Shown: in pieces, positions 1 to 64,000 of the stretch
Layout of the letters: every line of letters begins with the position of its first letter
How positions within the stretch are numbered: position 1 is the first letter of the stretch
Source: Escherichia coli
GTDB lineage: Bacteria > Pseudomonadota > Gammaproteobacteria > Enterobacterales > Enterobacteriaceae
Reading direction: 5' to 3' (one strand)
NCBI RefSeq assembly: GCF_009931435.1
Contig: NZ_CP043414.1
Length of the DNA: 64,000 bases
Notes under the pieces: generated by a model
What the model was told of the DNA's origin: nothing
What the model saw: only the letters and a program-made list of their open reading frames with translations
Databases searched by the model: none
Position numbers and translations under genes: made by a program

Positions 1-1802
1 GAGTAATAGATGTAGAACGGAATCATCGGCAGATTGTTGGTGCTGTAAGAAGTCGCCGCTGCCAGCCAGGAACAACCTGCGCCCAGCTCGTTGATCCCTT
101 CTTGCAGAATCTGACCTTTCTCGTCTTCTTTATAGTAAGCAACCTGCTCGCGGTCCTGCGGGGTGTACTGCTGACCGTTCGGGCTGTAAATACCAATCTG
201 ACGGAACAGACCTTCCATACCGAAAGTACGCGCTTCGTCGGCGATGATCGGCACCAGACGATCTTTGATCGACTTGTTCTTCAGCATCACGTTCAGGGCA
301 CGAACGAAAGCGATAGTGGTAGAGATCTCTTTGCTCTGCTCTTCCAGCAGCGCGCCGAAGTCTTGCAAGCTCGGCAGCTCCAGCTTCTCGGTGAAGTTCG
401 GCTGGCGGCTTGGCAGATAACCGTGCAATTTCTGACGCTGAGCGTGCAGATAGGTATGCTCTTCAGAACCTTCCGGGAAGGTGATGTACGGCAGTTTTTC
501 GATATCAGCATCAGACACCGGCACATTGAAACGGTCGCGGATATGACGCACGCCGTCCATGTTCATTTTCTTAACCTGGTGCGCGATGTTTTTACCTTCA
601 GCTGCGTCGCCCATGCCGTAACCTTTAATGGTATGAGCAAGGATTACTGTCGCTTTGCCTTTGGTTTCCTGCGCTTTCTTGAATGCAGCGTAGATTTTCT
701 TCGGATCGTGACCACCACGGTTCAGCGCCCAGATCTGCTCGTCAGTCCAGTCTGCAACCAGAGCTGCGGTTTCCGGATATTTACCGAAGAAGTGTTCACG
801 AACATACGCACCATCTTTCGATTTGAAGGTCTGGTAATCGCCGTCAACGGTTTCGTTCATCAGCTGGATCAGTTTACCGCTGGTATCTTTACGCAGCAGT
901 TCGTCCCAACGGCTACCCCACATCACTTTGATCACGTTCCAGCCAGCACCTTCGAAGATGCCTTCCAGTTCGTTGATGATCTTGCCGTTACCGGTGACCG
1001 GGCCGTCAAGACGCTGCAGGTTACAGTTGATAACGAAGACCAGGTTATCCAGTTTTTCACGGGTAGCGATGGTGATCGCACCTTTGGATTCCGGTTCGTC
1101 CATCTCGCCGTCGCCGAGGAAGGCGTAAACGGTCTGTTTAGAAGTATCTTTCAGGCCACGGTGTTCCAGATATTTCAGGAATTTAGCCTGGTAAATAGCA
1201 CCAATCGGACCCAGACCCATAGATACGGTCGGGAACTGCCAGAATTCCGGCATCAGTTTCGGGTGCGGATAGGAAGAGAGGCCATTGCCGTGAACTTCCT
1301 GACGGAAGTTATCCAGCTGCTCTTGAGTCAGACGACCTTCCAGGAAAGCACGTGCGTAAATGCCCGGGGAGATGTGGCCCTGGAAGTAAACCAGGTCGCC
1401 GCCATCCTGCTCGTTGCGTGCACGGAAGAAGTGGTTAAAGCACACATCATAAATGGTTGCGGACGACTGGAAGGACGCCATGTGGCCGCCCAGTTCGAGG
1501 TCTTTTTTCGACGCACGCAGAACCGTCATGATGGCGTTCCAGCGGATAGCTGAACGAATACGGCGTTCCAGTTCCAGATTACCCGGATACTCCGGTTGTT
1601 CTTCAACGGGGATGGTGTTGATGTAGTTGCTGATACCGGTGCCTGCGGCTACGTTGACACCGCCTTTGCGGGCTTCAGCAAGCAGTTGGTCGATCAGATA
1701 CTGAGCACGCTCAACACCTTCTTCACGGATGACCGATTCGATCGCCTGGAGCCAGTCGCGAGTTTCGATCGGATCCACGTCATTTGGGAAACGTTCTGAC
1801 AT
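1..1802 (-). CDS. aceE: Pyruvate dehydrogenase E1 component, N-terminal ~600 codons (3' end lies beyond window start)
   Basis: Reverse-complement of 1741-1802 translates MSERFPNDVDPIETRDWLQAI; reverse-complement of 1-120 gives ...EKGQILQEGINELGAGCSWLAAATSYSTNNLPMIPFYIYY, matching remembered AceE. Not in ORF track because no stop in window. The + strand track ORF 102..1553 is its antisense shadow. Confidence 0.93.
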   Translation of the reverse strand, partial: MSERFPNDVDPIETRDWLQAIESVIREEGVERAQYLIDQLLAEARKGGVNVAAGTGISNYINTIPVEEQPEYPGNLELERRIRSAIRWNAIMTVLRASKKDLELGGHMASFQSSATIYDVCFNHFFRARNEQDGGDLVYFQGHISPGIYARAFLEGRLTQEQLDNFRQEVHGNGLSSYPHPKLMPEFWQFPTVSMGLGPIGAIYQAKFLKYLEHRGLKDTSKQTVYAFLGDGEMDEPESKGAITIATREKLDNLVFVINCNLQRLDGPVTGNGKIINELEGIFEGAGWNVIKVMWGSRWDELLRKDTSGKLIQLMNETVDGDYQTFKSKDGAYVREHFFGKYPETAALVADWTDEQIWALNRGGHDPKKIYAAFKKAQETKGKATVILAHTIKGYGMGDAAEGKNIAHQVKKMNMDGVRHIRDRFNVPVSDADIEKLPYITFPEGSEEHTYLHAQRQKLHGYLPSRQPNFTEKLELPSLQDFGALLEEQSKEISTTIAFVRALNVMLKNKSIKDRLVPIIADEARTFGMEGLFRQIGIYSPNGQQYTPQDREQVAYYKEDEKGQILQEGINELGAGCSWLAAATSYSTNNLPMIPFYIYY

Positions 1803-1962
1803 GGGTTATTCCTTATCTATCTAATAACGTTGAGTTTTCTGGAACCTGTCCCATTGAACTCTCGCCGGAAAGCTCAATAAGACAGGTTCTACGTTTAGTT
1901 GCCGCGCTTTTATATGCGCTTGATTTACAACATCTTCTGGATAATTTTTACCAGAAAAATCA

Positions 1963-2727
1963 CTAATTCTTTCGTTGTTCCAGACGACGCAGAGAACGCT
2001 CACGGCGGCTCTCTTCACGGCTTCTGTCGAGCAAAATTTCTTCGATAAAGGCCAGATGGCGATGCGATGCTTCGCGCGCTTCTTCCGGCTTACCGGCCAT
2101 AATCGCTTCGAATATGCGAGTGCGGTGACTACTCACCAGCGGCAGCATCTCGCGACGCGAATAGAGCAATTCGAAGTTCTGACGGACATTCTGAGCCAAC
2201 ATCGGCTCCATACACCTTAGCAGATGAAGCAGAACTACATTGTGGGCTGCTTCGGTGACGGCAATCTGATACTGGAGGACGGCGTTTGATTCCGCGTCCA
2301 GATCGCCAGACTGCTGCGCCAGCTCTATGGCGTGGTGGAGTTCACGGATGCGTTCCTTGTCTTCATCGGTACTACGCAGCGCGGCGTAATAGGCGGCGAT
2401 ACCTTCCAGGGCGTGTCGTGTTTCGAGCAAGTCATACTGTGATTCAGGATGGTCGGAGAGCAGCTCCACCAGCGGATCGCTGAAACTTTGCCAGAGGCTG
2501 CTCTGAACAAAAGTGCCGCCACCCTGGCGACGAAGCAACAAGCCCTTTGCTTCGAGACGTTGAATCGCCTCACGCAAGGAGGGACGGGAGACGTCGAACT
2601 GTTTCGCCAGTTCGCGTTCCGGTGGGAGTTTTTCGCCCGGGCGGAGTGTGCCTTCGAGGATCAAAAACTCCAGTTGCTGCTCAATCACATCGGAGAGTTT
2701 TGGTTGGCGGATTTTGCTGTAGGCCAT
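1963..2727 (-). CDS. pdhR: Pyruvate dehydrogenase complex repressor (GntR family), 254 aa
   Basis: Track ORF 1963..2760 trimmed to internal Met ([14 protein letters not shown]...) that matches the known 254-aa PdhR; ATG at 2725-2727. Confidence 0.93.
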
Positions 2728-2758
2728 GAGTTCCTGTCTTAAGCCACTTGCCGAAGTC

Positions 2759-2775
2759 AATTGGTCTTACCAATT
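2759..2775. promoter_or_regulatory. PdhR operator palindrome AATTGGTCTTACCAATT in pdhR promoter region
   Basis: Perfect inverted repeat ATTGGT-N3-ACCAAT read directly in sequence about 32 bp upstream of the pdhR start; matches the PdhR box consensus from memory. Confidence 0.7.
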
Positions 2776-3179
2776 TCATGTCTGTGACGCTAAAGTAACA
2801 AAGTATTCACCTCATGTCCATACAGGTTTTGATTGAAATCATGAAACTGTGCACATTTTAACAAGTTGACATATATAACGTTTCAAAGTTGTAACTATGC
2901 ACAAATGTAGACTTTACGTAGGAAAGGGATTTTTTAACGATTATTAAACTATAAAAATCCGAATTGAACCGATTCACTTACCAATTTATCGATTTTTAAT
3001 TCAAAAATAATGAATTTATATTCATTTTGTATGTTGAGGGGATTTGAGGCTGACCTTTACAAACGGTTCCTTTTTAAGCAACTCATCTTCAACCATGCAT
3101 AAAGCGGGTGCATTCGCTGCCGCATACCATTATTCTTTATCTGACGGAAGTCCTTTTGTAACAATTCAAACGTCTTTGA

Positions 3180-3197
3180 TGTAAACAAATTAATACA
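3180..3197. promoter_or_regulatory. Putative TyrR box (TGTAAACAAATTAATACA) in aroP promoter region
   Basis: Matches TGTAAA-N6-TTTACA consensus with 2 mismatches in right half; aroP is a known TyrR regulon member. Exact site assignment not verified. Confidence 0.4.
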
Positions 3198-3267
3198 AAA
3201 AACGGAATTGCAAACTTACACACGCATCACTGCGTAGATCAAAAAAACAATCACCGCACGAGGTTTC

Positions 3268-4641
3268 ATGATGGAAGGTCAACAGCACGGCGAGCAGCTA
3301 AAGCGCGGCCTTAAAAACCGCCATATTCAGCTTATCGCGCTGGGTGGCGCGATAGGGACCGGGCTATTTCTGGGTAGCGCCTCCGTAATACAGTCCGCAG
3401 GGCCAGGGATTATCCTGGGTTACGCCATTGCTGGTTTTATCGCCTTTCTGATCATGCGTCAGCTAGGTGAAATGGTGGTCGAAGAACCTGTCGCAGGCTC
3501 CTTTAGCCACTTTGCTTATAAATACTGGGGTAGCTTTGCCGGTTTCGCTTCTGGCTGGAACTACTGGGTACTGTACGTTTTAGTTGCCATGGCAGAGCTG
3601 ACTGCCGTGGGTAAATACATTCAGTTCTGGTATCCGGAAATCCCCACCTGGGTTTCTGCCGCCGTGTTCTTTGTGGTGATCAACGCCATCAACCTGACAA
3701 ACGTAAAAGTGTTTGGCGAGATGGAGTTCTGGTTTGCCATTATCAAAGTTATCGCAGTGGTGGCGATGATCATCTTCGGCGGCTGGCTACTGTTCAGTGG
3801 CAACGGCGGCCCGCAGGCGACCGTTAGCAACCTGTGGGATCAAGGTGGTTTCCTGCCGCACGGCTTTACCGGACTGGTGATGATGATGGCGATTATCATG
3901 TTCTCTTTCGGCGGTCTGGAACTGGTGGGGATCACCGCAGCAGAAGCTGATAATCCGGAGCAAAGTATCCCGAAAGCAACTAACCAGGTTATCTACCGCA
4001 TCCTGATTTTCTATATTGGTTCGTTAGCCGTTCTGCTCTCGCTGATGCCATGGACCCGCGTTACTGCTGATACCAGTCCGTTTGTACTGATCTTCCACGA
4101 ATTGGGCGATACCTTTGTGGCTAATGCGCTGAACATCGTGGTACTGACTGCTGCGCTCTCCGTGTACAACAGCTGCGTATATTGCAACAGCCGTATGCTG
4201 TTTGGTCTGGCACAACAGGGCAACGCGCCAAAAGCGCTGGCGTCTGTCGACAAACGCGGTGTACCGGTTAACACTATTCTGGTGTCTGCGCTGGTTACGG
4301 CATTGTGCGTGCTGATTAACTACCTTGCACCGGAATCCGCATTCGGACTGTTAATGGCGCTGGTGGTATCTGCACTGGTCATCAACTGGGCGATGATTAG
4401 CCTGGCGCATATGAAATTCCGTCGCGCCAAGCAGGAACAAGGCGTGGTAACTCGCTTCCCTGCTCTGCTTTATCCGCTGGGTAACTGGATCTGCCTGCTG
4501 TTTATGGCGGCGGTACTGGTGATTATGCTGATGACCCCAGGAATGGCGATTTCGGTATACCTGATCCCGGTATGGCTGATCGTGTTAGGTATCGGCTATC
4601 TGTTTAAAGAGAAAACCGCCAAAGCCGTAAAAGCGCATTAA
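3268..4641 (+). CDS. aroP: Aromatic amino acid:H+ symporter, 457 aa
   Basis: Track ORF; translation MMEGQQHGEQLKRGLKNRHIQLIALGGAIGTGLFLG... matches remembered AroP over its full length. Confidence 0.96.
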   Translation: MMEGQQHGEQLKRGLKNRHIQLIALGGAIGTGLFLGSASVIQSAGPGIILGYAIAGFIAFLIMRQLGEMVVEEPVAGSFSHFAYKYWGSFAGFASGWNYWVLYVLVAMAELTAVGKYIQFWYPEIPTWVSAAVFFVVINAINLTNVKVFGEMEFWFAIIKVIAVVAMIIFGGWLLFSGNGGPQATVSNLWDQGGFLPHGFTGLVMMMAIIMFSFGGLELVGITAAEADNPEQSIPKATNQVIYRILIFYIGSLAVLLSLMPWTRVTADTSPFVLIFHELGDTFVANALNIVVLTAALSVYNSCVYCNSRMLFGLAQQGNAPKALASVDKRGVPVNTILVSALVTALCVLINYLAPESAFGLLMALVVSALVINWAMISLAHMKFRRAKQEQGVVTRFPALLYPLGNWICLLFMAAVLVIMLMTPGMAISVYLIPVWLIVLGIGYLFKEKTAKAVKAH

Positions 4642-4650
4642 TCTCTCTAC

Positions 4651-4675
4651 GCCCTCACCCGTGCAGGGTGAGGGC
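4651..4675. terminator. Bidirectional intrinsic terminator hairpin between convergent aroP and ampE
   Basis: GCCCTCACCC-gtgca-GGGTGAGGGC perfect 10-bp stem read in sequence, located between the aroP stop (4641) and ampE stop (4684). Confidence 0.65.
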
Positions 4676-4683
4676 AATAATCT

Positions 4684-5538
4684 TTACACCAACGCCCCGT
4701 AAATCGTCAGTAGCGCAATTACCACCACGACCACGAACGAGGTTTTCTTCGCCATGGAAACCGCTGCCTTCGGCGTCTCCACCTTATCGACATGCGGTTC
4801 ACGCGCCAGAGAGAACTGTGCCAGACGTGTTAATACCTGATATTGCGAAGTATGGAAATCACCCAGCGAAGCAAACCAGGCCGGTAACGCTTTTTCCCCA
4901 TGACCGATCAAGGCATATACCACACCCGCAAGACGAACCGGCACCCAATCCAGTACATGAAGCACGGCATCAATGCCGGACTGTAAACGATGATGCGGCG
5001 TCTGGTAACGCGCCAGCCAGTATTGCCATGCACGCAAAAACGCATACCCCATCAGCGTAACGGGTCCCCAGGTTCCCCCCACAATCAGCCAGAACAACGG
5101 AGCAAGATAAAAACGAAAGTTAATCCACAGCAATGCATTTTGCAGCTCACGCAAATACTCACGTTCATCGCAGCCTGCTGGGACGCCGTGAATCATGGTG
5201 AGTTCGCCAGCCATCGTGGCACGGGCATGGCTATCATTACGTGAAGCAGCTGTCAGATAAGCATGATAATGAAGACGAACTTTACCTGCGCCAATACACA
5301 GCAAACCAATCAGCAGCCACACCAGCAGCGTGGGAACGTTGAACAATACTCCCTGCAATGCGCGTAACAGTAAAAAAGTCACGCCCATCGCAATAATGGT
5401 CATGCCTAATGTGCGCCCGAGAGAAAAATGTTTCACCCGCCGGAAGAACGCCTCAAGACGATGATCAAGCTGCCAGTGCTCGCCCAGCTTAAACAGGCGC
5501 TCGAAAATTAACACCAATAGGGTTGTAAACAGCGTCAT
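4684..5538 (-). CDS. ampE: AmpE inner membrane protein, 284 aa
   Basis: Track ORF 4684..5577 trimmed to [22 protein letters not shown]... (known AmpE N-terminus); start overlaps ampD stop by 4 nt. Confidence 0.93.
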
Positions 5539-6086
5539 GTTGTCTCCTTGCTGACCAGGGCGCGAAACCGTGCCCAATCAAAGGCGGGGCCGGGATCGGT
5601 TTTCCGATCCGGCGCAATATCACAATGGCCCGTCATGTTATTAGCGATATCTGGATAGCGATCAATCAGTGCCCGCGTAACCGCCGCAAGCTGTTGATAC
5701 TGCGCATCGGTATACGCCAGCGTATCGGTGCCTTCCAGCTCAATCCCAATAGAAAAATCATTGCAGCGTTCGCGCCCCTGATACTGAGAGACTCCGGCAT
5801 GCCAGGCACGTTTATCGAAAGGAACATACTGGACTATTTCACCATCGCGGCGAATCAAACAGTGAGCGGAGACGCGCAAATGGGCGATCTCAGCAAAGAA
5901 AGGATGTGCCTGCGGATCAATAGTTCCAGTGAATAATGCGTCGATCCACGGACCGCCAAACTCGCCTGGCGGCAGGCTAATATTGTGCACCACCAGCAGG
6001 GTGGGTGTTTCGTCATCCGGGCGGCAATCGTAATGTGGTGAGGGAACGCGGCGCGCGCCAACCAGCCACCCCTGTTCTAACAACAT
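5535..6086 (-). CDS. ampD: 1,6-anhydro-N-acetylmuramyl-L-alanine amidase, 183 aa
   Basis: Track ORF; [45 protein letters not shown]... matches AmpD. Confidence 0.95.
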
Positions 6087-6113
6087 GCAGGATCTCCTTA
6101 TATGTGGTGCTAA

Positions 6114-7067
<954 letters not shown>

Positions 7068-7269
7068 TTGCTGACAGATTTATCCGCTCCATCGCGGGCG
7101 GATAATCTCCCCTTTCCCAACTTTCTTCGTAACGCCTCGCAAATTTCTTGTCTTTCGCTGCAACGTAATAAAAAACTCCGGAAGCTGCTTTCCCGTTTCG
7201 TTTTTTGCCCCTCGCTTGTGCTGATGGCGTTTGCCAAAGTAGCGCCAACCAAATCAAGGAGCGAAACAA

Positions 7270-7710
7270 ATGGACAAGCAACGCGGTTTTACACTTATCG
7301 AACTGATGGTGGTTATTGGCATCATTGCCATTTTAAGCGCCATTGGTATTCCCGCTTATCAAAACTACCTGCGCAAAGCCGCACTCACCGACATGCTACA
7401 AACCTTTGTGCCTTACCGTACCGCCGTAGAGTTGTGCGCGCTGGAACATGGTGGATTAGATACCTGCGACGGTGGCAGCAATGGCATTCCCTCGCCTACC
7501 ACCACCCGCTATGTTTCAGCCATGAGTGTGGCAAAGGGCGTGGTGTCGCTGACCGGGCAAGAAAGTCTCAATGGGCTAAGCGTCGTTATGACACCGGGTT
7601 GGGATAACGCAAACGGCGTCACCGGCTGGACGCGCAACTGCAATATTCAAAGTGACAGCGCATTGCAGCAAGCCTGCGAAGATGTCTTTCGCTTTGATGA
7701 CGCCAACTAA
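7270..7710 (+). CDS. ppdD: Type IV prepilin-like protein (prepilin peptidase-dependent protein D), 146 aa
   Basis: Track ORF; MDKQRGFTLIELMVVIGIIAILSAIGIPAYQNY... carries the class-III signal/N-methylation motif G-FTLIE. Confidence 0.95.
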   Translation: MDKQRGFTLIELMVVIGIIAILSAIGIPAYQNYLRKAALTDMLQTFVPYRTAVELCALEHGGLDTCDGGSNGIPSPTTTRYVSAMSVAKGVVSLTGQESLNGLSVVMTPGWDNANGVTGWTRNCNIQSDSALQQACEDVFRFDDAN

Positions 7711-7719
7711 GGAGCGGCA

Positions 7720-9117
7720 ATGAATATTCCACAGCTCACCGCCCTGTGTCTGCGTTATCAGGGAGTCTTGCTGGATGCCAGCGAAGAGGTGGTTCATGTT
7801 GCGGTGGTTGATGCCCCTTCGCATGAGCTACTGGACGCATTGCATTTCGCTACCACCAAACGTATTGAGATCACCTGCTGGACGCGCCAACAAATGGAAG
7901 GTCACGCCAGTCGCACCCAACAGACATTGCCCGTAGCTATTCATGAGAAGCATCAGCCCAAAGCAGAGTTGCTGACTCGAACGTTACAATCTGCGCTGGA
8001 ACAACGCGCGTCTGATATTCATATCGAACCAGCGGACAATGCCTACCGCATCCGCTTGCGTATCGACGGTGTATTGCATCCTTTACCGGATGTTTTACCG
8101 GATGTTTTACCGGATGCCGGAGTCGCATTAACCGCCAGATTAAAAGTGCTGGGCAACCTGGATATTGCGGAACATCGCCTGCCGCAGGACGGGCAATTCA
8201 CTGTCGAACTGGCAGGAAACGCCGTCTCATTTCGTATTGCGACCTTACCATGCCAGGGTGGTGAAAAGGTGGTATTAAGGTTGTTACAGCAGGTGAGCCA
8301 GGCACTGGATATCAACACGCTGGGGATGCAGCCGTTACAACTGGCGGACTTTGCTCATGCCTTGCAACAACCACAGGGACTGGTGCTGGTAACTGGCCCT
8401 ACAGGCAGCGGCAAAACGGTCACGCTTTATAGTGCCCTGCAAACGCTGAATACCGCTGACATTAATATTTGTAGCGTCGAAGATCCGGTTGAGATCCCCA
8501 TAGCCGGACTAAACCAGACGCAAATCCATCCGCGTGCCGGTCTTACCTTTCAGGGCGTTTTGCGTGCGTTATTGCGCCAGGACCCTGACGTCATCATGAT
8601 CGGAGAGATCCGCGATGGCGAAACAGCAGAGATCGCTATTAAAGCGGCGCAAACCGGTCACCTGGTGTTGTCTACCCTACACACCAATTCCACCACTGAA
8701 ACGCTGGTACGTTTACAGCAAATGGGAGTCGCCCGCTGGATGCTCTCATCGGCGCTTACGCTGGTAATAGCCCAGCGTCTGGTACGCAAACTTTGCCCGC
8801 ATTGTCGCCAGCAGCAAGGGGAGCCCATCCATATTCCAGACAATGTATGGCCGTCGCCGCTGCCCCGCTGGCAAGCACCCGGTTGTGTACATTGCTACCA
8901 CGGTTTTTATGGTCGCACGGCCTTATTTGAAGTTCTGCCCATAACACCGTTCATACGTCAGCTTATTTCCGCTAATACCGACGTTGAATCGCTGGAAACG
9001 CACGCCCGACAGGCGGGTATGCGAACGCTTTTTGAAAACGGCTGCCTGGCCGTGGAGCAAGGCTTAACCACCTTTGAAGAGTTAATCCGCGTATTGGGAA
9101 TGCCGTATGGCGAGTAA
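7720..9117 (+). CDS. hofB: Type IV pilus assembly ATPase (PilB/GspE family), 465 aa; contains in-frame 12-bp tandem duplication
   Basis: Track ORF; MNIPQLTALCLRYQGVLLDASEEVVHVAVVD..., Walker A GPTGSGKT present. 4 aa longer than the 461-aa K-12 HofB as I recall it. Confidence 0.93.
   Translation: MNIPQLTALCLRYQGVLLDASEEVVHVAVVDAPSHELLDALHFATTKRIEITCWTRQQMEGHASRTQQTLPVAIHEKHQPKAELLTRTLQSALEQRASDIHIEPADNAYRIRLRIDGVLHPLPDVLPDVLPDAGVALTARLKVLGNLDIAEHRLPQDGQFTVELAGNAVSFRIATLPCQGGEKVVLRLLQQVSQALDINTLGMQPLQLADFAHALQQPQGLVLVTGPTGSGKTVTLYSALQTLNTADINICSVEDPVEIPIAGLNQTQIHPRAGLTFQGVLRALLRQDPDVIMIGEIRDGETAEIAIKAAQTGHLVLSTLHTNSTTETLVRLQQMGVARWMLSSALTLVIAQRLVRKLCPHCRQQQGEPIHIPDNVWPSPLPRWQAPGCVHCYHGFYGRTALFEVLPITPFIRQLISANTDVESLETHARQAGMRTLFENGCLAVEQGLTTFEELIRVLGMPYGE
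8082..8116 (+). repeat. Tandem 12-bp repeat (CCGGATGTTTTA x2 plus partial third) inside hofB, encoding PDVL-PDVL-PDA
   Basis: Read directly: tttaCCGGATGTTTTACCGGATGTTTTACCGGATGCC; in frame with hofB. Confidence 0.9.
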
Positions 9118-10309
9118 GCAACTCTGGCGCTGGCGTGGCATAACCGGCGACGGCAATGCGCAAGATGGGATGCTATGGGCAGAGAGCCGTGCTTTGCTGC
9201 TCATAGCACTACAGCAACAGATGGTTACCCCACTTAGCCTGAAGCGAATCGCCATCAATTCTGCGCAGTGGCGAGGAGATAAAAGCGCGGAAGTCATTCA
9301 TCAACTGGCGACGCTACTCAAAGCCGGGTTAACGCTTTCTGAAGGGCTGGCACTGCTGGCGGAACAGCATCCCAGTAAGCAATGGCAAGCGTTGCTGCAA
9401 TCGCTGGCGCACGATCTCGAACAGGGCATTGCTTTTTCCAATGCCTTATTACCCTGGTCAGAGGTATTTCCGCCGCTCTATCAGGCAATGATCCGCACGG
9501 GGGAATTGACTGGTAAGTTAGATGAATGTTGCTTTGAACTTGCTCGACAGCAAAAAGCCCAACGTCAGTTAGCCGATAAAGTGAAATCAGCGTTGCGTTA
9601 TCCCATCATCATTTTAGCGATGGCAATCATGGTGGTTGTGGCAATGCTGCATTTTGTACTGCCGGAGTTTGCTGCTATCTACAAGACCTTTAACACCCCA
9701 TTACCGGCGCTAACGCAGGGGATCATGACGCTGGCAGACTTTAGTGGCGAATGGGGCTGGCTGCTGCTGTTGTTCGGCTTACTGCTGGCAATAGCCAATA
9801 AGTTGCTGGTGCGCCGCCCGACCTGGCTCATCGTGAGGCAAAAATCACTGTTACGCATCCCAATTATGGGTTCACTGATGCGAGGGCAAAAACTCACGCA
9901 GATCTTTACGATTCTGGCGCTGACACAAAGTGCAGGCATTACTTTTTTACAGGGCGTAGAGAGCGTCAGAGCAACAATGCGCTGTCAGTACTGGGAGCAA
10001 CTTCTGACACAAATCCAGCACGATATCAGTAACGGTCATCCTATCTGGCTGGCGCTAAAAAATGCCGGTGAGTTTAGCCCGCTCTGTTTGCAATTAGTGA
10101 GAACAGGAGAGGCATCCGGTTCGCTGGATCTCATGTTAGACAACCTCGCCCGTCATCATCGGGATAACACCATGGCGCTGGCGGATAACCTTGCAGCCTT
10201 GCTCGAACCGGTGTTGCTGGTCATAACGGGAGGAATTATCGGTACGCTAGTGGTGGCAATGTATTTGCCAATTTTCCATTTAGGCGATGCGATGAGTGGG
10301 ATGGGATAA
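9107..10309 (+). CDS. hofC: Type IV pilus inner-membrane platform protein (PilC/GspF family), 400 aa
   Basis: Track ORF; MASKQLWRWRGITGDGNAQDGMLWAESRALL...; overlaps hofB 3' end by 11 nt. Confidence 0.94.
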   Translation: MASKQLWRWRGITGDGNAQDGMLWAESRALLLIALQQQMVTPLSLKRIAINSAQWRGDKSAEVIHQLATLLKAGLTLSEGLALLAEQHPSKQWQALLQSLAHDLEQGIAFSNALLPWSEVFPPLYQAMIRTGELTGKLDECCFELARQQKAQRQLADKVKSALRYPIIILAMAIMVVVAMLHFVLPEFAAIYKTFNTPLPALTQGIMTLADFSGEWGWLLLLFGLLLAIANKLLVRRPTWLIVRQKSLLRIPIMGSLMRGQKLTQIFTILALTQSAGITFLQGVESVRATMRCQYWEQLLTQIQHDISNGHPIWLALKNAGEFSPLCLQLVRTGEASGSLDLMLDNLARHHRDNTMALADNLAALLEPVLLVITGGIIGTLVVAMYLPIFHLGDAMSGMG

Positions 10310-10310
10310 C

Positions 10311-10334
10311 GCTGGCGTGTTACTCCACGCCAGC
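10311..10334. terminator. Hairpin between convergent hofC and guaC
   Basis: GCTGGCGTG-ttactc-CACGCCAGC perfect 9-bp stem immediately after the hofC stop. Confidence 0.55.
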
Positions 10335-10343
10335 ATTGGGAGA

Positions 10344-11387
10344 TTACAGATTGTTGAAGATGCGGTTTTCTTGTTCCTGTACACGGATAAATGTGGTGCG
10401 CTTGGTCAGCTCTTTCAGGCGTGCAGCCCCAACGTATGTACAAGCTGAACGCAGGCCGCCCAAAATATCACGCGCGGTATTTTCAACCGGGCCTCGCAGC
10501 GGCAGCTTAACGGTTTTACCTTCTGCTGCGCGATATTCCGCAACGCCGCCAACGTGACGTTTCATCGCAGACTCGGAGCTCATGCCGTAGAACAGCATAA
10601 ATTTCTCGCCGTTCTCCTCAACGATGCGACCACCGCTCTCTTCGTGGCCCGCCAGCATGCCGCCAAGCATGACGAAATCGGCACCGCCGCCAAAGGCTTT
10701 CGCGACATCGCCCGGCGTGGTGCAGCCACCGTCGCTGACGATCATTCCGCCCAGACCATGCGCAGCATCGGCACATTCGATCACCGCAGAAAGTTGCGGA
10801 TAACCGACGCCTGTTTTGACGCGAGTTGTACAAACAGAACCTGGGCCAATGCCAACTTTAACGATATCAGCACCGGAGAGGATAAGCTCCTCACACATTT
10901 CACCTGTCACGACGTTGCCAGCACAAATGGTTTTGGTCGGCCACGCTTCACGCGCTTTCGCAACGAACTGCACGAAGTGTTCGGAATAACCATTCGCCAC
11001 GTCAATACAAACGAAGTTTAATGCCGGGTTCAGGTCGAGAATCTGTTTAGTTTTTTCGAAGTCCGCATCAGACGTACCGGTAGAAACCATCACATGTTTC
11101 AGCACATCAGCGGAAGAATTGTTGATAAACGCTTGCCACTCTTCGACAGAATAGTGTTTATGCACAGCAGTCAGAATATCAAAAGAAGCCAGCGCAGAGG
11201 CCATAGAAAATGTGCCTACGGTGTCCATATTTGCGGCGATAATCGGCACGCCGGACCAGCTCTGACCTGAATGTTTGAAGGTGAATTGACGTTCCAGTTC
11301 AACATCGGAACGGCTTTTAAGAGTGGAGCGTTTAGGGCGGATGAGAACGTCTTTAAAACCTAACTTCAGATCTTCTTCAATACGCAT
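10344..11387 (-). CDS. guaC: GMP reductase, 347 aa
   Basis: Track ORF; [60 protein letters not shown]... matches GuaC. Confidence 0.96.
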
Positions 11388-11611
11388 GTGCGGATTCCTG
11401 GGGTTAATGGCTATAAGGGTAAGAGCGCAACTCCAGTGACGCTATCATACGCACTAATCAATGCGGCGCAAGACTGCGAAATTGTCTTTTTTTACGCTAC
11501 AATCCCATAAATTTACCTGGTAAATAGTGAGCGAACGTTTCATCAATTTCGCTTTCGTGCGCTCATTTTTAACGTTTTGATAATCATGATGAATTCCCGG
11601 GAATATAAATT

Positions 11612-12232
11612 ATGAGGTATATAGTTGCCTTAACGGGAGGCATTGGCAGTGGCAAGAGTACCGTTGCCAATGCGTTTGCTGATCTCGGAATTAACGTCAT
11701 TGATGCCGATATTATTGCGCGTCAGGTGGTTGAACCAGGTGCACCTGCGCTACATGCAATTGCTGATCACTTTGGCGCTAACATGATTGCTGCTGATGGA
11801 ACATTGCAGCGCCGGGCCTTGCGCGAGCGGATTTTCGCCAACCCGGAAGAGAAAAACTGGCTTAACGCCCTGCTGCATCCGCTGATTCAGCAAGAGACGC
11901 AACACCAGATCCAGCAAGCATCTTCCCCCTATGTACTTTGGGTTGTGCCATTGCTGGTAGAAAACTCATTGTATAAAAAAGCGAATCGAGTGCTGGTGGT
12001 GGATGTCAGCCCAGAAACGCAACTTAAACGCACCATGCAGCGCGATGATGTCACTCGCGAGCATGTTGAACAAATTCTTGCTGCTCAGGCAACGCGCGAA
12101 GCCCGCCTTGCCGTGGCAGATGACGTCATTGATAATAACGGCGCACCGGATGCTATCGCATCGGATGTTGCCCGCCTGCACGCACACTATTTGCAGCTTG
12201 CGTCGCAGTTTGTCTCACAGGAAAAACCGTAA
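11612..12232 (+). CDS. coaE: Dephospho-CoA kinase, 206 aa
   Basis: Track ORF; [40 protein letters not shown]... (P-loop). Confidence 0.96.
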
Positions 12233-12975
12233 TGCAGACCCAGGTCCTTTTTGAACATCCACTAAATGAAAAAATGCGTACATGGCTGCGCATTGAGTTT
12301 TTGATTCAGCAACTCACCGTTAATCTACCCGTCGTTGACTACGCTGGCGCTCTGCATTTCTTCCGCAATGTCAGTGAATTACTGGATGTTTTCGAGCGCG
12401 GCGAAGTCCGTACTGAGCTGTTGAAAGAACTTGACCGCCAGCAGCGCAAACTCCAGACCTGGATTGGCGTGCCTGGCGTGGACCAGAGCCGTATTGAAGC
12501 ATTAATTCAGCAGTTAAAAGCGGCGGGGAGCGTATTAATTTCCGCGCCGCGTATCGGGCAATTTCTGCGTGAAGATCGTTTGATTGCTCTGGTGCGTCAG
12601 CGACTGAGCATCCCAGGCGGCTGTTGTAGCTTTGATTTACCTACATTGCACATTTGGCTGCATCTACCCCAGGCGCAGCGCGACAGCCAGGTAGAAACCT
12701 GGATTGCCAGTCTGAACCCGCTCACCCAGGCACTTACCATGGTGCTGGATTTAATTCGCCAGTCGGCCCCCTTCCGTAAACAAACCAGCCTGAATGGTTT
12801 TTATCAGGATAACGGTGGCGATGCCGACTTGCTGCGCCTGAATCTGTCGCTCGATTCACAGCTTTATCCGCAAATTTCCGGTCATAAGAGCCGTTTTGCC
12901 ATTCGTTTTATGCCGCTGGACAGTGAAAACGGACAGGTACCGGAACGTCTGGATTTCGAACTGGCCTGTTGCTAA
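12232..12975 (+). CDS. zapD: Cell division factor ZapD (FtsZ-associated), 247 aa
   Basis: Track ORF; [30 protein letters not shown]...; start overlaps coaE stop (TAATG). Confidence 0.95.
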
Positions 12976-12984
12976 GGAGTAAAA

Positions 12985-13179
12985 ATGTCAGAAACTATTA
13001 CGGTGAATTGCCCAACCTGCGGGAAAACGGTGGTGTGGGGTGAAATCAGCCCGTTTCGGCCATTTTGTTCCAAACGTTGTCAGCTGATCGACCTAGGAGA
13101 ATGGGCTGCTGAAGAAAAACGAATCCCCAGCAGTGGCGATCTTTCCGAAAGCGATGACTGGAGCGAAGAGCAGAAGTAA
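12985..13179 (+). CDS. yacG: DNA gyrase inhibitor YacG (zinc finger), 64 aa
   Basis: Track ORF; [44 protein letters not shown]... with CxxC...CxxC motif. Confidence 0.93.
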
Positions 13180-13202
13180 TTGGGTGTAAAAGGTGAGATG
13201 TT

Positions 13203-13306
13203 GTCGGATGCAGCGCGAACGCCTTATCCGACCTGCAAGATCTTTTATATCAATGTGTTAAAAAATTGTAGGCCTGATAAGACGCGCCAGCGTCGCATCA
13301 GGCATC
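13203..13306. repeat. BIME: two REP (repetitive extragenic palindrome) units between convergent yacG and mutT
   Basis: GTCGGATGCAGCGCGAACGCCTTATCCGAC and TGTAGGCCTGATAAGACGCGCCAGCGTCGCATCAGGCATC read in sequence; classic REP consensus. Confidence 0.85.
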
Positions 13307-13335
13307 CAGTGTAAATGTTGGATGCCTTAACCGAT

Positions 13336-13725
13336 CTACAGACACTTAAGCTTCGCAATTACCGGTTCATTGGCTGGCGGAAAATCATCTGCATTGAGGC
13401 TGGCCTGTGAAATCCACTCACCGGGTTGCCCTTCTTTACCCCACGGCTCCCCTTCCCAGCTTTCGACCAGCCAGAACCACAGTGTTATATGCCTGTCCGG
13501 GAATTCATATTCCAGTTTTTCAAATAGCGAATAATGTTGTGGGGTAATCCCGACTTCTTCCTGAAGTTCACGCACCACCGCCTGTTCCGGCGTTTCGCCC
13601 ATTTCAATTTTACCGCCAGGAAACTCCAGTTTATTCGCCATGTGCGCATCTGCGGCGCGACGGGTTATAAAGATTTCATTGTTCTCGTTGCGAATAATAC
13701 CTACCGCAATTTGCAGCTTTTTCAT
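13336..13725 (-). CDS. mutT: 8-oxo-dGTP diphosphatase (Nudix), 129 aa
   Basis: Track ORF; MKKLQIAVGIIRNENNEIFITRRAADAHMANKLEFPGGKIEMGETPEQAVVRELQEEVGI (Nudix box). Confidence 0.95.
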   Translation of the reverse strand: MKKLQIAVGIIRNENNEIFITRRAADAHMANKLEFPGGKIEMGETPEQAVVRELQEEVGITPQHYSLFEKLEYEFPDRHITLWFWLVESWEGEPWGKEGQPGEWISQASLNADDFPPANEPVIAKLKCL

Positions 13726-13737
13726 TGTCTTAAACCT

Positions 13738-13770
13738 ATAAAAAAGGCGCAGAATCCTGCGCCTTTTGTT
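13738..13770 (-). terminator. Intrinsic terminator downstream of secA
   Basis: On minus strand: GGCGCAGGATTCTGCGCC followed by TTTTTTAT, about 20 nt after the secA stop. Confidence 0.65.
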
Positions 13771-13783
13771 TCAAGAGTTAGCT

Positions 13784-16489
13784 TTATTGCAGGCGACCGT
13801 GGCACTGCTTGTATTTTTTACCAGAACCGCACGGGCAAGGATCATTACGTCCAACTTTGCGTTCACCGGTTTGTGCCGCCAGTGCAGCTGCGGCTGCAGA
13901 GTCATCATCCTGATGGCTAAGCTGCTGCATTTGCGCTAAACGCTCGGCTTCCATACGACGCTGTTGTTCCAGCTCTTCAACCTCTTCAGGCATACGTACC
14001 TGGACTTTGCTCAGCGTGCTGATGACTTCATATTTCAGCGACTCCAGCATCGCTGCAAACATGGAGAACGATTCACGTTTGTATTCCTGCTTCGGATCTT
14101 TCTGTGCATAGCCACGCAGGTGGATACCCTGACGCAGATAATCCATCGCCGCCAGGTGCTCTTTCCACAGGGAGTCAAGCGTTTGCAGCATGACGCCTTT
14201 CTCGAAGTGACGCATCATCTCAGCGCCAACCACTTCTTCTTTACGCTGATACACTTCGATGGACTGCGCCAGAATACGCTCACGCAGCGTCTCTTCATGC
14301 AGTTCTGGCTCTTTGTCCAGCCACTCGGCAATCGGCAAATCGAGGTCGAAATCGTTCTTCAGACGTTCCTGCAGCCCCGGAATATCCCACATTTCTTCCA
14401 GCGACTGCGGCGGAATGTAGGCATCGATGGTCGCTTTGAACACATCTTCACGAATGCTGTTGATGGTATCGCTCACATCGCTGACATCCAGCAGTTCATT
14501 ACGCTGGGAGTAAATAGCGCGACGCTGATCGTTAGCCACGTCATCATATTCCAGCAGTTGCTTACGAATATCGAAGTTACGGCTTTCAACTTTACGCTGA
14601 GCGTTGGCAATCGCTTTGGTCACCCACGGGTGCTCGATGGCTTCGCCTGGTTTCATACCCAGTTTACGCATCATGCCGGAAACACGGTCAGAAGCAAAAA
14701 TACGCATCAGCGCATCTTCCATCGACAGGTAGAAACGGGAAGAACCGGCATCCCCCTGGCGCCCAGAACGACCGCGTAGCTGGTTATCGATACGACGAGA
14801 TTCGTGACGTTCTGTACCGATGATATGCAGACCACCTGCAGCCAGTACCGCATCGTGACGCACCTGCCAGTCGGCTTTGATTTTTTCAATTTGCTCTGCG
14901 GTCGGATTTTCCAGCGCGGCAACTTCTGCCTGCCAGCTACCACCGAGCACAATATCTGTACCACGACCCGCCATGTTAGTCGCGATAGTCACCGCCGCCG
15001 GATAACCCGCTTGTGCAACAATCGCTGCTTCGTTAGCGTGGAATTTGGCGTTCAGAACGTTGTGTTTGATACCGGCTTTGGTCAGCTCGTTTGACACCAA
15101 TTCCGATTTTTCGATGGAGATAGTACCCACCAGCACTGGCTGGCCCTTCGCAGTACGCTCTTTGATATCTTCGATGATCGCCTGGATTTTTTCCGCTTCA
15201 GTCATATAGACCAGATCTGGCAGATCTTTACGAATCATCGGACGGTTGGTTGGAACAACAACGGTATCCAGCTTGTAGATTGAGCTAAATTCGAAAGCTT
15301 CGGTATCAGCAGTACCGGTCATGCCCGCCAGTTTTTCATACAAACGGAAGTAGTTCTGGAAGGTGATCGACGCCAGCGTCTGGTTTTCGTTCTGGATCTG
15401 TACACCTTCTTTCGCTTCCACTGCCTGATGCAGGCCATCGGACCAGCGACGTCCCTGCATGGTACGACCGGTGTGTTCATCAACGATGATAACTTCACCA
15501 TCTTTAACGATGTAGTCTACGTCACGGGTAAACAGTGCGTGAGCACGCAGCGCCGCGGTTACGTGGTGCATCAGCATAATATTAGCCGGAGAGTACAGCG
15601 ACTCACCTTCATCCATGATGCCTTCTTTCACCAGCAGCTCTTCGATCAGCACCAGACCACGTTCGGTCAGGTTCACCTGGCGAGATTTTTCGTCCACCGA
15701 GAAGTGGCCTTCGCCCTGGAAGGTTTCGGAGTCTTCTTTTTCCTGACGGATCAGGTGCGGAATAATTTTATTCACGCGTTTATACATTTCCGAGCTGTCT
15801 TCTGCCGGGCCGGAAATGATCAGCGGTGTACGCGCTTCATCGATCAGGATGGAGTCCACTTCGTCCACCAGCGCATAGTGCAGTTTACGCTGTACACGTT
15901 CTTCAGGGCTGAACGCCATGTTATCGCGCAGGTAGTCAAAGCCGTATTCGTTGTTCGTACCGTAAGTGATGTCAGCTGCGTAAGCTTCACGCTTCGCCGG
16001 TGCTGGCATACCCGGCAGGTTGATACCGACAGTCAGGCCAAGGAATTCAAACAGCGGACGGTTGTTTTCGGCGTCACGTTGCGCCAGGTAGTCGTTGACG
16101 GTAACAACGTGTACGCCCTTACCGGTTAATGCGTTCAGGTAAGCAGGCAGCGTTGCGGTCAGGGTTTTACCTTCACCGGTACGCATTTCCGCGATGCAGC
16201 GTTCGTTAAGAACCATACCGCCGAGTAACTGAACGTCGAAGTGACGCATACCAAAGACGCGCTTACTTGCCTCACGCACCACAGCGAAAGCTTCTGGGAT
16301 CAGATTTTCCAGCACTTCGCCTTTTTCCAGACGTGCACGAAACTCTGCGGTTTTCCCTTTCAGTTCTTCGTCGGAGAGTTTTTCCATCTCCGGTTCCATG
16401 GCATTGATGATGTTGACGACTTTGCGCATCCGGCGCAGGGTGCGATCGTTACGACTACCGAAAACTTTAGTTAATAATTTGATTAGCAT
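13784..16489 (-). CDS. secA: Preprotein translocase ATPase SecA, 901 aa
   Basis: Track ORF; [43 protein letters not shown]... C-terminal zinc-binding [14 protein letters not shown]. Confidence 0.97.
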
Positions 16490-16550
16490 AATAAAATCTC
16501 AAACGCCCCGCGTTGCGGAGTCAATAAAATGAAGTAAAGGTTTATTGTTG

Positions 16551-17231
<681 letters not shown>

Positions 17232-17293
17232 TCACCTGGCCGGAGAGAGTGCCAGATTTGCCAGTCGAATTTTATACGACAGTATAAATGTCG

Positions 17294-18232
<939 letters not shown>

Positions 18233-18311
18233 CTATCCAACCGAAGTGTACTATACATTCGGCGGGCCAGTTTAGCACAAAGAGCCTCGAAACCCAAATT
18301 CCAGTCAATTC

Positions 18312-19463
18312 TTAATCAGCTTGCTTACGCAGGAATGCTGGGATATCCAGATAATCCGGCTCTTTCGCAGTTTGCGGCGCATTGTCATTCACGACTTTAG
18401 CAACCGGCTTCTGCTCCTGGGTCAGCGGAGCCATCCCGTGCTGCTGGTAGCGATCCATCACTGGCTGCTGAACCTGCTTATTGGTCACCAGAGTGATTTC
18501 AGGACGTTTGTCCATACCGATACCTGTCGCAACAACAGTTACGCGCAGCTCGTCATTCATATCCGGGTCAAGAGAAGTACCGATAACGACAGTTGCGTTG
18601 TCGGATGCAAATGCACGGATGGTGTTACCTACCGTTTCGAACTCATCCAGACGCAGGTCGAAGCCCGCCGTGATGTTAACCAGCACGCCGCGCGCGCCAG
18701 ACAGATCGATATCTTCCAGCAGCGGAGAGGAAATAGCCATTTCAGCAGCTTCTTCCGCACGGTCTTCGCCGCTCGCCACACCAGAACCCATCATTGCGTA
18801 GCCCATTTCAGACATTACGGTACGTACGTCTGCAAAGTCCACGTTCATCAGGCCTGGACGAGTAATCAGTTCAGCGATACCTTGCACAGCACCTTTCAGT
18901 ACATCGTTCGCTGCGCCAAATGCATCCAGCAGGGAGATACCGCGGCCCAAGACTTTCAGCAGTTTGTCGTTAGGGATAGTGATCAGAGAGTCCACATGCT
19001 TGGACAGTTCAGTGATCCCCTGCTCAGCGAATGCCATACGCTTCTTGCCTTCAAAGTTGAAAGGCTTAGTCACGACAGCAACGGTCAGGATCCCCAAATC
19101 TTTTGCCACTTCAGCGACAACTGGTGCTGCACCAGTACCGGTACCACCACCCATACCCGCAGCAATAAAGACCATGTCTGCACCTTCCAGCGCCGCACGC
19201 AGTGCATCGCGATCCTCATCAGCCGCATTACGGCCAACTTCTGGATTTGCGCCAGCTCCCAGTCCTTTGGTGATACCGCTACCGATTTGAATCGTCTGTC
19301 CAACCGCTGTTTTACGCAGCGCTTGTGCATCGGTATTTACCGCGAAGAATTCAACACCTTCAATGCGCTCGCGCACCATGTGTTCAACAGCATTACCGCC
19401 GCCGCCGCCGACGCCGATGACTTTAATCACCGCGTCATTGGTAAGTTCCATTGGTTCAAACAT
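18312..19463 (-). CDS. ftsZ: Cell division GTPase FtsZ, 383 aa
   Basis: Track ORF; [30 protein letters not shown]... tubulin signature GGGTGTG present. Confidence 0.97.
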
Positions 19464-19523
19464 AGTTTCTCTCCGATTTGTGCCTGTCGCCTGAGGCCGT
19501 AATTATCGTCGACCTCATAAAAA

Positions 19524-20786
19524 TTAAAACTCTTTTCGCAGCCAACTATTGAGTCGCTTGATCCACGAGCCAACTGATGCTGTAACACGTTTTTCTACTT
19601 CAGCTTCACCGTTAAGATGTGACTCTTTCCCGTAGTGAAGCAATCCCACCGCCGTCGAATAATACGGCTCCTGAGCATAATCCGTTAAACCGGTAATGTT
19701 CAGCGGCGCGCCGATACGCACTTGCGTATGAAACACGCGCTGAGCACAGGCTGCAAGACCTTCGATCTGCGCTGCGCCACCAGTTAAAACAATGCCTGCC
19801 GCCAGGTGATGTTTAACCCCTTGTTGGCGAAGCTTTTCCTGCAACTGCAATATCTCTTCGTTGACCAGGTTGAGCAGCTCGGTATAGCGCGGCTCGATCA
19901 CCTCTGCCAGGGTCTGACGTTGCAGACTCCGCGGTGGACGACCGCCTACGCTCGGCACTTCCACGCTCTCATCTTTTCCAACGATGGAACCCAGCGCACA
20001 ACCGTGGCGAACTTTAATCGCTTCGGCGTCGCTTGGCGGCGTGCCAAAGGCGTAAGCGATATCACTGGTCACGACATTGCCAGCATAAGGAATTACCTTA
20101 GTGTGGCGCAATGCCCCACCGGTATAAACGGCGATATCCATTGTACCACCACCGATATCGACGACGCAGACACCCAGTTCACGTTCATCTTCCGTCAATA
20201 CCGAATAACTTGATGCCAGTCCGGCAAATATCAGTTGGTCAACTTTCAGCCCACAACGTTCAACCGCTTTGACGATGTTTTTCGCCATATCGTTGTGACA
20301 TGTGATCAGGTGCACTTTTGCCTGCATCCGCACGCCCGAAAGTCCTACCGGATTCTTGATCCCTTCCTGATAGTCAATCGCATACTCTTGCGGGATCACA
20401 TGCAGCACACGATGCTCATCGCGCACACGCACTGATTTCGCGGTATGGACGACGTTTTCCACATCTTCTTGCGTCACTTCTTCTTCAGAAATAGGCACCA
20501 TACCAATTTCATTCTGGCAGCTGATGTGCTTACCAGAAAGCGCCAGATATACCGAAGAGATCTGACAATCTGCCATCAATTCTGCCTGGTCAATGGCGCG
20601 TTGTACGCACTTGACCACGGATTCGAGGTCGTTCACCCCGCCTTTATCCATACCACGCGACGGGCAGCTGCCCACGCCAATGATATTGACCATACCGTCG
20701 GGCAGAACTTCCCCTACTAAAGCGGCAACCTTCGCGGTACCAATCTCCAGTCCTACTACCAGTTTTCTGTCCGTCGCCTTGATCAT
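19524..20786 (-). CDS. ftsA: Cell division protein FtsA (actin-like ATPase), 420 aa
   Basis: Track ORF; [39 protein letters not shown]... Confidence 0.96.
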
Positions 20787-21613
20787 TGTTGTTCTGCCTG
20801 TGCCTGATTTTGTTGCTGAGTAGATTCCTCTGGCGGCAAAGGCGCCCAGCCTACTGCCGCTCCAGAGTCATAACGCAAATCAACGTAGCTAATCCGTTTG
20901 CCATCGGTTTGCGCCTGCTGCTGTAAAACCGGATAAAGTTCTACAAAGCGAGCCAAACGTTTCATCGTATCGCCCCGGCCAAGATTGAGCTTAATATCGT
21001 TATTCAGCGTCAACTGCCAGGAACGCCGCGCGGTCATCGCCGCTTCCTTCAGAGTAAATCTGTCCTTTGCCAGCATCTGCCCCATTTCGCGATAGCCCTG
21101 CAACACTTCATTGGCGCTGCCTTCCGGGCCATACAGCATTGGAAGCACCTGCTTGCTGGTGCGATCTGGTGGTACGCTGAAAGTGTTTCCTTCCGCGTCT
21201 ACCATATGTTGATCATTCCACCGCGCAATCGGCACATATTCAACCAGATGAATCTTCAATTCATCAGGCCACTGCTTTCTGACGCTCACCTGCTTAATCC
21301 ACGGCAGGCGTTGTTCTATTTGCGTCTGGATGATGTTGACATCCTGGGTCATAAAGGTACCTGGCTCACCCAATGCCAGGATCGACTGCCGGATATCGTC
21401 ATTACGCGTGTAATGGCGTTCACCGGTCAACACCAGCTTTGAGAGCGGCAGGCGTTGCGCATCTTCCATCCAGCCCAACACGACCCAGCCGCTCACCAAC
21501 ACTGTCGTTAAAACGGTCAGCAGGAAAAGGATCCCCGCCAGACGCGTTCCATTATTGCGGCGAGAAGAAACCTCTTCTTCGCTGTTTCGCGTGTTCAGAG
21601 CAGCCTGCGACAT
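20783..21613 (-). CDS. ftsQ: Cell division protein FtsQ, 276 aa
   Basis: Track ORF; [45 protein letters not shown]... Confidence 0.95.
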
Positions 21614-21614
21614 A

Positions 21615-24003
<2,389 letters not shown>

Positions 24004-24056
24004 TCTTTACGCCATTAACTTCTTACATTCATACGATGCAAAAGGCATCGCTACAA

Positions 24057-25124
24057 TTACGCCCGGGCAGCCCGGCTCACTTCATTTGCCACTCGCTCGG
24101 TGGCATCCGGAATGGATGCAGCACGGGCGCGTTCTGCCATGGTTAATAAGGTTTCTCGCGACCACCCGGCCAGGGTGTTGGCGACAGCATCCACAGTAAG
24201 CTGTGGCTGCTCGATAATTTTGGCTGCGCCCGCTTTTTCCAGCGGTAGCGCATTCCAGTATTGCTGGCGGTCTTTATGTTGAAACGGCACAAACAATGCC
24301 GGTAGCCCCGCTGCGGCAATTTCACTCACCGTTAACGCACCGGAGCGGCAAACGACGACATCCGCCCACGCATACGCCGCCGCCATATCATCAATAAATT
24401 CCGTCACTTTATGCTGCGGTTGCCCCGCTTCCGCATACGCCTGTTCAACGGATTGTTGCGAACCTTTGCCGCTCTGATGCCAGATAGTGACTGAATCGCC
24501 CAGCTTTGCTGCAACCTGCGGCATTGTTTGGTTAAGAATACGAGCGCCCTGAGAACCGCCCACTACCAACACACGAACCGGACCTTCACGACCAGCCAAA
24601 CGTTGCTGCGGCAGTGGCAACGCCAACACATCGGTACGAACAGGATTACCCACCACTTCCGCATTAGGGAAAGCGCCTGGAAACGCCTGCATCACTTTGG
24701 TGGCAATCTTCGCCAGCCATTTATTGGTTAAGCCCGCAATACCGTTTTGTTCATGAAGTACAACCGGAATGCCTAACGACCACGCTGCCAGTCCACCTGG
24801 ACCTGATACGTAGCCGCCCATACCGAGCACCACATCAGGTTTGAACGCTTTCATAATCGCCCGTGCCTGACGCCAGGCGTTAAAAATACGCAGAGGCGCA
24901 GCTAACAGTGCTTTTATACCTTTACCACGCAGACCAGAGATACGAATGAAATCAATTTCGATGCCATGTTTTGGCACTAAGTCCGCTTCCATACGGTCGG
25001 CAGTCCCCAGCCAGCGAACTTGCCAACCCTGAGCCATTAGATGGTGCGCAACCGCCAGTCCCGGGAACACATGTCCACCGGTTCCGCCGGCCATCACCAT
25101 TAATCGCTTTCCTTGACCACTCAT
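24057..25124 (-). CDS. murG: Lipid II synthase (UDP-GlcNAc:undecaprenyl-PP-MurNAc-pentapeptide GlcNAc transferase), 355 aa
   Basis: Track ORF; [40 protein letters not shown]... Confidence 0.96.
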
Positions 25125-26365
25125 CGTGAACCTCGTACAAACGCCTGCGCTTTCTCCAGACGCGTTTCATAATCAATACGCAACAGCATCATGATGGCTG
25201 TCGACATAATCAGTAAGCTCGAACCACCGTAACTGATCAGCGGCAATGTCAGACCTTTGGTCGGTAACATCCCCGCTGCCGCGCCTACGTTAACCAGTGC
25301 CTGGAAACTAAACCAGATGCCAATGGAACAGGCGAGAAAACCGGAAAAACGATGGTCAATTTCTAATGCTTTACGGCCAATCGACATCGCACGAAAAGCG
25401 ACGAAGAATACCATTAAAAGTGCCAGCACCACACCGACATACCCCAGTTCTTCGCCGATAATGGCGAAAATAAAGTCAGTGTGTGCTTCCGGCAGATACT
25501 CCAGTTTTTGAACCGAGTTACCTAAACCTTGCCCCCACAGTTCGCCGCGACCAAACGCCATCAGCGATTGCGTTAACTGATAGCCGCTACCAAAGGGATC
25601 TTCCCACGGATTCCAGAATGCGGTAACACGGCGGATACGGTACGGTTCGGCGAGGATCAGTAACACAACCGCTGAAATCCCCATGCCGATAATGGCAATG
25701 AACTGCCACAATTTCGCCCCCGCCAGGAACAACATCGCCAGCGTGGTCACAAACAGCACCACCACCGTACCAAGGTCTGGCTGTGCCAGCAGTAACACTG
25801 CCAACACCAAAATCACGCCCATCGGTTTCAAGAAGCCGCGCAGGTTATTACGCACTTCGTCGCCTTTACGCACCAGATAGTTGGCGATATAGCAAAACAG
25901 CGACAGTTTTGTCAGCTCCGCAGGCTGGATACGCAGCAAGCCGAGATCGATCCAACGCGATGCCCCTTTAACAGAGCTACCCACTACCAGAACGATCATC
26001 AACAGGATGATTGAACCGAGTAGCATCGTAGCGCTGTAACGTTGCCAGAACTCCATCGGCAGACGCAGCGTAATGATCGCCAGAATGAACGCCAGGATCA
26101 GGTAGACGCCATCACGCTTAGCGAAGAAAAAGGGATCGTTAGTCAAGCGTTGTCCGATAGGCATTGATGCGGACGTCACCATGATAAAGCCGATCGCCGC
26201 GAGGCCGAAGGTCAGCCACAGTAAGGTGCGATCGTACATGATCAGGCTGTCGGTATCTTTTTCCCGCGAGCCCATCACCCAGCCCTTTAGCGCCGTGGAG
26301 ATCCAGACCAGGATACTGAATCCTGGCAGGCGCGGCATTTTCAGGCGAGGGAGAGATAAACGCAT
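25121..26365 (-). CDS. ftsW: Peptidoglycan glycosyltransferase / lipid II flippase FtsW (SEDS), 414 aa
   Basis: Track ORF 25121..26368 (MMRLSLPRL...); start set to second Met to match the 414-aa protein; either start is possible. Confidence 0.93.
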
Positions 26366-27681
26366 CAACCTAACTCCTTCGCCAGACGGGCAAACTCATT
26401 GCCTCGTTGTTCAAAGTTCTTGAATTGATCAAGGCTGGCACAGGCCGGGGAGAGCAGAACCATATCTCCTGGTTGAACACGCGGAGCCAGCAAGCGCATC
26501 GCCTGTTCCATGGTTTCGGTTTGTTCTGCCACTTCCGGGCGCAGTGCCGCCAGCTGTGCGCCGTCACGACCGAAACAATACAAACGTACGTTATCGCCAT
26601 TCAGGTAACGTGCCAGCGGACTAAAGTCCGCCGATTTACCATCGCCGCCCAGCAACAAATGCAGCGTGCCATCTACGTGCAGGCCATTGAGCGCCGCTTC
26701 CGTACTGCCGACATTGGTCGCTTTCGAGTCGTTAATCCAGCGCACACCGTTATGTTCCAGCACCACTTCAAAGCGATGCGGTAGACCAGTGAACGTAGTT
26801 AACGCTTTCAGGCTACTGGCGCGTGGCAAACCAGCTGCGTCTGCCAGAGCCAGTGCCGCCAGCGCATTGGTGTAGTTATGCTGACCGGAAAGTTTCATCT
26901 CTTTCACGTTCAACACTTTCTCGCCTTTCACCCGCAGCCAGGTTTCACCCTGCTGATGATTCAAGTGATAGTCGCCCATATTGATACCAAAGCTAACGCA
27001 ACGTTCATCCGCACCACGAATCGGCATTGTTAAGGCATCATCAGCATTAACCACGCAAACTTTCGCATTTTCATAAATGCGCAGTTTTGCCGCACGATAC
27101 TGCTGTAAACCAAATGGATAGCGATCCATATGATCTTCTGTCACGTTCAGAATGGTCGCTGCCACCGCCTGTAAACTGGAGGTGGTTTCCAGCTGGAAGC
27201 TCGACAGCTCGAGCACGTACAGTTCGCACTCAGCATCCAACAGCATCAACGCGGGCAGGCCAATGTTGCCACCCACGCCAACGTTAACGCCCGCCGCTTT
27301 CGCCATTTCACCCACTAGTGTGGTGACCGTGCTTTTGCCATTAGAACCGGTGATCGCCACGATTGGTACTTGTGCTTCACGACAGAACAGTTCGATATCG
27401 CCAACAATTTCGATTCCGGCATCAGCGGCAGCGCTTAAGGAAGGATGCGCCAATGCAATGCCGGGACTGGCGACGATCAGATCAGCCGCCATCAGCCAGT
27501 CGTCATTAAGACCGCCCGTGTGGCGTTCTACGGCTTCGGGTAATTTATCCAGGCCAGGCGGTGTCATCCGCGTATCCATGACGCGCGGCGTCACACCGCG
27601 AGCGAGGAAAAAGTCCACGCAAGAAAGCCCGGTGAGGCCCAGGCCGATAATGACGACATTTTTACCCTGGTAATCAGCCAT
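26365..27681 (-). CDS. murD: UDP-N-acetylmuramoylalanine--D-glutamate ligase, 438 aa
   Basis: Track ORF; [47 protein letters not shown]... Confidence 0.96.
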
Positions 27682-27683
27682 GA

Positions 27684-28766
27684 TTAACGTACCTTCAGCG
27701 TTGCCAGACCAATCAGGACCAGCATCAGCGAAATAATCCAGAAGCGCACAATGACACGCGGTTCCGGCCAGCCTTTCAGTTCATAGTGGTGATGAATCGG
27801 TGCCATGCGGAAAATACGTTGTCCGCGCAGTTTAAAGGAGCCGACCTGCAGGATGACGGAAAGCGTTTCTACCACGAACACGCCCCCCATAATCACCAGC
27901 AGGAATTCCTGACGCAGCAGCACGGCGATAATGCCCAGCGCGCCACCTAACGCCAGCGAACCTACATCGCCCATAAAGACTTGCGCCGGATAGGTGTTAA
28001 ACCACAGGAAGCCCAGCCCTGCCCCGACTATCGCGGTACAGACAATGACCAGTTCCCCGGCGTGTCGCAGATACGGTATGTGTAAATAGCTGGCAAAGTT
28101 CATGTTGCCGGTTGCCCATGCCACCAGCGCAAAACCACCGGCGACGAATACAGTCGGCATAATCGCCAGGCCATCAAGACCATCGGTCAGGTTTACCGCG
28201 TTGCCGGTGCCCACAATGACGAAGTAAGCCAGCAGAATGTAGAACAGCCCCAACTGCGGCATCACATCTTTAAAGAACGGGACCACCAGCTGCGTTGCGG
28301 GCGTGTCTTTCCCGGCAAGATACAGCGCAAAGGCAACGCCCAGCGCGATCACCGACATCCAGAAATACTTCCAGCGCGCAATCAGGCCCTTGGTGTCTTT
28401 ACGCACCACTTTGCGATAGTCGTCGACAAAACCAATGATGCCGTAACCCACCAGCACCACGAGTACGCACCAGACGTACGGGTTGGAAGGGTAAGCCCAC
28501 AGCAGCACGGAGATCACAATCGCTGTCAGGATCATAATCCCGCCCATGGTCGGCGTACCGCGCTTGCTGAAGTGTGATTCAGGACCGTCGTTACGCACTA
28601 CCTGACCAAAGGAAAGTTTTTGCAAATGAGCAATCATGCGCGGGCCCATCCACAATGAGATGAACAGCGCAGTCAGCAGGCTGACGATGGCGCGAAACGT
28701 CAGATAGGAAAAGACGTTAAAGCCGGAATAATATTTGACCAAATGTTCGGCCAGCCAAACTAACAT
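27684..28766 (-). CDS. mraY: Phospho-N-acetylmuramoyl-pentapeptide transferase, 360 aa
   Basis: Track ORF; [46 protein letters not shown]... Confidence 0.96.
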
Positions 28767-30118
28767 GTCCCATTCTCCTGTAAAGCGCGTACTACCTCTT
28801 CCATGGCAGCACTACGTGAACCCTTAACTAAAATCGTAATTACCTGTTGCTCAGCAATCAGTGATTTAAGACGTGTGATAAGCGCAGTTTTATCGGCAAA
28901 ATGTTCACCAACGCCGCTGGCGGTACTGATAGCATGGCTTTGTTTACCCACACTTAACACGCGGTCAATACCCGCCGCCTTCGCCGCTTCGCCCACCTGT
29001 ACATGGCAGGCCTCGCTTTCAGCGCCCAGTTCCGCCATATCGCCCACCACCAGCACACGGTAGCCCGGCATTTCAGCCAGTACCTGAACAGCGGCGGTCA
29101 TGGAGCCGACGTTAGCGTTGTAGGAGTCGTCGAGCAGCAACTGATTTTCCGCCAGTTGAATGGGGAACAGACGGCCAGGAACAGCTTTCAGATTTGCCAG
29201 CCCCGCTTTAATAGCATCAAGCGTTGCGCCCACGGACATGGAGAGCGCAGCGGCTGCCAGCGCATTCGCAATATTGTGACGCCCCGGCAACGGCAGCAGA
29301 ACATCGACGCTACCCGTTGGGGTTTGCAGCGTAAATTCCGTACCGTGCGAGGTCACGTGGATATTGGTGGCGGTGAAATCGCTGTTGTTAGCATTCGGTG
29401 AGAAGCGCCACACTTTGCGTGAGCCAATCACACTCTGCCAGTTCAGCCAGTCGTTGTTGTCGGCATTCATAATGGCGATACCGTTTTCCGGCAGGCCGCT
29501 AAAGATTTCACCTTTCGCTTTCGCGACACCCGCAAGCGAGCCAAAACCTTCCAGATGCGCCGCTGCCAGGTTGTTGACCAGCGCCGCTTCCGGGCGAGTC
29601 AGACTCACAGTCCAGGCAATTTCGCCCTGATGGTTCGCGCCAAGTTCAATTACTGCGTAATCGTACTCTGGCGTTAAGCGCAACAGCGTCATCGGTACAC
29701 CGATGTCGTTGTTGAGATTGCCTGCCGTATAAAGCGTGTTGCCACACTGGCTTAAAATCGCTGCCGTCATCTCTTTAACGGAGGTTTTGCCGGAGGAACC
29801 GGTCAGAGCAACCACGCGCGCCGGAACTTGCTGGCGAACCCATGCAGCCAGTTCACCAAACGCCAGACGAGTATCCTTGACGATTACCTGCGGCAGATCG
29901 ATATCCAGCGGACGGCTAACCAGTAGTGCCCCCGCACCGCCAGCTTTCGCCTGGTCAGCAAAATCATGGGCATCGAAACGTTCGCCTTTCAGGGCAACAA
30001 ACAGGCAACCCGGCGTCAGTTTTCGCGTGTCAGTGGTTACAGCATCAAGGGTGATATCTGCCCCTTTTAGTTCACCGTTGAGAATATCGGTAAGTTGGCT
30101 AAGGGTTACGCTAATCAT
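28760..30118 (-). CDS. murF: UDP-MurNAc-tripeptide--D-alanyl-D-alanine ligase, 452 aa
   Basis: Track ORF; [53 protein letters not shown]... Confidence 0.96.
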
Positions 30119-31602
30119 GCAATTACCCCCAGCAGACGCGCTACCGTGACGCGATCGGAATAGTCGAGACGCTGATTGCCAACAATCTGGTAATCTTCAT
30201 GGCCTTTGCCCGCGACCAGTACCACATCGTTCTCTTTAGCCTGCATAACGGCGCAAGTCACCGCTTCAGCGCGGCCTTCCATCACTTTGGCATGTCCGGC
30301 ATCTAACATTCCCGCCAGAATATCGTTGATGATGGCACGCGGCTCTTCGGTACGCGGGTTATCGTCCGTCACCACCGCCACGTCAGCAAACTCTTCAGCA
30401 ATTGCTCCCATCAGTGGACGCTTACCTTTATCGCGATCGCCACCACAGCCAAAGACGCACCACAGCTTGCCCGCACAGTGCAAACGCGCCGCCTGTAAGG
30501 CTTTTTCCAGTGCATCTGGCGTATGCGCGTAATCCACCACTACCGTCGGTTTGCCTGGCGCAGTGAACACTTCCATACGTCCACAAACCGGCTGCAGGCG
30601 TGCGGCAGTTTTCAGCAGGTCAGCCAACGGATAGCCCAGCGCCAGCAGCGTCGCCAGCGCCAGCAGCAAGTTGCTGACGTTAAAAGCGCCCATCAGATGG
30701 CTTTCAATTTCGCCATCGCCCCAGCTTGAGCTAAAGCGAATAGTCGCACCGCTGTCGTGATAGTTCACTTCAGTCGCTTTCAACCAGCGTCCGTGACAGT
30801 TCGGATTGATATGATCTTCCATTGATACCGCAACCGCGTCCGGCAGTTTTGCCAGCCAGCGGCGGCCCACTTCATCGTCGGCGTTAATAATCGCCTGACC
30901 GCAATGATGCTCAGAATAAAGCAGCCATTTCGCGGCTTCGTAGTGTTCCATATCACCATGATAATCAAGGTGATCGCGGCTTAAGTTGGTAAAGACCGAC
31001 GCCGCAAATTTCAATGCCGCCACACGGTGCTGTACCAGTCCGTGGGAGGAAACTTCCATTGCGCAAAAAGTCGCGCCCTGATCCACCAGTCCCGCCAGCT
31101 CATGCTGAACATCGACTGCCGAACCGGTGGTATTTTCTGTCGGGATCACTTTTCCCAGCAGGCCGTTACCAACAGTCCCCATTACCGCGCTGGTTTCGCC
31201 AAGCAGTTGGCTCCACTGCGCCAGCAGCTGGGTAGTCGTGGTTTTGCCGTTGGTGCCCGTTACGCCCACGAGACGTAAATTGTCAGAGGGTTCATGGTAA
31301 AAGCGGCCCGCCAGTGCAGATAAACGCTCATTGAGCTGGCTGAGATAGATGACTGGTACGCCGTGCATTTCACGGATTTCACCGTCGGTCGCCTCATCTT
31401 TCGCCTCTGCAATAATGGCAGCCACACCTTGCGCTATCGCCTGCGGGATATATCGACGCCCGTCCGCCTGATGACCTACTACAGCTACAAAGAGATCGCC
31501 CGCCGCAGCCACACGGCTGTCGAGTGTCATCTCTCGCAGTGCTCGCGAAGGTGCGTCTGGCACCCACGGAGCAAGAAGGTCGCGCAAATTACGATCTGCC
31601 AC
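30115..31602 (-). CDS. murE: UDP-MurNAc-L-Ala-D-Glu--meso-diaminopimelate ligase, 495 aa
   Basis: Track ORF; [55 protein letters not shown]... Confidence 0.96.
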
Positions 31603-33355
31603 CTGTCCCCTCGCCTTGATTAATCACAAATTCATTTTTATCACCCGTTGTCAGCGCATCCGGCTCGATGTTCATGGTACGCAATACGCCGCCCATGATG
31701 GCACCAAAGACCGGCGCGGAAACGGCGCCGCCGTAGTATTTACCCGCCTGCGGATCGTTGATAACAACAACCAGCGCGAAGCGCGGCTGACTCGCAGGCG
31801 CAACGCCTGCGGTATAAGCAATATATTTATTGATGTAGCGACCGTCCGGCCCGACCTTTTTCGCGGTACCGGTTTTAATGGCGATACGATAGCCTTTAAT
31901 CGCCGCCTTCACGCCGCCGCCGCCCGGTAGCGCCACGCTTTCCATCATATGCACTACGGTGCGAACAATGGATTCCGGGAAGACACGTTCACCAGGAACC
32001 GGGGGGTCAACTTTGGTAATCGACAGTGGGCGATAAATGCCGTAGCTGCCGATAGTTGCGTAGACTCGCGCTAACTGTAACGGTGTTACCATTAGCCCGT
32101 AGCCGAAAGAGAAGGTGGCCCTCTCTATGTCAGACCACCGTTGTTTTTGAGGATATAAGCCACTGCGTTCTCCGACCAACCCCAAATTGGTCGCTTTTCC
32201 CAGTCCAAAACGTGAGTAAGTATCTACTAACGCTGAGGACGGCATCGCTAACGCCAGTTTGGAAACACCGACGTTACTCGACTTCTGTAATACCCCGGTC
32301 AGGGTTAATTCGCTGTAGCGTGCCACGTCTTTGATTTCGTGGCCGTTAATTCGATAAGGAACGGTATTCAGTACCGAGTTTTCTCGCACCACGCCACGTT
32401 GCAACGCGGTCATCACCACCATCGGTTTGACCGTTGAGCCCGGTTCAAAGACGTCGGTAATGGTACGGTTACGCATCGCCTCTTTCGGCGTGCCACTCAG
32501 ATTGTTTGGGTTGTATGACGGGCTGTTAGCCATCGCCAGCACTTCACCGGTGTTGACATCCACCAGCACGGCGCTACCAGATTCAGCTTTGTTAAAGGCC
32601 ACCGCGTTGTTCAGTTCGCGATAAACCAGCGCCTGCAGGCGTTCATCAATACTCAGCGCCAGGTTGTGCGCCGCCTGACTGTCGGTGGAAGAGATATCTT
32701 CAATTACGCGACCATAGCGGTCTTTACGCACAATGCGCTCACCCGGCTGCCCGGTAAGCCATTTATCGAAACTCTTCTCGACGCCCTCAATCCCCTGACT
32801 ATCGACGTTAGTAAAGCCGATGAGGTGAGCGGTCACTTCGCCGGATGGATAATAACGGCGAGATTCTTCACGCAGATGAATCCCCGGCAGTTTCAGTTTT
32901 TTGATGTACTCTGCCATGTCAGGGTTTACCTGACGCGCCAGATAAATAAAGCGCCCTTTCGGGTTAGCGTTAATGCGAGCTGAGAGCTGATCCAATGGAA
33001 TGTTGAGCGCGTTAGCCAACGCCTTCCAGCGGTCACCGACGCTGATACCACCAGCGTCATGCACCTCTTTCGGGTCAGCCCAAATCGCTTTTACCGGCAC
33101 GCTCACCGCTAACGGGCGACCAGAACGGTCAGTAATCATGCCGCGGGAGGTGGAAACTTGCTGAACGCGAAGAGAACGCATGTCGCCCTCTTTTACCAGC
33201 ATATCCGGGGAGATAACTTGTAACCACGCTACGCGTCCGAGCAGAAAAGCCAGCGCCAGGAGAATACAGCCGCATAACAACGCAAAACGCCAACTGATAA
33301 AGTTGGCATGTTCTTCCTGACGTTTTGGTTTCTGCGTTTTCGCCGCTGCTTTCAT
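31589..33355 (-). CDS. ftsI: Peptidoglycan D,D-transpeptidase FtsI (PBP3), 588 aa
   Basis: Track ORF; [47 protein letters not shown]...; STVK active-site motif present. Confidence 0.96.
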
Positions 33356-33370
33356 GCGTCGCGTTTATCC

Positions 33371-33736
33371 TTATTTTTGCACTACGATATTTTCTTGTGA
33401 CGGATCAACATGCTGCATTTGCAGCTTTTCCGTGGCGATCCTTTCCACCCGGCTATGGTCGCCGAGCGCATTCTCTTCAAGGATCAGGTTGCGCCATTCA
33501 ATGTCTAAAGCATCTCGCTCCAGCACCAGTTGTTCGCGCTGAGCGGTCAGTAAACGGGTATGGTGCGCCGTGGTTACCACGGTCACCGCCGTCAAAATAA
33601 TGCAAATGAACAGGCAGAGTGGCAGCTTCCCAAATCGCAAAAGATCGTCACCGATAACACCAGGCAATGCATGGCGCTCGTGGCTTCCCATCGATCCTTT
33701 AACTTTGCTTAGAGCTTCTGTCACTCTGCTGATCAT
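33371..33736 (-). CDS. ftsL: Cell division protein FtsL, 121 aa
   Basis: Track ORF; [51 protein letters not shown]... Confidence 0.95.
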
Positions 33737-34674
33737 GCGTTCGTCCTCTCTGCAATACGCAGAACTGAACTACGGGCACGAGGGTTCTCAGCCACCTCTT
33801 CTTCGCCCGGCATTAACTTGCCTAGTGCTCGCAGCTGACGGCCACCCAGTTTTTTGAGCTGCTCTTCAGTCATCGGTAACCCTGCCGGAACTTGCGGACC
33901 ACGGCTGTTTTCACGCATAAAGCGTTTCACAATGCGGTCTTCCAGCGAGTGGAAGCTGATGATCGAGAGCCGCCCCCCCGGGGCCAGCACGTTGAGCGAG
34001 CTTTTTAGCGCCTGCTCTATCTCCTCCAGTTCACTGTTTACCCAAATGCGCACCGCCTGGAAGGTACGGGTCGCGGGATGTTTGAATTTGTCTTTCACCG
34101 GCGTTGCGGCAGCCACGACTTCCGCCAGTTCTTTGGTGCGGGTCATCGGCTGTTCGCGGTTTCGCTCGACAATGGCGCGGGCAATGCGTTTGGCAAAACG
34201 CTCTTCACCATAGGTTTTCAATACCCAGGCGATATCGGCTTCTTCTGCGGTTTGTAGCCATTCAGCGGCTGACTGCCCACGGGTTGGGTCCATACGCATG
34301 TCCAGCGGGCCATCGCGCATAAAGGAAAAGCCGCGTTCTGCATCATCAAGTTGCGGTGAAGAGACACCAAGATCGAGGAGAATGCCGTCGATCTTGCCGA
34401 TAAGATCGCGCTCGGCAACGTATTCGCCCAGCGCGGAGAAAGGTCCATGGATGATGGAGAAGCGCGGATCATCAATAGTCTTCGCAACGGCGATAGCCTG
34501 CGGGTCGCGATCGATCGCCAGCAAACGCCCCTCTTCGCCAAGCTGCGAGAGGATCAGACGTGAGTGACCACCGCGACCAAAAGTCCCATCAATGTAGATG
34601 CCATCAGGACGGATATTGAGGCCATTAACGGCTTCATCCAGCAGCACCGTAGTATGTTTATAGTTTTCCATCAT
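33733..34674 (-). CDS. rsmH: 16S rRNA m4C1402 methyltransferase RsmH (MraW), 313 aa
   Basis: Track ORF 33733..34803 trimmed to [38 protein letters not shown]..., the known RsmH N-terminus. Confidence 0.93.
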
Positions 34675-34675
34675 T

Positions 34676-35134
34676 TTATAGAGACAAGTCCTGCAGTCGC
34701 TCCGATAAGTCTCCAGTAGCCAACTGCTCTGCGTCGATATCTTCCTTGACCTGTTGATGCCAGGTTGTTTCATCCCACAGCTCAAACTTGTTGAACTGTC
34801 CAACCAGCATCACTTCTTTTGTCAGACCGGCATGTTGCCGCAGTACTGGCGCGATTAACAATCGACCGGCGCCATCCATCTGACATTCGCTGGCATGACC
34901 TAACAGAAGGCGCTGCACACGGCGCTCAACCGGGTTCATGCTCGACAGACGCGATAATTTTTGCTCGATAATTTCCCATTCAGGCAGGGGGTAAAGCAGC
35001 AGGCACGGGTGATGAATGTCAATGGTGCAAACCATTTGACCGGCAGCGTTCTCAAGCAGCTGTTCCCGATAACGGGTAGGCACTGATAAGCGCCCTTTGC
35101 TGTCGAGATTGACTAACGTTGCTCCCCGGAACAT
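34676..35134 (-). CDS. mraZ: Transcriptional regulator MraZ, 152 aa
   Basis: Track ORF 34676..35170 trimmed to [29 protein letters not shown]...; the upstream 12 codons of the track ORF overlap the operator repeats. Confidence 0.93.
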
Positions 35135-35149
35135 GCCAGCCTCACCCCT

Positions 35150-35181
35150 TATTCCCACTTTGCCCCACAATTTCCCACTGA
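35150..35181 (-). promoter_or_regulatory. MraZ operator: three direct repeats GTGGG spaced at 10 bp in the mraZ leader/Pmra region
   Basis: Minus strand reads GTGGGAAATT GTGGGGCAAA GTGGGAATAA immediately upstream of the mraZ SD; consistent with reported TGGGN direct-repeat MraZ binding sites. Confidence 0.6.
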
Positions 35182-35734
35182 AAGGAGTTTACGGAGCGGA
35201 GGAAAAGCTTGTCAAGCCAGTCACAAGGCATACCGAGGTAAAAAACCCGATGTTTACGGCTAATATCAGCGTTGTTTATTTTACGTCCAACGTGCGAAGC
35301 AAATTAACGTTATGAATAGCTGTAAGAAAAAATCCCTCATCGTCATCACCGTTTTAAAATGACTAACTATTTTCCACAGCAAATATAAAGTGTCAGTTTG
35401 CGACGCGAGCGGCATTTTAGGACATATCTTCCCCGGTTAACAGTCCCTGTTGCGTCTGTGTGGCGCTTGATGCCAGCAGGTTTGCGCAAAAGCAAAGAAA
35501 AGTGTTTGTTAAATCGGCAATTCATCTCTGCATGTAACAAAATAATGCAAAAACGCTCTGTCAATATTGCTTAATTATTGTGAATTTCAGCAGGTGAGTT
35601 AATTAATGGGCGGGTTTAAAAGCATTTATCAATAATAGCCAGGAATAGTCTTATTTACTTTAAGGATATTGATGTCCATTCCCGTACTCGACGCGCCAAT
35701 GAGAAATTCACTGGCGCGTATTTTTGTTCGCGGC

Positions 35735-36739
35735 TTAGTTACGGCTGAGCACGCCGCGGCGATAGAGATTACGTTTAATGCGCGTTAACCCAGGTTTTGG
35801 CTTACGCGGTTCGTCCAGGCTTGCCAGGACAATTTCCAGCACACGCTCTGCGACATCGCGGTGACGTTGAGCCACTGCCAGCACCGGGCACTGTAAGAAG
35901 TCGAGCAGTTCGTTATCGCCAAAGGTGGCAATTGCCAGGTCAGAAGGCAGTTTGCCATCGCGACGCAGCGTGACATCCATCACCCCTTGCAACAACGCAA
36001 ACGACGTTGTGAACAGCGCCTGCGGCATCGGATGCGTTTCCAGCCATTTTTCGAATAACTGGGCAGCCGCCTCCCGCTCATAACTGTTGGCATAAAGGAA
36101 ATGCACTTCGCGCGGATCATCTTTCCAGGCAGTACGGAAACCTTGCTCACGCAAGAAGCTCACAGAAAGCTCCGGCAGCGCGCCAAGATAAAGCACCGTC
36201 TCGGCGGGAAACTTACGTAACTCTTCCGCCAGCATTTCGGCATCATCCTGATCGGCACCAACCACGCTGGTGAAGTGTTCACGATCGAGGGCGCGGTCCA
36301 GCGCGACAATCGGGAACGGGTCGTTAGCCCAGCGTTGATAAAAAGGATGCTCTGGTGGCAACGACGTCGAAACAATAATGGCATCAACCTGACGCTGTAG
36401 AAGATGCTCAATACAACGCATTTCGTTGTCTGGCTGATCTTCTGAGCAAGCAATCAGCAGTTGATAACCCCGTTGCCGCGCCTGACGTTCAAGATAATTA
36501 GCGATGCGGGTATAGCTGGTGTTCTCCAGATCGGGGATCACAAGACCAATAGAACGTGTGCGTCCAGCACGAAGCCCAGCTGCCACGGCGTTCGGGTGGT
36601 AATTGTGCTCACGCACCACAGCCATGACTTTTTCAACGGTTTTGTCGCTCACACGGTATTGCTTCGCTTTGCCGTTAATAACATAGCTTGCAGTGGTCCG
36701 CGACACTCCCGCTAGCCGAGCGATTTCATCCAGTTTCAC
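35735..36739 (-). CDS. cra: Catabolite repressor/activator Cra (FruR), LacI family, 334 aa
   Basis: Track ORF; [65 protein letters not shown]... Confidence 0.96.
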
Positions 36740-36863
36740 AATTGCCCCTTGCGTAAAATGTAAAAACCATAGCCATTGTACTGGTATGGGTTAAATTCAT
36801 TAACATCTAAGCGCAGAAAATTAACTGCGGCAACTGCTTTTATTCCAGGTTCCCACTGAATTC

Positions 36864-36893
36864 GCAAAAAAAGCCCAACGTGACATGTTGGGC
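36864..36893 (-). terminator. Intrinsic terminator downstream of ilvH
   Basis: Minus strand: GCCCAACATGTCACGTTGGGC followed by TTTTTTT, located between the ilvH stop (36919) and the cra promoter. Confidence 0.7.
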
Positions 36894-36918
36894 TGCAAAT
36901 TGCGCATTGAGATCATTC

Positions 36919-37410
36919 TCAACGCATTATTTTATCGCCGCGCGAAAGTCCAACTACACCAGAGCGAGCAACTTCCACAATTTTCGCCACATCGCGAATC
37001 GATGTTAAAAATGCATCAAGCTTATCGCTGGTGCCTGCCAGTTGGACGGTGTAAAGCGATGGCGTGACATCGATGATTTGCCCACGAAATATTTCCGTAT
37101 TGCGCTTCACTTCGTCACGTCCGTAGCCGCTGGCCTGAATTTTCACCAGCATAATTTCCCGCTCGACGTGCGCCCCCTGCCCCAGCTCGCTCACGCGCAA
37201 GACATCGACCAGTTTGTGTAATTGCTTTTCGATCTGCTCAAGCACTTTTTCATCGCCCACGGTCTGGATGGTCATACGCGATAATGTCGGATCGTCGGTG
37301 GGCGCAACGGTCAGGCTTTCAATGTTGTACCCACGTTGGGAAAAAAGGCCAATCACGCGGGATAACGCGCCTGATTCATTTTCGAGTAAGACTGATAATA
37401 TCCGGCGCAT
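36919..37410 (-). CDS. ilvH: Acetolactate synthase III small (regulatory) subunit, 163 aa
   Basis: Track ORF 36919..37440 trimmed to [36 protein letters not shown]... (ACT domain). Confidence 0.94.
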
Positions 37411-37412
37411 AA

Positions 37413-39137
37413 TCAGGTTCTCTCCGTTTTGCTTAACCACATTTCATCCATTCCACCCCCGCGAATCTGCATCGGGTAGACGTGCTCACTGCCATCGACG
37501 GTAACATCAACAAAGACCAGACGATTATTGCGCACCTGTTCCAGCGCCTCGCTAAGTTTGCTTTCCAGCTCTTGCGGATGAGAAATCTGGATCCCAACAT
37601 GCCCATAGGCTTCCGCCAGACGGACGAAATCGGGTAGCGATTGCATATAAGATTGTGAATGGCGGCCGGAATAGATCATGTCCTGCCACTGCTTCACCAT
37701 CCCCAGATAGCGATTATTAAGATTCACCACCAATACCGGCAACTCGTATTGCAAGGCGGTAGACAGTTCCTGAATGTTCATCTGAATACTGCCGTCACCA
37801 GTGACGCAAACCACGGTTTCTTCTGGCAGCGCCATTTTGACGCCCAGTGCCGCAGGTAAACCAAACCCCATCGTGCCGAGGCCACCAGAGTTAATCCAGC
37901 GACGCGGTTTGTCGAAAGGATAATAAAGTGCGGCGAACATCTGGTGCTGCCCGACATCAGACGTCACGTAAGCGTCCCCCTTCGTCAGTCGCCAAAGAGT
38001 CTCGATAACCGCCTGCGGTTTAATCTTTTCACTGTGAATATCGTATTTCAGGCACTGACGAGCACGCCACTGTTCAATCTGCTGCCACCAATCGCGGATC
38101 TCATCCAGCGGTTGATGGGCAGATTCTTGCGACAGGAGTTCAAGTATTTGTTCGAGGACCTGGCGGGCATCTCCAACAATCGGGATATCAGCAGTCACAG
38201 TTTTAGAAATGGAAGTAGGATCAATATCGATATGCAGAACCGTGGCATTTGGGCAGTACTTCGCCAGATTGTTCGTCGTTCGATCATCAAAACGTACCCC
38301 GACGGCAAAAATCACATCCGCGTTATGCATCGTCATATTGGCTTCGTAGGTACCGTGCATTCCCAACATGCCCAGTGCCTGACGATGCGTTGCTGGAAAC
38401 GCCCCCAGCCCCATTAATGAGGAAACAACGGGCAGATTCAACGCCTCCACCGTGTCTTTCAACTGCTGATGGCAGCCCGCCGTGATTGCCCCACCGCCTA
38501 CATACACAACCGGTTTTTTTGCCGCCACCAGCGTTTGCAGAGCGCGCTTAATTTGCCCTTTATGTCCGGAGGTCGTGGGATTATAAGACCGCATACTGAC
38601 CGACTCCGGCCAGACATAGGGTAATTTGTTCGCCGGATTTAGAATATCTTTCGGTAAATCAACGACCACGGGTCCAGGACGACCACTTGCCGCCAGCCAG
38701 AAAGCCTTTTTCAGCACCTGCGGAATGTCTTCCGTTTGCTTAACCAGAAAACTGTGCTTCACCACTGGGCGGGAAATTCCCACCATGTCGCACTCCTGAA
38801 AAGCATCGTAGCCTATCAACGAAGTTGCTACCTGCCCGGAAAGAACAACCAAGGGAATGGAGTCCATATAAGCGGTGGCGATGCCGGTAATCGCATTGGT
38901 CGCCCCTGGCCCCGATGTTACCAGCACGACGCCGACTTCCCCGGTCGCGCGTGCCAGACCATCGGCCATATGCACCGCCGCCTGCTCATGACGAACTAAT
39001 ACATGATCGATACCACCCACGGTATGCAATGCATCGTAAATATCAAGGACCGCGCCTCCGGGATAACCGAATACTTGTTTAACGCCCTGATCGATAAGCG
39101 ATCGGACGACCATCTCGGCTCCAGACAACATCTCCAT
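37413..39137 (-). CDS. ilvI: Acetolactate synthase III large subunit, 574 aa
   Basis: Track ORF 37413..39149 trimmed to [37 protein letters not shown]... (TPP enzyme). Confidence 0.94.
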
Positions 39138-39453
39138 GGCCTGCCTCACTGTTTAACGGAAAAATGTGTAAAACACATTAACCGCCCGATCTTGCTTAAG
39201 CAATTGGTAGCCAGAGACATAAATACGAGGTAATAAGAATAAACAGGAGGAAAGGTGAAAAGAAACGATAAAATCCTCCATTACGGAGGATTAAATTGAT
39301 AATAAATCGGCTAAATCCCACAACTTACAGCAATTTCTCTATTTTTTTAATTAATCCTAAAATAGTGAACTCACACATTCAGAATAAAATTCTATATTCA
39401 ATAAAAAATACAGAATAAATCAGTAATCAATATCTGACCTATTCTGCATTCAG
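39138..39453. promoter_or_regulatory. AT-rich ilvIH promoter / Lrp-binding region
   Basis: Position immediately upstream of ilvI, strongly AT-rich; the ilvIH promoter is a classic Lrp-activated promoter. Individual sites not resolved. Confidence 0.5.
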
Positions 39454-40398
39454 TTAGCGTTTGCAAATTGAGACTAATTGCTCTTCCATCCACTGATGGC
39501 CTTTGTCGCGCCCGGCAGCTTCATGCCAGGAGAGATAACAGGTTCTGCTATTTTGTTTTAATGGCAGCGGTAATACCTGTAACTCTAAAGATTCAGCGAA
39601 CTCTTCAGCCAGCCAACGCGGCGCAATAGCGACCAGATGCGTTTGCGACACCACGCTCAGTACACTCATCATTGCCATGCCCTGATACGCGATACTGGCT
39701 TGTTTATCTACCGTGTCATACCACGGTTGACTAAATGACGCGAAACGATCGAGCGAAACTGCCGCATGTTGTTCGTTATAAACATCATGTTTCAGTAACG
39801 GGCCTTTAATTGTTGGATGATTTTTGCTGGCTACCAGCACCATTTCATCTTTAAATAATGGCACACTGGTAAATTCAGGACGATGGAAGTCTTCATAACT
39901 AATCACAAACTCCGTTTCCTGATAACGCAGTTGATGTTCAGTGTTCTGATTTAATGAAGACTTGAACATAACATGTATATTTGGCGCAGTTTGCTCAATG
40001 TGATTATAAATCTGCGAGGTCAGAATGCTGTCTAACGGACTGCAAACACAAAGATGAAATACACGTTCACTGCTCGCGGGTTCAAAACCTGAACCTGGCA
40101 ATTCATTTTGTACTAATTGCAATGCCTGACGAACTGAACCAAAAAGTTGAAATGCGCGAGCAGTCGGTTGAATGCCACGGCCATAACGAACAAAAAGCTC
40201 GTCATTAAACATCACCTTCAGGCGTGCAACCGCGTTACTGACCGCAGGTTGCGACATCCCCAGAACATGAGCGGCACGGGTGATGTTTTGCTCCTGCATC
40301 ACGGCATCGAAAACGGTTAATAAGTTGAGATCGACCATGCGTAGTTGTGGCTTGCTTAACTCCGCCGTCTCTGGTTGATCTGTTTGTACCTCTGGCAT
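39454..40398 (-). CDS. leuO: LysR-family transcriptional regulator LeuO, 314 aa
   Basis: Track ORF 39454..40482 trimmed to [60 protein letters not shown]... Confidence 0.93.
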
Positions 40399-41056
40399 AC
40401 TTAACTCCACTGTCACACTTAACTCCCTTTCCCTTATTGGAATGCAGAGAAATAATCCTCGAGAATATGATTTATCATGCATATAAAATAAGAAAAAGGA
40501 AAATGAGAAAAATTAGGAAAACATAAAGATACGGGTTCTTATAAAAACAGAACCCATTGCCGAGTAAAGAGTCATTTACCGCAGCATAATAATCCATAAT
40601 GTTTTTGTTGCGAAAACAATCTAATCATAACTACCGCGAATACTCAATCATCCACAAAATGGATTAAATGTGCTTTTTTAATAATTAATTTATATGTTTA
40701 ATGCATTAATTCTTAACATTAATAGAACAATAATATTCACCAAATGAATATCAAAAAATTAGCAAAACATATAATTCAATACAAATCATCAAGATAGGTT
40801 TTGTAACGCGTGCATTTTATCCCCCTTTTCCTCGTTGATTAGATGCAAAAATTTATTCTGAAATATGTCAACCGATGAAAAGCGTCGGTGGTTAAGCAGA
40901 AATTAATATCGCTTGTTTTAACCACCGCAGCACAATTAGCTAATTTGACGAATGCAGAACTCACTCTGGCGGAACGTTTTTGTTGCGTCAGGGTTGACAT
41001 CCGTTTTTGTATCCAGTAACTCTAAAAGCATATCGTATTCATCTGGAGCTGATTTA
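40399..41056. promoter_or_regulatory. AT-rich leuO-leuL divergent control region (H-NS/LeuO-controlled, promoter relay region)
   Basis: ~660 bp strongly AT-rich spacer between divergent leuO and leuLABCD, as in K-12; regulatory role from literature, sites not resolved. Confidence 0.5.
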
Positions 41057-41143
41057 ATGACTCACATCGTTCGCTTTATCGGTCTACTACTACTAAACGC
41101 ATCTTCTTTGCGCGGTAGACGAGTGAGCGGCATTCAGCATTAA
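41057..41143 (+). CDS. leuL: leu operon leader peptide, 28 aa, four consecutive CUA Leu codons
   Basis: Track ORF 40952..41143 trimmed to ATG at 41057: [28 protein letters not shown]; ggt cta cta cta cta aac read in sequence. Confidence 0.92.
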
Positions 41144-41165
41144 GCCAGCACGCAGTCAAACAAAA

Positions 41166-41193
41166 AACCCGCGCCATTGCGCGGGTTTTTTTA
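41166..41193 (+). terminator. leu attenuator terminator
   Basis: CCCGCGC-catt-GCGCGGG followed by TTTTTTTT between leuL and leuA. Confidence 0.85.
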
Positions 41194-41235
41194 TGCCCGA
41201 AGCGAGGCGCTCAAAAAGAGACAAGGACCCAAACC

Positions 41236-43898
<2,663 letters not shown>

Positions 43899-43900
43899 TC

Positions 43901-45917
<2,017 letters not shown>

Positions 45918-45949
45918 TTTGTACACCGTCCGGCACTCAATCGCCAAAA

Positions 45950-46177
45950 AGAAAAAAGCCAGCAGATAATCACTGCTGGCGTGGCGATTAACACCAATAC
46001 TCAGTCACACATGATGTCCGCAAATCAGTAGTCAGAATGACTCCCCTCCCACTGCATCAGCTCTTCAAGCATGGTTAATCGTTGTGGGACGCTTAACCAA
46101 CGCAACCAGCACAACGTCGCTGTCGCGGTAAAATAGTGCTGATAAAACTGACGTATGGGGCACCTCCTTGCTTCATC
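45950..46177 (-). ncRNA. sgrS: Small RNA SgrS (glucose-phosphate stress)
   Basis: Minus strand begins GATGAAGCAAGGAGGTGCCCCATACGTCAG... and contains the conserved ptsG-pairing seed GTGTGACTGAGTATTGGTG followed by hairpin GCCAGCAGTGATTATCTGCTGGC + U-run; matches remembered SgrS. Ends are approximate. Confidence 0.85.
46025..46156 (-). pseudogene. sgrT: sgrT-homologous reading frame inside sgrS with start codon ATA instead of ATG
   Basis: Frame encodes (I)RQFYQHYFTATATLCWLRWLSVPQRLTMLEELMQWEGSHSDY, homologous to K-12 SgrT (MRQFYQHYFTATAKLCWLRW...); the codon aligned with the K-12 ATG is ATA (plus-strand tat at 46154-46156). No alternative in-frame start nearby. Confidence 0.55.
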
Positions 46178-46244
46178 GTTAGGAATTATTGACTTAATAT
46201 AGGGAAAATAAAATTGCTGACTTTTGCGCAGGAGTTCCCCTTTT

Positions 46245-47900
46245 ATGCCATCTGCTCGTCTGCAACAACAGTTCATCCGCCTGTGGCAATGCTGCGAGGG
46301 TAAATCGCAGGACACAACGCTCAACGAACTAGCGGAGTTATTGAGCTGCTCCCGTCGTCATATGCGCACCCTGCTCAATACCATGCAGGATCGCGGCTGG
46401 CTGACGTGGGAAGCGGAGGTCGGGCGCGGTAAACGCTCACGTTTAACATTCCTCTATACCGGGCTGGCGCTTCAGCAACAGCGAGCAGAGGACCTGCTGG
46501 AGCAGGATCGTATCGATCAACTGGTGCAACTGGTTGGCGACAAAGCGGCTGTGCGGCAAATGTTGGTTTCTCATTTGGGACGCAGCTTCCGCCAGGGGCG
46601 GCACATCCTGCGCGTGCTCTACTATCGTCCGTTGCGCAATCTGCTGCCCGGCAGTGCATTGCGCCGTTCCGAAACCCATATCGCCCGGCAAATCTTCAGT
46701 TCGCTAACGCGCATAAATGAGGAAAATGGGGAACTGGAAGCAGACATCGCCCACCACTGGCAGCAAATATCACCGCTTCACTGGCGCTTCTTTTTGCGTC
46801 CAGGAGTCCATTTTCATCATGGTCGTGAACTGGAAATGGACGATGTGATCGCCTCTTTAAAACGAATCAATACGCTGCCGCTTTATTCGCATATTGCGGA
46901 CATTGTGTCGCCGACGCCCTGGACGCTGGATATCCATCTCACGCAACCGGACCGCTGGTTACCGTTACTGCTGGGGCAAGTTCCGGCGATGATCCTGCCA
47001 CGAGAATGGGAAACCCTCAGTAACTTTGCCAGCCATCCCATCGGCACCGGTCCGTATGCGGTGATCCGCAACAGCACCAATCAACTGAAAATTCAGGCAT
47101 TCGATGACTTCTTCGGTTATCGCGCATTAATCGACGAAGTAAATGTCTGGGTTCTGCCAGAAATTGCCGACGAGCCAGCCGGCGGTCTGATGCTAAAAGG
47201 GCCGCAGGGCGAGGAAAAAGAGATTGAAAGTCGGCTGGAGGAAGGTTGCTACTATTTACTGTTCGACAGCCGCACCCATCGCGGGGCGAACCAGGCGGTA
47301 AGAGACTGGGTAAGCTATGTTCTCTCCCCCACCAACCTGGTCTATTTTGCCGAAGAACAGTACCAGCAACTCTGGTTTCCAGCCTACGGGCTGTTGCCGC
47401 GCTGGCATCATGCCCACCCGACGCATTGCGAAAAACCCGCCGGGCTGGAAAACCTCACCCTGACTTTTTATCAGGATCATATTGAGCATCGAGTGATTGC
47501 CGGGATCATGAAGCAGATTCTGGCAAGTTATCAGGTCACACTGAAAATTAAAGAGATCAGCTACGATCAGTGGCACGAAGGAGAGATCGAAAGTGACATC
47601 TGGCTTAACAGCGCCAACTTTACGCTGCCGCTGGATTTTTCGCTGTTCGCGCACTTGTGCGAGGTGCCGCTGCTCCAACACTGTATTCCGATCGACTGGC
47701 AAGCCGACGCCGCCCGCTGGCGCAATGGCGAAATGAATCTGGCGAACTGGTGCCAGCAACTGGTCGCCAGTAAAGCAATGGTGCCACTTATCCACCACTG
47801 GCTGATCATTCAGGGGCAACGCAGTATGCGCGGTCTGCGTATGAACACCCTCGGCTGGTTCGATTTTAAATCCGCGTGGTTTGCGCCGCCGGATCCATGA
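46245..47900 (+). CDS. sgrR: Transcriptional activator SgrR, 551 aa
   Basis: Track ORF 46224..47900 trimmed to ATG 46245: [44 protein letters not shown]... Confidence 0.93.
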
Positions 47901-47939
47901 TTGCTGGTTGATAACAAAATCACTACACTAACGCCGTTC

Positions 47940-48045
47940 TCAACGGGGTGCCACGCTGCCGCGTGCGCTGAGAAAATACCCGTCGAACCTGATCCGGATA
48001 ACGCCGGCGAAGGGATTTGAGGCTCCTTCTCAAGTCCTTTGCCAC
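47940..48045 (+). ncRNA. TPP (thi-box) riboswitch in thiBPQ leader (SroA region)
   Basis: GGGGTGCCACGCTGCCGCGTGCGCTGAGAAAATACCCGTCGAACCTGATCCGGATAACGCCGGCGAAGGGA read in sequence; contains the conserved CUGAGA and ACCUGAUC...GGGA thi-box elements. Boundaries approximate. Confidence 0.85.
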
Positions 48046-48063
48046 TCTTCTTTGAGGTGCAAA

Positions 48064-49047
48064 GTGTTAAAAAAATATCTTCCCCTGCTGTTGCTCTGTA
48101 CAGCACCCGCTTTCGCTAAACCCGTTCTGACTGTTTATACCTACGATTCCTTCGCCGCCGACTGGGGGCCAGGTCCGGTGGTGAAAAAAGCCTTTGAAGC
48201 CGACTGTAATTGCGAACTGAAACTGGTGGCGCTGGAAGATGGCGTTTCGCTTCTCAACCGTCTGCGGATGGAAGGCAAAAACAGTAAAGCCGATGTGGTG
48301 CTGGGGCTGGATAACAATCTGTTAGATGCCGCCAGCAAAACCGGGCTGTTTGCTAAAAGCGGTGTGGCAGCGGATGCCGTTAACGTTCCCGGTGGCTGGA
48401 ATAATGACACTTTTGTCCCATTTGATTACGGCTACTTCGCCTTCGTCTATGACAAGAACAAACTGAAAAATCCGCCGCAAAGCCTGAAAGAATTGGTTGA
48501 AAGCGATCAGAACTGGCGAGTGATTTATCAGGATCCGCGTACCAGTACGCCGGGCCTGGGCCTGTTGTTGTGGATGCAAAAAGTCTATGGCGATGACGCC
48601 CCGCAAGCCTGGCAGAAGCTGGCGAAGAAAACCGTCACGGTCACCAAAGGCTGGAGCGAAGCCTACGGCCTGTTTTTAAAAGGCGAAAGCGATCTGGTAC
48701 TGAGTTACACCACCTCTCCGGCTTATCACATTCTCGAAGAGAAGAAAGATAACTACGCCGCCGCGAACTTCAGCGAAGGTCACTATTTGCAAGTGGAAGT
48801 CGCCGCCCGCACCGCTGCCAGCAAACAGCCGGAGCTGGCGCAAAAATTCCTCCAGTTTATGGTTTCTCCGGCTTTTCAGAATGCGATCCCAACCGGCAAC
48901 TGGATGTATCCGGTGGCAAACGTCACGCTGCCTGCCGGTTTTGAAAAATTGACCAAACCGGCAACCACGCTGGAGTTCACGCCAGCCGAGGTGGCGGCAC
49001 AACGTCAGGCATGGATTAGCGAATGGCAACGCGCCGTCAGCCGTTAA
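48064..49047 (+). CDS. thiB: Thiamine ABC transporter periplasmic binding protein, 327 aa, GTG start
   Basis: Track ORF starts at TTG 48052; set to GTG 48064 (VLKKYLPLLLLCTAPAFAKPVLTVYTYDSFAADWG...) to match the known 327-aa protein. Confidence 0.92.
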   Translation: MLKKYLPLLLLCTAPAFAKPVLTVYTYDSFAADWGPGPVVKKAFEADCNCELKLVALEDGVSLLNRLRMEGKNSKADVVLGLDNNLLDAASKTGLFAKSGVAADAVNVPGGWNNDTFVPFDYGYFAFVYDKNKLKNPPQSLKELVESDQNWRVIYQDPRTSTPGLGLLLWMQKVYGDDAPQAWQKLAKKTVTVTKGWSEAYGLFLKGESDLVLSYTTSPAYHILEEKKDNYAAANFSEGHYLQVEVAARTAASKQPELAQKFLQFMVSPAFQNAIPTGNWMYPVANVTLPAGFEKLTKPATTLEFTPAEVAAQRQAWISEWQRAVSR

Positions 49048-50633
49048 TTCCCGGCTGGTTAATTCCAGGCGTAAGCGCCGCTACGCTTGTGGTGGCGGTT
49101 GCACTGGCGGCATTTCTCGCCCTGTGGTGGAACGCGCCGCAGGGTGACTGGATGGCAATCTGGCAGGACAGCTACCTGTGGCATGTGGTGCGCTTCTCCT
49201 TCTGGCAGGCGTTTCTCTCGGCGCTGCTCTCTGTCGTACCCGCGATATTCCTCGCCCGCGCGCTCTATCGCAGGCGCTTTCCGGGTCGGCTGACGCTGTT
49301 GCGTCTGTGCGCAATGACCTTGATCCTCCCGGTGCTGGTTGCTGTTTTCGGCATTCTTAGCGTCTATGGTCGCCAGGGCTGGCTGGCATCACTCTGCCAA
49401 TCGCTCGGTCTGGAGTGGACCTTTTCGCCCTACGGCCTGCAAGGTATTTTGCTGGCGCACGTATTTTTTAATCTGCCGATGGCGAGCCGCTTATTACTCC
49501 AGGCACTGGAAAACATTCCCGGCGAACAACGTCAACTTGCCGCCCAGCTTGGGATGCGCGGCTGGCATTTTTTCCGCTTCGTCGAATGGCCGTGGTTACG
49601 GCGTCAAATCCCGCCGGTTGCCGCGCTTATCTTTATGCTCTGTTTCGCCAGCTTCGCCACCGTGCTATCGCTGGGCGGCGGTCCGCAGGCGACCACTATC
49701 GAGCTGGCAATCTATCAGGCGCTGAGTTACGACTACGATCCCGCCCGCGCGGCGATGCTGGCGCTGATCCAGATGATATGTTGCCTTGGGCTGGTGCTGT
49801 TGAGTCAGCGACTAAGTAAAGCCATTGCGCCCGGCACCACGCTGCTGCAAGGCTGGCGCGACCCGGACGACCGTCTGCATAGCCGCATTTGCGACACGGT
49901 GTTAATTGTGCTGGCGCTGCTGCTGTTGCTGCCACCGTTACTAGCGGTGATTGTCGATGGGGTAAATCGCCAGTTGCCAGAGGTGCTGGCACAACCGGTG
50001 CTGTGGCAGGCGCTGTGGACCTCGTTGCGTATTGCGCTGGCGGCAGGCGTATTATGCGTAGTGCTGACCATGATGCTGCTATGGAGCAGTCGCGAATTGC
50101 GGGCACGGCAAAAAATGCTGGCGGGTCAGGCGCTGGAGATGAGCGGAATGCTGATCCTCGCCATGCCGGGGATTGTGCTGGCAACGGGCTTCTTTTTACT
50201 GCTCAACAACACTATCGGCCTGCCGCAATCTGCTGACGGCATTGTGATTTTCACCAATGCGTTAATGGCGATCCCTTACGCACTGAAAGTGCTGGAAAAC
50301 CCGATGCGCGATATCACCGCGCGTTACAGTATGTTGTGTCAGTCGCTGGGGATTGAAGGCTGGTCGCGCTTAAAAGTGGTGGAACTGCGCGCCCTGAAAC
50401 GTCCGCTGGCGCAGGCGCTGGCCTTTGCGTGTGTGCTGTCGATTGGTGATTTTGGCGTGGTGGCGTTGTTCGGTAACGATGATTTCCGTACCCTGCCGTT
50501 TTATCTCTACCAGCAAATTGGCTCCTATCGTAGCCAGGACGGTGCGGTGACCGCGTTAATTCTGCTGCTGCTCTGTTTTCTGCTGTTTACCGTGATTGAA
50601 AAACTACCGGGGCGAAATGTTAAAACTGACTGA
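49023..50633 (+). CDS. thiP: Thiamine ABC transporter permease, 536 aa
   Basis: Track ORF; [40 protein letters not shown]... Confidence 0.95.
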
Positions 50634-51315
50634 TATCACCTGGCTTTATCACCATTTGCCGATGCGTTTTAGCTTAACGGTGGAACCCGGCGAGCAGGTG
50701 GCGATCCTCGGGCCAAGCGGCGCGGGTAAAAGTACCCTGCTAAATTTGATCGCCGGTTTTCTGACGCCAGCCAGCGGTTCGCTGACTATCGATGGTATTG
50801 ATCACACCACGACGCCGCCGTCACGCCGTCCGGTATCGATGCTGTTTCAGGAGAACAACCTGTTCAGTCACCTGACGGTCGCGCAGAACATCGGGCTGGG
50901 GCTTAATCCTGGATTGAAGCTGAACGCGGCGCAGCAGGAGAAAATGCATGCTATCGCCCGCCAGATGGGGATTGATAATTTAATGGCGCGATTACCGGGC
51001 GAGCTTTCTGGCGGTCAGCGACAGCGCGTGGCGTTAGCGCGTTGTCTGGTGCGCGAACAGCCGATTTTATTGCTCGATGAACCGTTCTCTGCGCTCGATC
51101 CGGCGTTACGTCAGGAGATGCTGACGCTGGTGAGCACGAGCTGCCAGCAGCAAAAAATGACGCTATTGATGGTGTCGCACAGTGTGGAAGATGCGGCGCG
51201 GATCGCCACACGCTCGGTGGTGGTCGCTGACGGGCGCATCGCCTGGCAGGGTAAGACTGAAGAATTGTTGAGCGGTAAGGCGAGTGCTTCGGCAATATTG
51301 GGGATTACGGGTTAG
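50617..51315 (+). CDS. thiQ: Thiamine ABC transporter ATP-binding protein, 232 aa
   Basis: Track ORF 50596..51315 trimmed to [18 protein letters not shown]...; Walker [10 protein letters not shown]. Confidence 0.93.
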
Positions 51316-51322
51316 TATGCAC

Positions 51323-51410
<88 letters not shown>

Positions 51411-51427
51411 CCCGCACAGACTATCCC

Positions 51428-52192
51428 CTAAACCCCAACCACTTTCCGCAAAATATCGATATATACCGGCATCAACGGGTGGCGAATTAACACTACCAGC
51501 GCCACTACACCGACGGCAGAAATTAACGGTGCCAGCCACAACAAACGACCGCGCGACAAATAATGACTTAAACGGTCAGTCGCTTTACCACTGCGCCATA
51601 ACCGCCAGCACAGCCAGCCACCAACCCACAAAAACACCGCTGTTGCCAGCAGCAACCATTTAAACTCGCCACTCTGCATTCCGGCAGGAATATCGATCGC
51701 CGCGCCCGCCAGAATCCCCGGCAGGAAGTAAAACGGCGGCCATAACAGGCAGCCGATAATATTTGGCGTAATAAATTTCGCCACCGGGAGATCCAACATT
51801 CCCGCCACCATTGGCACCAGCGGACGCGTCGGGCCGACAAAACGACCGACCAGAATGGTAAACATGCTGTGTTGATGCAACGCATGTTCAGTTTTATCGA
51901 GTAATGCTTTGTTCTTCTTCAGAAACGACCAGCGATGCAACGGCTTTTTAAAACGCCAGCCCAGCCAGAAGGAGATCCAGTCGCCCAGCAGGCAACCGAC
52001 GATCCCTGCCAGCCAGGCGTGCCAGAAACTTAACTCGCCGCTGCCAATCAGCGCTCCCAGCCCCGCCATCAGCACCGTACCGGGTAGAATCAAACCGACC
52101 AGCGCCAGCGACTCCAGAAAGGCCACCAACACCACCGCCATCAATGAATACACGGTGGATTGGGTAATAAAGTGTTCCAGCAATGCTTGCAT
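51428..52192 (-). CDS. yabI: DedA-family inner membrane protein, 254 aa
   Basis: Track ORF; MQALLEHFITQSTVYSLMAVVLVAFLESLALVGLILPGTVLMAGLGALIG... Confidence 0.94.
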   Translation of the reverse strand: MQALLEHFITQSTVYSLMAVVLVAFLESLALVGLILPGTVLMAGLGALIGSGELSFWHAWLAGIVGCLLGDWISFWLGWRFKKPLHRWSFLKKNKALLDKTEHALHQHSMFTILVGRFVGPTRPLVPMVAGMLDLPVAKFITPNIIGCLLWPPFYFLPGILAGAAIDIPAGMQSGEFKWLLLATAVFLWVGGWLCWRLWRSGKATDRLSHYLSRGRLLWLAPLISAVGVVALVVLIRHPLMPVYIDILRKVVGV

Positions 52193-52277
52193 AATGTGCC
52201 TGTCAAATGGACGAAGCAGGGATTCTGCAAACCCTATGCTACTCCGTCAAGCCGTCAATTATCTGATTCGTTACCAA

Positions 52278-53156
52278 TTATGACAACTTGACGGCTACAT
52301 CATTCACTTTTTCTTCACAACCGGCACGGAACTCGCTCGGACTGGCCCCGGTGCATTTTTTAAATACTCGCGAGAAATAGAGTTGATCGTCAAAACCAAC
52401 ATTGCGACCGACGGTAGCGATAGGCATCCGTGTGGTGCTCAAAAGCAGCTTCGCCTGACTAATGCGTTGGTCCTCGCGCCAGCTTAAGACGCTAATTCCT
52501 AACTGCTGGCGGAACAGATGCGACAGACGCGACGGCGACAGGCAGACATGCTGCGCGACGCTGGCAATATCAAAATTGCTGTCTGCCAGGTGATCGCTGA
52601 TGTACTGACAAGCCTCGCGTACCCGATTATCCATCGGTGGATGGAGCGACTCGTTAATTGCTTCCATGCGCCGAAGTAACAATTGCTCAAGCAGATTTAT
52701 CGCCAGCAGCTCCGAATAGCGCCCTTCCCCTTGCCCGGCGTTAATGATTTGCCCAAACAGGTCGCTGAAATGCGGCTGGTGCGCTTCATCCGGGCGAAAG
52801 AAACCGGTATTGGCAAATATTGACGGCCAGTTAAGCCATTCATGCCAGTAGGCGCGCGGACGAAAGTAAACCCACTGGTGATACCATTCGCGAGCCTCCG
52901 GATGACGACCGTAGTGATGAATCTCTCCTGGCGGGAACAGCAAAATATCACCCGGTCGGCAGACAAATTCTCGTCCCTGATTTTTCACCACCCCCTGGCC
53001 GCGTATGGTGAGATTGAGAATATAACCCTTCATTCCCAGTGGTCGGTCGATAAAAAAATCGAGATATCCGTTGGCCTCAATCGGCGTTAAACCCGCCACC
53101 AGATGGGCGTTAAACGAGTATCCCGGCAGCAGGGGATCATTTTGCGCTTCAGCCAT
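52278..53156 (-). CDS. araC: Arabinose operon regulator AraC, 292 aa
   Basis: Track ORF 52278..53207 trimmed to [49 protein letters not shown]... Confidence 0.95.
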
Positions 53157-53184
53157 ACTTTTCATACTCCCGCCATTCAGAGAA

Positions 53185-53205
53185 GAAACCAATTGTCCAT
53201 ATTGC
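53185..53205. promoter_or_regulatory. araO2 AraC half-site (DNA looping operator) in araC leader
   Basis: AACCAATTGTCCATATTGCAT contains the TCCATA AraC half-site motif, ~280 bp upstream of PBAD as expected. From memory, not verified. Confidence 0.5.
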
Positions 53206-53363
53206 ATTAGACATTGCCGTCACTGCGTCTTTTACTGGCTCTTCTCGCTAATCCAACCGGTAACCCCGCTTATTAAAAGCATTCTGTAACAAAGCGGGAC
53301 CAAAGCCATGACAAAAACGCGTAACAAAAGTGTCTATAATCACGGCAGAAAAGTCCACATTGA

Positions 53364-55196
<1,833 letters not shown>

Positions 55197-55206
55197 GGAC
55201 ACGACA

Positions 55207-56709
55207 ATGACAATTTTTGATAATTATGAAGTGTGGTTTGTAATTGGCAGCCAGCATCTGTATGGTCCGGAAACCCTGCGTCAGGTCACCCAACATGCCG
55301 AGCACGTCGTTAATGCGCTGAATACGGAAGCGAAACTGCCCTGCAAACTGGTGCTGAAACCGCTGGGCACCACGCCGGATGAAATCACCGCTATTTGCCG
55401 TGACGCGAATTACGACGATCGTTGCGCTGGTCTGGTGGTGTGGCTGCACACCTTTTCCCCGGCCAAAATGTGGATCAACGGCCTGACCATGCTCAACAAA
55501 CCGTTGCTGCAATTCCACACCCAGTTCAACGCGGCGCTGCCGTGGGATAGCATCGATATGGACTTTATGAACCTGAACCAGACTGCACATGGCGGTCGCG
55601 AGTTCGGCTTCATTGGCGCGCGTATGCGTCAGCAACATGCTGTCGTTACCGGTCACTGGCAGGATAAACAAGCACATGAGCGTATCGGCTCCTGGATGCG
55701 TCAGGCGGTCTCTAAACAGGATACCCGTCATCTGAAAGTTTGCCGCTTTGGCGATAACATGCGTGAAGTGGCGGTCACCGATGGCGATAAAGTTGCCGCA
55801 CAAATCAAATTCGGTTTCTCCGTCAATACCTGGGCAGTTGGCGATCTGGTGCAGGTGGTGAACTCCATCAGCGATGGCGATGTTAACGCGCTGGTCGATG
55901 AGTACGAAAGCTGCTACACCATGACGCCTGCGACACAAATCCACGGCGAAAAACGGCAGAACGTGCTGGAAGCTGCGCGTATTGAGCTGGGGATGAAGCG
56001 TTTCCTGGAACAAGGTGGCTTCCATGCGTTCACCACCACCTTTGAAGATTTGCACGGTCTGAAGCAGCTTCCAGGCCTGGCCGTGCAGCGTCTGATGCAG
56101 CAGGGCTACGGCTTTGCGGGCGAAGGCGACTGGAAAACTGCCGCCCTGCTTCGCATCATGAAAGTGATGTCAACCGGTCTGCAGGGCGGCACCTCCTTTA
56201 TGGAGGACTACACTTACCACTTCGAAAAAGGTAATGACCTGGTGCTCGGCTCCCATATGCTGGAAGTCTGTCCGTCGATCGCCGTAGAAGAGAAACCGAT
56301 CCTCGACGTTCAACACCTCGGGATTGGCGGTAAAGACGATCCTGCCCGCCTGATCTTCAATACCCAAACTGGTCCGGCGATTGTCGCCAGCTTGATTGAT
56401 CTCGGCGATCGTTACCGTCTGCTGGTTAACTGCATCGACACGGTGAAAACGCCGCACACCCTGCCGAAACTGCCGGTGGCGAATGCGCTGTGGAAAGCGC
56501 AGCCGGATCTACCAACCGCTTCCGAAGCGTGGATCCTTGCTGGTGGCGCGCACCACACCGTCTTCAGCCATGCGTTGAACCTCAACGATATGCGCCAGTT
56601 TGCCGAGATGCACGACATTGAAATCACGGTGATTAATAACGACACCCGCCTGCCAGCGTTTAAAGACGCGCTGCGCTGGAACGAAGTGTATTACGGATTT
56701 CGTCGCTAA
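55207..56709 (+). CDS. araA: L-arabinose isomerase, 500 aa
   Basis: Track ORF; [49 protein letters not shown]... Confidence 0.96.
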
Positions 56710-56712
56710 GTA

Positions 56713-56810
56713 GCCGCATCAGGTATGTAACGCCTGATGCGACGCTGACGCGTCTTATCTGGCCTACACGTTCCGATTTTGTAGGCCGGATAAGCAAAGC
56801 GCATCCGGCA
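56713..56810. repeat. REP-like palindromic units in araA-araD spacer
   Basis: GCCGCATCAGGTATGTAACGCCTGATGCGACGC...TGTAGGCCGGATAAGCAAAGCGCATCCGGCA read in sequence; REP family by consensus. Confidence 0.75.
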
Positions 56811-56813
56811 TTC

Positions 56814-56856
56814 TTTTCCCCCTCGCCCCTTTGGGGAGAGGGCCGGGGTGAGGGGA
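56814..56856. repeat. GC-rich imperfect palindrome (boxC-like) immediately upstream of araD SD
   Basis: TTTTCCCCCTCGCCCCTTTGGGGAGAGGGCCGGGGTGAGGGG; CCCCTCGCCCC pairs with GGGGTGAGGGG. Family assignment (boxC-like) is from memory and uncertain. Confidence 0.45.
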
Positions 56857-56877
56857 AACGACCTCTCAGGAGTCAAC

Positions 56878-57573
56878 ATGTTAGAAGATCTCAAACGTCA
56901 GGTTTTAGAAGCCAACCTGGCGCTGCCAAAACACAACCTGGTCACGCTGACCTGGGGCAACGTCAGCGCCGTTGATCGCGAGCGCGGCGTCTTTGTAATC
57001 AAACCTTCCGGCGTCGATTACAACGTCATGACCGCTGACGATATGGTCGTGGTCAGCATCGAAACCGGTGAAGTGGTTGAAGGTACGAAAAAGCCCTCCT
57101 CCGACACGCCAACTCACCGGCTGCTCTATCAGGCATTCCCGTCCATTGGCGGCATTGTGCATACGCACTCCCGCCACGCCACCATCTGGGCGCAGGCGGG
57201 CCAGTCAATTCCGGCAACCGGCACCACCCACGCCGACTATTTCTACGGCACCATTCCCTGCACTCGCAAAATGACCGACGCAGAAATCAACGGCGAATAT
57301 GAGTGGGAAACCGGTAACGTCATCGTTGAAACTTTCGAAAAACAGGGTATCGACGCAGCGCAAATGCCTGGCGTTCTGGTCCATTCTCACGGCCCGTTTG
57401 CATGGGGTAAAAACGCTGAAGACGCAGTGCATAACGCCATCGTGCTGGAAGAAGTCGCTTATATGGGGATTTTCTGCCGCCAGCTTGCTCCGCAGTTACC
57501 GGATATGCAGCAAACATTGCTGGATAAACACTATCTGCGTAAGCATGGTGCGAAGGCATATTACGGGCAGTGA
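56878..57573 (+). CDS. araD: L-ribulose-5-phosphate 4-epimerase, 231 aa
   Basis: Track ORF 56848..57573 trimmed to [48 protein letters not shown]... Confidence 0.95.
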
Positions 57574-57578
57574 TTTAA

Positions 57579-57612
57579 GAGAAGCATCTGGGTAACAGGT
57601 GCTTCTTTTTTA
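57579..57612 (+). terminator. Intrinsic terminator after araD
   Basis: AGAAGCATCTG-ggtaac-AGGTGCTTCT (one mismatch in stem) followed by TTTTTTATTAT, 6 nt after the araD stop. Confidence 0.65.
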
Positions 57613-57619
57613 TTATCAC

Positions 57620-58063
57620 TCAGGCAGCAAGAAAAATTTCTGCCCCTATTCCCTCAATTAACAGTGCTTCTAATGAAGGGGCAATATACACCGCATCATC
57701 AAGATCTAAATTACCAAAACCGACGAGATATAAACCAAACCCCTCTTTTCCTTCGGCATAAAAAATCACTTTTCCGCCTTCATCATCGCCAATCGCCAGA
57801 GCGTGTGGAATATAATCCTGAATATGGTATGCGGCATTCATCTCACTACAGCCTGCGGCTCCCCAAATTCTGATATAAGACGTTGAATCCATCACTTTTA
57901 ATTCAACGTCTGCCATCAGAGTAATAAAGGTTAAATACTCATCAGGAATTGCAATGTGAAAATAATTTTTTATAAGTTGACCGAGTCCACTATAATCTAA
58001 TACGGGTTCCCATGACGCCAGCGTGAATTTTTCATGCAATTTAACAATAGGAAACTTACTCAT
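57620..58063 (-). CDS. Hypothetical protein, 147 aa, SUKH/SMI1-KNR4-like (putative immunity protein)
   Basis: Track ORF; ATG start overlaps upstream ORF stop (ATGA). Segments IPDEYLTFITL, ALAIGDDEGGKVIFY, GLYLVGFGNLDLDDAVYIAPSLEALL resemble the SMI1/KNR4 (SUKH-1) pattern. Assignment by eye only. Confidence 0.6.
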   Translation of the reverse strand: MSKFPIVKLHEKFTLASWEPVLDYSGLGQLIKNYFHIAIPDEYLTFITLMADVELKVMDSTSYIRIWGAAGCSEMNAAYHIQDYIPHALAIGDDEGGKVIFYAEGKEGFGLYLVGFGNLDLDDAVYIAPSLEALLIEGIGAEIFLAA

Positions 58064-58407
58064 TTCATCATCCTTTTCTTATACTTCTGGGGTAAAATAT
58101 CCGTTATAACGCCTTCACCTATAAATCCGGCTTCCCACAGCAGAAACTCACTGCCACAGCTGATCCACGGCATTACAAGTTCAGGATTTAAAAACGCCAT
58201 CTCAAGATTGTGTACCATTTCGCCAGGGTGAATCGTTTTTCCATAGCCGTCGATGTAAATCCGGCAGCCATAACCATATGAAGATAACTCATTAATCCCT
58301 TTAAAAAAGACAGGACAGCCGTAAAAACGGTTAGATGATAACAAAGGGCCACGATGCGATTTTTGCGTTGAAGAGTATAGTGTAATGGTAATCCGAACCT
58401 TTCTCAT
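58060..58407 (-). CDS. Hypothetical protein, 115 aa, no recognisable family
   Basis: Track ORF; ATG preceded by GGAGGG SD (minus strand TTCGGAGGGAAGATG); translationally coupled to the downstream SUKH-like ORF (4-nt overlap). Confidence 0.6.
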   Translation of the reverse strand: MRKVRITITLYSSTQKSHRGPLLSSNRFYGCPVFFKGINELSSYGYGCRIYIDGYGKTIHPGEMVHNLEMAFLNPELVMPWISCGSEFLLWEAGFIGEGVITDILPQKYKKRMMK

Positions 58408-58419
58408 CTTCCCTCCGAA

Positions 58420-58752
58420 TTAATTACGCTCTTCAATCAAATATGTCGTTTTATTAGTCCAGGCGATTATTTTATAGGGTCTGTTAATAATACCTTTCTG
58501 CGTATAATCAGCCATAATTTCTGATGGATACCAACCATAACCAAAGCAAAATAAAGCACCTACATTAATAAGCTCACTAATTACACTTAGTTTCTCATTT
58601 TCATTACTGGTATTTTTGCTAAATCGATCATTGTCGGCAGAAAAACCCAACCGTTGCATTTTTTCAACGTTATCATATCCGGTCACTACCGTTTCAATGA
58701 AATTATCACTTATGCTAACCACTATAATACAATCGCTCGGCAGTGTGTTCAT
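58420..58752 (-). CDS. Hypothetical protein, 110 aa, no recognisable family
   Basis: Track ORF; ATG start; 12-nt gap to next ORF; AT-rich upstream region 58753-58975 likely holds the promoter. Confidence 0.55.
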   Translation of the reverse strand: MNTLPSDCIIVVSISDNFIETVVTGYDNVEKMQRLGFSADNDRFSKNTSNENEKLSVISELINVGALFCFGYGWYPSEIMADYTQKGIINRPYKIIAWTNKTTYLIEERN

Positions 58753-58975
58753 TTCCCCTTGATCCTTCTAAAGTCATTTTTTCACCACAACAATGAATTC
58801 AATAGATATAATGAATATATGCAGCCATTTATATATAATTAGCATTACACCCTAATGCCTTAATATAACCCAAACAGAAATCGTCCGATAATCAGAAAAT
58901 GTAATCATTGAATAAAGCAGGAACCTTTTTATCGCATGAGAAACCGAAGATGGTTGATGCCGTTTCGTCAAACAT

Positions 58976-58995
58976 TACTGTACAAAATATCAGTG
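58976..58995. promoter_or_regulatory. LexA-box-like sequence upstream of polB (one mismatch to CTGT-N8-ACAG)
   Basis: TACTGTACAAAATATCAGTG: CTGT-N8-TCAG. polB is a known SOS gene; the K-12 box as I recall (CTGTATAAAACCACAG) is a perfect match, this one is not. Confidence 0.45.
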
Positions 58996-59001
58996 TTCAG
59001 T

Positions 59002-59034
59002 AAAAAACCAGGCTATAATCAAGCCTGGTTTTTT
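59002..59034. terminator. A-run/hairpin/T-run element just upstream of polB (hairpin loop contains TATAAT)
   Basis: AAAAAACCAGGCTATAATCAAGCCTGGTTTTTT; perfect 7-bp stem CCAGGCT/AGCCTGG. Could terminate transcription from either side and/or supply the polB -10. Confidence 0.55.
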
Positions 59035-59048
59035 GATGGATTTTCAGC

Positions 59049-61400
59049 GTGGCGCAGGCAGGTTTTATCTTAACCCGACACTGGCGGGACACCCCGCAAG
59101 GGACAGAGGTCTCCTTCTGGCTGGCGACGGACAACGGGCCGTTGCAGGTTACGCTTGCACCGCAAGAGTCCGTGGCGTTTATTCCCGCCGATCAGGTTCC
59201 CCGCGCCCAGCATATTTTGCAGGGTGAACAAGGCTTTCGCCTGACGCCGCTGGCGTTAAAGGATTTTCATCGCCAGCCGGTGTATGGCCTTTACTGTCGC
59301 GCCCATCGCCAGTTAATGAATTACGAAAAGCGCCTGCGTGAAGGTGGCGTTACCGTCTACGAGGCCGATGTGCGCCCGCCAGAACGCTATCTGATGGAGC
59401 GGTTTATCACCTCACCGGTGTGGGTCGAGGGTGATATGCGCAATGGCGCTATCGTTAATGCCCGTCTGAAACCGCATCCCGACTACCGCCCGCCGCTCAA
59501 GTGGGTTTCTATTGATATTGAAACCACCCGCCACGGTGAACTGTACTGCATCGGTCTGGAAGGCTGCGGGCAGCGCATCGTTTATATGCTGGGGCCGGAG
59601 AATGGCGATGCCTCCGCGCTTGATTTCGAACTGGAGTACGTCGCCAGTCGTCCGCATCTGCTGGAAAAACTCAACGCCTGGTTTGCTAACCACGATCCCG
59701 ATGTGATCATCGGCTGGAACGTGGTGCAATTCGATCTGCGAATGCTGCAAAAACATGCCGAGCGTTATCGTATTCCGCTGCGGCTGGGGCGCGATAACAG
59801 TGAGCTGGAGTGGCGCGAGCACGGCTTTAAAAACGGTGTCTTTTTTGCCCAGGCCAAAGGGCGGCTAATTATCGACGGTATCGAGGCACTGAAATCCGCG
59901 TTCTGGAATTTCTCTTCATTCTCGCTGGAAACCGTCGCTCAGGAGTTATTAGGCGAAGGAAAATCTATCGATAACCCGTGGGATCGGATGGACGAAATTG
60001 ACCGCCGTTTCGCCGAAGATAAACCTGCGCTAGCAACTTATAACCTGAAAGATTGCGAACTGGTGACGCAGATCTTCCACAAAACTGAAATCATGCCGTT
60101 TTTACTCGAACGAGCGACGGTTAACGGCCTGCCGGTAGATCGGCACGGGGGATCGGTGGCGGCGTTTGGTCATCTCTATTTTCCGCGAATGCATCGCGCT
60201 GGTTATGTCGCGCCTAATCTCGGCGAAGTGCCGCCGCACGCCAGCCCTGGCGGCTATGTGATGGATTCGCGGCCTGGGCTTTATGATTCGGTACTGGTGC
60301 TGGACTATAAAAGCCTGTACCCGTCGATCATCCGCACCTTTCTGATTGATCCCGTCGGACTGGTAGAAGGTATGGCGCAGCCTGATCCAGAGCACAGTAC
60401 CGAAGGCTTTCTCGATGCCTGGTTCTCGCGGGAGAAACATTGCCTGCCGGAGATTGTGACTAACATCTGGCACGGGCGCGATGAAGCCAAACGCCAGGGC
60501 AATAAACCGCTGTCGCAGGCGCTGAAGATCATTATGAATGCCTTTTACGGCGTGCTCGGTACTACCGCCTGTCGCTTCTTCGATCCGCGCCTGGCATCGT
60601 CGATCACCATGCGTGGTCATCAGATCATGCGGCAAACCAAAGCGTTGATTGAAGCGCAGGGCTACGACGTGATCTACGGCGATACCGACTCAACGTTTGT
60701 CTGGCTGAAAGGCGCACATTCGGAAGAAGAAGCGGCGAAAATCGGTCGTGCACTGGTGCAGCACGTTAACGCCTGGTGGGCAGAAACGTTGCAACAGCAA
60801 CGGCTGACTAGCGCACTGGAATTGGAGTATGAAACCCATTTCTGCCGTTTTCTGATGCCAACCATTCGCGGAGCCGATACCGGCAGTAAAAAACGTTATG
60901 CCGGGCTGATTCAGGAGGGCGATAAGCAGCGGATGGTGTTTAAAGGGCTGGAAACCGTGCGCACCGACTGGACACCGCTGGCCCAGCAGTTTCAGCAGGA
61001 GCTATATCTACGTATCTTCCGCAACGAGCCATATCAGGAGTACGTCCGCGAAACCATCGACAAACTGATGGCTGGCGAACTGGATGCACGGCTGGTTTAC
61101 CGTAAACGCCTTCGCCGTCCACTGAGCGAATACCAGCGTAATGTGCCGCCTCATGTACGCGCCGCACGCCTTGCGGATGAAGAAAACCAAAAGCGCGGTC
61201 GCCCCTTGCAATATCAGAACCGCGGCACCATTAAGTACGTATGGACCACCAACGGCCCGGAGCCGCTGGACTACCAACGTTCACCGCTGGATTACGAACA
61301 CTATCTGACCCGCCAGCTACAACCCGTGGCGGAGGGAATACTCCCTTTTATTGAGGATAATTTTGCTACACTTATGACCGGGCAACTTGGGCTATTTTGA
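59049..61400 (+). CDS. polB: DNA polymerase II (family B), 783 aa, GTG start
   Basis: Track ORF; (M)[40 protein letters not shown]...; exonuclease and polymerase motifs (YGDTDS) present. Confidence 0.96.
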
Positions 61401-61563
61401 GCAAAAAAAGAGTTCGCCAGATACCATTTTGATGCGTGACGAATGCTTTGCCATCCAGTACCATAGCGCCCTTTCCATTCCTGGACCTGAATAACACCAC
61501 TACCTCATAAGCACGGTAGCGGGTGGTTATTGCCTGCAATTAAAGATATAGAGCCGAACACAT

Positions 61564-64000
61564 ATGCCTTTTACACTTGGTCAACGCTGGATCAGCGATA
61601 CAGAAAGCGAATTGGGACTTGGAACCGTTGTCGCGGTGGATGCGCGAACTGTCACTTTACTTTTCCCATCTACTGGTGAAAACCGTCTGTACGCACGCAG
61701 TGATTCCCCCGTGACCCGCGTGATGTTCAACCCTGGTGATACCATTACCAGCCATGACGGCTGGCAGATGCAAGTCGAAGAAGTAAAAGAAGAAAATGGC
61801 TTGCTGACCTATATCGGTACTCGCCTGGATACTGAAGAGTCCGGCGTAGCCCTGCGTGAAGTTTTCCTTGATAGCAAACTGGTGTTCAGCAAACCGCAGG
61901 ACCGTCTGTTTGCCGGGCAGATTGACCGTATGGACCGCTTTGCGCTGCGTTATCGCGCACGTAAATATTCCAGCGAACAGTTCCGTATGCCGTACAGCGG
62001 CCTGCGCGGTCAGCGTACCAGCCTGATCCCCCATCAGCTCAACATCGCTCATGATGTTGGTCGCCGCCATGCGCCGCGCGTCCTGCTGGCTGACGAAGTG
62101 GGTTTAGGGAAAACCATTGAAGCCGGGATGATCCTGCATCAGCAACTGCTCTCTGGCGCTGCTGAACGTGTACTGATTATCGTCCCGGAAACCTTACAGC
62201 ATCAGTGGCTGGTAGAAATGCTGCGCCGTTTCAACCTGCGTTTTGCCCTGTTTGATGATGAGCGTTACGCCGAAGCCCAGCACGACGCTTACAACCCGTT
62301 CGACACCGAACAGCTGGTGATTTGTTCGCTGGATTTTGCCCGTCGTAGCAAACAGCGTCTGGAACATCTCTGTGAAGCCGAATGGGACCTGCTGGTGGTC
62401 GATGAAGCGCATCACCTGGTGTGGAGCGAAGATGCGCCGAGCCGTGAATATCAGGCCATTGAACAACTGGCAGAGCATGTGCCCGGCGTTCTGCTGCTGA
62501 CTGCGACCCCGGAACAACTGGGGATGGAAAGCCACTTCGCCCGTCTGCGCCTGCTGGACCCGAACCGTTTCCACGATTTCGCGCAGTTCGTTGAAGAGCA
62601 GAAAAATTATCGTCCAGTAGCAGATGCCGTTGCCATGCTGCTGGCAGGTAACAAACTGAGCAATGATGAACTGAACATGCTCGGTGAGATGATCGGCGAG
62701 CAGGATATTGAGCCGTTACTGCAGGCGGCAAACAGCGACAGCGAAGATGCCCAGAGCGCCCGTCAGGAACTGGTTTCCATGCTGATGGATCGCCACGGCA
62801 CCAGCCGCGTGCTGTTCCGTAACACGCGTAACGGTGTGAAAGGCTTCCCGAAACGCGAGCTGCACACTATTAAGCTGCCGCTGCCGACGCAGTATCAGAC
62901 GGCGATTAAAGTGTCCGGCATTATGGGCGCACGTAAAAGTGCCGAAGATCGCGCTCGCGATATGCTCTACCCGGAGCGTATTTATCAGGAATTTGAAGGC
63001 GATAACGCCACCTGGTGGAACTTCGATCCGCGCGTTGAGTGGCTGATGGGCTACCTGACCAGCCATCGCTCTCAGAAAGTGCTGGTGATCTGCGCTAAAG
63101 CCGCTACCGCGCTGCAACTGGAGCAGGTACTGCGTGAGCGTGAAGGTATCCGCGCCGCGGTGTTCCACGAAGGCATGTCGATTATTGAGCGTGACCGCGC
63201 TGCGGCATGGTTTGCCGAAGAAGACACCGGCGCGCAGGTGCTGCTGTGTTCGGAAATCGGTTCTGAAGGGCGTAACTTCCAGTTCGCCAGCCACATGGTA
63301 ATGTTCGATCTGCCGTTCAACCCGGATCTGCTGGAGCAGCGTATTGGTCGTCTGGATCGTATCGGTCAGGCGCACGATATTCAGATCCATGTGCCTTATC
63401 TGGAAAAAACCGCTCAGTCGGTACTGGTACGCTGGTATCACGAAGGTCTGGATGCATTCGAGCACACCTGCCCGACCGGACGCACTATCTACGATAGCGT
63501 GTATAACGATCTGATTAACTACCTGGCCTCACCGGATCAAACCGAAGGCTTTGACGATCTGATCAAAAACTGCCGCGAGCAGCACGAGGCGTTGAAGGCA
63601 CAGCTGGAACAGGGTCGTGACCGCCTGCTGGAGATCCATTCCAACGGTGGCGAAAAAGCGCAGGCATTAGCTGAAAGCATTGAAGAGCAGGATGACGATA
63701 CCAACCTGATCGCCTTCGCCATGAACCTGTTCGATATTATCGGTATCAATCAGGACGATCGCGGCGACAACATGATCGTGCTGACGCCGTCCGATCATAT
63801 GCTGGTGCCGGACTTCCCGGGCCTGTCGGAAGATGGCATCACCATCACCTTTGATCGTGAAGTGGCGCTGGCGCGTGAAGATGCGCAGTTTATTACCTGG
63901 GAGCATCCGCTGATCCGCAACGGTCTGGATCTGATCCTCTCTGGCGATACCGGTAGCAGCACGATTTCACTGTTGAAAAACAAAGCGTTGCCGGTAGGTA
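61564..64000 (+). CDS. rapA: RNA polymerase-associated Swi2/Snf2 ATPase RapA (HepA), N-terminal ~812 codons (3' end beyond window)
   Basis: ATG at 61564 gives [47 protein letters not shown]...; helicase motifs DEVGLGKT and DEAHH read downstream. No stop in window so absent from track. Confidence 0.93.

Follow-up and report, generated by a model that had tools for sequence, protein, structure and literature searches.

The genes examined here form the chromosomal ppdD-hofB-hofC operon of Escherichia coli, one of several scattered clusters that jointly encode the enterobacterial type IVa pilus (probability about 0.95), which in EHEC is named HCP (PMC2920817). The operon is already known, having been described as a type IVa pilus and DNA-uptake operon under Sxy/CRP-S control. 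Its copy in the window (the whole 64-kb stretch of DNA that was analysed) is ordinary and intact apart from a rare four-residue in-frame insertion in HofB. As a core E. coli operon already studied by genetics, structure determination and reconstitution (the gene set for reconstitution of the PpdD pilus is given in 10.1101/856302), it is of little importance beyond its correct annotation.

Gene content and identity

The operon comprises three genes:

ppdD (hcpA), nt 7270-7710, plus strand: type IVa major prepilin of 146 aa, ATG to TAA (equivalog NF007862)
hofB, nt 7720-9117, plus strand: PilB/GspE-type pilus extension ATPase of 465 aa (461 aa in K-12), ATG to TAA (equivalog NF007755)
hofC, nt 9107-10309, plus strand: PilC/GspF-type inner-membrane platform protein of 400 aa, ATG to TAA (equivalog NF007861)

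An earlier note on this DNA had described three full-length frames with conserved motifs, and this was borne out, all three running uninterrupted on the plus strand with zero internal stops. The gene names it gave were also upheld, as each protein exceeds the curated cut-off of its own NCBIfam equivalog: 269.3 bits against 138 for PpdD (E = 7.6e-81), 812.2 against 617 for HofB (E = 1.2e-244) and 654 against 401 for HofC (E = 8.4e-197). Judged from these E-values, the matches are far beyond chance. Pfam domains were N_methyl/Pilin in PpdD, T2SSE in HofB (PF00437, 5.7e-145) and two stretches of T2SSF in HofC (PF00482, 2.2e-56). The hofB gene starts 9 nt after ppdD, behind the Shine-Dalgarno sequence AAGGAG, and hofC overlaps hofB by 11 nt, through which it is predicted to be translationally coupled to hofB; together the genes would make up a single, tightly packed transcription unit. 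The GC content across the locus (0.49-0.56) equals that of the flanks, and the GC profile carries no island signature. An Rfam scan of nt 5000-13000 at E-values up to 1 returned zero RNA families, and a repeat search of nt 6900-10700 gave only short chance matches besides a 12-bp array within hofB. A link to defence systems was dropped, as PADLOC reported just one negligible P-loop match (E = 9.5e-4).

The PpdD leader, MDKQRG/FTLIE, contains the expected GFTLIE motif and is short, Gly-terminated and of class III, with Glu at mature position 5. Its N-terminus matches PF07963 (2.5e-10) and TIGR02532 (4e-09). The protein is 100% identical to that of K-12, and its residues 7-146 are identical at 139 of 140 positions to the EHEC pilin of PDB 6gv9. 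Cysteines 56, 66, 124 and 136, together with E11 and H60, correspond to C50, C60, C118, C130, E5 and H54 of the mature pilin. The enterobacterial T4aP signature, defined by the disulfides C50-C60 and C118-C130 and by H54 (10.1101/2021.04.14.439816), is complete in PpdD, with four cysteines for the two disulfides.

HofB scores below the cut-offs of both the PilB equivalog (483, cut-off 676) and the GspE equivalog (453, cut-off 630). It aligns with the PilB structures 6olj and 5tsg at E-values of about 1e-104, and HofC aligns with PilC 3jc8 at 4.6e-45. The motifs of the family are all present in HofB, including Walker A (GPTGSGKT, residues 226-233), the Asp box (EDPVE, 254), Walker B (DVIMIGEIRD), the His box (GHLVLSTLHTN, 313) and the tetracysteine zinc motif (CPHC at 359 and CVHC at 389), and the invariant columns of the ATPase family are retained. 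The AF2 model of HofB has a mean pLDDT of 92.9.

Promoter region and regulation

Upstream of ppdD, two putative promoter elements were located:

Candidate CRP-S-like site, nt 7123-7144, plus strand: 22-mer TTCTTCGTAACGCCTCGCAAAT, with the core TTCGT-N6-TCGCA at nt 7126-7141
Weak -10-like hexamers CGTAAT and TAAAAA, nt 7164-7174, plus strand: about 30-35 bp downstream of the centre of the CRP-S-like site

CRP-S was defined as a 22-bp CRP site with C6 and G17 and the core TGCGA-N6-TCGCA. The candidate matches 8 of the 10 core positions, including the diagnostic C6 and G17, and is the single site in the nadC-ppdD spacer that reaches at least 7 of 10. It lies within nt 7056-7186, the homologue of a K-12 fragment that is band-shifted by CRP (mapped via the primers of PMC1635313), and was unchanged in 12 of 12 sequences compared. 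From these matches we infer that nt 7126-7141 may be where Sxy and CRP act to activate the ppdD promoter. The -10-like hexamers would lie at class II spacing from it, and the transcription start is likewise putative. A sigma-70 consensus scan of nt 6900-10700 found no promoter, against 3.5 expected from shuffles, which fits an activator-dependent and normally silent promoter. The promoter probably needs cAMP-CRP and Sxy (TfoX) at the candidate site, and this need would account for the lack of expression in ordinary culture.

The earlier note had also held that the genes are cryptic in the laboratory yet linked to pilus production and DNA uptake, in agreement with published work (PMC1635313, PMC3330819, PMC2920817). 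The pilus genes are silent under standard culture (PMC1635313, PMC3330819). For ppdD of K-12, CRP binding was demonstrated by EMSA, and Sxy with CRP induces the gene about 90-fold in a manner dependent on crp and cAMP (PMC1635313). Induction of sxy leads to processed PpdD, Sxy-induced DNA uptake needs hofQ, and PpdD was made by 0 of 72 ECOR strains (PMC3330819), while EHEC builds HCP pili from the PpdD pilin (PMC2920817). Besides DNA uptake, published work also gives the system a part in adhesion.

The hairpin between hofC and guaC

The right end of the operon faces guaC across a short spacer:

GC-rich hairpin, nt 10311-10334, no strand assigned: 9-bp stem and 6-nt loop in the hofC sense, within the 34 bp that separate the stop codons of the convergent genes hofC and guaC
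guaC, nt 10344-11387, minus strand: convergent with hofC

According to the earlier note, this hairpin closes the operon. The structure is present at exactly nt 10311-10334, but the terminator role finds only partial support: no U-tract follows the stem on either strand (tails ATTGGGAGATTACAG on plus and GTTATCCCATCCCAC on minus), the hairpin was not among the 6 terminator-like matches returned by a scan of nt 6900-10700 (a number in line with the 4.8 in shuffles), and its natural polymorphisms preserve pairing only in the guaC sense. The evidence tips slightly towards a hairpin that belongs mainly to the 3' end of the guaC mRNA (as a terminator or exonuclease barrier), in which case any effect on read-through from hofC would be incidental and the hairpin would not be a dedicated terminator of ppdD-hofBC. 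The stem is longer and stronger in the guaC sense (12 pairs, -22.1 kcal/mol, z -6.5) than in the hofC sense (9 pairs, -18.1 kcal/mol, z -3.4). Both polymorphisms of the hairpin, a G to A change at nt 10335 in the present sequence and a G to A change in the 3' arm in L007-L009, are G.U wobbles in the guaC sense and C.A mismatches in the hofC sense. Across the three natural variants the folding energy holds at -22 to -24 in the former (-23.9, -22.0 and -22.1) but falls from -23 to -18 in the latter (-23.2, -17.8 and -18.1). Against this, the polymorphisms are only two, among 12 sequences, and the guaC sense also lacks a U-tract, so that the hairpin is no canonical intrinsic terminator on that strand. 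A hairpin of -18 kcal/mol is still strong enough to stall hofC transcripts or to stabilise them, and the two roles are not mutually exclusive. The hairpin should not carry an operon-terminator annotation without 3'-end data.

A four-residue insertion in HofB

The 465-aa length of HofB, which the earlier note passed over, differs from the 461 aa of K-12 because a short tandem repeat has expanded to a third copy:

12-bp tandem repeat, nt 8082-8116, plus strand: 2.9 perfect copies of TTTACCGGATGT, encoding PDVLPDVLPDAG (TRF score 70, 100% matches)

As a result of the third copy, HofB gains LPDV at residues 122-125. K-12-like alleles carry an imperfect two-copy repeat (PDVSPDAG), and a perfect two-copy repeat was found in 94 genomes. 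None of the 5426 complete E. coli genomes carries the three-copy allele; the closest of them belongs to a different clone, its hofB and nadC diverging by 0.5-0.9%. L003 and L004 do have the three-copy allele, each differing from the window at 2 of 9398 nt, and an identical 465-aa HofB is encoded on at least 24 contigs of independent samples in the NCBI and ENA assemblies. The allele is real, since near-identical independent assemblies share it, and the occurrence on these contigs rules out an artefact of sequencing or assembly. The insertion is a recent replication-slippage event in the N2-domain loop of the clone represented here.

The segment G117-R140, from the DG motif to the RxK motif, counts 18 residues in nearly all of the diverse family representatives (88 of 92) but 22 here, the longest seen, so that HofB departs from the canonical 18-residue strand-to-helix loop of the N2 domain. 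Loop length is a conserved property and no formal defining feature of the family, and the deviation is compatible with family membership. In the AF2 model, LPDV falls in the loop joining strand 118-121 to helix 131-144, where the pLDDT is about 72.

It is conceivable, though unlikely, that LPDV weakens or abolishes the extension ATPase and that the operon is a very young functional pseudogene that has as yet acquired no stops. A nearly length-invariant loop has been lengthened, and an intact ORF is therefore no guarantee of an active HofB ATPase. The allele, being limited to a single clone and absent from the complete genomes, would moreover have arisen too recently to have come under selection, and selection would be weak where hofB is seldom expressed (PMC3330819). 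However, the insertion keeps the frame and lies in coil, the flanking strand and helix are still modelled at pLDDT of at least 90, and all of the catalytic motifs are unaffected. The loop residues at this site are weakly conserved across the family, and the allele persists in independent samples. An effect on motor function is an improbable proposition: the slippage-born, lineage-specific LPDV could alter the motion of the N2 domain relative to the ATPase core, in which case piliation or DNA uptake in the clone would not be as in other E. coli. In a wider sense, the PDVL tract could be a site prone to slippage by which the pilus motor is tuned or switched. The case also calls for caution in annotation, as calling the operon intact at the level of ORFs misses a rare insertion in its motor ATPase.

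Conservation and selection

Of 5426 complete E. coli genomes, 5423 contain the locus at a coverage of at least 80%, always in the nadC-guaC interval, and ppdD-hofB-hofC is part of the core genome. Relative to K-12, hofB has a dN/dS of 0.127 and hofC one of 0.110, and in a sample of 10 genomes piN/piS was 0.11-0.15 with zero stops. The locus is under purifying selection. This signature largely refutes the view of the operon as an evolutionary relic, unused, cryptic and drifting toward loss. Such a view could draw on the blank sigma-70-like promoter scan and the absence of expression in standard culture (PMC1635313, PMC3330819), on the raised diversity of hofB and hofC (piS 0.08-0.11, compared with roughly 0.05 in nadC and guaC) and their piN/piS, which exceeds the values of guaC and nadC, and on occasional disruption, as in STEC2018-553, where IS1 cuts hofC. 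It is nevertheless very improbable given the near-universal retention of the locus, a dN/dS of about 0.11-0.13 that is well under 1, a PpdD protein identical to that of K-12, an invariant candidate CRP-S site, and induction and function that have been demonstrated experimentally (PMC1635313, PMC3330819, PMC2920817).

Partner genes and pilus assembly

That the three genes specify type II secretion components and not a pilus system has next to no chance of being correct: PGAP names HofB 'type II secretion system protein GspE', and the GspE and GspF models also match HofB and HofC, but they do so below their cut-offs (452.6 against 630 for GspE, TIGR02533; 263 against 424 for GspF) while both proteins exceed those of their own equivalogs, the first gene of the operon encodes the pilin of a solved type IV pilus (6gv9), and the T2SS of K-12 is a distinct cluster, gspC-O. 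The PGAP label for HofB is thus misleading.

In the pilus system, PpdD is the major pilin, which would be cleaved after G6 and methylated at F7 by GspO or PppA, both encoded elsewhere. HofC provides the inner-membrane platform, and HofB the hexameric ATPase that powers insertion of pilin into the growing fibre. [quoted passage not shown] The ORF map of the 64-kb window (aroP to past the dcw and leu region) shows no peptidase, secretin or minor-pilin genes, and specifically no hofMNOPQ, ppdA-ppdB-ygdB-ppdC or sxy. Among the 5426 complete genomes, hofMNOPQ was found in 5425, gspO in 3145 (58%) and pppA in 3618 (67%). Prepilin peptidases are accessory at the population level, and function across strains is most likely to be limited at the peptidase step rather than by ppdD-hofBC.

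Comparison with known systems

The closest counterpart is the operon of K-12 (b0108-b0106), which shares the position between nadC and guaC, gene order, orientation, 9-nt gap and 11-nt overlap. PpdD and the CRP-S-like site are identical in the two, while HofB differs by 13 substitutions and LPDV, and HofC by 18 substitutions. DNA divergence from K-12 amounts to 3.5% for hofB and 5.3% for hofC, the flanks differing by about 2%. In the hairpin, there is a single loop change, and the tenth pair is lost in the hofC sense. The haemorrhagic coli pilus of EHEC O157:H7 (HcpA/PpdD; 6gv9, 6gms) has a mature pilin matching at 139 of 140 residues and shares both disulfides, E5 and H54; the difference is at mature residue 115, which is A in the EHEC structure and T here and in K-12.

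Looking more widely, PilA-PilB-PilC of type IVa pili (Pseudomonas, Myxococcus, Geobacter) and Haemophilus pilABCD represent an equivalent trio of pilin, extension ATPase and platform. HofB aligns with PilB in every motif (E about 1e-104) and HofC with PilC (4.6e-45), although the N-terminus of HofB is about 100 residues shorter than that of the matched PilB chains (465 aa versus 566-588 aa). Control by CRP-S sites and Sxy is similar in H. influenzae (PMC1635313). Unlike Haemophilus pilABCD, the E. coli operon lacks a pilD peptidase gene, and GspO or PppA would be borrowed from T2SS clusters. A further difference from these systems is that PpdD is unusually conserved and not hypervariable.

Gene Layout and Protein Identity

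The ppdD-hofB-hofC genes were described in the earlier note as full-length reading frames with conserved motifs, and this is borne out by six-frame ORF calls and by the sequence itself, which match its coordinates exactly and show no internal stop in any of the three frames:

ppdD, 7270–7710, + strand, major pilin, 146 aa
hofB, 7720–9117, + strand, extension ATPase, 465 aa
hofC, 9107–10309, + strand, platform protein, 400 aa
guaC, 10344–11387, − strand, convergent with hofC and 34 bp away

The ppdD-hofB gap is 9 nt, with the Shine-Dalgarno sequence of hofB (AAGGAG) overlapping the ppdD stop codon, and the last 11 nt of hofB also belong to hofC. Both cited motifs, the PpdD leader (MDKQRG/FTLIE) and the HofB Walker A box (GPTGSGKT, residues 226–233), are present, and HofB also retains the Asp box (EDPVE), Walker B (DVIMIGEIRD), His box (GHLVLSTLHTN) and zinc motif (CPHC...CVHC) of its family.

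Pfam domains were found in PpdD (N_methyl and Pilin), HofB (T2SSE, 5.7e-145) and HofC (T2SSF, two stretches), and all three proteins exceed the cut-offs of their NCBIfam equivalogs (PpdD, 269 bits vs 138; HofB, 812 vs 617; HofC, 654 vs 401). Since the generic PilB, GspE and GspF models score under their own cut-offs for HofB and HofC, the RefSeq product name of HofB, GspE, is loose naming and not evidence of a secretion system. PpdD is 100% identical to that of K-12, and its mature form agrees at 139 of 140 positions with the EHEC type IV pilus subunit solved by cryo-EM/NMR (6gv9). It also has E5, H54 and both disulfides that are described as defining features of the enterobacterial T4a subclass (10.1101/2021.04.14.439816). 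HofB matches solved PilB ATPases (E about 1e-104), and HofC aligns with PilC (4.6e-45). The top-scoring distant relatives of HofB in a representative search (P0031–P0046) are about 980–1050 aa long with two or three T2SSE-matching stretches apiece, and look like fusions or tandem duplications of PilB-like ATPases.

Distribution and Selection

The 3.3-kb locus is part of the core genome and is not an island: 5423 of 5426 complete E. coli genomes have it at ≥80% coverage, its neighbours are nadC and guaC every time (in K-12, in eight sampled genomes and in the closest relative), and its GC content is that of its flanks. Values of dN/dS against K-12 are 0.127 (hofB) and 0.110 (hofC), and in a 10-genome sample piN/piS is 0.11–0.15 and all copies are full length. 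Disruption is rare, the one sampled example being a STEC genome (STEC2018-553, NZ_CP075665.1, 3601–7400 of the retrieved locus), in which an IS1A element truncates hofC after 921 nt and is followed, where guaC is expected, by the Mu-like prophage genes mom, com, DUF826 and DUF1378. Because the locus is core, its copies full length and its disruption rare, 'intact' is the norm for this operon, and such a call carries little information.

Synonymous diversity in the 10-genome sample is 0.025 for ppdD, 0.082 for hofB and 0.110 for hofC, with nadC at 0.047 and guaC at 0.053, so that the pilin gene is the most conserved of the operon and the platform-protein gene the least. Most type IV pilus loci show the reverse order. 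The central and 3′ part of hofC (9400–10300) differs by 6–10.7% from its K-12 equivalent and from those of seven further sampled E. coli, whereas the flanks differ by ~2% and the other genomes are only 2–4% apart among themselves there; a hofC at least 99% identical to the window copy occurs in only 5 of 5424 genomes. The segment appears either to have been imported by recombination long ago or to represent a rare allele class, with purifying selection continuing. A second short patch (5500–5800, − strand, ampE 3′ end/ampD 5′ end) is 3.7–4.7% diverged from all sampled genomes bar the closest relative, with adjoining 300-bp bins at 0.3–2%. The yacG-mutT spacer is ~116 bp longer in two retrieved loci (L006 and L008, about 7680–7890), where mutT ends at 7892 vs about 7776 in other sampled genomes, possibly by a REP-type insertion.

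A Three-Copy Repeat in hofB

HofB is 465 aa long in the window vs 461 in K-12. Tandem Repeats Finder reported 2.9 perfect copies of TTTACCGGATGT at 8082–8116, and three allele forms were seen:

Form 1, K-12-like, imperfect two-copy repeat, encoding PDVSPDAG
Form 2, 94 complete genomes (the closest relatives among them), perfect two-copy repeat, encoding PDVLPDAG
Form 3, the window, three copies, encoding PDVLPDVLPDAG

Replication slippage on the perfect repeat would produce the third form. A strict search found it in none of 5426 complete genomes. An artefact is ruled out, as the identical 465-aa protein is encoded on at least 24 contigs elsewhere; two that were retrieved (an NCBI assembly and an ENA metagenome) each differ from the window at 2 of 9398 nt. 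The three-copy form is a young, clone-specific allele.

Across 92 family representatives sharing 39–54% identity with HofB, the invariant DG and RxK motifs are set 18 residues apart in 88, 19 in two and 14 in one; a distance of 22 occurs only in the window HofB. In an AlphaFold2 model (mean pLDDT 92.9, pTM 0.83) the repeat forms a coil between strand 118–121 and helix 131–144, with a local pLDDT of about 72 and confident flanking elements. From this placement and the alignment, the insertion is a loop extension that leaves all catalytic motifs intact, but in a segment whose length is almost never altered in evolution. Functional impairment of HofB by the insertion is considered unlikely.

Partner Genes

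The figures for partner genes outside the window are species-wide counts, obtained with K-12 queries. The hofMNOPQ genes are universal (5425 of 5426 complete genomes) and the two candidate prepilin peptidase genes accessory (gspO 3145, pppA 3618 of 5426), so the peptidase is the component to look for in the source genome. The gspO and pppA genes were each counted separately, and some strains may have the whole pilus gene set and no cognate peptidase.

Regulation and the hofC-guaC Hairpin

A scan of 6900–10700 returned no sigma-70-like promoter, vs 3.5 expected from shuffles. The 202-bp nadC-ppdD spacer contains a single CRP-S-like (Sxy-dependent CRP) site:

CRP-S-like site, 7126–7141, TTCGT-N6-TCGCA

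Its agreement with the CRP-S core is 8 of 10 positions, the diagnostic C6 and G17 among them, and it falls within 7056–7186, the homologue of the K-12 fragment band-shifted with CRP by Cameron and Redfield (PMC1635313). The site is unchanged in all 12 compared sequences, although 9 of the 202 positions of the spacer are changed relative to K-12. Weak −10-like hexamers, whose placement relative to the site we infer, lie 30–35 bp downstream, at a class II spacing. Just past the nadC stop codon, and ahead of the ppdD promoter region, there is a stem-loop (7076–7108, −16 kcal/mol, z −2.7) with a C/T-rich tail after it; this is probably the 3′ hairpin of nadC.

The earlier description of the genes as cryptic in K-12 in the laboratory and linked to pilus production and DNA uptake in some strains agrees with the literature. 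In LB ppdD is not detectable, Sxy induces it about 90-fold, and its dependence on CRP and cAMP is strict (PMC1635313). Without sxy induction PpdD was seen in 0 of 72 ECOR strains, and induction gave processed PpdD and hofQ-dependent DNA uptake (PMC3330819), a qualification being that this direct evidence for uptake concerns hofQ and not ppdD-hofBC. HCP pili of EHEC are built from PpdD in Minca medium (PMC2920817), and ppdD is reported to be dispensable for spontaneous plasmid transformation, a different route (PMC3306417).

The hairpin said to close the operon against guaC is present and stable:

Hairpin, 10311–10334, between convergent hofC and guaC, folding energy calculated on both strands

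It folds at −18.1 kcal/mol (z −3.4) in the hofC sense and, more stably, at −22.1 (z −6.5) in the guaC sense. Its role in closing the operon is unproven: neither strand has a U-run after the stem, it is not among the hits of the terminator scan, and its natural variants stay paired in the guaC sense only. Three variants occur among 12 sequences (window 10310–10335; the same site in retrieved loci L001 and L005–L011), with energies of −23.2, −17.8 and −18.1 in the hofC sense and −23.9, −22.0 and −22.1 in the guaC sense. Both substitutions give C.A mismatches in hofC-sense RNA and G.U wobbles in guaC-sense RNA; two substitutions among 12 sequences are suggestive, but not proof, of a hairpin kept up for the guaC transcript by selection on its 3′ end.

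Relationship to Known Systems

The ppdD-hofB-hofC operon is already known and nothing new in kind. It is the same operon as K-12 b0108-b0106, and its other name in EHEC is the hcp locus. In E. coli it corresponds to the pilA-pilB-pilC modules and to the competence pilus operon of Haemophilus, although, unlike these, it has no peptidase gene of its own.

What the first reader, a model, noticed from the sequence alone, without database searches (positions are those of the whole stretch)
8082..8116. In-frame 12-bp tandem duplication in hofB
CCGGATGTTTTA occurs twice in tandem followed by a partial third copy, producing PLPDVLPDVLPDAG. The product is 465 aa, 4 longer than the 461-aa K-12 HofB as I recall. 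This is a slippage-prone microsatellite-like repeat inside the ATPase of the cryptic ppdD-hofBC type IV pilus operon and could be a strain marker or a copy-number-variable site.
Basis: partly seen in the sequence, partly recalled or inferred. Interest (0 to 1): 0.4.

Follow-up and report, generated by a model that had tools for sequence, protein, structure and literature searches.

The report
Extra 12-bp repeat unit in hofB
This E. coli carries one extra copy of a 12-base repeat inside the pilus-motor gene hofB, adding four amino acids to a surface loop; it is a real but ordinary slippage mutation that marks one recent clone.

Summary
Window 8082-8116 is a perfect 12-nt tandem array of 2.9 copies inside a 465-aa HofB ORF (7720-9117, + strand).

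K-12 and nearly all E. coli carry 1.9 copies and a 461-aa protein.
- Among 5,426 complete E. coli genomes, none has the 2.9-copy allele.
- 5,412 have 1.9 copies. Only 97 match a probe carrying the perfect repeat exactly.
- 7 have a contracted 0.9-copy allele (457 aa).

The window's exact 465-aa protein occurs on at least 24 contigs in public assemblies, so it is not an artefact. A draft genome matches the window over 19.1 kb except for 3 SNPs and lacks only these 12 nt, so the duplication is a recent event within one clone. A second, independent contraction sits on a pure K-12 background.

The four added residues fall in a loop of the N2 domain, between a beta-strand and a helix. In other Enterobacteriaceae this loop varies in sequence but not in length.

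Best explanation: slipped-strand mispairing between adjacent direct repeats produced a rare, in-frame, lineage-marking indel. It is not a hypermutable or phase-variable locus. The functional effect is untested. Interest is low.

The parts
8082..8116 (+). It encodes L122-P-D-V-L-P-D-V-L-P-D132. One unit (12 nt, 4 aa) is extra relative to the 461-aa allele. Which copy is 'new' cannot be assigned.
   Evidence: TRF; sequence; alignment to K-12, Z0117EC0005 and the 457-aa allele; pattern extraction across loci.
7720..9117 (+). hofB CDS, 465 aa. It is a GspE/PilB-type type IV pilus extension ATPase. The reading frame is intact, with Walker A GPTGSGKT, Walker B DPDVIMIGEIRD, the His box GHLVLSTLHTN and the CPHC...CVHC tetracysteine motif.
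   Evidence: ORF list; Pfam T2SSE E=5.7e-145; PDB PilB/GspE E about 1e-104; Foldseek top hit PilB 5tsh; dN/dS 0.127 against K-12.
7270..7710 (+). ppdD, a prepilin peptidase-dependent major pilin (146 aa). It is the first gene of the operon and is listed for context.
   Evidence: ORF; Pfam N_methyl and Pilin; RefSeq annotation of the orthologous loci.
9107..10309 (+). hofC, the platform protein of the GspF/PilC family (400 aa). Its start overlaps the end of hofB by 11 nt. Listed for context.
   Evidence: ORF; Pfam T2SSF; RefSeq annotation.

Best explanation
The feature is a one-unit expansion of a short in-frame tandem repeat in hofB, most likely produced by slipped-strand mispairing during replication.

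Proposed history:
1. E. coli hofB ancestrally carries two adjacent near-identical 11-12-nt segments (TTTACCGGATGT TTCACCGGATG, encoding LPDVSPD). Outgroup species lack the repeat.
2. In a minority lineage a TCA>TTA (Ser>Leu) change made the repeat perfect over 23 nt.
3. On that background one clone gained a third unit, adding four residues (PDVL/LPDV). They lie in the loop between the DGVL beta-strand and the ALTARLK helix of the ATPase N2 domain.
4. The same site has also lost a unit at least twice, independently, in other backgrounds.

The change keeps the reading frame and all catalytic motifs. It cannot switch the gene on or off. It behaves as a rare, heritable, lineage-marking indel.

What is shown: the repeat, the allelic series, its rarity, its clonality, the existence of the parental allele, and the position in the secondary structure. 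What is inferred: the slippage mechanism and near-neutrality.
For: - The extra unit is an exact copy of its neighbour, with no additional bases at the junction.
- The parental state exists. L007 (GCA_030511265.1) equals the window over 19,117 nt with 3 mismatches and one 12-nt gap at the repeat. L008 has 1 mismatch plus the same gap over 9.3 kb.
- The parental protein is in the collection as P0138 / WP_302301024.1.
- The allele is reproducible. The exact 465-aa protein is on at least 24 contigs in 31 index blocks, from NCBI, ENA and Logan. L003 differs from the window by 2 SNPs in 7.4 kb and carries the three-unit array.
- It is rare. The 3-copy junction gave 0 hits in 5,426 complete genomes, against 5,412 for the 2-copy control.
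- Contractions exist. Seven complete genomes have a 457-aa allele, which is on 747 contigs in the large collection.
- An independent contraction has 0 mismatches to MG1655 over 4,386 nt but 29 mismatches to the STEC-like 457-aa allele.
- Outgroups (E. albertii, E. fergusonii, Citrobacter, Salmonella and others) have non-repeated sequence of the same loop length as the 461-aa allele.
- The AF2 model puts a strand at 118-121, a loop at 122-130 and a helix at 131-144.
- Alignment with PilB shows that K-12 has the family-typical loop length and the window has 4 residues more.
Against: - No mutation rate was measured, so slippage is inferred from the anatomy only.
- Loop length is invariant in 18 sampled orthologues (17 from other species of Enterobacteriaceae and one metagenome sequence identical to K-12 in this loop), while the loop sequence is highly variable across the other species. 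hofB is under purifying selection (dN/dS 0.13). The +4 and -4 changes may therefore not be neutral.
- The AF2 model is only moderately confident here (mean pLDDT 71, about 61 around the loop).
- The loop's position relative to the N2D-CTD packing interface or the nucleotide could not be computed with these tools.
Confidence: 0.85

Rival explanations
1. The loop-length variants (-4, 0, +4 residues) are selected. They would tune the HofB motor, for example through N2D-CTD packing or partner binding, in particular ecological lineages.
For: - Loop length is otherwise invariant across Enterobacteriaceae.
- hofB is under purifying selection.
- The -4 allele is carried by a successful, internationally distributed cattle- and human-associated lineage (747 contigs).
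- The +4 allele is found on more contigs than its exact parental allele (at least 24 against 2).
Against: - Each variant is confined to closely related genomes, as expected from hitch-hiking on clonal expansion.
- Opposite length changes are both tolerated.
- The loop sequence is the most variable part of the domain.
- No phenotype data exist.
Confidence: 0.08
2. The array is a hypermutable contingency locus or VNTR whose copy number changes frequently and modulates expression.
For: Three copy-number states and at least three independent events occur at one site. One of them is on a K-12 background with no other difference in 4.4 kb.
Against: - The unit is 12 nt, a multiple of 3, and lies inside the ORF, so no frameshift switch is possible.
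- There are only 1-3 copies.
- Only 7 of 5,426 complete genomes deviate.
- All 97 complete genomes that match the 41-nt perfect-repeat, 1.9-copy probe exactly have exactly 1.9 copies.
- A 3.9-copy allele is not in a 15-billion-protein collection.
Confidence: 0.04
3. The extra unit is a sequencing or assembly artefact, or was imported by recombination from a divergent allele.
For: No complete RefSeq genome shows it.
Against: - The identical protein comes from independent NCBI, ENA and Logan assemblies on at least 24 contigs, three of them longer than 1 Mb.
- The flanks are identical to the parental allele over 19 kb, so no foreign block is present.
Confidence: 0.02

Closest known systems
In-frame short tandem-repeat indels generated by slipped-strand mispairing (coding VNTR or minisatellite-like polymorphisms used as strain markers)
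   Same: - Head-to-tail exact copies.
- Gain and loss of whole units.
- A perfect direct repeat in the parental allele.
- Lineage-specific distribution.
   Different: - Very low copy number (1-3).
- Rare variation (about 0.1% of complete genomes).
- Not part of any E. coli typing scheme that I could find.
Simple-sequence contingency loci (phase-variable genes of Neisseria, Haemophilus and Campylobacter)
   Same: A repeat inside a surface-organelle gene cluster changes copy number by slippage.
   Different: The unit length is a multiple of three, so the frame is kept. There is no on/off switching and no evidence of a high rate.
PilB/GspE extension ATPases with solved structures (Geobacter PilB 5TSG/5TSH/6OLJ, Vibrio EpsE 1P9R, Thermus PilF 5OIU)
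   Same: - HofB aligns over residues 79-458 at E about 1e-104 and about 45% identity.
- It has the same N2D + CTD architecture and motifs.
- The K-12 loop has the same length as in PilB.
   Different: - The window allele has 4 extra residues in the N2D strand-to-helix loop. This is chain positions 242-253 of 6olj, about native 222-233 judging from the D398/E400 register.
- This is not one of the CTD 'pore loops' discussed for PilB (PMC5424180). Pore loop 1 (D398/E400) aligns to HofB D299/E301.

Membership tests
GspE/PilB-type (PilT-like) secretion/pilus ATPase | T2SSE domain covering N2D and CTD | tested here: met
   Pfam PF00437 E=5.7e-145, residues 76-457, profile positions 3-370 of 370. PDB PilB/GspE E about 1e-104. 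Foldseek top hits are PilB 5tsh and 5zfr, probability 1.00.
GspE/PilB-type (PilT-like) secretion/pilus ATPase | Walker A, atypical Walker B, Asp box, His box, and the tetracysteine motif typical of extension ATPases | tested here: met
   Read directly in the translation: GPTGSGKT, DPDVIMIGEIRD, GHLVLSTLHTN, CPHC...CVHC. These are aligned column for column with PilB.
GspE/PilB-type (PilT-like) secretion/pilus ATPase | Operon context with a pilin and a GspF/PilC platform protein | tested here: met
   ppdD (N_methyl, Pilin) lies upstream and hofC (T2SSF) downstream, with an 11-nt overlap. RefSeq annotation of the orthologous loci agrees.
GspE/PilB-type (PilT-like) secretion/pilus ATPase | ATP hydrolysis and pilus assembly activity of this 465-aa allele | not testable with these tools
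   Needs biochemistry or genetics.
Slipped-strand tandem duplication | The new copy is identical to the adjacent unit, the junction is clean, and a parental allele has a perfect direct repeat in an otherwise near-identical genome | tested here: met
   (sequences). L007 differs by 3 SNPs and one 12-nt gap over 19,117 nt.
Copy-number-variable tandem repeat (VNTR) | Different whole-unit copy numbers among strains, arising more than once | tested here: met
   0.9 copies, 1.9 copies and 2.9 copies (window, L003). There are two independent contractions, STEC-like and K-12 background.
Hypermutable contingency / phase-variable locus | Copy change shifts the frame or alters a promoter, giving on/off expression | tested here: not met
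   The unit is 12 nt and internal to the ORF. All three alleles give full-length ORFs of 457, 461 and 465 aa.
Hypermutable contingency / phase-variable locus | High frequency of variation among closely related isolates | tested here: not met
   0 of 5,426 complete genomes are expanded and 7 of 5,426 are contracted. All seven carry the identical contracted repeat region, and the three inspected encode the same protein accession. No direct rate was measured.

The most novel reading that the evidence does not exclude
The N2-domain loop of HofB is a recurrently hit length-polymorphic site (-4, 0, +4 residues). Its variants would alter the activity or partner coupling of the PpdD (HCP) pilus extension motor and would be selected in particular host-associated E. 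coli lineages. The -4 allele occurs in a cattle- and human-associated, STEC-like lineage, and the +4 allele in the window's clone.
Probability: 0.06. Interest if true: 0.4.

Novelty: new member of a known kind. Interest (0 to 1): 0.15.

Why it matters
The practical value is modest. The 12-nt gain is a clean presence/absence marker for one recent E. coli clone, and the matching 12-nt loss marks a widespread STEC-like lineage. Both can be scored with a single k-mer or a short PCR amplicon.

It is also a tidy natural example of how a point substitution that perfects a chance direct repeat precedes a slippage event.

It would matter more only if loop length in the N2 domain were shown to change the activity of the HofB motor, which nothing here demonstrates.

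Tried and rejected
- **Metagenome scans.** Two exact-pattern scans of JGI metagenome contigs both returned nothing, one for any allele with 3 or more copies and one for the common 2-copy allele as a control. Because the control also failed, the collection is uninformative for this locus and the negative result carries no weight.
- **Hypothetical variants.** Exact-protein look-ups found nothing for a 469-aa / 3.9-copy allele, for +4 on the K-12, Z0117EC0005 or P0004 backgrounds, or for -4 on the window or Z0117EC0005 backgrounds. This is weak evidence, because the look-up needs full-length identity.
- **Literature.** Searches for hofB/ppdD/hofC and for the hemorrhagic coli pilus found nothing about a hofB repeat or length polymorphism. 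They gave only general context: in EHEC O157:H7 the hemorrhagic coli pilus (HCP) is a type IV pilus (PMC2920817, abstract); that it is assembled by the ppdD-hofBC operon is my own knowledge, not checked here.
- **Structure.** The PilB structure paper (PMC5424180) describes CTD pore loops and the N2D-CTD packing unit, but not this N2D loop. I could not obtain coordinates, so I could not compute whether the loop touches the packing interface. The AF2 model has only moderate confidence (pLDDT 71), so I used it only for the order of secondary-structure elements.
- **Rejected readings.** Assembly artefact, recombinational import and phase variation are covered under the rival explanations.

Full report
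**1. The observation**

The sequence at 8082-8116 reads TTTACCGGATGT TTTACCGGATGT TTTACCGGATG. Tandem Repeats Finder returns exactly these coordinates: period 12, 2.9 copies, 100% matches, no indels, score 70.

It is the strongest tandem repeat in the whole 64-kb window. The run of self-matches at lag 12 is 23 nt. The longest run at any lag from 4 to 30 in 20 shuffles was 9-12 nt.

The ancestral two-unit state has an 11-nt run, so it is about what chance produces. The three-unit state is not.

The array lies in frame in the ORF 7720-9117 (+ strand, 465 aa) and encodes H120-P-L-P-D-V-L-P-D-V-L-P-D-A-G134.

**2. What the gene is**

- The ORF matches Pfam T2SSE over residues 76-457 (E=5.7e-145).
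- It matches solved PilB/GspE structures at E about 1e-104.
- Its AlphaFold model hits PilB 5tsh/5zfr first.
- Walker A, Walker B, the His box and the tetracysteine motif are intact.
- It is flanked by the pilin gene ppdD and the platform gene hofC, between nadC and guaC, as in K-12. RefSeq labels the gene gspE.
- hofB is not decaying. dN/dS against K-12 is 0.127, similar to hofC at 0.110.

**3. Comparison with other E. coli**

K-12 MG1655 hofB is 1,386 nt / 461 aa. It carries an imperfect 1.9-copy version, TTTACCGGATGT TTCACCGGATG (LPDVSPD).

The closest complete genome by hofB is Z0117EC0005. It is also 461 aa, but its 1.9-copy version is perfect (LPDVLPD).

hofB is present in 5,424 of 5,426 complete genomes. 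Every full-length match listed spans 1,386 nt in the record, against 1,398 nt in the query.

| Probe (41 nt, blastn word 11) | Complete genomes hit |
|---|---|
| 3-unit junction | 0 |
| 2-unit junction (control) | 5,412 (97 identical, 5,287 at 95-99% identity, 28 at 90-95%) |
| 1-unit junction | 7 |

The perfect repeat is therefore itself a minority state.

The seven 1-unit genomes come from human stool in the USA, cattle in Germany and bovine faeces in Japan. The three inspected are annotated with the same intact 457-aa protein, WP_032314426.1 (HPLPDAG).

**4. Is the window allele real, and how old is it?**

The exact 465-aa protein is in the 15-billion-protein collection (P0002). It carries several NCBI accessions and the name 'MULTISPECIES ... 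[Escherichia]'. It is encoded on at least 24 contigs in 31 index blocks, three of them longer than 1 Mb, always in the same gene context.

- L003 (GCA_036246705.1) differs from the window by 2 SNPs in 7.4 kb and has the three units.
- The hypothetical parent, the window protein minus one unit, also exists (P0138 / WP_302301024.1).
- Its locus L007 (GCA_030511265.1) equals the window over 19,117 nt with 3 mismatches and a single 12-nt gap at the repeat.
- L008 has 1 mismatch plus the same gap over 9.3 kb.

The duplication therefore happened very recently, inside one clone, on the perfect-repeat background.

**5. Recurrence**

The contracted allele also exists on a pure K-12 background. L009 and L010 (SRR34539953/4) have 0 mismatches to MG1655 over 4,386 nt apart from the 12-nt gap. 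They have 29 mismatches to the STEC-like 457-aa locus.

That makes at least three independent unit changes at this site: one gain and two losses.

No 3.9-copy allele, and no +4 allele on the other backgrounds tested, was found by exact look-up. Two metagenome scans were uninformative because the control also returned nothing.

**6. Origin of the repeat**

I aligned 18 further orthologue sequences: 17 from other species of Enterobacteriaceae and one metagenome sequence (P0068) that is identical to K-12 in this loop. The species include E. albertii, E. fergusonii, Citrobacter, Salmonella, Enterobacter, Kosakonia and others. All have the same loop length as K-12. Across the other species the loop sequence is highly variable, for example LPDITLDAGV, LQDIAKETGL and QPPLAAELAN. 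None of them repeats PD..PD.

The repeat is therefore an E. coli-specific accident of substitution, later perfected by TCA>TTA.

**7. Structural position**

In the AF2 model (mean pLDDT 71, about 61 around the loop) the order is strand 118-121, loop 122-130, helix 131-144.

Against Geobacter PilB, the window has 4 more residues than PilB between DGVL and the AITSRIK helix. K-12 has the PilB length.

The register of D398/E400, called 'pore loop 1' in PMC5424180, maps to HofB D299/E301 in the CTD. The insertion is therefore not in that pore loop. It is in the N2 domain.

Whether the loop touches the N2D-CTD packing interface could not be computed here.

**8. Interpretation**

The anatomy fits slipped-strand mispairing:
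- an exact neighbouring copy;
- a clean junction;
- a perfect direct repeat in the parent;
- gains and losses of whole units.

The unit is a multiple of three and the variants are rare and clonal. This is therefore a lineage-marking in-frame indel, not a contingency locus.

Functional neutrality is an inference. The strict conservation of loop length in orthologues leaves some room for an effect on the motor.

**9. Verdict**

The phenomenon is ordinary. I found no literature on it. It is an undescribed instance of a well-known kind of polymorphism.

Noticed in passing
L004-L006 (complete genomes 2014C-3061, OkiPb01680, 13E0780); L009/L010 (SRR34539953/4): A reciprocal 12-nt contraction of the same repeat gives a 457-aa HofB (HPLPDAG). 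It is present in 7 of 5,426 complete genomes and on 747 contigs in the large collection. It also occurs independently on a background identical to K-12 MG1655.
   Followed up: yes
proteins P0016, P0018, P0029 (527-576 aa) and P0059, P0073, P0074 (596-702 aa): Some E. coli assemblies carry predicted ppdD-hofB fusions (N_methyl + T2SSE) or hofB-hofC fusions (T2SSE + T2SSF). These presumably arise from stop-loss or frameshift changes at the tightly spaced or overlapping gene junctions, or from sequencing errors.
   Followed up: no
cluster 1: The 90%-identity cluster that holds HofB (15,911 members) also contains many 400-aa HofC proteins. It was probably chained together through hofB-hofC fusion proteins, so cluster size overstates the number of HofB sequences.
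   Followed up: no
window 30637-30667 (- strand ORF 30115-31602, MurE-like by my reading of the translation): There is an imperfect 9-nt tandem repeat, CAGCGCCAG, of 3.4 copies at 72% matches, with a 14-nt self-match run at lag 18. It is the only other short-period signal above shuffle level in the window.
   Followed up: no
window 9107-9117: The hofC start codon overlaps the end of hofB by 11 nt, as in K-12. This suggests translational coupling. The repeat change does not affect it.
   Followed up: partly
window 1-24000: The best complete-genome match over 24 kb is only 99.1% (MFDS1019527, cattle), and only 8 records reach 99% or more. The window's lineage is therefore not represented among the RefSeq complete genomes searched, although near-identical draft assemblies exist (GCA_036246705.1, GCA_030511265.1).
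   Followed up: partly
window 6132-7067: The mechanical ORF for nadC is 311 aa, starting at an upstream ATG. Relatives are annotated with a 297-aa NadC, which corresponds to the internal start MPPRRYN. This is a start-codon ambiguity only.
   Followed up: no

Follow-up and report, generated by a model that had tools for sequence, protein, structure and literature searches.

A probable REP-IHF-REP element with a decayed third REP between the convergent yacG and mutT genes of Escherichia coli

Gene Context and Length of the Spacer

In the window, a stretch of 64,000 nucleotides of Escherichia coli DNA that runs antiparallel to the K-12 coordinates, the genes yacG and mutT converge on a short intergenic spacer. 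The yacG coding sequence (12985-13179, + strand, 64 aa, ending in ...SEEQK*) is preceded on the same strand by coaE (11612-12232) and zapD (12232-12975), and beyond mutT (13336-13725, - strand, 129 aa) lies secA (13784-16489, - strand). These limits were taken from the list of open reading frames, and yacG and mutT carry the same annotation in the matching RefSeq genomes. YacG is a gyrase inhibitor and MutT an antimutator; in the assembly collection, 1,149 indexed blocks include the exact 64-aa YacG sequence.

The spacer occupies 13180-13335 (156 bp) and is extragenic, both borders being stop codons, and its counterpart in K-12 MG1655 (NC_000913 111434-111648) measures 215 bp. A first-pass annotation of this DNA, made from the letters alone, had placed a BIME between convergent yacG and mutT and had estimated the two spacers at about 157 and 216 bp. 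The gene layout is as it described, REP units were identified in the spacer, and both lengths proved to be one base lower. Identity with the K-12 spacer, which by its own criterion would have refuted that annotation, was not observed, as length (by 59 bp) and sequence both differ. Folding of the whole spacer gave -59.6 and -55.4 kcal/mol for the two strands, with z = -4.5 and -4.3 against shuffled sequences. A full-text literature search for REPs in the yacG-mutT intergenic region returned nothing, and the K-12 RefSeq record used for the comparison has no REP features, not even at yaaX-yaaA.

REP Units, Linker and Predicted IHF Core

The spacer was scanned with blastn-short against consensus strings for Y, Z1 and Z2 REPs, which we take to represent these families, an assumption supported by the exact 36/36 match described below and by the multi-copy genomic matches. 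Two inverted REP units, as claimed by the first-pass annotation, were found. A Y-type REP, head first, lies at 13203-13236 (+ strand, GTCGGATGCAGCGCGAACGCCTTATCCGACCTGC) and matches the Y consensus in 24 of 26 core positions (E=2e-5) and in 29 of 34 over the full length; one pair of its stem is changed from C-G to T-A on both sides, a compensatory substitution. A Z2-type REP on the - strand lies at 13268-13303, where the + strand reads GTAGGCCTGATAAGACGCGCCAGCGTCGCATCAGGC, and agrees with the Z2 consensus in 36 of 36 positions (E=3.9e-16). The predicted hairpin of the Y REP has a folding energy of -16.6 (+) or -17.2 (-) kcal/mol with z about -3, and that of the Z2 REP -23.2 (+) or -22.2 (-) kcal/mol with z = -5.5 and -4.4, so that over both intact REPs the energies range from -16.6 to -23.2 kcal/mol and the z-scores, computed against shuffles, from -2.8 to -5.5. 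The REP part of the query was matched by megablast in 5,425 of 5,426 complete E. coli genomes at a median of 11 places per genome. Chance palindromes were ruled out by the consensus matches, the hairpin z-scores and the many genomic copies.

The tails of the two REPs are joined by an A/T-rich, L-type linker of 31 bp (13237-13267), assigned by its identity to other L linkers. Within it, a predicted IHF core (TATCAATGTGTTA, 13248-13260, + strand) matches the pattern WATCAANNNNTTR perfectly in a pattern scan; this pattern occurs at 6 sites in the 64-kb window against 2.07 expected. A 63-nt query extending from the Y tail across the linker into the Z2 tail was matched over its full length in 4,401 genomes (median, 4 places in each), and three of its non-orthologous matches are canonical Y-L-Z1 or Y-L-Z2 elements, located at ysaA-avtA, at yaaA-yaaX and downstream of dppA. 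The linker of the window is 57-63% identical to the canonical L linkers of these three sites and 65-77% identical to the linkers present at the same locus in K-12 (65%), B2-like E. coli and Escherichia albertii. The IHF core is kept in all L linkers here, namely those of K-12, MOD1-EC7003, E. albertii (4 copies) and E1V33 (4 copies).

On the yacG side, the segment between the stop codon and the Y REP (13180-13202) resembles both the head-side "s" linker (GTGTAAA...TGT) and the Citrobacter sequence 3' of yacG, and a direct repeat (D2) pairs 13184-13195 with 13309-13320. Alignments A2 and A3 place no Z2 REP in this flank, unlike in K-12.

The Decayed Y REP and the mutT End

The earlier count of two inverted units holds for the intact REPs, but a third, decayed Y REP at 13317-13339 (+ strand) had been overlooked. 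It follows the Z2 REP after a 13-nt "s" linker, was recognized from direct repeats D1 and D3 and from alignment A2, and reads GTTGGATGC^CTTAACCGATCTAC, where ^ marks the deletion of an 11-nt apical stem-loop (GGCGAAAACGC in K-12); 19 of the 23 remaining positions are identical to the right-hand Y REP of K-12. The order in the spacer is thus Y, the 31-bp L linker with the IHF core, inverted Z2, s linker and decayed Y. With regard to the GTAG/CTAC tetranucleotide conserved at the foot of REPs, the Z2 REP has an intact GTAG (13268-13271) and the decayed Y a CTAC (13336-13339), and the foot of the intact Y reads CTGC (13233-13236).

The decayed REP overlaps the end of mutT, as the CTA at 13336-13338, derived from the GTAG foot, is the complement of the TAG stop codon. 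In the Escherichia sequences, mutT takes its TAG stop codon from the GTAG of a REP; B2-like alleles have GTAC in place of GTAG, so that mutT runs three codons into the REP and is annotated with 132 instead of 129 aa. In addition, the heads of Z2 and of the decayed Y form, together with the s linker between them, a junction hairpin of 9-10 bp (AGGCATCCA / TGGATGCCT, 13300-13327, inverted repeat I3), which folds with -14.4 kcal/mol on the - strand and -15.1 kcal/mol on the + strand and is also present in the whole-spacer folds. In the mutT mRNA this hairpin would start 9 nt past the stop codon and be followed by the Z2 hairpin, compared with a REP hairpin from 1 nt past the stop codon in K-12 mutT; on the yacG side, the Y hairpin of the mRNA starts 24 nt past the stop codon. 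Three bases belong to both the junction hairpin and that of Z2, which puts the two in competition, and the structure adopted by the RNA in vivo is therefore uncertain.

Classification of the Element

BIME-1 elements are described as a Y and a Z1 REP joined by a long L linker, often with an IHF site, and present in single copy, and BIME-2 elements as tandem repeats in which a short S linker separates Y from Z2 and s, l or r motifs lie at the flanks; atypical BIMEs combine motifs of both classes in a chimera, and their copy number varies between strains at a given locus (PMC3333891). The units of the spacer belong to the REP family, whose members are imperfect palindromes of 30-40 nt, as they agree with the consensus (Y 29/34, Z2 36/36), are extragenic and have many dispersed copies. 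Assignment to BIME-1 was rejected on two grounds, the partner being Z2 instead of Z1 and the module being tandem at this locus in E. albertii and E1V33. A linker only 57-63% like canonical L also keeps the element from being a textbook BIME-1. Assignment to BIME-2 was likewise discarded, since the tail-to-tail linker is of the 31-bp L type and not S, in spite of the Y, the Z2 and the s-type head linker. The arrangement Y, L, Z2, s and Y remnant, together with the 2-10 REPs found at this locus across genomes, is that of an atypical BIME, and the presence of TATCAATGTGTTA in the linker between inverted REPs, with the core kept in the orthologous linkers, is that of a RIP/RIB by sequence.

Comparison with known elements points in the same direction. 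With the REP-IHF-REP elements at ysaA-avtA, at yaaX-yaaA and downstream of dppA, the spacer shares REPs inverted tail to tail, a linker of about 31-35 bp, an IHF-type core and a location at gene 3' ends. Compared with the canonical BIME-1, in which a Y REP is paired with Z1 in a single copy (PMC3333891), its partner is Z2, as at yaaX-yaaA, and, differing in this from the canonical REP-IHF-REP, the module at the same locus is repeated in tandem up to 4 times in other Escherichia. With BIME-2 elements, such as the one at thiQ-yabI (51324-51408), it shares the inverted Y and Z2 and a head-to-head Z2-s-Y junction (13268-13339), but its tail-to-tail linker is a long L with an IHF core instead of a 14-nt S, and it forms a single unit.

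Based on this evidence, the spacer is very probably a chromosomal REP-IHF-REP repeat (RIP/RIB, atypical BIME) located between the 3' ends of the convergent coaE-zapD-yacG and secM-secA-mutT transcription units. The feature is ordinary, being a known kind of element of which K-12 has one at the same locus; it has long been established that REP/BIME elements exist, carry IHF and gyrase sites and differ in copy number between strains at a given locus (PMC3333891). Mildly unusual is only how rare, and apparently how old, this particular allele is. Beyond annotation its consequence is small: an appropriate label for the spacer is a REP-IHF-REP element whose third REP has decayed, which is nothing new in kind.

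Alleles Across E. coli and Other Escherichia

Several allele types were distinguished at this locus in E. coli. The K-12 type (MG1655) has 215 bp and 4 REPs, and the B2-like type (2012C-4221, N47 and TUM1223) has 201-203 bp, 4 REP positions and the 132-aa mutT. A hybrid allele of 201 bp, in MFDS1022581, resembles the other four-REP alleles on the left (intact Z2, EEPKQ* yacG end) and the window on the right. The window type (R32_14_1F, 2013C-4282 and WL297; 156-157 bp) contains 2 intact REPs and 1 remnant, and the short type (PEA14-20, 99-3165 and CD306; 87-106 bp) consists of Z2-s-Y only, with neither L linker nor IHF core.

A 321-bp query centred on the spacer was covered to at least 80% in 2,062 of 5,426 complete E. 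coli genomes, on which basis long alleles containing the linker account for about 38% and the short 2-REP allele without the IHF linker for about 62%; an evenly spaced sample of 30 rows, with 10 K-12-type and 16 short alleles, agrees with this split. The left junction of the window (13160-13214) was found by megablast in at least 3 and the decayed-Y junction (13298-13352) in at least 5 of the 5,426 genomes, both counts being lower bounds as megablast requires a 28-nt exact word. The window-type allele (156-157 bp) was recovered from three independent complete genomes, one draft genome and one human-gut metagenome contig, and this recurrence in complete, draft and metagenome sequences indicates that it is no assembly artefact.

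A scan of species representatives returned four Escherichia records, of which none was named E. fergusonii, E. marmotae, E. ruysiae or E. whittamii, and no Salmonella. At the same locus E. albertii and Escherichia sp. E1V33 each have 10 REPs and 4 IHF cores, the genome named "E. coli" SCPM-O-B-8794 has 6 REPs and linkers with mutated IHF cores, and Escherichia sp. MOD1-EC7003 has 4 REPs and 1 IHF core. The number of REPs across genomes is therefore 2, 4, 6 or 10, and the repeat period is 115-116 bp, from which it follows that the locus is a tandem (Z2-s-Y-L)n array with freely changing copy number. The length of the spacer is a convenient marker for strain typing, with 87-106, 156 and 201-215 bp in E. 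coli and longer spacers in other Escherichia.

Relation of the Window Allele to the K-12 Allele

Read in the orientation of the window, the K-12 locus consists of yacG, Z2(-), s, Y(+), an L linker with TATCAATGAGTTA, Z2(-), s, Y(+) and mutT, that is, four REPs. The two elements of the locus share the orthologous position, the Y and Z2 types, the central Y-L-Z2 with its IHF core and a REP foot that serves as mutT stop, and they differ in content, with 4 intact REPs in 215 bp in K-12 and 2 intact and 1 decayed REP in 156 bp in the window. Measured from anchor to anchor in alignment A2, the difference amounts to 62 nt, of which 49 fall in the yacG-proximal Z2 block, 2 in the linker and 11 in the mutT-proximal Y; three of the 62 belong to the longer yacG coding sequence of K-12, which ends in EEPKQ* where that of the window ends in EEQK*. 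The spacer is thus 59 bp shorter because REPs at the ends of the array are either missing (the yacG-proximal Z2) or eroded (the mutT-proximal Y). The suggestion in the first-pass annotation that the shorter spacer reflects a different REP copy number is borne out, 2 intact REPs and 1 remnant standing here against 4 in K-12. As MFDS1022581 carries the right-hand change without the left-hand one, the two end changes are separable.

An alternative is that the window allele arose by a one-step change in copy number, with unequal recombination removing one whole BIME unit from a four-REP array like that of K-12. Whole-unit variation does exist at this locus, since the K-12 spacer (215 bp) exceeds a short allele (99 bp) by exactly 116 bp and other Escherichia hold up to 10 REPs with a period of 115-116 bp; the common 2-REP allele would have arisen in this way, by unequal recombination or slippage between tandem units of 115-116 bp. 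For the window allele, however, the difference from K-12 is 59 bp, which is no multiple of the unit, material is missing at both ends of the array with the central Y-L-Z2 kept (alignment A2), MFDS1022581 displays the right-hand change only, and the left junction is a replacement, with a match to Citrobacter over the yacG end and about 17 nt beyond it. The deletion of a single whole unit from the K-12 form was rejected on these four points and is considered improbable. Further routes that likely lead to alleles like that of the window, with separate changes at both ends, would be small deletions stimulated by the palindromes and recombination between old haplotypes.

The yacG End and an Old Haplotype

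The 3' end of yacG in the window (GAAGAGCAGAAGTAATT, encoding EEQK*) is identical in DNA to that of Citrobacter youngae and C. portucalensis, and the alignment can be continued over the following ~17 nt; Kluyvera, Enterobacter and another Citrobacter have related yacG ends of the EEQ/EDQ type. The other Escherichia sampled (E. coli, E. albertii and three other species-level genomes) read GAAGAG[C/G]CAAA[G/A]C[A/C][G/T]TGA/TAA, encoding EE(P/A)K(Q/H/P)*, followed by the extra Z2 REP. With the polarity of the change resting on Citrobacter, Kluyvera and Enterobacter as outgroups, it looks like the rare haplotype of the window keeps a yacG end of ancestral type and the common one was rewritten when a REP block came to abut the gene. 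Precise excision of a REP, restoring the ancestral end, was considered as a source of the window form and rejected, since the common haplotype does not have the ancestral flank downstream of its Z2. It follows from this lack of the ancestral flank, seen in the alignments, that the two haplotypes differ by replacement.

The divergence along the locus was also informative. Over 25 kb (1-24768) the window differs from K-12 by 2.75%, with a peak of 8-10% at 13001-13500. The 3' half of mutT (13336-13530) differs by about 6% from all other E. coli alleles, which is as far as E. albertii, and the flanks (the 5' half of mutT and zapD/yacG) are 1-3% diverged. On sequence grounds, this pattern suggests that a short segment, from the yacG 3' end into the 3' half of mutT, represents either an old haplotype block or a tract of recombination. 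In its simple form, a local import into a genome that otherwise resembles K-12 is unsupported, the whole 25 kb being 2.75% diverged. The secA-ftsZ region is about 97.2% identical to most complete E. coli genomes and reaches at least 99% identity in only 85 of them, which, together with the 2.75% divergence, points to a deep-branching or under-sampled lineage of E. coli.

Altogether, it can be proposed, with the chances for and against it about even, that the region ~13165-13530 is an old and rare haplotype with a pre-REP, Citrobacter-like yacG end, which either persisted across speciation or was re-imported by recombination, and that the locus documents how the proliferation of REPs rewrote both C-termini. 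The REP-derived stop codon of mutT and the extension of mutT by three codons in B2-like alleles would fit this proposal. Judging from the letters, REPs at this locus set the last residues of YacG and the stop codon of MutT, and thus the alleles could slightly alter the YacG and MutT proteins or their expression.

Possible Functions of the Element

REP hairpins stabilize the upstream mRNA against 3' exonucleases and attenuate transcription (PMC12306157, citing Newbury 1987 and Espeli 2001; PMC3333891), and REPs near a stop codon are reported to stall terminating ribosomes (PMC12306157, citing Liang et al. 2015). Applied to this locus, the REP hairpins, with -14 to -23 kcal/mol and situated in the 3' UTRs of both mRNAs, would block 3'-to-5' exonucleases and would attenuate read-through into the opposing gene. 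IHF binds to the L linker (PMC3333891, citing Boccard and Prentki 1993), and gyrase cleaves BIME-2 with a preference for Y REPs (PMC6379681). By analogy, the linker DNA in the spacer would bind IHF and bend, and the Y REP may be a gyrase site placed between two converging polymerases. Interaction with IHF and gyrase and targeting by insertion sequences are properties of the REP family (PMC3333891, PMC6379681, PMC1525189). In vitro, the REP-associated transposase needs GTAG for binding and cleavage (PMC3333891); as the foot of the intact Y is CTGC and not CTAC, by these rules only the Z2 REP should stay recognizable to this enzyme.

The position of the palindromes between convergent genes would also suit a bidirectional intrinsic terminator unrelated to the REP family, all the more as UUUUUU lies 6 nt beyond the Z2 hairpin on the mutT strand. 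Against this, a terminator scan returned no site in the spacer that fits its criteria, and the palindromes agree exactly with the consensus of the dispersed REPs, with further copies at many loci of every genome, making this explanation close to negligible. Within the REP element, the run of six U on the mutT-sense strand (13262-13275, CUACAAUUUUUUAAC) is absent from the K-12 allele, and it could act as a weak allele-specific terminator, though it is too distant from the stem for the scan.

Another explanation would be that the spacer is no passive repeat but the gene of a regulatory or nucleoid-associated RNA of REP origin, comparable to naRNA4 of REP325 (Rfam RF02564), which is built from the same Y/Z2 hairpin pair. 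Matches to this family were obtained at 13271-13336(-) with 44.3 bits (E=3e-6) and at 13197-13233(-) with 32 bits, and most E. coli REPs are transcribed according to PMC4550694. Nevertheless, both scores stay below the gathering score of 59.5, leaving the spacer outside the family, and sub-threshold matches are expected of any Y/Z2 pair because naRNA4 is itself a REP pair. Moreover, a scan for promoter-like consensus sites found none in the spacer, the region is highly polymorphic and partly or wholly absent from most E. coli, and its locus is not that of naRNA4. An RNA of this kind is therefore regarded as very improbable, and the REP-IHF-REP repeat remains the preferred reading of the spacer.

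Other Elements in the Window

The consensus scan with blastn-short detected three REP-bearing sites in the 64-kb window, yacG-mutT, thiQ-yabI and araA-araD. For the second, the first-pass annotation had reported a similar BIME at 51323-51410; the element (51324-51408) is real and has the same REP types, but its linker is a 14-nt S-type with no IHF core. It is located between thiQ (ending at 51315) and yabI (ending at 51428) and consists of Y(+) (51324-51357), the linker GGACAGTGCGTTTT and Z2(-) (51372-51408), being BIME-2-like and only loosely similar to the yacG-mutT element.

Beyond mutT, the segment 13740-13808 (- strand), which comprises the secA 3' end and part of the secA-mutT spacer and contains the hairpin aaaaaaggcgcagaatcctgcgcctttt, scored 77.6 bits with the Rfam model STnc40 (RF02057), whose gathering threshold is 45; STnc40 is a Salmonella sRNA family. 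The araA-araD spacer (56710-56856) contains a partial REP head (56710-56723), a Z2(+) REP (56732-56767) and, after a 13-nt linker, a Z1/Y-like REP(-) (56781-56809). A separate G-rich palindrome follows at ~56816-56856 (cccctcgcccctttggggagagggccggggtgagggg), and it resembles the boxC repeat.

Follow-up and report, generated by a model that had tools for sequence, protein, structure and literature searches.

The cra–mraZ spacer of Escherichia coli: conserved blocks, additional promoters and a possible composite control region upstream of the dcw cluster

Background

The DNA analysed here, referred to as the window, is a 64,000-nt stretch of Escherichia coli (contig NZ_CP043414.1) that lies in the orientation opposite to K-12 and carries cra and mraZ, with rsmH, ftsL and ilvIH as the surrounding genes. 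The two genes that border the region of interest are as follows:

35735..36739, minus strand: cra, the upstream neighbour of mraZ
34676..35134, minus strand: mraZ, a 152-aa ORF from the ATG at 35134, annotated as b0081 in K-12 and the gene that opens the dcw cluster

The MraZ protein of the window is 99.3% identical to that of K-12. The ends of the two ORFs leave a cra–mraZ spacer of exactly 600 bp (35135..35734), as an earlier sequence-only reading had stated, and its K-12 counterpart is 89033..89633. The spacer is 100% identical to that of strain 2013C-4282 and is matched in 5,423 of 5,426 complete E. coli genomes. The RefSeq annotation of K-12 has no feature at 89033..89633, and none lies under the spacer match among the matches listed (30 of 5,423 RefSeq records). 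In the textbook view, dcw is expressed from a single upstream promoter, Pmra, which is under MraZ repression. In this study, the composition, conservation and published transcription starts of the spacer were analysed, together with its predicted RNA folding.

Methods

Loci were collected by a MraZ scan using one genome per species, thereby giving 80 Enterobacteriaceae loci from Escherichia, Citrobacter, Klebsiella, Enterobacter, Kluyvera, Buttiauxella, Cedecea, Siccibacter and other genera. The top 120 MraZ homologues were all at least 85% identical, and the representatives at 50% identity were too sparse for distant relatives, which were reached via Cra homologues instead. Serratia, Rahnella, Pectobacterium, Erwinia, Edwardsiella, Morganella, Xenorhabdus and Leminorella were added in this way to form a 14-genus alignment. 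The conservation score was the mean identity to the window across the 80 species. Evidence for transcription start sites (TSSs) was taken from the + strand rows of one Cappable-seq dataset. Promoter hexamer positions were read from the K-12 sequence, and the window coordinates were obtained from the alignment map.

Results

Base composition, cra terminator and Pmra

The sequence-only reading had described 35330-35660 as AT-rich. This description fits the two flanks, with a GC content in 100-nt windows of 0.31 (35300-35399) and 0.33 (35500-35649), but not 35400-35499, where GC reaches 0.54; the "AT-rich core" is two AT-rich troughs flanking a GC-normal island. At the cra end of the spacer lies the following element:

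35691..35719, minus strand: cra terminator hairpin (ACGCGCCA...TGGCGCGT), a 12-nt inverted repeat that is 92% complementary

A GC-rich hairpin stands immediately 3' of the cra stop codon in every genus with a different sequence each time, and the sequence conservation of the hairpin is 0.24.

The mraZ end holds the known promoter and operator, together with a CRP-like box:

35178..35215, minus strand: Pmra, with the -35 TTGACA at 35215..35210, an 18-nt spacer and the -10 TAAACT at 35191..35186
35178..35174, 35168..35164 and 35158..35154, minus strand: MraZ operator, three GTGGG boxes at 10-bp spacing
35210..35225, no strand assigned: CRP-like box TGTCAAGCCAGTCACA, found with 1 mismatch by pattern search and overlapping the Pmra -35

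Pmra matches the promoter consensus at 10 of 12 positions in the promoter scan, and its sequence conservation is 0.98 (mean identity to the window, 80 Enterobacteriaceae species). MraZ reportedly binds GTGGG-type repeats. The boxes begin at +1/+2 of Pmra, just downstream of the -10, with a 10-bp periodicity, and the pattern GTGGG-N5-GTGGG-N5-GTGG is kept in 14 genera of seven Enterobacterales families. The earlier assignment of a threefold GTGGG operator to 35150-35181 is borne out by the three minus-strand boxes read from the sequence. The Pmra TSS corresponds to window position 35179/35178 (K-12 89589/89590), and a TSS at 89589 in E. coli was reported along with an orthologous Klebsiella TSS (Kim 2012). 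The CRP genomic-SELEX target list includes mraZ; the TGTGA half-site of the CRP-like box is kept only in Escherichia and Citrobacter.

Conserved blocks in the spacer

The gene cra lies directly upstream of mraZ in 78 of the 80 loci, with a spacer of 556-733 bp. In the eight genera added through Cra, the cra–mraZ interval is 465-1,411 bp, or 465-958 bp when the two loci with an inserted alaE gene are set aside. The alignment of the 80 Enterobacteriaceae spacers is a mosaic in which the cra-proximal part evolves freely. Four blocks, designated A to D, were delimited upstream of Pmra, and three of them coincide with additional promoters:

35625..35652, minus strand: promoter P4 and block D, TSS at 35625 (K-12 89143), Cappable-seq score 6.2
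35531..35552, minus strand: promoter P3 and block C (TTTGCATTATTTTGTTACAT), TSS at 35531 (K-12 89237), score 2.1
35381..35443, minus strand: promoter P2 and block A, TSS at 35408 (K-12 89360), score 9.4
35296..35334, minus strand: block B, with a T-tract at 35332..35327, a core ATTCATAACGTTA at 35317..35305 and an extension TTTGCTTCG at 35303..35295

As the comparison level, the codon third positions of cra and mraZ score 0.52 and 0.68, respectively. Blocks A (35421..35381, 0.945), B (35334..35296, 0.84) and C (35552..35531, 0.84) are conserved above this level; block D (35652..35630) scores 0.57. The unconstrained parts of the spacer score 0.24-0.39, namely, 0.24 in the cra-proximal ~65 nt, 0.32 in the segment between blocks D and C and 0.39 in the GC island. 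Differences between the window strain and K-12 follow the same pattern: 19 of the 21 in the spacer fall in the cra-proximal half (35446..35734), and blocks A, B and C have none. The sequence-only reading had proposed a conservation analysis and named poor conservation outside Pmra as the outcome that would speak against a hidden element. The analysis gave the opposite, in that blocks A, B and C exceed the codon third positions and are strongly kept.

The arrangement of the blocks is also constrained. Across the 80 species, the distance from the P2 -10 to the block B core is 100-103 bp (about 102 bp), and that from the block B core to the Pmra -35 is 101-104 bp (about 102 bp). In contrast to both fixed intervals, the distance from the cra stop to block C ranges from 137 to 315 bp. 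The sequence within the two fixed intervals is itself merely ~50% conserved.

Additional promoters in the spacer

Four + strand starts fall within the spacer in the supplementary table of a K-12 Cappable-seq study (PMC4782308), each of them 6-8 nt past a TAnnnT hexamer. The sequence-only reading had suggested TSS mapping, and these published K-12 data place starts beyond that of the mraZ leader at 89143, 89237 and 89360. Its statement that the spacer has no assigned function apart from Pmra accordingly stands for the RefSeq annotation and not for the published TSS data, with their three further starts. The spacer contains three extra co-directional promoters that are unannotated, and P2 among them is conserved and moderately active.

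The score of P2 (9.4) is about one-third of that of Pmra (27.2 at 89590). The P2 -10 TAAAAT (35419..35414) is invariant and ends 6 nt before the TSS, and that of Pmra (TAAACT) ends 7 nt before the TSS at 89590. A -35-like element, CTGTTAAC, lies at 35443..35436; its CTGTTAnC is near-invariant and stands 18 nt upstream of TAAAAT, and CTGTTA at this 18-nt distance matches TTGACA at three of six positions. The -10 is followed by a GC-rich discriminator (GCCGCTCG) and by a near-invariant stretch covering the first ~28 transcribed nt (GTCGCAAACTGACACTTTATATTT). Transcription from P2 begins 229 nt upstream of the Pmra start, at a distance of 274 nt from the mraZ ATG. Block A (TAAAAT...GTCGCAAAC) occurs in Enterobacteriaceae and in "Erwinia sp. 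HR93" only, and the other families have no more than a faint AAA...GCAAA trace at its position.

P3, a weak promoter, has the -10 TATTTT at 35544..35539, ending 8 nt before the TSS, and its block C was found in 79 of 80 species. The -10 of P4, TATTAT (35637..35632), ends 7 nt before the TSS, and its conservation is moderate (0.57). No conserved -35 was seen at P3 or P4 in the 80-species alignment, and the consensus promoter scan called none of P2, P3 and P4.

Other surveys report fewer starts at the locus. A less sensitive TSS study found Pmra alone in E. coli and Klebsiella (Kim 2012), and a survey of public RNA-seq data described an exclusive mraZ-proximal TSS in bacteria outside Rhodobacteraceae (PMC5089854). 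The cra–mraZ spacer is absent from the section covered here of the table of constitutive promoters (RNA polymerase alone), and the SMRT-Cappable-seq tables have no entry at the cra–mraZ locus. A natural interruption is found in strain 4/4, where IS5 interrupts the CTAA of the P2 -10 region (35417-35420); P2 and all upstream sequence are therefore dispensable for viability.

Small-RNA and small-protein genes

A promoter with its own conserved sequence and a conserved 5' end, as P2 has, recalls the seeds of many small RNAs, and some 165 nt into the P2 transcript there is a T-run (GGGTTTTTT, 35246..35241). These features would suit a free-standing, trans-acting small RNA transcribed from P2, P3 or P4 and ending before Pmra. 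The evidence on 3' ends and homology makes such a gene very improbable. The consensus scan found no intrinsic terminator between P2 and mraZ; the T-run is preceded by no conserved GC-rich stem and occupies a loop position in the fold, and the conserved GGGTTTTT run likewise has no conserved stem. The Term-seq table contains no 3' end between 83641 and 89783. Rfam searches at permissive E-values returned chance-level matches only (osmY 19.9 against a gathering score of 46.9, and Spot_42 15.6 against 80), and no small RNA is annotated in the K-12 record or among the matches listed (30 of 5,423).

Small proteins were considered in three forms, namely, a 65-codon ORF, a 44-aa ORF and a leader peptide across block B. 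Both ORFs are present in the window strain and the translation of block B is a hydrophobic peptide, but no Shine-Dalgarno (SD) sequence is evident for the spacer ORFs, and we give a small-protein gene almost no credence. The minus-strand ORF at 35367..35564 was found as the sequence-only reading had described it, with 65 codons and no convincing SD. Its TTG start occurs in the window strain only (TCG in K-12), and the frame is open in E. coli only, with 0-52 codons in other species apart from one chance 72-codon frame. The 44-aa ORF (35281..35415, minus strand) runs across blocks A and B; among 79 species it measures anything between 7 and 75 aa, its variable codons undergo non-conservative L/P/T/R changes, and its ATG is upstream of the P2 TSS. 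In none of the three frames across block B is a start or a stop conserved, ATG being present in 25% of species at most. As far as is visible, the spacer holds no small-RNA gene, and it holds no protein gene.

The conserved site between P2 and Pmra

Block B is centred at about -132 from the Pmra TSS, midway between P2 and Pmra. ATTCA, TTA and T are invariant in it, and four positions between them vary. The core, WATCAT-N4-TTAW, and its distance from Pmra are shared by 14 genera belonging to seven Enterobacterales families. Enterobacteriaceae, Leminorella and Erwinia have the core as ATTCAT-N4-TTA, and Morganella has it as AATCAG-N4-TTA; in Serratia, Rahnella, Pectobacterium, Edwardsiella and Xenorhabdus, it is TATCAT or AATCAT-N4-TTA. 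On the 5' side of the core there is always an A/T tract, TTTTTT (35332..35327) here and AAATT(T)-rich in other families.

The consensus of IHF sites is WATCARNNNNTTR. The core matches it at seven of nine positions in E. coli, at eight of nine in Serratia, Rahnella, Pectobacterium, Edwardsiella and Xenorhabdus, and at all nine in Morganella, and the variable positions of the core coincide with the N4 of the consensus. Matches with two or fewer mismatches number 13 in the E. coli spacer against 12.7 expected from shuffles. Since the E. coli match is no better than chance, the case for IHF rests on conservation and not on motif score. Block B is deeply conserved and is probably an architectural site of the IHF type. 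The earlier suggestion that the spacer could hide a small RNA or a nucleoid-protein site thus gains from the order-wide IHF-like motif as regards the latter, and its small-RNA part, as a free-standing gene, is not supported by the results above.

Block B, and possibly block A, could instead be operators of specific transcription factors. One candidate is a LysR-type regulator on ATTCA-N5-TTAAT (T-N11-A), block B being also readable as ATT-N9-AAT; the other is a looping repressor on inverted arms of the type GCAAAC...GTTTGC, ~105 bp apart. The invariant ATT.A-N5-T.AAT is an interrupted palindrome, GCAAA and TTTGC in blocks A and B are mutually inverted at about 10 helical turns, and ~40 bp at near-100% identity exceeds most IHF sites; PdhR and CRP have also been reported at mraZ. 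We nevertheless consider specific operators unlikely. None of the consensus sites that were tried fits, and a dimeric site would have a variable left half (ACAGCT or ACAAAT). In the families beyond Enterobacteriaceae, the palindrome becomes weaker and the IHF-like half, WATCAT...TTA, improves.

Individual factors were discarded as follows. A perfect PdhR box occurs only at the pdhR promoter (window 2760), and the PdhR-like site nearest to mraZ lies inside the CDS (35021-35035) with three mismatches. CRP was set aside as the factor of blocks A and B, its box sitting at the Pmra -35. In a by-eye comparison with the two blocks, none of the sigma-54, sigma-28, sigma-32 and sigma-E promoters and none of the LexA, PurR, Cra, NrdR, PhoB, OmpR and RcsAB sites fits.

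Predicted folding of the P2 leader

Blocks A and B may also pair with each other in the P2 transcript. The predicted element is as follows:

35292..35408, minus strand: possible 5' domain of 117 nt in the P2 transcript, formed by pairing of block A with block B

The predicted closing helix joins GCG..GCAAA of block A to UUUGC..CGC in the 3' part of block B, and an internal hairpin is predicted at about 35391..35361. On an RNA-centred explanation, blocks A and B would be kept mainly as the closing helix and core of a 117-nt cis-regulatory P2 leader comparable to UpsM of Rhodobacter or to a riboswitch. This leader would control the extent to which transcription or translation from P2 carries on into mraZ and dcw, for example, via Rho access or RNA stability. 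Several features agree with it. The 5' arm of the closing helix comes 2 nt after the P2 TSS (35408), and the length from A to B is fixed at 128-133 nt. The helix appears in the minimum free energy fold of 72 of 75 species with a mean pairing probability of 0.84-0.93, and 97% of its cells are paired; the pair 7-128 occurs as GU (36), GC (25) and AU (10), and never as A-C. The mean z of the 117-nt segment is -1.9 on the sense strand and -0.8 on the antisense strand; when the segment is shifted by 40 nt or replaced by its neighbour, z is between -0.4 and +0.4. For the internal hairpin, the paired fraction is 84%, compared with 29-49% for slid controls, and four of its pairs carry changes on both sides. 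A precedent exists in Rhodobacteraceae, where a long mraZ leader yields an RNA (PMC5089854).

Other results speak against this explanation, which we regard as the strongest alternative, possible but doubtful. RNAalifold gave no consensus structure (-0.9 kcal/mol), and the whole 276-nt leader has a z of -0.26. In the closing helix, only one cell is changed on both sides; covariation is nearly nil because the helix arms are almost invariant. The boundaries of the 117-nt segment were set after the helix was seen. Two divergent lineages keep block A and have lost the complementary TTTGC, and outside Enterobacteriaceae the block B core persists without A-B pairing. The leader has no terminator or other expression platform, no Rfam match and no Term-seq 3' end. 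Overall, the evidence for a closed 117-nt domain is moderate and concerns Enterobacteriaceae only.

A separate hairpin between the Pmra core and the SD, which would sequester the SD in read-through RNA, was rejected. Its predicted energy is -34.7 kcal/mol, but it carries no weight because its z is only -0.20 against shuffles.

Discussion

The spacer is best read as a set of layers consisting of the cra terminator, three added co-directional promoters and an ancient site midway between P2 and Pmra that is probably of the IHF type. The cra terminator is followed by the four tandem sigma-70-type promoters P4, P3, P2 and Pmra, all facing mraZ. We lean equally towards and away from the fuller interpretation, in which the spacer serves dcw as a composite control region that acts mainly at the level of DNA and transcription initiation. 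Under this interpretation, IHF or a similar bending protein would occupy block B at about -132, and the resulting bend would fold block A, P2 and the rest of the upstream DNA back onto Pmra. We propose that an RNA polymerase or regulator bound upstream could modulate Pmra through such folding of the DNA. Transcripts from P2 would also read through Pmra and the MraZ operator, giving an mRNA with a 274-nt leader that may serve as a second, differently regulated input into dcw. Within Enterobacteriaceae, the first 28 nt of the P2 transcript, which are near-invariant, may have a further function as an operator or as the 5' arm of a leader fold. A DNA-level function leaves unexplained the better folding of the A-B segment on the sense strand than on the antisense strand or in shifted windows.

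The proposed region shares features with several known systems. Promoters rrn P1 and P2 are tandem promoters of growth-related operons, with upstream Fis sites and GC-rich discriminators. The spacer resembles rrn P1/P2-like tandem regions, as commonly described, in its several co-directional promoters, GC-rich discriminator and A/T-rich upstream region, and it differs from them in that P2 here has a poor -35 (CTGTTA) and an 18-nt spacer.

In narG, IHF binds near -125, between the NarL sites and FNR, and ilvPG is a second example of an upstream IHF bend. Block B shares with these promoters a WATCAR-N4-TTR-like core and a 5' A/T tract at about -132 from a strong promoter, and the likeness extends to a rigid spacing both to the promoter and to a conserved element ~100 bp further upstream. 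Unlike narG and ilvPG, block B is a predicted site only, with two mismatches in the core of E. coli, and the distal element here is an active promoter and no known activator site. The sequence conservation of block B is also far above that of typical IHF sites.

Pmra and its three GTGGG repeats match exactly what Hara 1997 and Eraso 2014 are said to describe. This known part occupies ~80 of the 600 bp, and the features newly found here lie upstream of Pmra.

The mraZ leader of Rhodobacteraceae, UpsM (Weber et al. 2016, PMC5089854), starts 268 nt upstream, compared with 274 nt for P2. A stronger form of the RNA-centred explanation would make the P2 leader an enterobacterial counterpart of UpsM, that is, a sensor or regulatory leader for cell-division gene expression, built as a closed 117-nt multi-stem domain in which blocks A and B would supply a P1-like helix and a near-invariant core. 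If this were true, it could have been missed so far because Pmra dominates. We find such a counterpart decidedly improbable. UpsM ends in a strong Rho-independent terminator, and the species with UpsM have no mraZ-proximal promoter (PMC5089854), whereas the P2 leader has no terminator and Pmra is the main promoter here. The two leaders have no sequence or Rfam similarity.

Conclusions

How much cell-division and cell-wall machinery is supplied depends on the dcw cluster. The elements described here are of known kinds and are newly recognised at a well-studied locus. If the upstream module is real, it would provide concrete, mutable targets for testing how dcw is coupled to growth and nutrition, namely, a promoter 229 nt upstream of Pmra, a site resembling that of a bending protein halfway between the two and a possible leader fold. 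Such a module would also explain why a spacer of 465-960 bp is kept before mraZ throughout Enterobacterales.

Spacing and upstream elements of the promoters

Two distances in the alignment of 80 Enterobacteriaceae spacers (the cra-mraZ intergenic regions) were bimodal: conserved block C lay about 124 or about 134 bp from the -10 element of the distal promoter P2, and the -35 element of the main mraZ promoter, Pmra, lay 80-82 or 87-91 bp from the ATG. The modes of both distances were 10 bp apart, corresponding to one helical turn. In the deep alignment, which covered 14 genera from seven Enterobacterales families, the families other than Enterobacteriaceae had AAATATTGCCAAA(G/C)CGC in common just upstream of Pmra, 30-55 bp from the -35; this sequence was replaced in Enterobacteriaceae, as exemplified by GGGTTTTTTACCTCGG in E. 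coli. Such a sequence may act as an UP element or as a binding site for a regulator, specific to the lineage in either case.

An IS5 copy was located inside CCTAAAAT, at CTAA (window 35417-35420), in E. coli strain 4/4 (NZ_CP023826.1), where it occupied positions 2806-4001 of the extracted locus L088. The P2 -10 region of this strain was thereby separated from its own -35 and from conserved blocks C and D. IS5 was inserted at P2 in 1 of 5,423 genomes, and strain 4/4 is evidently viable with this insertion.

Putative regulator sites

The sequence TTTTCCACA (window 35370-35378, plus strand), between conserved blocks A and B, matched the DnaA-box consensus TTWTNCACA; this DnaA-box-like sequence was found only in Escherichia and was absent from the other genera. 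A perfect PdhR box, ATTGGTCTTACCAAT, was detected at window 2760-2774, presumably belonging to the pdhR promoter. The sole PdhR-like site near mraZ was AATGGTGCAAACCAT (35021-35035), which had three mismatches and was placed within the mraZ coding sequence. In published ChIP data, PdhR bound only weakly at mraZ (1.7-fold enrichment).

Sequences flanking cra

The Escherichia cra terminator hairpin (window 35691-35728) was preceded by an A-run and lacked a subsequent U-run on the cra strand, thereby placing a T-run (TATTTTTGTT) on the opposite strand. This hairpin therefore seems better suited to terminating antisense transcripts that head towards cra; cra terminators in other genera were ordinary or two-sided.

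In strain 4/4, the RefSeq annotation places a 28-aa "fruR/shl operon leader peptide" immediately ahead of cra (L088 5406-5492). Its window counterpart was found at approximately 36821-36907 (minus strand), starting at an inner Met of the ORF 36821..36922; the peptide was not listed in the part of the K-12 record that the analysis covered.

Divergence and possible origin of the cra-proximal half

K-12 and the window strain differed by 6-8.5% (19 differences) in the cra-proximal half of the spacer (35446-35734) and by 0-2% in the mraZ-proximal half. Most E. coli genomes shared only 95-99% spacer identity with the window strain, and this divergence is unusually high for the species. In Serratia (L089 3043-3483) and Pectobacterium (L090 3090-3527), the cra-mraZ interval contained alaE (PF06610), oriented divergently to mraZ and separated from it by approximately 880 bp; no alaE occupied the corresponding place in Enterobacteriaceae. 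In E. coli, the variable half of the spacer next to cra may be a remnant of an alaE-type arrangement.

Follow-up and report, generated by a model that had tools for sequence, protein, structure and literature searches.

The closest described relatives of the locus considered here are the leu attenuators of Salmonella and of Escherichia coli K-12. The Salmonella attenuator was the subject of work by Gemmill et al. (1979) and by Carter, Bartkus and Calvo (1986), both cited in PMC1183508, and the rationale for the rare CUA as the most sensitive control codon is discussed in the same article. In the K-12 leader, ribosome profiling and RNA-seq showed that impairment of the decoding tRNA makes ribosomes pause at the four CUA codons; the RNA density falls 29-fold from leuL to leuA in control cells but only 4-fold under induced pausing, and with UUA in place of CUA a leuL-leuA'-nLuc reporter is induced 2.7-fold instead of 11.5-fold (PMC8384417). 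On the other side of the leu promoter, the E. coli leuO gene has a distal promoter, P1, and a proximal one, P2, and both are targets of repression by H-NS and StpA; BglJ-RcsB, bound about 70 bp upstream, activates P2, and LeuO counteracts this activation (PMC3950696, PMC5025477). These units are described as coupled in a promoter relay, in which transcription of ilvIH activates leuO and transcription of leuO activates leuABCD via supercoiling (PMC4770239, PMC4264507). The first description of the relay was in Salmonella Typhimurium, in the leu-500/topA context, with a report in E. coli following later. Work on the relay and on the H-NS-silenced promoter region of leuO includes that of Fang and Wu (1998), Chen et al. 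(2005) and Stratmann et al. (2012), cited in PMC4264507, PMC4770239 and PMC3950696.

The locus studied in this work lies in a 64-kb stretch of E. coli DNA, which we analysed as a whole and call the window. The original prediction had taken positions 40399 to 41236 for a leuO-leuLABCD control region with nothing unusual about it. These limits are well placed, as they run from the first base after the leuO start codon to the A of the leuA start codon, and the name is borne out by the RefSeq annotation, by the NCBIfam models for LeuL, LeuO and LeuA and by the Rfam model Leu_leader, which all agree. The genes follow the order ilvI, yabR, leuO, leuL, leuA, leuB, leuC, as annotated in RefSeq for strains SMS-3-5 and K-12 MG1655, with the locus inverted in orientation relative to the K-12 numbering; leuO and leuL are divergent, and ilvI is located downstream of leuO. 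The 838-bp region was matched in 5,399 of 5,426 complete E. coli genomes, and the best matches, SMS-3-5 included, were 99.9% identical. We have hardly any doubt that it is the native, canonical leu operon control region of the E. coli chromosome, a known and ordinary element in its normal state, and we found no evidence contradicting the canonical leu attenuator account. The features are as follows.

39454-40398, minus strand: leuO, LysR-type regulator of 314 aa, ATG at 40398 (complement of 40396-40398), following the RefSeq annotation of SMS-3-5 and K-12
40399-41056: non-coding spacer of 658 bp between the divergent leuO and leuL, with the leu promoter towards its right end
40462-40529: conserved block of the spacer, about 65-130 bp upstream of the leuO ATG, common to 20 other Enterobacteriaceae species
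40994-40999, plus strand: -35 hexamer of the leu promoter, TTGACA
41017-41022, plus strand: putative -10 hexamer, TAACTC, 17 bp after the -35 hexamer, proposed from spacing and conservation
41043-41192, plus strand: leu leader RNA (attenuator), Rfam RF00512 Leu_leader
41057-41143, plus strand: leuL leader peptide ORF, 28 codons and TAA
41084-41095, plus strand: CUA control codons Leu10 to Leu13, exactly four in succession, also within the 5' strand of the inner protector helix
41110-41115, plus strand: switch segment GCGCGG, predicted to pair either upstream (protector) or with 41169-41174 (antiterminator)
41162-41192, plus strand: intrinsic terminator, with stem 41162-41174 : 41179-41191, loop CAUU at 41175-41178 and a U7 run at 41186-41192
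41236-42807, plus strand: leuA (2-isopropylmalate synthase), the first structural gene under attenuator control

All three proteins matched NCBIfam equivalog models well above the cut-offs: LeuL to NF007397 (80.9 bits, cut-off 59), LeuO to NF007063 (572.5 bits, cut-off 262) and LeuA to NF002084 (1047 bits, cut-off 748). A 342-aa version of leuO, which would start from an upstream in-frame ATG at 40482, was rejected, as it is merely the longest ORF found mechanically and both RefSeq and NCBIfam favour 314 aa. On the far side of leuO, the gap between leuO and ilvI (39150-39453) forms a second AT-rich spacer, with 30.9% GC. It holds yabR, a tiny annotated gene lying at about 39255-39299 on the plus strand (by transfer of coordinates from K-12), and a terminator-like hairpin was seen within yabR on the minus strand, at 39292-39272, downstream of leuO.

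The leader was recognised over its full length by the Rfam model (RF00512, plus strand, positions 1-148 of the 148 in the model), with 147.5 bits where the gathering score is 50 (E = 7.3e-34). Leu_leader was the only family to pass its gathering score, the matches to the Thr, Phe and Trp leaders being weak, below threshold and derived from the terminator part. The leuL ORF is preceded by GGAG at 41045-41048, eight nt before the ATG. The 12-mer of its CUA run, CTACTACTACTA, occurs once in the 64-kb window and in none of 100 dinucleotide-preserving shuffles. In 30 long ORFs of the window, 51 of the 1,445 leucine codons (3.5%) are CTA, so that four in a row would be expected from usage alone with a probability of about 1.6e-6. 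The DNA of leuL is identical to that of SMS-3-5. Compared to K-12 MG1655, the leader shows two differences only, a T in place of C at position 41036 of the 5' UTR and ATT instead of ATC at Ile26, which is synonymous; nothing changes in the leuL peptide, the CUA codons or the switch segment, and the terminator hairpin is the same base for base. As the differences from K-12 are silent, calling the leader and attenuator "intact", as the original prediction did, is justified, and its count of four consecutive CUA codons and its description of an unbroken terminator hairpin with a U-run were likewise correct. The 166-bp leader is present at full length in all 5,399 matching complete E. coli genomes, where it is typically 98.8% identical, a value that corresponds to the two K-12-type differences.

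Upstream of the leader, the -35 hexamer of the leu promoter is a perfect TTGACA, which is also present in 99 of the 112 upstream regions of orthologous loci, with 62-64 nt to the leuL ATG as the commonest distance. The putative -10 hexamer, TAACTC, is a poor match to TATAAT. It is found in 9 leaders (Escherichia loci among those listed), and other Enterobacterales have TACCAC (36 leaders), TACCAA (28) or TATCAA (17) at this position; all these variants are weak and stand beside a perfect -35. A simple consensus promoter scan over 39000-41600 did not return the leu promoter on the plus strand, because its -10 hexamer has too few matches. Transcription would start near 41030, the position expected from K-12.

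The stem of the terminator consists of 7 G-C and 6 A-U pairs, and the hairpin alone folds at -20.2 kcal/mol. It too escaped a simple consensus scan, which over 39000-41600 listed no attenuator hairpin on the plus strand, probably because the stem extends through A-U pairs and thereby consumes the U-run, so that the tail holds too few T's. The misses of the terminator scan and of the promoter scan are limitations of the tools rather than signs of absence. More generally, simple terminator scanners can overlook attenuators in which the U-run pairs with an upstream A-run. The hairpin is also symmetric, its 5' side bearing A6 and its 3' side U7, such that the reverse complement is again a hairpin followed by U6. 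On the minus strand, 41161-41215 matched Leu_leader at 33.7 bits, below the gathering score of 50. The attenuator hairpin could in principle terminate transcription in both directions, and we know of no antisense transcript at the attenuator.

We then considered the alternative structures of the leader RNA. Positions 41022-41200 fold at -58.3 kcal/mol, compared to -40.9 ± 4.1 kcal/mol for shuffled sequences, none of which folded as well (z = -4.3); the z-scores obtained for the leader fold against shuffles were -4.3 and -3.3. The unconstrained minimum-energy structure, at -55.7 kcal/mol, combines the protector, a long helix, and the terminator. The inner protector pairs join 41082-41088 to 41114-41120 and 41098-41101 to 41109-41112, with the CUA codons in the 5' strand. 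When the full leader was folded at equilibrium with a ribosome masked on a leucine codon, the terminator was always retained. As the terminator always wins at equilibrium, the switch must be kinetic, and this type of folding was replaced by (i) folding of 3'-truncated RNA and (ii) folding of the downstream RNA only. With the RNA cut at 41175-41178, short of the 3' arm of the terminator, and the ribosome on Leu10 or Leu12, the truncated model predicted the six-bp pairing of GCGCGG (41110-41115) with CCGCGC (41169-41174). With the mask on Leu13, the minimum-energy fold of the truncated RNA was a different one that pairs across the ribosome; this fold is physically doubtful, and the point was settled by the downstream-only model. 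In the latter, the ribosome was assumed to reach 12 or 15 nt further 3' than the first base of the A-site codon. All six antiterminator pairs were then formed with the A site on Leu10 through Leu13, four pairs with the A site one or two codons past the run, and none from Ala15/Ser16 onward or at the stop codon. Thus, the antiterminator is predicted to exclude the terminator and to form only with a ribosome stalled on the CUA run, being lost two to three codons later. By a thermodynamic model and an assumed footprint, on which this result for the CUA positions is based, the four CUA codons would be the last positions whose stalled ribosome leaves the switch strand exposed, which fits the textbook model. 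The folding of alternative structures, which had been suggested at the outset, thus yields a terminator and an antiterminator that are mutually exclusive in these models.

Comparison with other species tells which parts of this architecture have been kept. A DNA-pattern scan of species-representative genomes with the pattern CTNCTNCTNAACGCATNNNNNNTGCGC recovered 120 loci, all from Enterobacterales except for three chance matches, and 109 distinct leaders were aligned with that of the window, giving 110 leaders. The G-C stem of the terminator and both arms of the antiterminator are invariant in all 110, with the reservation that the retrieval pattern itself dictated five of the six bases in the antiterminator 5' arm; it placed no constraint on the 3' arm or on the terminator. 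As the antiterminator helix does not vary, covariation cannot support it, and its invariance is a sign of conservation and not a proof of pairing. Pairing in the inner protector helix reaches 97.8% across the 110 leaders, and one of its pairs covaries, being U-A in 60 leaders and C-G in 37. The outer protector helices of the E. coli fold are 50-70% paired across Enterobacterales; judging from the aligned leaders, the outer pairs are not conserved as drawn for E. coli, and only the inner helix and the terminator appear to be strongly kept. When the stalled-ribosome model was applied to each leader, a six-pair antiterminator was predicted in 107 of the 110; the remaining three are predicted to form four or five pairs. 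The number of consecutive leucine codons is four in 52 leaders and three in 58.

These data are consistent with the following scheme, which builds on the sequence elements, the family membership, the conservation and the mutually exclusive folds observed here. Transcription would start at the inferred leu promoter, from TTGACA at 40994-40999 and the weak -10 near 41017-41022, and would give a leader RNA of about 160 nt. When leucine is plentiful, ribosomes would pass the four CUA codons of leuL, and GCGCGG at 41110-41115 would be masked, by the ribosome itself or by pairing in the protector helix, where the CUA codons are part of the 5' strand (41082-41101); the terminator and U7 run at 41162-41192 would then form, and most transcripts would end before leuA. 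When charged tRNA-Leu(CUA) is scarce, a ribosome would stall on the CUA run and cover the 5' strand of the protector. This stall would free GCGCGG to pair with the 5' arm of the terminator (CCGCGC, 41169-41174) while the 3' arm has yet to be transcribed. Once the antiterminator has formed, RNA polymerase would continue into leuABCD. The spacer, for its part, would carry the divergent leuO promoters, which the literature describes as subject to H-NS/StpA silencing, BglJ-RcsB activation and LeuO autoregulation, and the transcription of leuO may be coupled to the leu promoter by transcription-driven supercoiling, as the literature proposes. For the leucine-dependent readthrough, the transcription start, the binding of proteins to the spacer and the supercoiling effects, the scheme draws on published work.

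It could be argued that the hairpin at 41162-41192 acts chiefly as a terminator, constitutive or bidirectional, that shields leuA from upstream or antisense transcription, and that leucine control is exerted through regulators of the promoter (Lrp, LeuO, supercoiling). The symmetry of the hairpin, with its A6 and U7 sides, and the terminator-like character of its reverse complement, which matches Leu_leader at a sub-threshold 33.7 bits (gathering score 50), would suit such a function, as would the heavily regulated AT-rich spacer that the leu promoter adjoins. An insulator leaves aside, however, that an ORF with four rare cognate codons is found exactly where, in the folding model, a stalled ribosome would free the antiterminator strand, an arrangement conserved in 107 of the 110 leaders. 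Moreover, no minus-strand gene or promoter is known to need a terminator at this place, and CUA-dependent readthrough has been published for K-12 (PMC8384417). We thus regard a mere insulator as very improbable, and ribosome-mediated attenuation remains our reading of the hairpin.

Less probable still, to the point of being barely credible, is that the leader only looks right and that the attenuator is defunct in this strain, leaving the operon constitutively on or off. The two base differences from K-12 (41036 T/C and Ile26 ATT/ATC) are what speaks for it, but they amount to one change in the 5' UTR and one synonymous change, which leave the CUA codons, GCGCGG and the terminator untouched. 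Other complete genomes carry the same allele (100% identity), the Rfam model is matched from end to end, and the peptide, the CUA run, the switch and the terminator are those of K-12.

The spacer between leuO and leuL, at 658 bp (40399-41056), is slightly shorter than the 660 bp of the original prediction and one bp short of its K-12 counterpart (659), and its AT-rich character, also predicted, holds: its GC content is 32.5%, compared to 52.4% for the whole window, and the lowest-GC stretch of 658 bp in the 64-kb window begins at 40401. A stretch of 100 bp from 40674 has 15% GC. Elsewhere in the window, 200-bp windows below 33% GC were also seen at 2752-3140, 35480-35688 and 58406-59008. The divergent orientation of leuO recurs in 63 loci of other Enterobacterales species for which the flank was long enough; the spacers there measure 427-1055 bp (median 644), with a median GC of 0.352 against 0.464 for leuO. 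By contrast to these, no LeuO homologue (E <= 1e-20) was found beside the leu leader in those loci of Erwinia, Pantoea, Mixta, Pectobacterium and Dickeya whose upstream flank extends over several kb; the loci that lack an adjoining LeuO homologue are L014, L043, L046, L047, L049, L053, L062, L068, L087, L106, L112 and L120. The divergent leuO arrangement seems to be confined, among the loci fetched, to Enterobacteriaceae, Yersinia and Serratia.

Within Enterobacteriaceae, parts of the spacer are well conserved. A MAFFT alignment of 21 spacers, in which blocks were defined by a 20-nt mean identity of at least 0.8, delimited conserved stretches at about 40396-40430, 40462-40529, 40618-40632 and 40934-40950, plus one over the leu promoter. 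The block at 40462-40529 probably belongs to the proximal promoter of leuO or to regulator sites; together with those at 40618-40632 and 40934-40950, it is likely to represent regulator or promoter sites for leuO or leu. Within E. coli, the spacer is distinctly more variable than the leader, as it is 90-95% identical in most genomes, against 98.8% for the leader. It has diverged by about 5% from K-12 (roughly 35 substitutions and one 1-bp indel). When 631 bp of it (40399-41029) were used as the query, 3,050 E. coli genomes were 90-95% identical, and under 80% of the query was aligned in 21 genomes. The incomplete alignments suggest that these 21 genomes carry insertions or deletions upstream of leuO.

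That the AT-rich spacer is what remains of horizontally acquired or mobile DNA, and not a native regulatory region, has next to no chance of being right, since its low GC (32.5% against 52.4% for the window) and its greater divergence within E. coli are outweighed by its presence at the same place in 5,399 of 5,426 genomes, by the divergent leuO and similar-sized AT-rich spacer in 63 loci of other Enterobacterales species, by the conserved blocks that run through it and by the lack of repeats or transposase ORFs in the ORF list. The spacer is thus best read as a native part of the leu control region. The term "promoter relay", which the original prediction applied to it, is a label given by position and by the literature; what the sequence provides are the prerequisites only, namely the gene order, the divergent promoters and the AT-rich spacer. 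As the spacer is about 5% off K-12 and most E. coli are 90-95% identical, a lineage-specific control of leuO is conceivable. One might speculate that the spacer could hold such lineage-specific control by H-NS, LeuO or BglJ-RcsB, and that the attenuator might also terminate antisense transcription out of leuA, but we would give this only an outside chance. The value of the locus lies in its annotation, as an intact canonical leu attenuator and leuO control region in a phylogroup-F-like E. coli.

Among the known systems, the trp, his, thr, ilv and phe attenuators of enteric bacteria are likewise ribosome-mediated, the choice between antiterminator and terminator being set by codons for the operon's own amino acid; they differ from the leu leader in their regulatory codons and belong to other RNA families. 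With the ilvIH-leuO-leuABCD relay, or H-NS-silenced leuO region, the locus shares the gene order, the orientation and an AT-rich spacer, about 660 bp long, between divergent genes. It was mainly in Salmonella, in leu-500/topA backgrounds, that the relay was defined. The spacer of this strain is about 5% off K-12. The leu attenuator of Salmonella Typhimurium, an orthologue in another genus, has the same mechanism and architecture and also relies on rare CUA codons, whose replacement by CUG lowers the sensitivity of control (Carter et al. 1986, discussed in PMC1183508); by the description in PMC1183508, three CUA codons were replaced there, against the four CUA codons of the leader studied here. 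The closest system remains the leu attenuator of E. coli K-12 (Wessler and Calvo 1981; RF00512). It shares with the locus the 28-aa peptide, the four CUA codons, the GCGCGG segment, the terminator, the U7 run and the distance to leuA, and the leader differs from it by two silent substitutions, with no structural difference.

Follow-up and report, generated by a model that had tools for sequence, protein, structure and literature searches.

The window, a stretch of 64,000 nucleotides of Escherichia coli DNA (contig NZ_CP043414.1), carries no setA between sgrS and leuD. This setA-less junction is an ordinary allele, found in about 40% of complete E. coli genomes and in other Escherichia species, and the absence of setA at the junction is already-known variation (PMC2760817, PMC6896753). 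The pattern very probably reflects an old deletion of setA within Escherichia, with two deeply diverged alleles and a K-12 setA-positive block that was exchanged horizontally. The comparisons with K-12, with other Enterobacteriaceae and with complete E. coli genomes are described below, together with the consequences for transcription at the junction.

Absence of setA from the leuD–sgrR junction

The K-12 record gives the order sgrR(−), sgrS/sgrT(+), setA(+), leuD(−). An earlier note on this DNA had given the same order, sgrR-sgrS(sgrT)-setA-leuD, and the alignment with K-12 does place setA between sgrS and leuD there. Its statement that setA is cotranscribed with sgrS in K-12 is documented as well, the cotranscription occurring through terminator read-through (PMC4509938, PMC9765468). 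Homology to K-12 breaks at window positions 45911/45952, which correspond to K-12 positions 78854/77592, and 40 unrelated bp in the window stand for 1,261 bp of K-12. The K-12 segment that is missing here includes setA with its ribosome-binding site, the last leuD codon and the GCCCGGTCAAATGACCGGGC hairpin, which lies between leuD and setA. There is no setA ORF directly past the sgrS terminator of the kind that makes up the K-12-type sgrS-setA operon.

The absence of setA, which the note had proposed for the sgrS–leuD interval, extends to the whole window. K-12 SetA gives no tblastn match in the 64 kb (best E 0.13), and the search of the window for setA leftovers by tblastn and short-word blastn returns chance hits only. 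The 40-bp filler, compared with the K-12 locus including the setA cassette, shows nothing beyond 8-10-mers. The direct convergence of sgrS and leuD is borne out by the ORF list and by the RF00534 match. The positions claimed for the leuD stop (45917) and the hairpin (45958-45980) hold, as does the length of the leuD-sgrR spacer, 327 bp (45918-46244). The distance from the leuD stop to the hairpin stem, put at ~30 bp originally, is close enough to the measured 40 nt; the SgrS 3' end lies 33 nt from the stop.

Anatomy of the leuD–sgrR spacer

The coordinates of the features are collected in Table 1. The RF00534 match of sgrS scores 226 bits, compared with a gathering score of 37, and runs over model positions 1-232, so that the gene is not truncated. 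The seed CATCATGTGTGACTGAGTATTGGTGT, in the 3' region complementary to the ptsG 5' UTR, is exactly the K-12 seed; ptsG itself is outside the window. The 5' end of sgrS at 46177 is divergent from sgrR, and the sgrR-sgrS intergenic region is nearly invariant in six Escherichia sequences. The Aconitase_C/LeuD Pfam domain is found for leuD on near-identical public contigs, and the SgrR_N and SBP_bac_5 Pfam domains are found on the identical SgrR protein in public contigs. The LeuD C-terminus reads ...FMR* in the window, Salmonella, Citrobacter and Kluyvera, and ...FMN* in K-12. The right part of the spacer between leuD and sgrS (CGCCAAAAAG...) matches the ancestral setA-sgrS intergenic region just past the sgrS terminator. 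The CCGTCCGGCAC in the same spacer may be what is left of the convergent hairpin that ancestrally lay between leuD and setA.

Two further RNA elements are in their expected places, the leu operon leader at 41043-41192 (RF00512, 147 bits) and the TPP riboswitch upstream of thiB at 47934-48033 (RF00059, 66 bits). IAI39 has an espY2 effector gene between the TPP riboswitch and sgrR; the window has no espY2 there.

Table 1. Positions of the features at the leuD–sgrR junction and of the small ORFs between araD and polB
Feature	Position in window	Strand	Basis
leuD CDS, 201 aa	45312..45917	+	ORF list, K-12 alignment
setA-deletion scar, 33-nt spacer	45918..45950		junction alignments
Outer 8-bp inverted repeat, AATCGCCA (45939-45946) / TGGCGATT (45982-45989)	45939..45989		folds
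SgrS intrinsic terminator: stem 45958-45965/45973-45980, loop 45966-45972, U-tract 45946-45957	45946..45980	-	terminator scan, fold
sgrS sRNA gene, setA-less (CFT073/UTI89-type) haplotype	45951..46177	-	Rfam RF00534
SgrS base-pairing (seed) region CATCATGTGTGACTGAGTATTGGTGT	45991..46016	-	sgrS allele alignment
sgrT frame, 43 codons, start ATA not ATG (+ strand TAT 46154-46156)	46025..46156	-	alignments
sgrR-sgrS divergent promoter region	46178..46244		alignment, conserved across Escherichia
sgrR CDS, 551 aa, ATG at 46245	46245..47900	+	ORF list
araD-polB insert small ORFs	57620-58063, 58060-58407, 58420-58752	-	

Ancestral state and the probable deletion

Species were scanned with the SgrR of the window, one genome per species, and the 80 loci obtained, a set without E. 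fergusonii, E. marmotae and E. ruysiae, were then searched for setA by tblastn. setA lies between sgrS and leuD in 77 of the 80 Enterobacteriaceae species loci, including those of Citrobacter, Salmonella, Enterobacter, Leclercia, Klebsiella, Raoultella, Kluyvera, Trabulsiella, Atlantibacter and Buttiauxella. The three loci without setA are all from Escherichia (sp. E1V33, E. whittamii and E. albertii), and the fourth Escherichia locus of the set, that of sp. MOD1-EC7003, has it. The order sgrS-setA-leuD is therefore ancestral at the family level, and the state of the window is a loss.

Aligned across the junction, the window, UTI89, RMDEC465, E1V33, E. whittamii and E. albertii correspond base for base, which points to a single deletion event. 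The scar aligns with Citrobacter intergenic sequences on both sides of setA. The window retains the leuD ending of the ancestor (FMR*) as well as the stretch past the sgrS terminator (CGCCAAAAAGAAAAAAGCC, compared with CAGCCAAAACGAAAAAAGCC in C. amalonaticus). It has lost setA together with its ribosome-binding site, and also the convergent GCCGGATG...CATCCGGC hairpin of Citrobacter. The ancestral Enterobacteriaceae locus has setA downstream of sgrS and facing leuD, and a hairpin terminator separates these two convergent genes. We propose that ~1.25 kb were lost from it, comprising setA, its ribosome-binding site and most of the leuD/setA hairpin, and that the 33-nt scar was left behind. This deletion would have arisen once, either early in Escherichia or in a lineage from which recombination spread it, and the setA-less state would now be the normal one in E. 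albertii, E. whittamii, E1V33, the lineage of the window and ~40% of complete E. coli.

As to the order of events within Escherichia, we favour, with some reserve, a history in which setA was lost at the base of the Escherichia sampled and later re-entered the A/B1 lineage. K-12 setA and Citrobacter setA share ~80% DNA identity, about the same as K-12 and Citrobacter sgrR. This distance would fit equally well a donor at Escherichia-like depth and a long retention of setA within the genus. The 80 species loci point to no donor of the K-12 setA block; the best non-Escherichia match among them is Citrobacter, at this same ~80% DNA identity.

Two haplotypes and the K-12 block

Members of the setA-less group share 93-99% identity in sgrS, even when E. 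coli is compared with E. albertii, and the setA-positive K-12 and MOD1-EC7003 share 98.7%. Between the setA-less and setA-positive groups the identity is only 85-88%. The sgrS of the window is 99.1% identical to that of UTI89 and 86.3% identical to that of K-12. Unlike sgrS, the genes leuB and leuC and the 5' half of sgrR follow the species relationships.

The edges of the block are sharp. Between K-12 and UTI89, the 3' 100 nt of sgrS hold 27 mismatches, and the rest then has ~2 per 100. On the other side the final 73 bp of leuD hold 17, compared with ~2 per 100 beyond, although this flank is weak evidence because that stretch is hypervariable throughout Escherichia (84-90%). The K-12 setA-positive block spans from ~73 bp inside the leuD 3' end to approximately nt 130 of sgrS, and its edges are 23-27% diverged between the setA-positive and setA-less alleles. 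Since the sgrS boundary is near nt 130, the SgrT C-terminus differs between the haplotypes (…WEGSHSDY vs …WDDRNSES) and the seed is identical. Between K-12 and MOD1-EC7003 there are ~1.5 mismatches per 100 bp in the block and 5-6 per 100 in the flanks, so the setA block has a younger common ancestor than its surroundings. The block therefore behaves like a cassette swapped by homologous recombination, which makes the K-12 SgrS/SgrT chimeric relative to other Escherichia. In a reading more modest than the antisense cross-talk taken up below, the 3' third of this chimera could have come with a horizontally acquired setA cassette, and the setA-less form would be the native Escherichia SgrS.

It is conceivable, if rather doubtful, that both alleles are an old Escherichia polymorphism, in which K-12 inherited setA vertically and did not re-import it and the setA-less allele spread by recombination. 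K-12 setA is as far from Citrobacter as other K-12 genes are, as such a history would have it. At the 3' end of the setA-less sgrS, E. coli B2 and E. albertii share 96-97% identity, compared with 88-94% for the flanking genes, and this high identity could reflect later spread and not purifying selection alone. The K-12 terminator resembles that of Salmonella, and the setA-less terminator resembles that of Citrobacter. However, in the short flanks the alleles have diverged by 17-27%, more than the most distant species in the Escherichia sample, and the contrast of ~1.5% in the block with 5-6% in the flanks between K-12 and MOD1-EC7003 indicates that the block moved recently. All three other named Escherichia species sampled also lack setA.

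Frequency of the setA-less allele in E. coli

Of 5,426 complete E. coli genomes, 5,399 gave a match to a 1.6-kb query spanning the junction. The match is one contiguous piece with 95-99% identity in 2,152 records and two pieces split by setA, with 90-95% identity, in 3,247. A 131-nt probe across the junction detects the setA-less junction in 2,157 of the 5,426 genomes, and K-12 setA is present in 3,241, nearly all with an identity of at least 99%. The two counts together account for 5,398 of the 5,399 genomes having the locus, which makes the two states essentially exclusive. Because the counts add up, setA-less complete E. coli genomes have no setA elsewhere, at the sensitivity of megablast. 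The earlier note had viewed the absence of setA as a peculiarity, but it is a standard allele in ~40% of complete E. coli.

UTI89, O157:H7 F7508 and IAI39 are annotated as sgrR-sgrT-leuD, without setA; we take UTI89, O157:H7 and IAI39 to represent phylogroups B2, E and F, respectively. K-12, REL606 and O103:H2 12009 are setA-positive examples, presumably of phylogroups A and B1. Several of these differences have been described. An SgrS identity of 88% between K-12 and CFT073/O157:H7 and a mutated start codon for sgrT in O157:H7 were reported by Horler & Vanderpool 2009 (PMC2760817), where setA is also drawn in a per-species synteny figure. SetA is listed as acquired by the A/B1 sublineage (González-Alba et al. 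2019, PMC6896753).

Such an acquisition by A/B1 is a fair description within E. coli, and it would agree with a setA-less state that is ancestral for enterics, setA being a foreign insertion in the K-12 lineage. That history is contradicted at the family level, where 77 of the 80 loci have setA at the exact position, and we consider it very improbable. It is just as hard to believe that setA was relocated elsewhere in the source genome. The SetA search covered 64 kb of the source, in which there is no SetA-like sequence, and in complete E. coli genomes the setA-positive and junction-positive counts add up to the genomes with the locus, so that setA-less genomes hold no relocated copy. A recent strain-specific deletion or an assembly artefact, suggested by nothing beyond the comparison with K-12, is refuted, practically with certainty, since the same junction occurs elsewhere: 2,157 complete E. 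coli genomes carry it, as do three other Escherichia species and two independent assemblies that are 99.95-99.99% identical to the window.

Terminator and transcription at the junction

The SgrS hairpin has an 8-bp stem with 6 G-C pairs and is followed by TTTTTTCTTT on the minus strand. From the sequence, this Rho-independent terminator has the long U-tract associated with Hfq binding of SgrS. An outer repeat (AATCGCCA/TGGCGATT) encloses both the hairpin and the U-tract, and an extended helix is predicted on both strands, with z of -3.4 and -5.5. All setA-less alleles have the outer repeat, which carries one mismatch in E. albertii and may be fortuitous.

The earlier note had assigned the sgrS terminator to both convergent transcripts, and the two strands do not bear this out. 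On the plus strand the hairpin is followed by GTGGCGATTAAC, with no T-run and at most three T in any 8-nt window; the A-run precedes the hairpin, and the scan reports a terminator on the minus strand only. The minus strand has the hairpin plus UUUUUUCUUU and the plus strand the hairpin and then GUGGCGAUUAAC, which is not the sequence pattern of a bidirectional terminator, where an A-tract before and a U-tract after a GC-rich hairpin give both strands a hairpin with a U-run. The extended outer helix is followed on the plus strand by AACACCAATACTC, also without a U-run. The scan finds no plus-strand terminator after leuD, a negative that is not decisive because the stringent scan also misses the leuD hairpin of K-12 itself, with its short tail TTTCC. 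Two promoter-like sites on the plus strand, at 45941 and 45988, are at chance level and were rejected.

The leu-sense RNA from 45980 to 46117 has a C/G ratio of ~1.9, near the 95th percentile of the window. This composition would be compatible with Rho-dependent termination of untranslated leu read-through. In the arrangement that we propose, SgrS would still end at its own strong intrinsic terminator, and SgrR-driven read-through would yield no setA mRNA and would run antisense into leuD. The leu operon, having lost its own hairpin terminator, would probably end by Rho-dependent termination or by inefficient pausing at the hairpin, and leu 3' ends would be expected in the C-rich stretch antisense to sgrS.

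Many convergent gene pairs of E. coli have a bidirectional terminator between them. A role of the sgrS hairpin as a bidirectional intrinsic terminator, also ending the leu operon transcript, is nevertheless unlikely here. The idea is not absurd, since the deletion probably removed the leu operon's own hairpin. The sgrS hairpin is the only strong hairpin between leuD and sgrR, and with the ancestral leuD/setA hairpin of Citrobacter and K-12 deleted, leu transcripts meet it 40 nt past the stop. On the other side, a U-run follows neither the stem (GTGGCGATTAAC) nor the outer helix (AACACCAATACTC), the scan call is confined to the minus strand, and the downstream C/G of ~1.9 fits Rho-dependent termination instead.

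The loss of both the hairpin and setA also raises the prospect of convergent or antisense cross-talk between the leu operon and sgrS in setA-less Escherichia, which we regard as a long shot. If it occurs, leu transcripts made under leucine limitation (de-attenuated) would extend through sgrS in antisense, and read-through from sgrS would likewise enter leuD in antisense. Branched-chain amino-acid synthesis would then be linked to the sugar-phosphate stress response, and K-12 cannot show such a link.

The sgrT start codon

The 43-codon sgrT frame of the window is intact but lacks a canonical start, and the same ATA is found in two independent public assemblies. After the ATA there is no in-frame ATG, GTG or TTG until close to the C-terminus. 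The start codon is ATT in O157:H7, so the changes are independent and the sgrT start was lost at least two times in setA-less Escherichia.

Comparison with known loci

The sgrR-sgrS-setA locus of K-12 is the SgrS/SgrT glucose-phosphate stress system, as described in those passages of PMC4021124, PMC4509938 and PMC9765468 that cite Vanderpool & Gottesman 2004 and Sun & Vanderpool 2011. The window shares with it the divergent sgrR and sgrS, the conserved promoter region and a full-length SgrS, whose base-pairing region is identical and whose intrinsic terminator is strong. The neighbors are also the same, the thiBPQ TPP riboswitch on one side and leuABCD on the other. Unlike K-12, the window has no downstream setA, so terminator read-through cannot make setA mRNA. 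The 3' ~95 nt of sgrS (SgrT C-terminus, spacer and terminator) are of the other haplotype, with 86% identity overall, sgrT starts with ATA, and leuD ends in FMR* rather than FMN*.

The window has the same setA-less junction and the same sgrS haplotype as CFT073, UTI89 and O157:H7 (PMC2760817). Its spacer is identical to that of UTI89 at 125 of 131 bases, and, as in O157:H7, sgrT has no ATG. It differs from these strains in its divergent lineage, which is ~95-96% identical to UTI89 and to K-12. The leuD 3' end (FMR*) and the sgrS terminator sequence are like those of Citrobacter. In contrast to Citrobacter, Salmonella, Enterobacter and Klebsiella (leuD > < setA < sgrS), the window has lost setA and the GC-rich leuD/setA hairpin.

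These comparisons caution against reading genomes with K-12 as the sole reference. The sgrS-setA operon, which has been used for studies of sRNA terminator read-through (PMC4509938, PMC9765468), is present in ~60% of complete E. coli genomes only. UTI89, O157:H7, IAI39 and the other Escherichia species sampled (E. albertii, E. whittamii, E1V33) do not have it. In setA-less strains SgrS stands alone as an sRNA, and both its 3' end and the SgrT C-terminus are different. [quoted passage not shown] The recombination boundaries inside sgrS and leuD make a tidy case of allelic cassette exchange, and no new kind of system is involved.

Source lineage and other features of the window

Across 40 kb the window shares ~95-96% identity with K-12 and with UTI89 alike, and the best complete-genome match, RMDEC465, is mosaic relative to it, with 91-100% identity. 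The identity level and the mosaic match indicate that the source is a divergent Escherichia lineage close to the species boundary, and perhaps a cryptic clade. Over the 7.7 kb surrounding the locus, the window is 99.95-99.99% identical to two public assemblies, GCA_036246705.1 and GCA_030511265.1.

Between araD and polB there is a low-GC (34-42%) insert of ~1.45 kb (57574-59048), which is absent from K-12, UTI89 and RMDEC465. An NCBIfam search of its three small ORFs (Table 1) gave no hits. The ORF at 57620-58063 has a weak Pfam match to SMI1/KNR4 (SUKH-1), with E of 7e-4, and the three ORFs may be orphan toxin-immunity genes.

Follow-up and report, generated by a model that had tools for sequence, protein, structure and literature searches.

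A natural ATA codon at the sgrT initiator of an Escherichia coli clone with an apparently intact SgrS riboregulator

Introduction

The small RNA SgrS of Escherichia coli K-12 has a dual function: it base pairs with ptsG and manXYZ, and it carries the reading frame of SgrT, a small peptide that inhibits PtsG. What becomes of the second function when the start codon of sgrT is changed in nature and the riboregulator is kept? This question is raised by a 64,000-nt stretch of E. coli DNA (contig NZ_CP043414.1 of assembly GCF_009931435.1), hereafter called the window, in which a first-pass annotation noticed ATA at the position of the sgrT start codon. For O157:H7, a natural point mutation has been published that changes the sgrT initiator from ATG to ATT while the riboregulator is kept (PMC2760817, PMC4021124, PMC13293527); no relevant report of an ATA allele of sgrT was found in a literature search. 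The K-12 allele provides the functional reference. In this strain, removal of sgrT leaves the rescue from alpha-methylglucoside stress unimpaired while base pairing works, and the sgrS2 mutant (TAA in place of the start codon) was tested for rescue beside the wild type, with base pairing found to be the critical function (PMC2760806). In the present analysis, we ask whether the ATA is a real base, on which background it arose, how rare it is, and how much SgrT could be expected from it.

Results

Identity of the locus and of the sgrT frame

The locus is a full-length match to the Rfam family RF00534 (model positions 1-232 of 232), with 226 bits against a gathering score of 37 and an E-value of 3.7e-64, and it lies divergently beside sgrR, with the SgrS 5' end at 46177 on the minus strand and the sgrR start at 46245 on the plus strand (Table 1). 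The seed 26-mer CATCATGTGTGACTGAGTATTGGTGT is the same in K-12 and in the window, as the first-pass annotation had said, and this stretch is invariant across all four sgrS alleles aligned. The intergenic stretch between sgrR and sgrS shows 0 differences from the ATG-bearing strain 2013C-4282 and 2 from the K-12 type in the aligned part, and the SgrR protein of the window is the exact sequence annotated as SgrR of E. coli. By every feature tested, i.e. covariance match, adjacency to sgrR, seed and terminator, the locus is identified as the SgrS sRNA, and its riboregulatory parts (seed, terminator, promoter region and sgrR) appear to be intact.

Table 1. Positions of the features at the sgrR-sgrS-leuD locus of the window
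Feature	Position	Strand	Remarks
leuD	45312-45917	plus	convergent with sgrS; 33 nt from the SgrS 3' end; no setA between
SgrS small RNA, CFT073-type allele	45951-46177	minus	227 nt; Rfam RF00534
Rho-independent terminator hairpin and U tail	45951-45980	minus	Rfam structure and MFE fold
Base-pairing (seed) region for ptsG and manXYZ	45991-46016	minus	26-mer same as K-12
sgrT reading frame	46025-46156	minus	43 codons and stop; translation
C124 of SgrS	46054	minus	Rfam-consensus partner of the third base of the start codon (model pair 29-129)
ATA at the sgrT initiator (K-12 ATG)	46154-46156	minus	variant base 46154 (G>A)
Shine-Dalgarno sequence AAGGAGGT	46162-46169	minus	6 nt from GGAGG to ATA; read from the sequence
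sgrR-sgrS divergent promoter region	46178-46244		alignment with other alleles
sgrR	46245-47900	plus	intact, 551 codons; ORF listing

At the 5' end of SgrS, the minus strand reads GATGAAGCAAGGAGGTGCCCC-ATA-CGTCAG. The comparison with K-12 in the first-pass annotation was borne out by strain 6A (in K-12 coordinates), which reads GGGGGTGCCCC-ATG-CGTCAG and ends in ...EGLMQWDDRNSES; K-12 might itself have had ATA here, and this was checked, the sgrT of strain 6A (77388-77519) having ATG. The frame is otherwise open, as had been claimed, and 46156-46025 translates to IRQFYQHYFTATATLCWLRWLSVPQRLTMLEELMQWEGSHSDY*, that is 43 codons and a stop. Residues 2-43 are those of the common CFT073-type SgrT, annotated as 'glucose uptake inhibitor SgrT', and the sgrT of GCA_036246705.1 and GCA_030511265.1, which is the same gene as that of the window, matches PF15894. 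Thus, the frame is recognized by homology as SgrT, yet a canonical initiator (ATG, GTG or TTG) is missing behind the Shine-Dalgarno sequence, and ATA is found instead.

Other starts within the frame were considered and rejected. There is no in-frame start upstream of the ATA within the SgrS transcript, and the downstream in-frame starts are limited to the TTG codons 15 and 18, before neither of which a Shine-Dalgarno match was seen by eye, and the ATG codon 29, from which only a 15-residue stub would be made. Hence, if SgrT is translated from this RNA, translation must begin at the AUA.

A standard allele as background

Compared with the sgrS of E. coli 2013C-4282, the sgrS of the window is one base apart, and this base is the G>A change of the start codon. 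The first-pass annotation had also described a diverged C-terminus. The tail EELMQWEGSHSDY does differ from that of K-12, but it is the common tail of the CFT073-type SgrT and no divergence of this strain: the exact CFT073-type protein (with Met at position 1) was found on at least 1,000 contigs, it was already given as 'EcCFT' by Horler and Vanderpool in 2009 (PMC2760817), and tails of the same type, EELMQWEGSDSDY and ...DSEY, occur in E. albertii and the cryptic Escherichia clade. The two haplotypes also meet in one genome: Escherichia sp. MOD1-EC7003 (391-620) has a mosaic sgrS, with Thr14 and EEL as in the CFT073 type and with the DDRNSES tail, the terminator and the downstream setA as in the K-12 type, which suggests, as far as the alignment goes, that recombination between the two haplotypes fell inside sgrT.

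The Shine-Dalgarno sequence likewise belongs to the background. GGAGG prevails in E. coli, with 3,916 of the 5,426 complete genomes, and the GGGGG of K-12 is the minority state, reported for 3 of 15 strains (PMC2760817). In K-12, GGGGG completes the GGGGGTGCCCC hairpin, which was shown genetically to repress sgrT translation (PMC2760806), and the GGAGG state weakens this hairpin. As the majority state, GGAGG was rejected as a special Shine-Dalgarno sequence compensating for the ATA. GGAGG goes with ATG at both loci of E. albertii and at two of three loci of the cryptic clade, the third having CGAGG with ATG, and on this distribution ATG with a GGAGG-type Shine-Dalgarno sequence is taken as the ancestral state. 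The CGAGG locus (GCA_004211985.1, at ∼2490), in which AACGAGG replaces AAGGAGG and ATG is kept, is another natural weakening of sgrT initiation.

No setA or setA remnant was found anywhere in the window by tblastn and blastn. The first-pass annotation had read this as a loss of setA which, together with the ATA, would have pared the locus down to its riboregulatory core. In fact, leuD abuts sgrS in every sampled match of the classes with at least 95% identity, which comprise ∼2,156 of 5,399 complete E. coli genomes (∼40%), a share that also has the EEL...SDY tail. The loci read in E. albertii and the cryptic clade have the same layout without setA, in each case with ATG. Every setA-less locus read outside the clone of the window has ATG, with the exception of the O157:H7 locus (ATT). 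Because both the layout and the tail are widespread together with ATG, a coordinated paring-down is rejected; the absence of setA and the tail are old and shared, and what distinguishes the window is a single point mutation of recent date in an otherwise standard allele.

The ATA in its clone and among complete genomes

The exact SgrR protein of the window, with E. coli as its annotated source, marks a clone: it was found on at least 24 contigs in 40 index blocks. For two of these contigs the DNA was compared: GCA_036246705.1 and GCA_030511265.1 have 1 and 4 differences from the window in 7,656 bp, and in both the sgrS is identical and has ATA. Since these near-identical assemblies share the base, the ATA is genuine and has become fixed in a tight clone. 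An error of sequencing or assembly, for which nothing speaks except the rarity of ATA in complete genomes, is refuted for all practical purposes, as the same base stands in three independently assembled genomes (the window and these two) that differ from each other elsewhere.

The frequency of initiators was determined with 38-nt megablast queries, in which every possible 28-nt seed was forced to include the tested base, in 5,426 complete RefSeq E. coli genomes, a sample from which the clone of the window is absent. A third base G was found in 4,919 genomes and the whole ATG with the exact core CCCCATGCGTCAGTTTTA in 4,986, so that ATG overall is present in at least 4,986. ATT was found in 312 genomes, all matches listed being O157:H7, O55:H7 or relatives, ATA in a single genome (VG1046-3E9) and ATC in none; in ∼100 genomes the locus is present but the initiator is not settled by these queries. 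For a single SNP a test against chance does not apply, and the relevant figure is the rarity, 1 in 5,426. Outside this sample, a metagenome scan for the ATA 29-mer gave no match. Among the GTDB species representatives, a scan with ATN gave Escherichia sp. MOD1-EC7003 (ATG, GGAGG, setA present) as its single match, a result that says little on other species.

Ten other genomic contexts with the LeuD of the window and without setA have ATG throughout. As the frame is otherwise identical to the common SgrT and these ten contexts retain ATG, the G>A change appears to be recent and specific to the clone, on an otherwise standard CFT073-type sgrS allele. We consider it likely, taking the explanation as a whole, that such a change was combined with an intact riboregulator, a strong reduction of SgrT and near-neutrality.

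The clone has no close relative in the complete set: the best complete-genome match to the window shows 98.5% identity over 24 kb and 99.5% over the 381-nt locus. MLST and Clermont markers do not occur in the window. For positions 36000-60000, 23 of the 25 best-scoring complete E. coli genomes listed cover 94%, and two cover 100%. The part missing from the former is presumably a 1.5-kb island of low GC content between araD and polB (57574-59048; 37.6% against 52.4% for the window). This island holds three small minus-strand ORFs of 147, 115 and 110 aa, none of the three with an NCBIfam match; the 147-aa ORF has a weak match to SMI1/KNR4 (SUKH-1), an immunity-protein family (Pfam E-value 7e-4).

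Expected output of SgrT from the AUA codon

Upon glucose-phosphate stress, SgrR would still induce SgrS, and SgrS, with its seed and terminator unchanged, would still repress ptsG and manXYZ. Synthesis of SgrT would depend on initiation at AUA, and IF3 discriminates against this near-cognate codon. In E. coli in vivo, AUA, AUC, AUU and CUG initiate at 1-2% of AUG with a T7-sfGFP reporter and at 0.02-3% with single-copy NanoLuc (10.1101/063800). Because these reporters put AUA at 0.02-3% of AUG, the SgrT output would be expected at a few percent or less of that of the ATG allele, which makes the ATA allele a strong hypomorph or a functional null; the output is probably cut ∼30-fold or more, maybe not to zero.

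Residual SgrT may come from two features of the start region, namely the perfect Shine-Dalgarno sequence AAGGAGGU located 6 nt upstream and the missing G-C pair in the helix by which this region is sequestered. C124 is the Rfam-consensus partner of the G of AUG, and G>A turns this pair into an A·C mismatch; A24 is unpaired in the MFE fold, with a pairing probability of 0.02. Opening of nt 9-36 of SgrS is predicted by ViennaRNA to cost 14.6 kcal/mol with AUA, 16.7 with AUU and 19.3 with AUG, and the 4.7 kcal/mol by which the modelled AUA region is easier to open than the AUG region could offset part of the loss.

These features raise the question whether AUA is a working weak start, giving SgrT at a physiologically meaningful level and possibly tuned by IF3 or growth state in the manner of the AUU codons of infC and pcnB. 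We regard this as unlikely, although it is the alternative that survives best. The Shine-Dalgarno sequence is perfect and well spaced, the inhibitory hairpin of K-12 is weakened in the GGAGG state, and the start region is predicted to open more easily by the above amount. In one in vitro study, mRNA with AUA in an optimised initiation region behaved like mRNA with AUG at 20-40 °C, although AUA, as a non-AUG start, was strongly depressed by nutrient limitation and ppGpp (PMC5499595). In vivo, the reporters place AUA at a few percent at most, and the AUU of infC and pcnB is the sole confirmed non-canonical start in E. coli (10.1101/063800). Moreover, K-12 SgrT was undetected on Western blots even with AUG (PMC2760806). 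For the ATT allele of EHEC, Neuhaus et al. found ribosome coverage on sgrS (RCV 1.55) and argue that ATT behind AAGGAGGT is translated (PMC5331693), but coverage of a structured, Hfq-bound sRNA by ribosomes does not prove that they initiate at this codon. In the NCBI annotation the CDS begins at ATT and at ATA alike, which tracks protein homology and carries no evidence of translation.

Strongly reduced SgrT is thus the reading that we keep. The conclusion of the first-pass annotation, that SgrT is probably not made, is a reasonable one and the same as that published for the O157:H7 ATT allele (PMC2760817, PMC4021124). Since stress rescue in K-12 depends critically on base pairing, a phenotype is unlikely as long as base pairing works, and the G>A change would probably be neutral or nearly so.

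Recurrence of initiator changes and the question of selection

The third base of the sgrT initiator has changed in three lineages, once to ATT (O157:H7/O55:H7) and twice to ATA (the clone of the window and VG1046-3E9), in all cases next to GGAGG. The two ATA alleles have separate origins: VG1046-3E9 carries a K-12-type allele with 30 nt different across sgrS, so its ATA arose independently.

Such recurrence might reflect adaptive convergence, in which lineages de-repressed by GGAGG repeatedly lower SgrT through the third base of the initiator, an excess of PtsG inhibition being costly in their niche. The three lineages (312 genomes with ATT, the clone with ATA, and VG1046-3E9 with ATA) are indeed separate, all three share GGAGG, and in all three the ORF is still open. 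On the other hand, three events in thousands of lineages are not clearly above neutral homoplasy; similar or commoner SNPs occur in the same 38-nt stretch, where 101 genomes have one mismatch and ∼100 are not settled; GGAGG is merely the majority background; and the ATA allele is absent from the metagenome scan. Because of the majority background and of other SNPs at least as frequent in the stretch, the case for selection is not made. The recurrence at the third base leaves some room for selection over drift, which on these comparisons we hold to be improbable.

Editing of the initiator A

One further possibility is that TadA edits the A of the initiator, which stands in a U-A-C-G context, to inosine, so that AUA is read as AUG and SgrT depends on editing. 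If true, the start codon would be made post-transcriptionally in a bacterium and SgrT synthesis would be conditional on editing. The G>A change does create UACG with A at the edited position (CAUACGU), which is the four-base core of TadA (PMC5630033, PMC12255301), and inosine is read as G by ribosomes (PMC12255301). Any G>A at this position yields UACG automatically, as codon 2 is CGU. The known editing sites in bacterial mRNAs need YUACGAA in a hairpin loop resembling tRNA-Arg2 (PMC12255301, PMC5630033), whereas the heptamer here is AUACGUC, with 4 of 7 positions matching; sites that deviate by 2-3 bases make up 5% of those known, and in hokB and trpD single substitutions were enough to abolish editing (PMC12255301). 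In the predicted full-length fold the A is moreover an internal mismatch within a long helix, and in the local fold it is paired; in neither does it lie in a hairpin heptaloop. With the core present and the extended motif and the loop absent, editing is mostly rejected and we consider it very improbable.

Discussion

The window presents an sgrS locus in which a G>A change at the sgrT initiator, real and fixed in its clone, is otherwise a single neutral-looking SNP on a standard allele. If SgrT is lost in this clone, the clone would be a second natural experiment after O157:H7, in which the SgrS riboregulator is kept and the PtsG-inhibiting peptide is dropped. [quoted passage not shown]

The annotation of these alleles deserves attention in its own right. 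In VG1046-3E9 (NZ_CP128594.1, 3032-3034), the RefSeq CDS starts at the ATA under accession WP_001248770.1, the same as K-12 SgrT, and O157:H7 records annotate sgrT from the ATT, with the usual RefSeq product name 'glucose uptake inhibitor SgrT'. Because automatic annotation calls sgrT from ATT or ATA, initiator mutants are invisible in protein-level comparisons. A different case is a 45-aa SgrT variant (HBB6599551.1 / HHV1393373.1), annotated as MPHASVYQHYF..., which seems to reflect the loss of 1 nt from the TTTT run that follows codon 3, with the gene call moved to an upstream GTG, and would be another natural disruption of the sgrT N-terminus.

Among known systems, the allele of O157:H7 and O55:H7, described by Wadler and Vanderpool in 2007 and by Horler and Vanderpool in 2009 (PMC2760817), is the closest. 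Like the window, it has a mutated third base of the initiator on a CFT073-type backbone with GGAGG, leuD abuts sgrS without setA, the ORF is open, and seed and terminator are intact. The mutated base is T there and A here, the two sgrS are 3 nt and the two SgrR 15 aa apart, and among the complete genomes ATT is present in 312 whereas the clone of the window is not represented. The start region of the O157:H7 allele is also predicted to be costlier to open (16.7 kcal/mol for AUU against 14.6 for AUA; ViennaRNA). Next to sgrR, O157:H7 carries an espY2 insertion, which the window lacks: in O157:H7 F7386 (560-1129), the type III effector gene espY2 lies between sgrR and the thiB TPP riboswitch, while in the window the riboswitch is at 47934-48033 and the stretch 47900-48050 is without the insertion. 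As judged from these comparisons, the window holds a second, independent allele of the O157:H7 kind, in another lineage and with another base.

E. coli 2013C-4282, of the CFT073 type, has the same SgrT, Shine-Dalgarno sequence and setA-less layout and a 227-nt sgrS one base off, but its initiator is ATG and its flanking genes are 2.3% diverged. K-12 shares with the window the dual-function sRNA beside sgrR, the seed 26-mer and the first 30 residues of SgrT except for K14T, and differs in ATG, the GGGGGTGCCCC hairpin, the tail DDRNSES, the terminator loop and the downstream setA. VG1046-3E9 has the same ATA and GGAGG, with 61 nt around the start identical, yet on a K-12-type allele with setA.

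Further afield, the SgrS homologues of Yersinia without sgrT likewise keep the riboregulator and have lost the peptide function (PMC4021124), a loss that for the window would follow from the initiator. The Yersinia RNAs have a truncated 5' part and no ORF, whereas in the window the ORF is complete and the initiator alone is changed. The IF3-sensitive AUU codons of infC and pcnB resemble the AUA of the window as near-cognate AUN initiators behind a Shine-Dalgarno sequence; theirs are conserved and experimentally confirmed, and that of the window is a recent, rare polymorphism known from sequence.

Follow-up and report, generated by a model that had tools for sequence, protein, structure and literature searches.

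Identification and structure of the TPP riboswitch

What occupies the spacer between sgrR and thiB in Escherichia coli, and from which codon is thiB translated when no ATG is found near the beginning of the gene? These questions were addressed in a stretch of 64,000 nucleotides from E. coli (RefSeq assembly GCF_009931435.1, contig NZ_CP043414.1), called the window below, and all positions are those of the window unless another sequence is named. An initial annotation had proposed a TPP riboswitch in this spacer and a non-ATG start of thiB, either GTG 48064 or TTG 48052. We consider it almost certain that the spacer consists of a promoter and a TPP-riboswitch leader that controls the translation of thiBPQ from GUG 48064. 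The basis of this conclusion here is the identity of the aptamer and of the start codon, the Shine-Dalgarno (SD) sequence, the pairing potential and its conservation, and the content of the operon; the TPP dependence, toeprint, mutant phenotypes, pausing, and share of Rho are carried over by analogy from published experiments on the identical K-12 sequence.

The whole window was scanned with Rfam 15 at the gathering threshold. The TPP riboswitch model, RF00059, gave a match on the + strand at 47934–48033 that covered the full model (positions 1–105 of 105) with 66.1 bits, above the gathering score of 54.3 (E = 9.3e-11). RefSeq also annotates a “TPP riboswitch” at the equivalent bases of the best-matching genome (99.6% identical), and thiB, thiP, and thiQ lie downstream, so the riboswitch of the initial annotation is borne out by the RF00059 scan that it had proposed as a check. 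The three sequence elements on which it had relied, CUGAGA, ACCUGAUC, and GGGA, were all located, as CTGAGA at 47968–47973, ACCTGATC at 47987–47994, and GGGA at 48012–48015.

According to the Rfam alignment, the aptamer is built from the helices P1 (47939–43/48017–21), P2 (47944–49/47976–82), P3 (47950–56/47961–68), P4 (47988–90/48011–13), and P5 (47994–97/48004–07), with canonical pairing in every listed pair, and it lacks the optional P3a hairpin. The aptamer proper, from P1 to P1, therefore occupies 47939–48021, and the expression platform extends to 48064 (Table 1). The initial annotation had assigned the entire spacer, 47901–48063, to the riboswitch. This holds for the aptamer and the platform downstream of it, but 47901–47935 must be separated as the promoter because the transcript begins at approximately 47936.

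Table 1. Positions of the features of the thiBPQ leader and operon in the window.
Feature	Position	Strand	Basis
Putative −35 hexamer TTGCTG of the thiBPQ/sroA promoter	47901..47906	+	Directly after the sgrR stop codon (47898–47900)
Putative −10 hexamer TACACT	47924..47929	+	6 nt before the transcript start (47936)
TPP riboswitch aptamer (Rfam match)	47934..48033	+	RF00059; RefSeq feature at the same bases
SroA equivalent (K-12 b4762, 93 nt; aptamer plus 7 nt)	47936..48028	+	K-12 sroA (75516–75608) via alignment
thi-box core CUGAGA ... ACCUGAUC ... GGGA, ligand-binding junctions	47968..48015	+	Pattern unique in the window
Anti-P1 (“antisequestering”) 3′ strand	48028..48043	+	Folding; conservation; K-12 mutational and SHAPE-Seq evidence (PMC10578472)
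Predicted SD-sequestering hairpin (CUUUGC 48037–42/GCAAAG 48059–64; CUC 48045–47/GAG 48054–56)	48037..48064	+	Folding
SD sequence GAGG, 6 nt before GTG	48054..48057	+	Anti-SD duplex, −6.9 kcal/mol
GTG start codon of thiB	48064..48066	+	RefSeq; K-12 annotation; SD; orthologue alignment; K-12 mutants
thiB (tbpA), periplasmic thiamine/TPP-binding protein, 327 aa	48064..49047	+	NCBIfam TIGR01276 equivalog, 646.6 bits
thiP, permease, 25-nt overlap with thiB	49023..50633	+	NF006953 equivalog, 1196 bits; ORF list
thiQ, ATPase, 17-nt overlap with thiP	50617..51315	+	NF008039 equivalog, 449.8 bits; ORF list

Manual placement of the promoter relied on the transcript start mapped in K-12, and the two putative hexamers, separated by 17 nt, fit a start at 47936. 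They match at 7 of 12 positions (3 of 6 in the −35 hexamer), and this weak match explains why a scan of 47600–48300 for consensus sigma-70 promoters reported none. Enterobacter, Leclercia, and Siccibacter read TACAAT at the −10 position. The 5′ end of SroA is the transcription start of thiBPQ, and in Salmonella the start was located by 5′ RACE at 129 nt upstream of the GTG (PMC3511261). The 3′ end of SroA coincides with the 5′ edge of the strand that is predicted to invade P1, and it may be produced either by Rho termination and subsequent trimming or by processing.

Comparison with known TPP riboswitches

The element is the well-studied E. coli thiB/tbpA TPP riboswitch (SroA) and was thus already known. 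As cited in PMC10578472, its prediction dates from 2002 (Rodionov 2002) and the mapping of its transcript start from 2003 (Vogel 2003), and its mechanism was dissected from 2017 to 2024 (PMC5499598, PMC8609307, PMC10578472, PMC11487190). The present analysis adds nothing to this published knowledge of the riboswitch itself. Its value for annotation is that both the element and the GTG start could be recognized correctly from sequence alone and the TTG alternative could be rejected.

The K-12 thiB (tbpA)/SroA locus (b4762) has the same arrangement of sgrR, leader, and thiBPQ, and its leader is identical in P1, P2, P4, P5, the junctions, the linker, the SD sequence, the spacer, and the GUG. The coordinates of the transcription start, the SD sequence, and the start codon map one to one, and K-12 b0068 is likewise 327 aa long. 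The leaders differ in the P3 loop, where the window has UGC at 47957–59 and K-12 has GUA with the stem kept, and at one loop base of the sequestering hairpin (C48050 in the window, U in K-12); the ThiB signal peptide carries a few substitutions. A functional difference from the K-12 leader is not expected. In K-12, the mutation G35C, which falls in CUGAGA at the base equivalent to 47970, abolishes regulation, and regulation is also lost in the mutant G17C (PMC11487190, PMC10578472). TPP lowers the toeprint of the K-12 leader 2.2-fold, with a Kswitch of ∼0.6 μM (PMC11487190, PMC10578472). By analogy with this leader, which is identical at all functional positions, TPP binding and the response of expression would be expected of the leader in the window.

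Related leaders share the aptamer class but differ in the platform. The tbpA leader of Salmonella Typhimurium (sYJ20, SroA) is a THI-box leader that starts 129 nt before a GTG and yields a stable RNA of ∼100 nt; it belongs to a different genus, and a role in antibiotic stress has been claimed for Salmonella only (PMC3511261). E. coli thiM, for whose aptamer PMC10578472 cites a crystal structure, follows the same logic, in that TPP stabilizes P1 and the SD sequence is sequestered, and Rho terminates inside the open reading frame (ORF) as a consequence of the untranslated mRNA. However, its platform sequence is different, and it precedes a gene for a biosynthetic or salvage kinase and not for a transporter. 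The linker that duplicates the 5′ P1 strand and acts as a strand-displacement invader is found in thiB and not in thiM (PMC10578472). E. coli thiC resembles thiB in having a TPP aptamer, a sensing window set by an anti-P1 helix, and pause sites close to the start codon, but it has a Rho-binding site within the riboswitch and a Rho termination score of 12, compared with 3.0 for thiB.

Start codon and Shine-Dalgarno sequence of thiB

Counted from GTG 48064, no in-frame ATG occurs before codon 69 (48268), so the earlier statement that the first ATG lies far inside the gene is correct. The only start-like codons in frame upstream of this ATG are TTG 48052, at which the mechanically called ORF opens, and GTG 48064, four codons further downstream. 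RefSeq and the K-12 annotation both begin thiB at the base equal to 48064, and positions 1–324 of the TIGR01276 model align with residues 6–327 of the protein counted from this base. The duplex with the anti-SD sequence at the 3′ end of 16S rRNA was −6.9 kcal/mol for GTG 48064, compared with −0.1 kcal/mol for the 20 nt before TTG 48052.

To collect orthologues, a degenerate pattern representing the ThiB peptide YDSFxxDWGPG was searched for in GTDB representative genomes, and 120 loci were obtained. Among these, 34 Enterobacterales thiB loci were compared, spanning Citrobacter, Enterobacter, Klebsiella, Kluyvera, Leclercia, Pluralibacter, Siccibacter, Erwinia, Pantoea, Tatumella, Serratia, Rahnella, Yersinia, Edwardsiella, Budvicia, and Arsenophonus. 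At the position aligned with 48064, GTG was found in 32 of the 34 loci, TTG in two (Rahnella and Arsenophonus), and ATG in none.

Published K-12 data can be placed directly on the window because K-12 position +1 corresponds to 47936 and the mutated bases agree base for base (PMC11487190). In K-12, translation is barely detectable in the mutant U130A (window 48065), the 30S/tRNA-fMet toeprint at C144 (+16; window 48079) fits a GUG in the P site, and G121C (window 48056), which disrupts the SD sequence, causes low expression that no longer responds to TPP (PMC11487190). The Salmonella orthologue has also been drawn with a GTG start (PMC3511261). The annotations, the conservation in Enterobacterales, and these K-12 results support the proposed start at GTG 48064. 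The location of GAGG within the 3′ arm of the sequestering hairpin, together with the effect of G121C in K-12, also bears out the proposal that the SD sequence lies in the expression platform.

Two alternatives concern the identity of the element and of its start codon. Motifs as short as CTGAGA are common when taken singly, and a chance resemblance to a thi-box without regulatory function might be suspected on that account. However, the gapped CTGAGA/ACCTGATC/GGGA pattern occurred once on both strands of the 64 kb and in none of 100 dinucleotide-preserving shuffles, the Rfam match is full length at E = 9e-11, and the motif keeps its position upstream of thiB from Alphaproteobacteria to Enterobacterales. 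Together with the direct K-12 experiments (PMC10578472, PMC11487190), this already refutes a chance origin and leaves it a negligible probability. Initiation at TTG 48052, which the initial annotation had kept as a second option, would produce a 331-aa precursor beginning MRCKVLKK. This in-frame codon comes first among the start-like codons of the ORF, the additional MRCK would still be compatible with the n-region of a signal peptide, and several Enterobacter and Citrobacter loci also have TTG at the aligned position. Nevertheless, no SD sequence precedes it, and TTG 48052–54 itself overlaps the SD sequence of the GTG. Elsewhere the aligned codon is variable (CTG, ATG, CAG, or GAA), with stop codons in Kluyvera (TAA) and Enterobacteriaceae RIT691 (TAG), and Pluralibacter has TGA one codon further upstream. 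Because of the missing SD sequence and the variable or stop codon at this position, TTG 48052 was rejected as a start. RefSeq and K-12 begin at the GTG, and in K-12 both the loss of translation in U130A and the C144 toeprint point to the GUG (PMC11487190), so that use of the TTG is highly improbable.

Expression platform and switching model

Folding of 47936–48085 predicted an anti-P1 hairpin (48014–22/48028–36) and the SD-sequestering hairpin. The linker sequence UCUCA (48028–32) is a copy of the 5′ P1 strand at 47938–42. In the predicted alternative pairing, UCUCAAGU is the partner of the 3′ P1 strand (48015–22), and CCUUUGCC (48036–43) is the partner of GGCGAAGG in the aptamer (48006–13); the latter pairing lengthens the anti-P1 helix and takes away the 5′ arm of the sequestering hairpin. 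An alternative SD register (A44–U58, C45–G57, and U46–G56) was worse, at −31.5 compared with −36.3 kcal/mol.

These pairings are conserved. The CUUUGC/GCAAAG stem is present in 27 of 28 Enterobacterales sequences, and across these 28 sequences 92% and 89% of cells retain the two alternative pairings, compared with 30–57% for slid controls, in which the partners were shifted by 1–3 columns. For the anti-P1 pairing potential, the corresponding values are 89% and 38–57%. The stems are nearly invariant, and conservation is therefore accompanied by almost no covariation (RNAalifold covariation term, −0.09 kcal/mol), which makes covariation tests uninformative; two-sided changes were found only in the small CUC/GAG helix, in which 70% of cells were paired. 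The invariance of the strands can probably be explained by ligand binding, which would fix the aptamer strand and, through it, the complement of that strand and the second partner of this complement.

Structure prediction with and without constraints, which the initial annotation had recommended, gave a mixed outcome, in that the published helices were reproduced but a clean ON/OFF switch was not obtained. The unconstrained minimum free energy structure (−48.3 kcal/mol) contained the short anti-P1 hairpin and the sequestering hairpin side by side, the extended antisequestering state had −46.8 kcal/mol, and the enforced aptamer had −37.5 kcal/mol before any ligand or tertiary energy. The predicted pairing probability of the SD sequence was ∼0.76–0.79 in every ensemble, and only that of the spacer and GUG fell, from 0.71 to 0.36, when the extended antisequestering helix was enforced. 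Because the minimum free energy structure holds both hairpins, we take the folding results as pairing potential and not as evidence of switching.

In the model published for K-12, P1 is invaded by the copy of its 5′ strand that the linker carries, the ON state is the extended antisequestering stem, and the OFF state combines the TPP-stabilized P1 with the sequestering stem (PMC10578472, PMC11487190). A K-12 mutant with a weakened sequestering stem loses the TPP response (PMC10578472). In K-12, TPP is sensed mainly during transcription, pauses occur at 104, 117, and 136 (window 48039, 48052, and 48071), and regulation is modest, at 2- to 4-fold (PMC11487190).

Transferred to the window, transcription would start at approximately 47936, and the first ∼86 nt of the thiBPQ leader would fold as the TPP-binding aptamer. 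With TPP bound, P1 (47939–43/48017–21) would be locked, leaving CCUUUGCC free to pair with GCAAAG (48059–64) and CUC with GAG. The resulting hairpin would bury both the SD sequence GAGG (48054–57) and the first base of the GUG (48064) and would therefore prevent binding of the 30S subunit. Without TPP, the linker from UCUCAAGU to CCUUUGCC (48028–43) would invade P1 and the 3′ strand of P4/P5 (48006–22), and the anti-P1/antisequestering helix formed in this way would remove the 5′ arm of the sequestering hairpin and allow initiation at GUG 48064. The choice between the two states would be made mainly during transcription, and repression would be accompanied by a secondary decrease at the mRNA level that is probably Rho dependent.

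The relative weight of this secondary layer could also be reversed, with the main output at the mRNA level, through Rho-dependent premature termination or decay in the leader or early thiB, and SD sequestration as the minor contribution. An mRNA-level output of this kind is consistent with a Rho termination score of 3.0 for thiB, obtained by RNAP ChIP in a rho R66S mutant (PMC5499598), with the 1.6- to 3.9-fold repression of transcriptional fusions by TPP, of which 2.4-fold persists in a GUG-dead mutant (PMC11487190), with the C-rich, G-poor, rut-like linker at 48023–48053 (12 C and 2 G among 31 bases), and with the end of the short SroA species at 48028. Against it, TPP repression of a reporter containing 12 nt of thiB was the same with bicyclomycin (PMC10578472), and toeprinting shows a direct TPP-dependent loss of 30S binding (PMC11487190). 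Intrinsic termination is not indicated either, as no intrinsic terminator was found on the + strand in 47600–48300 and in vitro transcription of the K-12 leader gave only the full-length product (PMC10578472). The contribution of Rho to thiB repression is disputed, and the two layers are not mutually exclusive; we regard a predominantly mRNA-level output as unlikely. A trans-acting role of the ∼93-nt aptamer RNA (SroA/sYJ20), independent of the control of thiBPQ, appears still less probable to us. In the K-12 annotation, sroA is listed as an ncRNA of its own at positions equivalent to 47936–48028, and the Salmonella study proposed a riboswitch-independent role in stress from the accumulation of the ∼100-nt species under tigecycline or tetracycline and from a subtle survival phenotype of the deletion that a plasmid copy complemented (PMC3511261). 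However, this RNA has no demonstrated target, the phenotype could stem from altered tbpA expression, as that study itself notes, and premature termination or 3′ trimming would be expected to leave behind a stable ligand-bound aptamer. Nothing in the window bears on a role in trans. We retain the cis-acting control of thiB initiation, with SD sequestration as its main output.

Conservation of the non-AUG start and variation of orthologous leaders

The strictly conserved non-AUG start of thiB in Enterobacterales goes mildly beyond the literature that we found, and a literature search for conservation of the GUG as a part of the riboswitch platform returned nothing specific in the searchable literature. 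A single G-to-A transition would give ATG, and neighboring thiB codons have diverged freely among the 34 Enterobacterales loci. This conservation suggests selection for a weak start in the riboswitch-controlled thiB, and a weak initiation codon may let a modest hairpin out-compete 30S binding more easily. Furthermore, G48064 forms the closing C–G pair of the sequestering helix in the Escherichia-type leader, so that selection could act on the base pair instead. The weak start is the more likely of these two versions because the G of the Vibrio GTG lies outside the sequestering helix. That the non-AUG start has itself been selected as a part of the expression platform is, in our assessment, a tentative possibility.

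The CTGAGA motif was found 144–290 nt upstream of the ThiB peptide match in almost all loci for which 250 nt or more of upstream sequence was available. Most of the Vibrio thiB loci seen use GTG, and Alphaproteobacteria mostly have an in-frame ATG near the equivalent position. By eye, the thiB leaders of four Vibrio loci (L007, L027, L057, and L083) appear to have the same three-strand design with different sequences. In these leaders, the aptamer strand GGCGUAGG can pair with CCUGUGCC, which would be compensatory relative to GGCGAAGG/CCUUUGCC in E. coli, and GCCGCUC can pair with GAGCGAGC over the SD region, both again as judged by eye.

A minor addition to the literature found is that, in some genera, ERIC-like repeats (GTGAATCCCCAGGAGC...GTGACTGGGGT) are inserted in the P3 loop of the orthologous thiB riboswitch. 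They were observed in Citrobacter werkmanii (L008, ∼9700–9860), Pseudocitrobacter faecalis (L068), and Kluyvera (L047, 4025–4199; positions are those of each locus). The distance from the 5′ strand of P2 to CUGAGA is 27 nt in the window, 151 nt in C. werkmanii, and 147 nt in P. faecalis. The Rfam scan of the C. werkmanii and P. faecalis loci gave no TPP match at the gathering score because of the insertion of ∼120 nt in P3, and these riboswitches would therefore escape routine annotation. The Kluyvera locus contains a shorter remnant (102 nt) and still has a TPP score of 59.7 bits.

Genomic setting

The gene order in this part of the window is the leu leader, sgrS/sgrT (−), sgrR (+; NCBIfam match, 1122.9 bits), the leader, thiB-thiP-thiQ (+), yabI (−), and araC (−). 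The overlaps of thiB with thiP (49023–49047) and of thiP with thiQ (50617–50633) are consistent with translational coupling, and control at the thiB start would therefore reach the whole transporter. An antisense ORF that overlaps the riboswitch (47810–48106, −; 98 aa) had no support and was rejected.

The 700 bases around the leader (47701–48400) matched 5,399 of 5,426 complete E. coli genomes. Most of these genomes were ∼95% identical and 13 were at least 99% identical, so the sequence belongs to a minority lineage at this locus; the best match was strain Z0117EC0005 (dog, South Korea). Among the matches listed, all records that cover the leader are annotated with the order “sgrR, riboswitch, thiB.” In approximately 1,000 genomes, part of sgrR was missing or divergent, and the match covered only 72% of the query.

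Several other Rfam families also matched the window above their gathering scores: SgrS (45951–46177, −; 226 bits), the leucine operon leader (41043–41192, +; 147.5 bits), tp2 (1805–1918, +; 103.4 bits), and STnc40 (13740–13808, −; 77.6 bits), all of which are expected for the E. coli chromosome here. RF02797, “PssrA, plasmid-encoded Shigella sRNA A,” gave a full-length match at 19455–19544 (−; 105 bits), at the chromosomal ftsA–ftsZ junction. This DNA is present in 5,424 of the 5,426 E. coli genomes, and the family is therefore not specific to plasmids or to Shigella; the match may simply represent the 3′ end of ftsA and the ftsZ leader.
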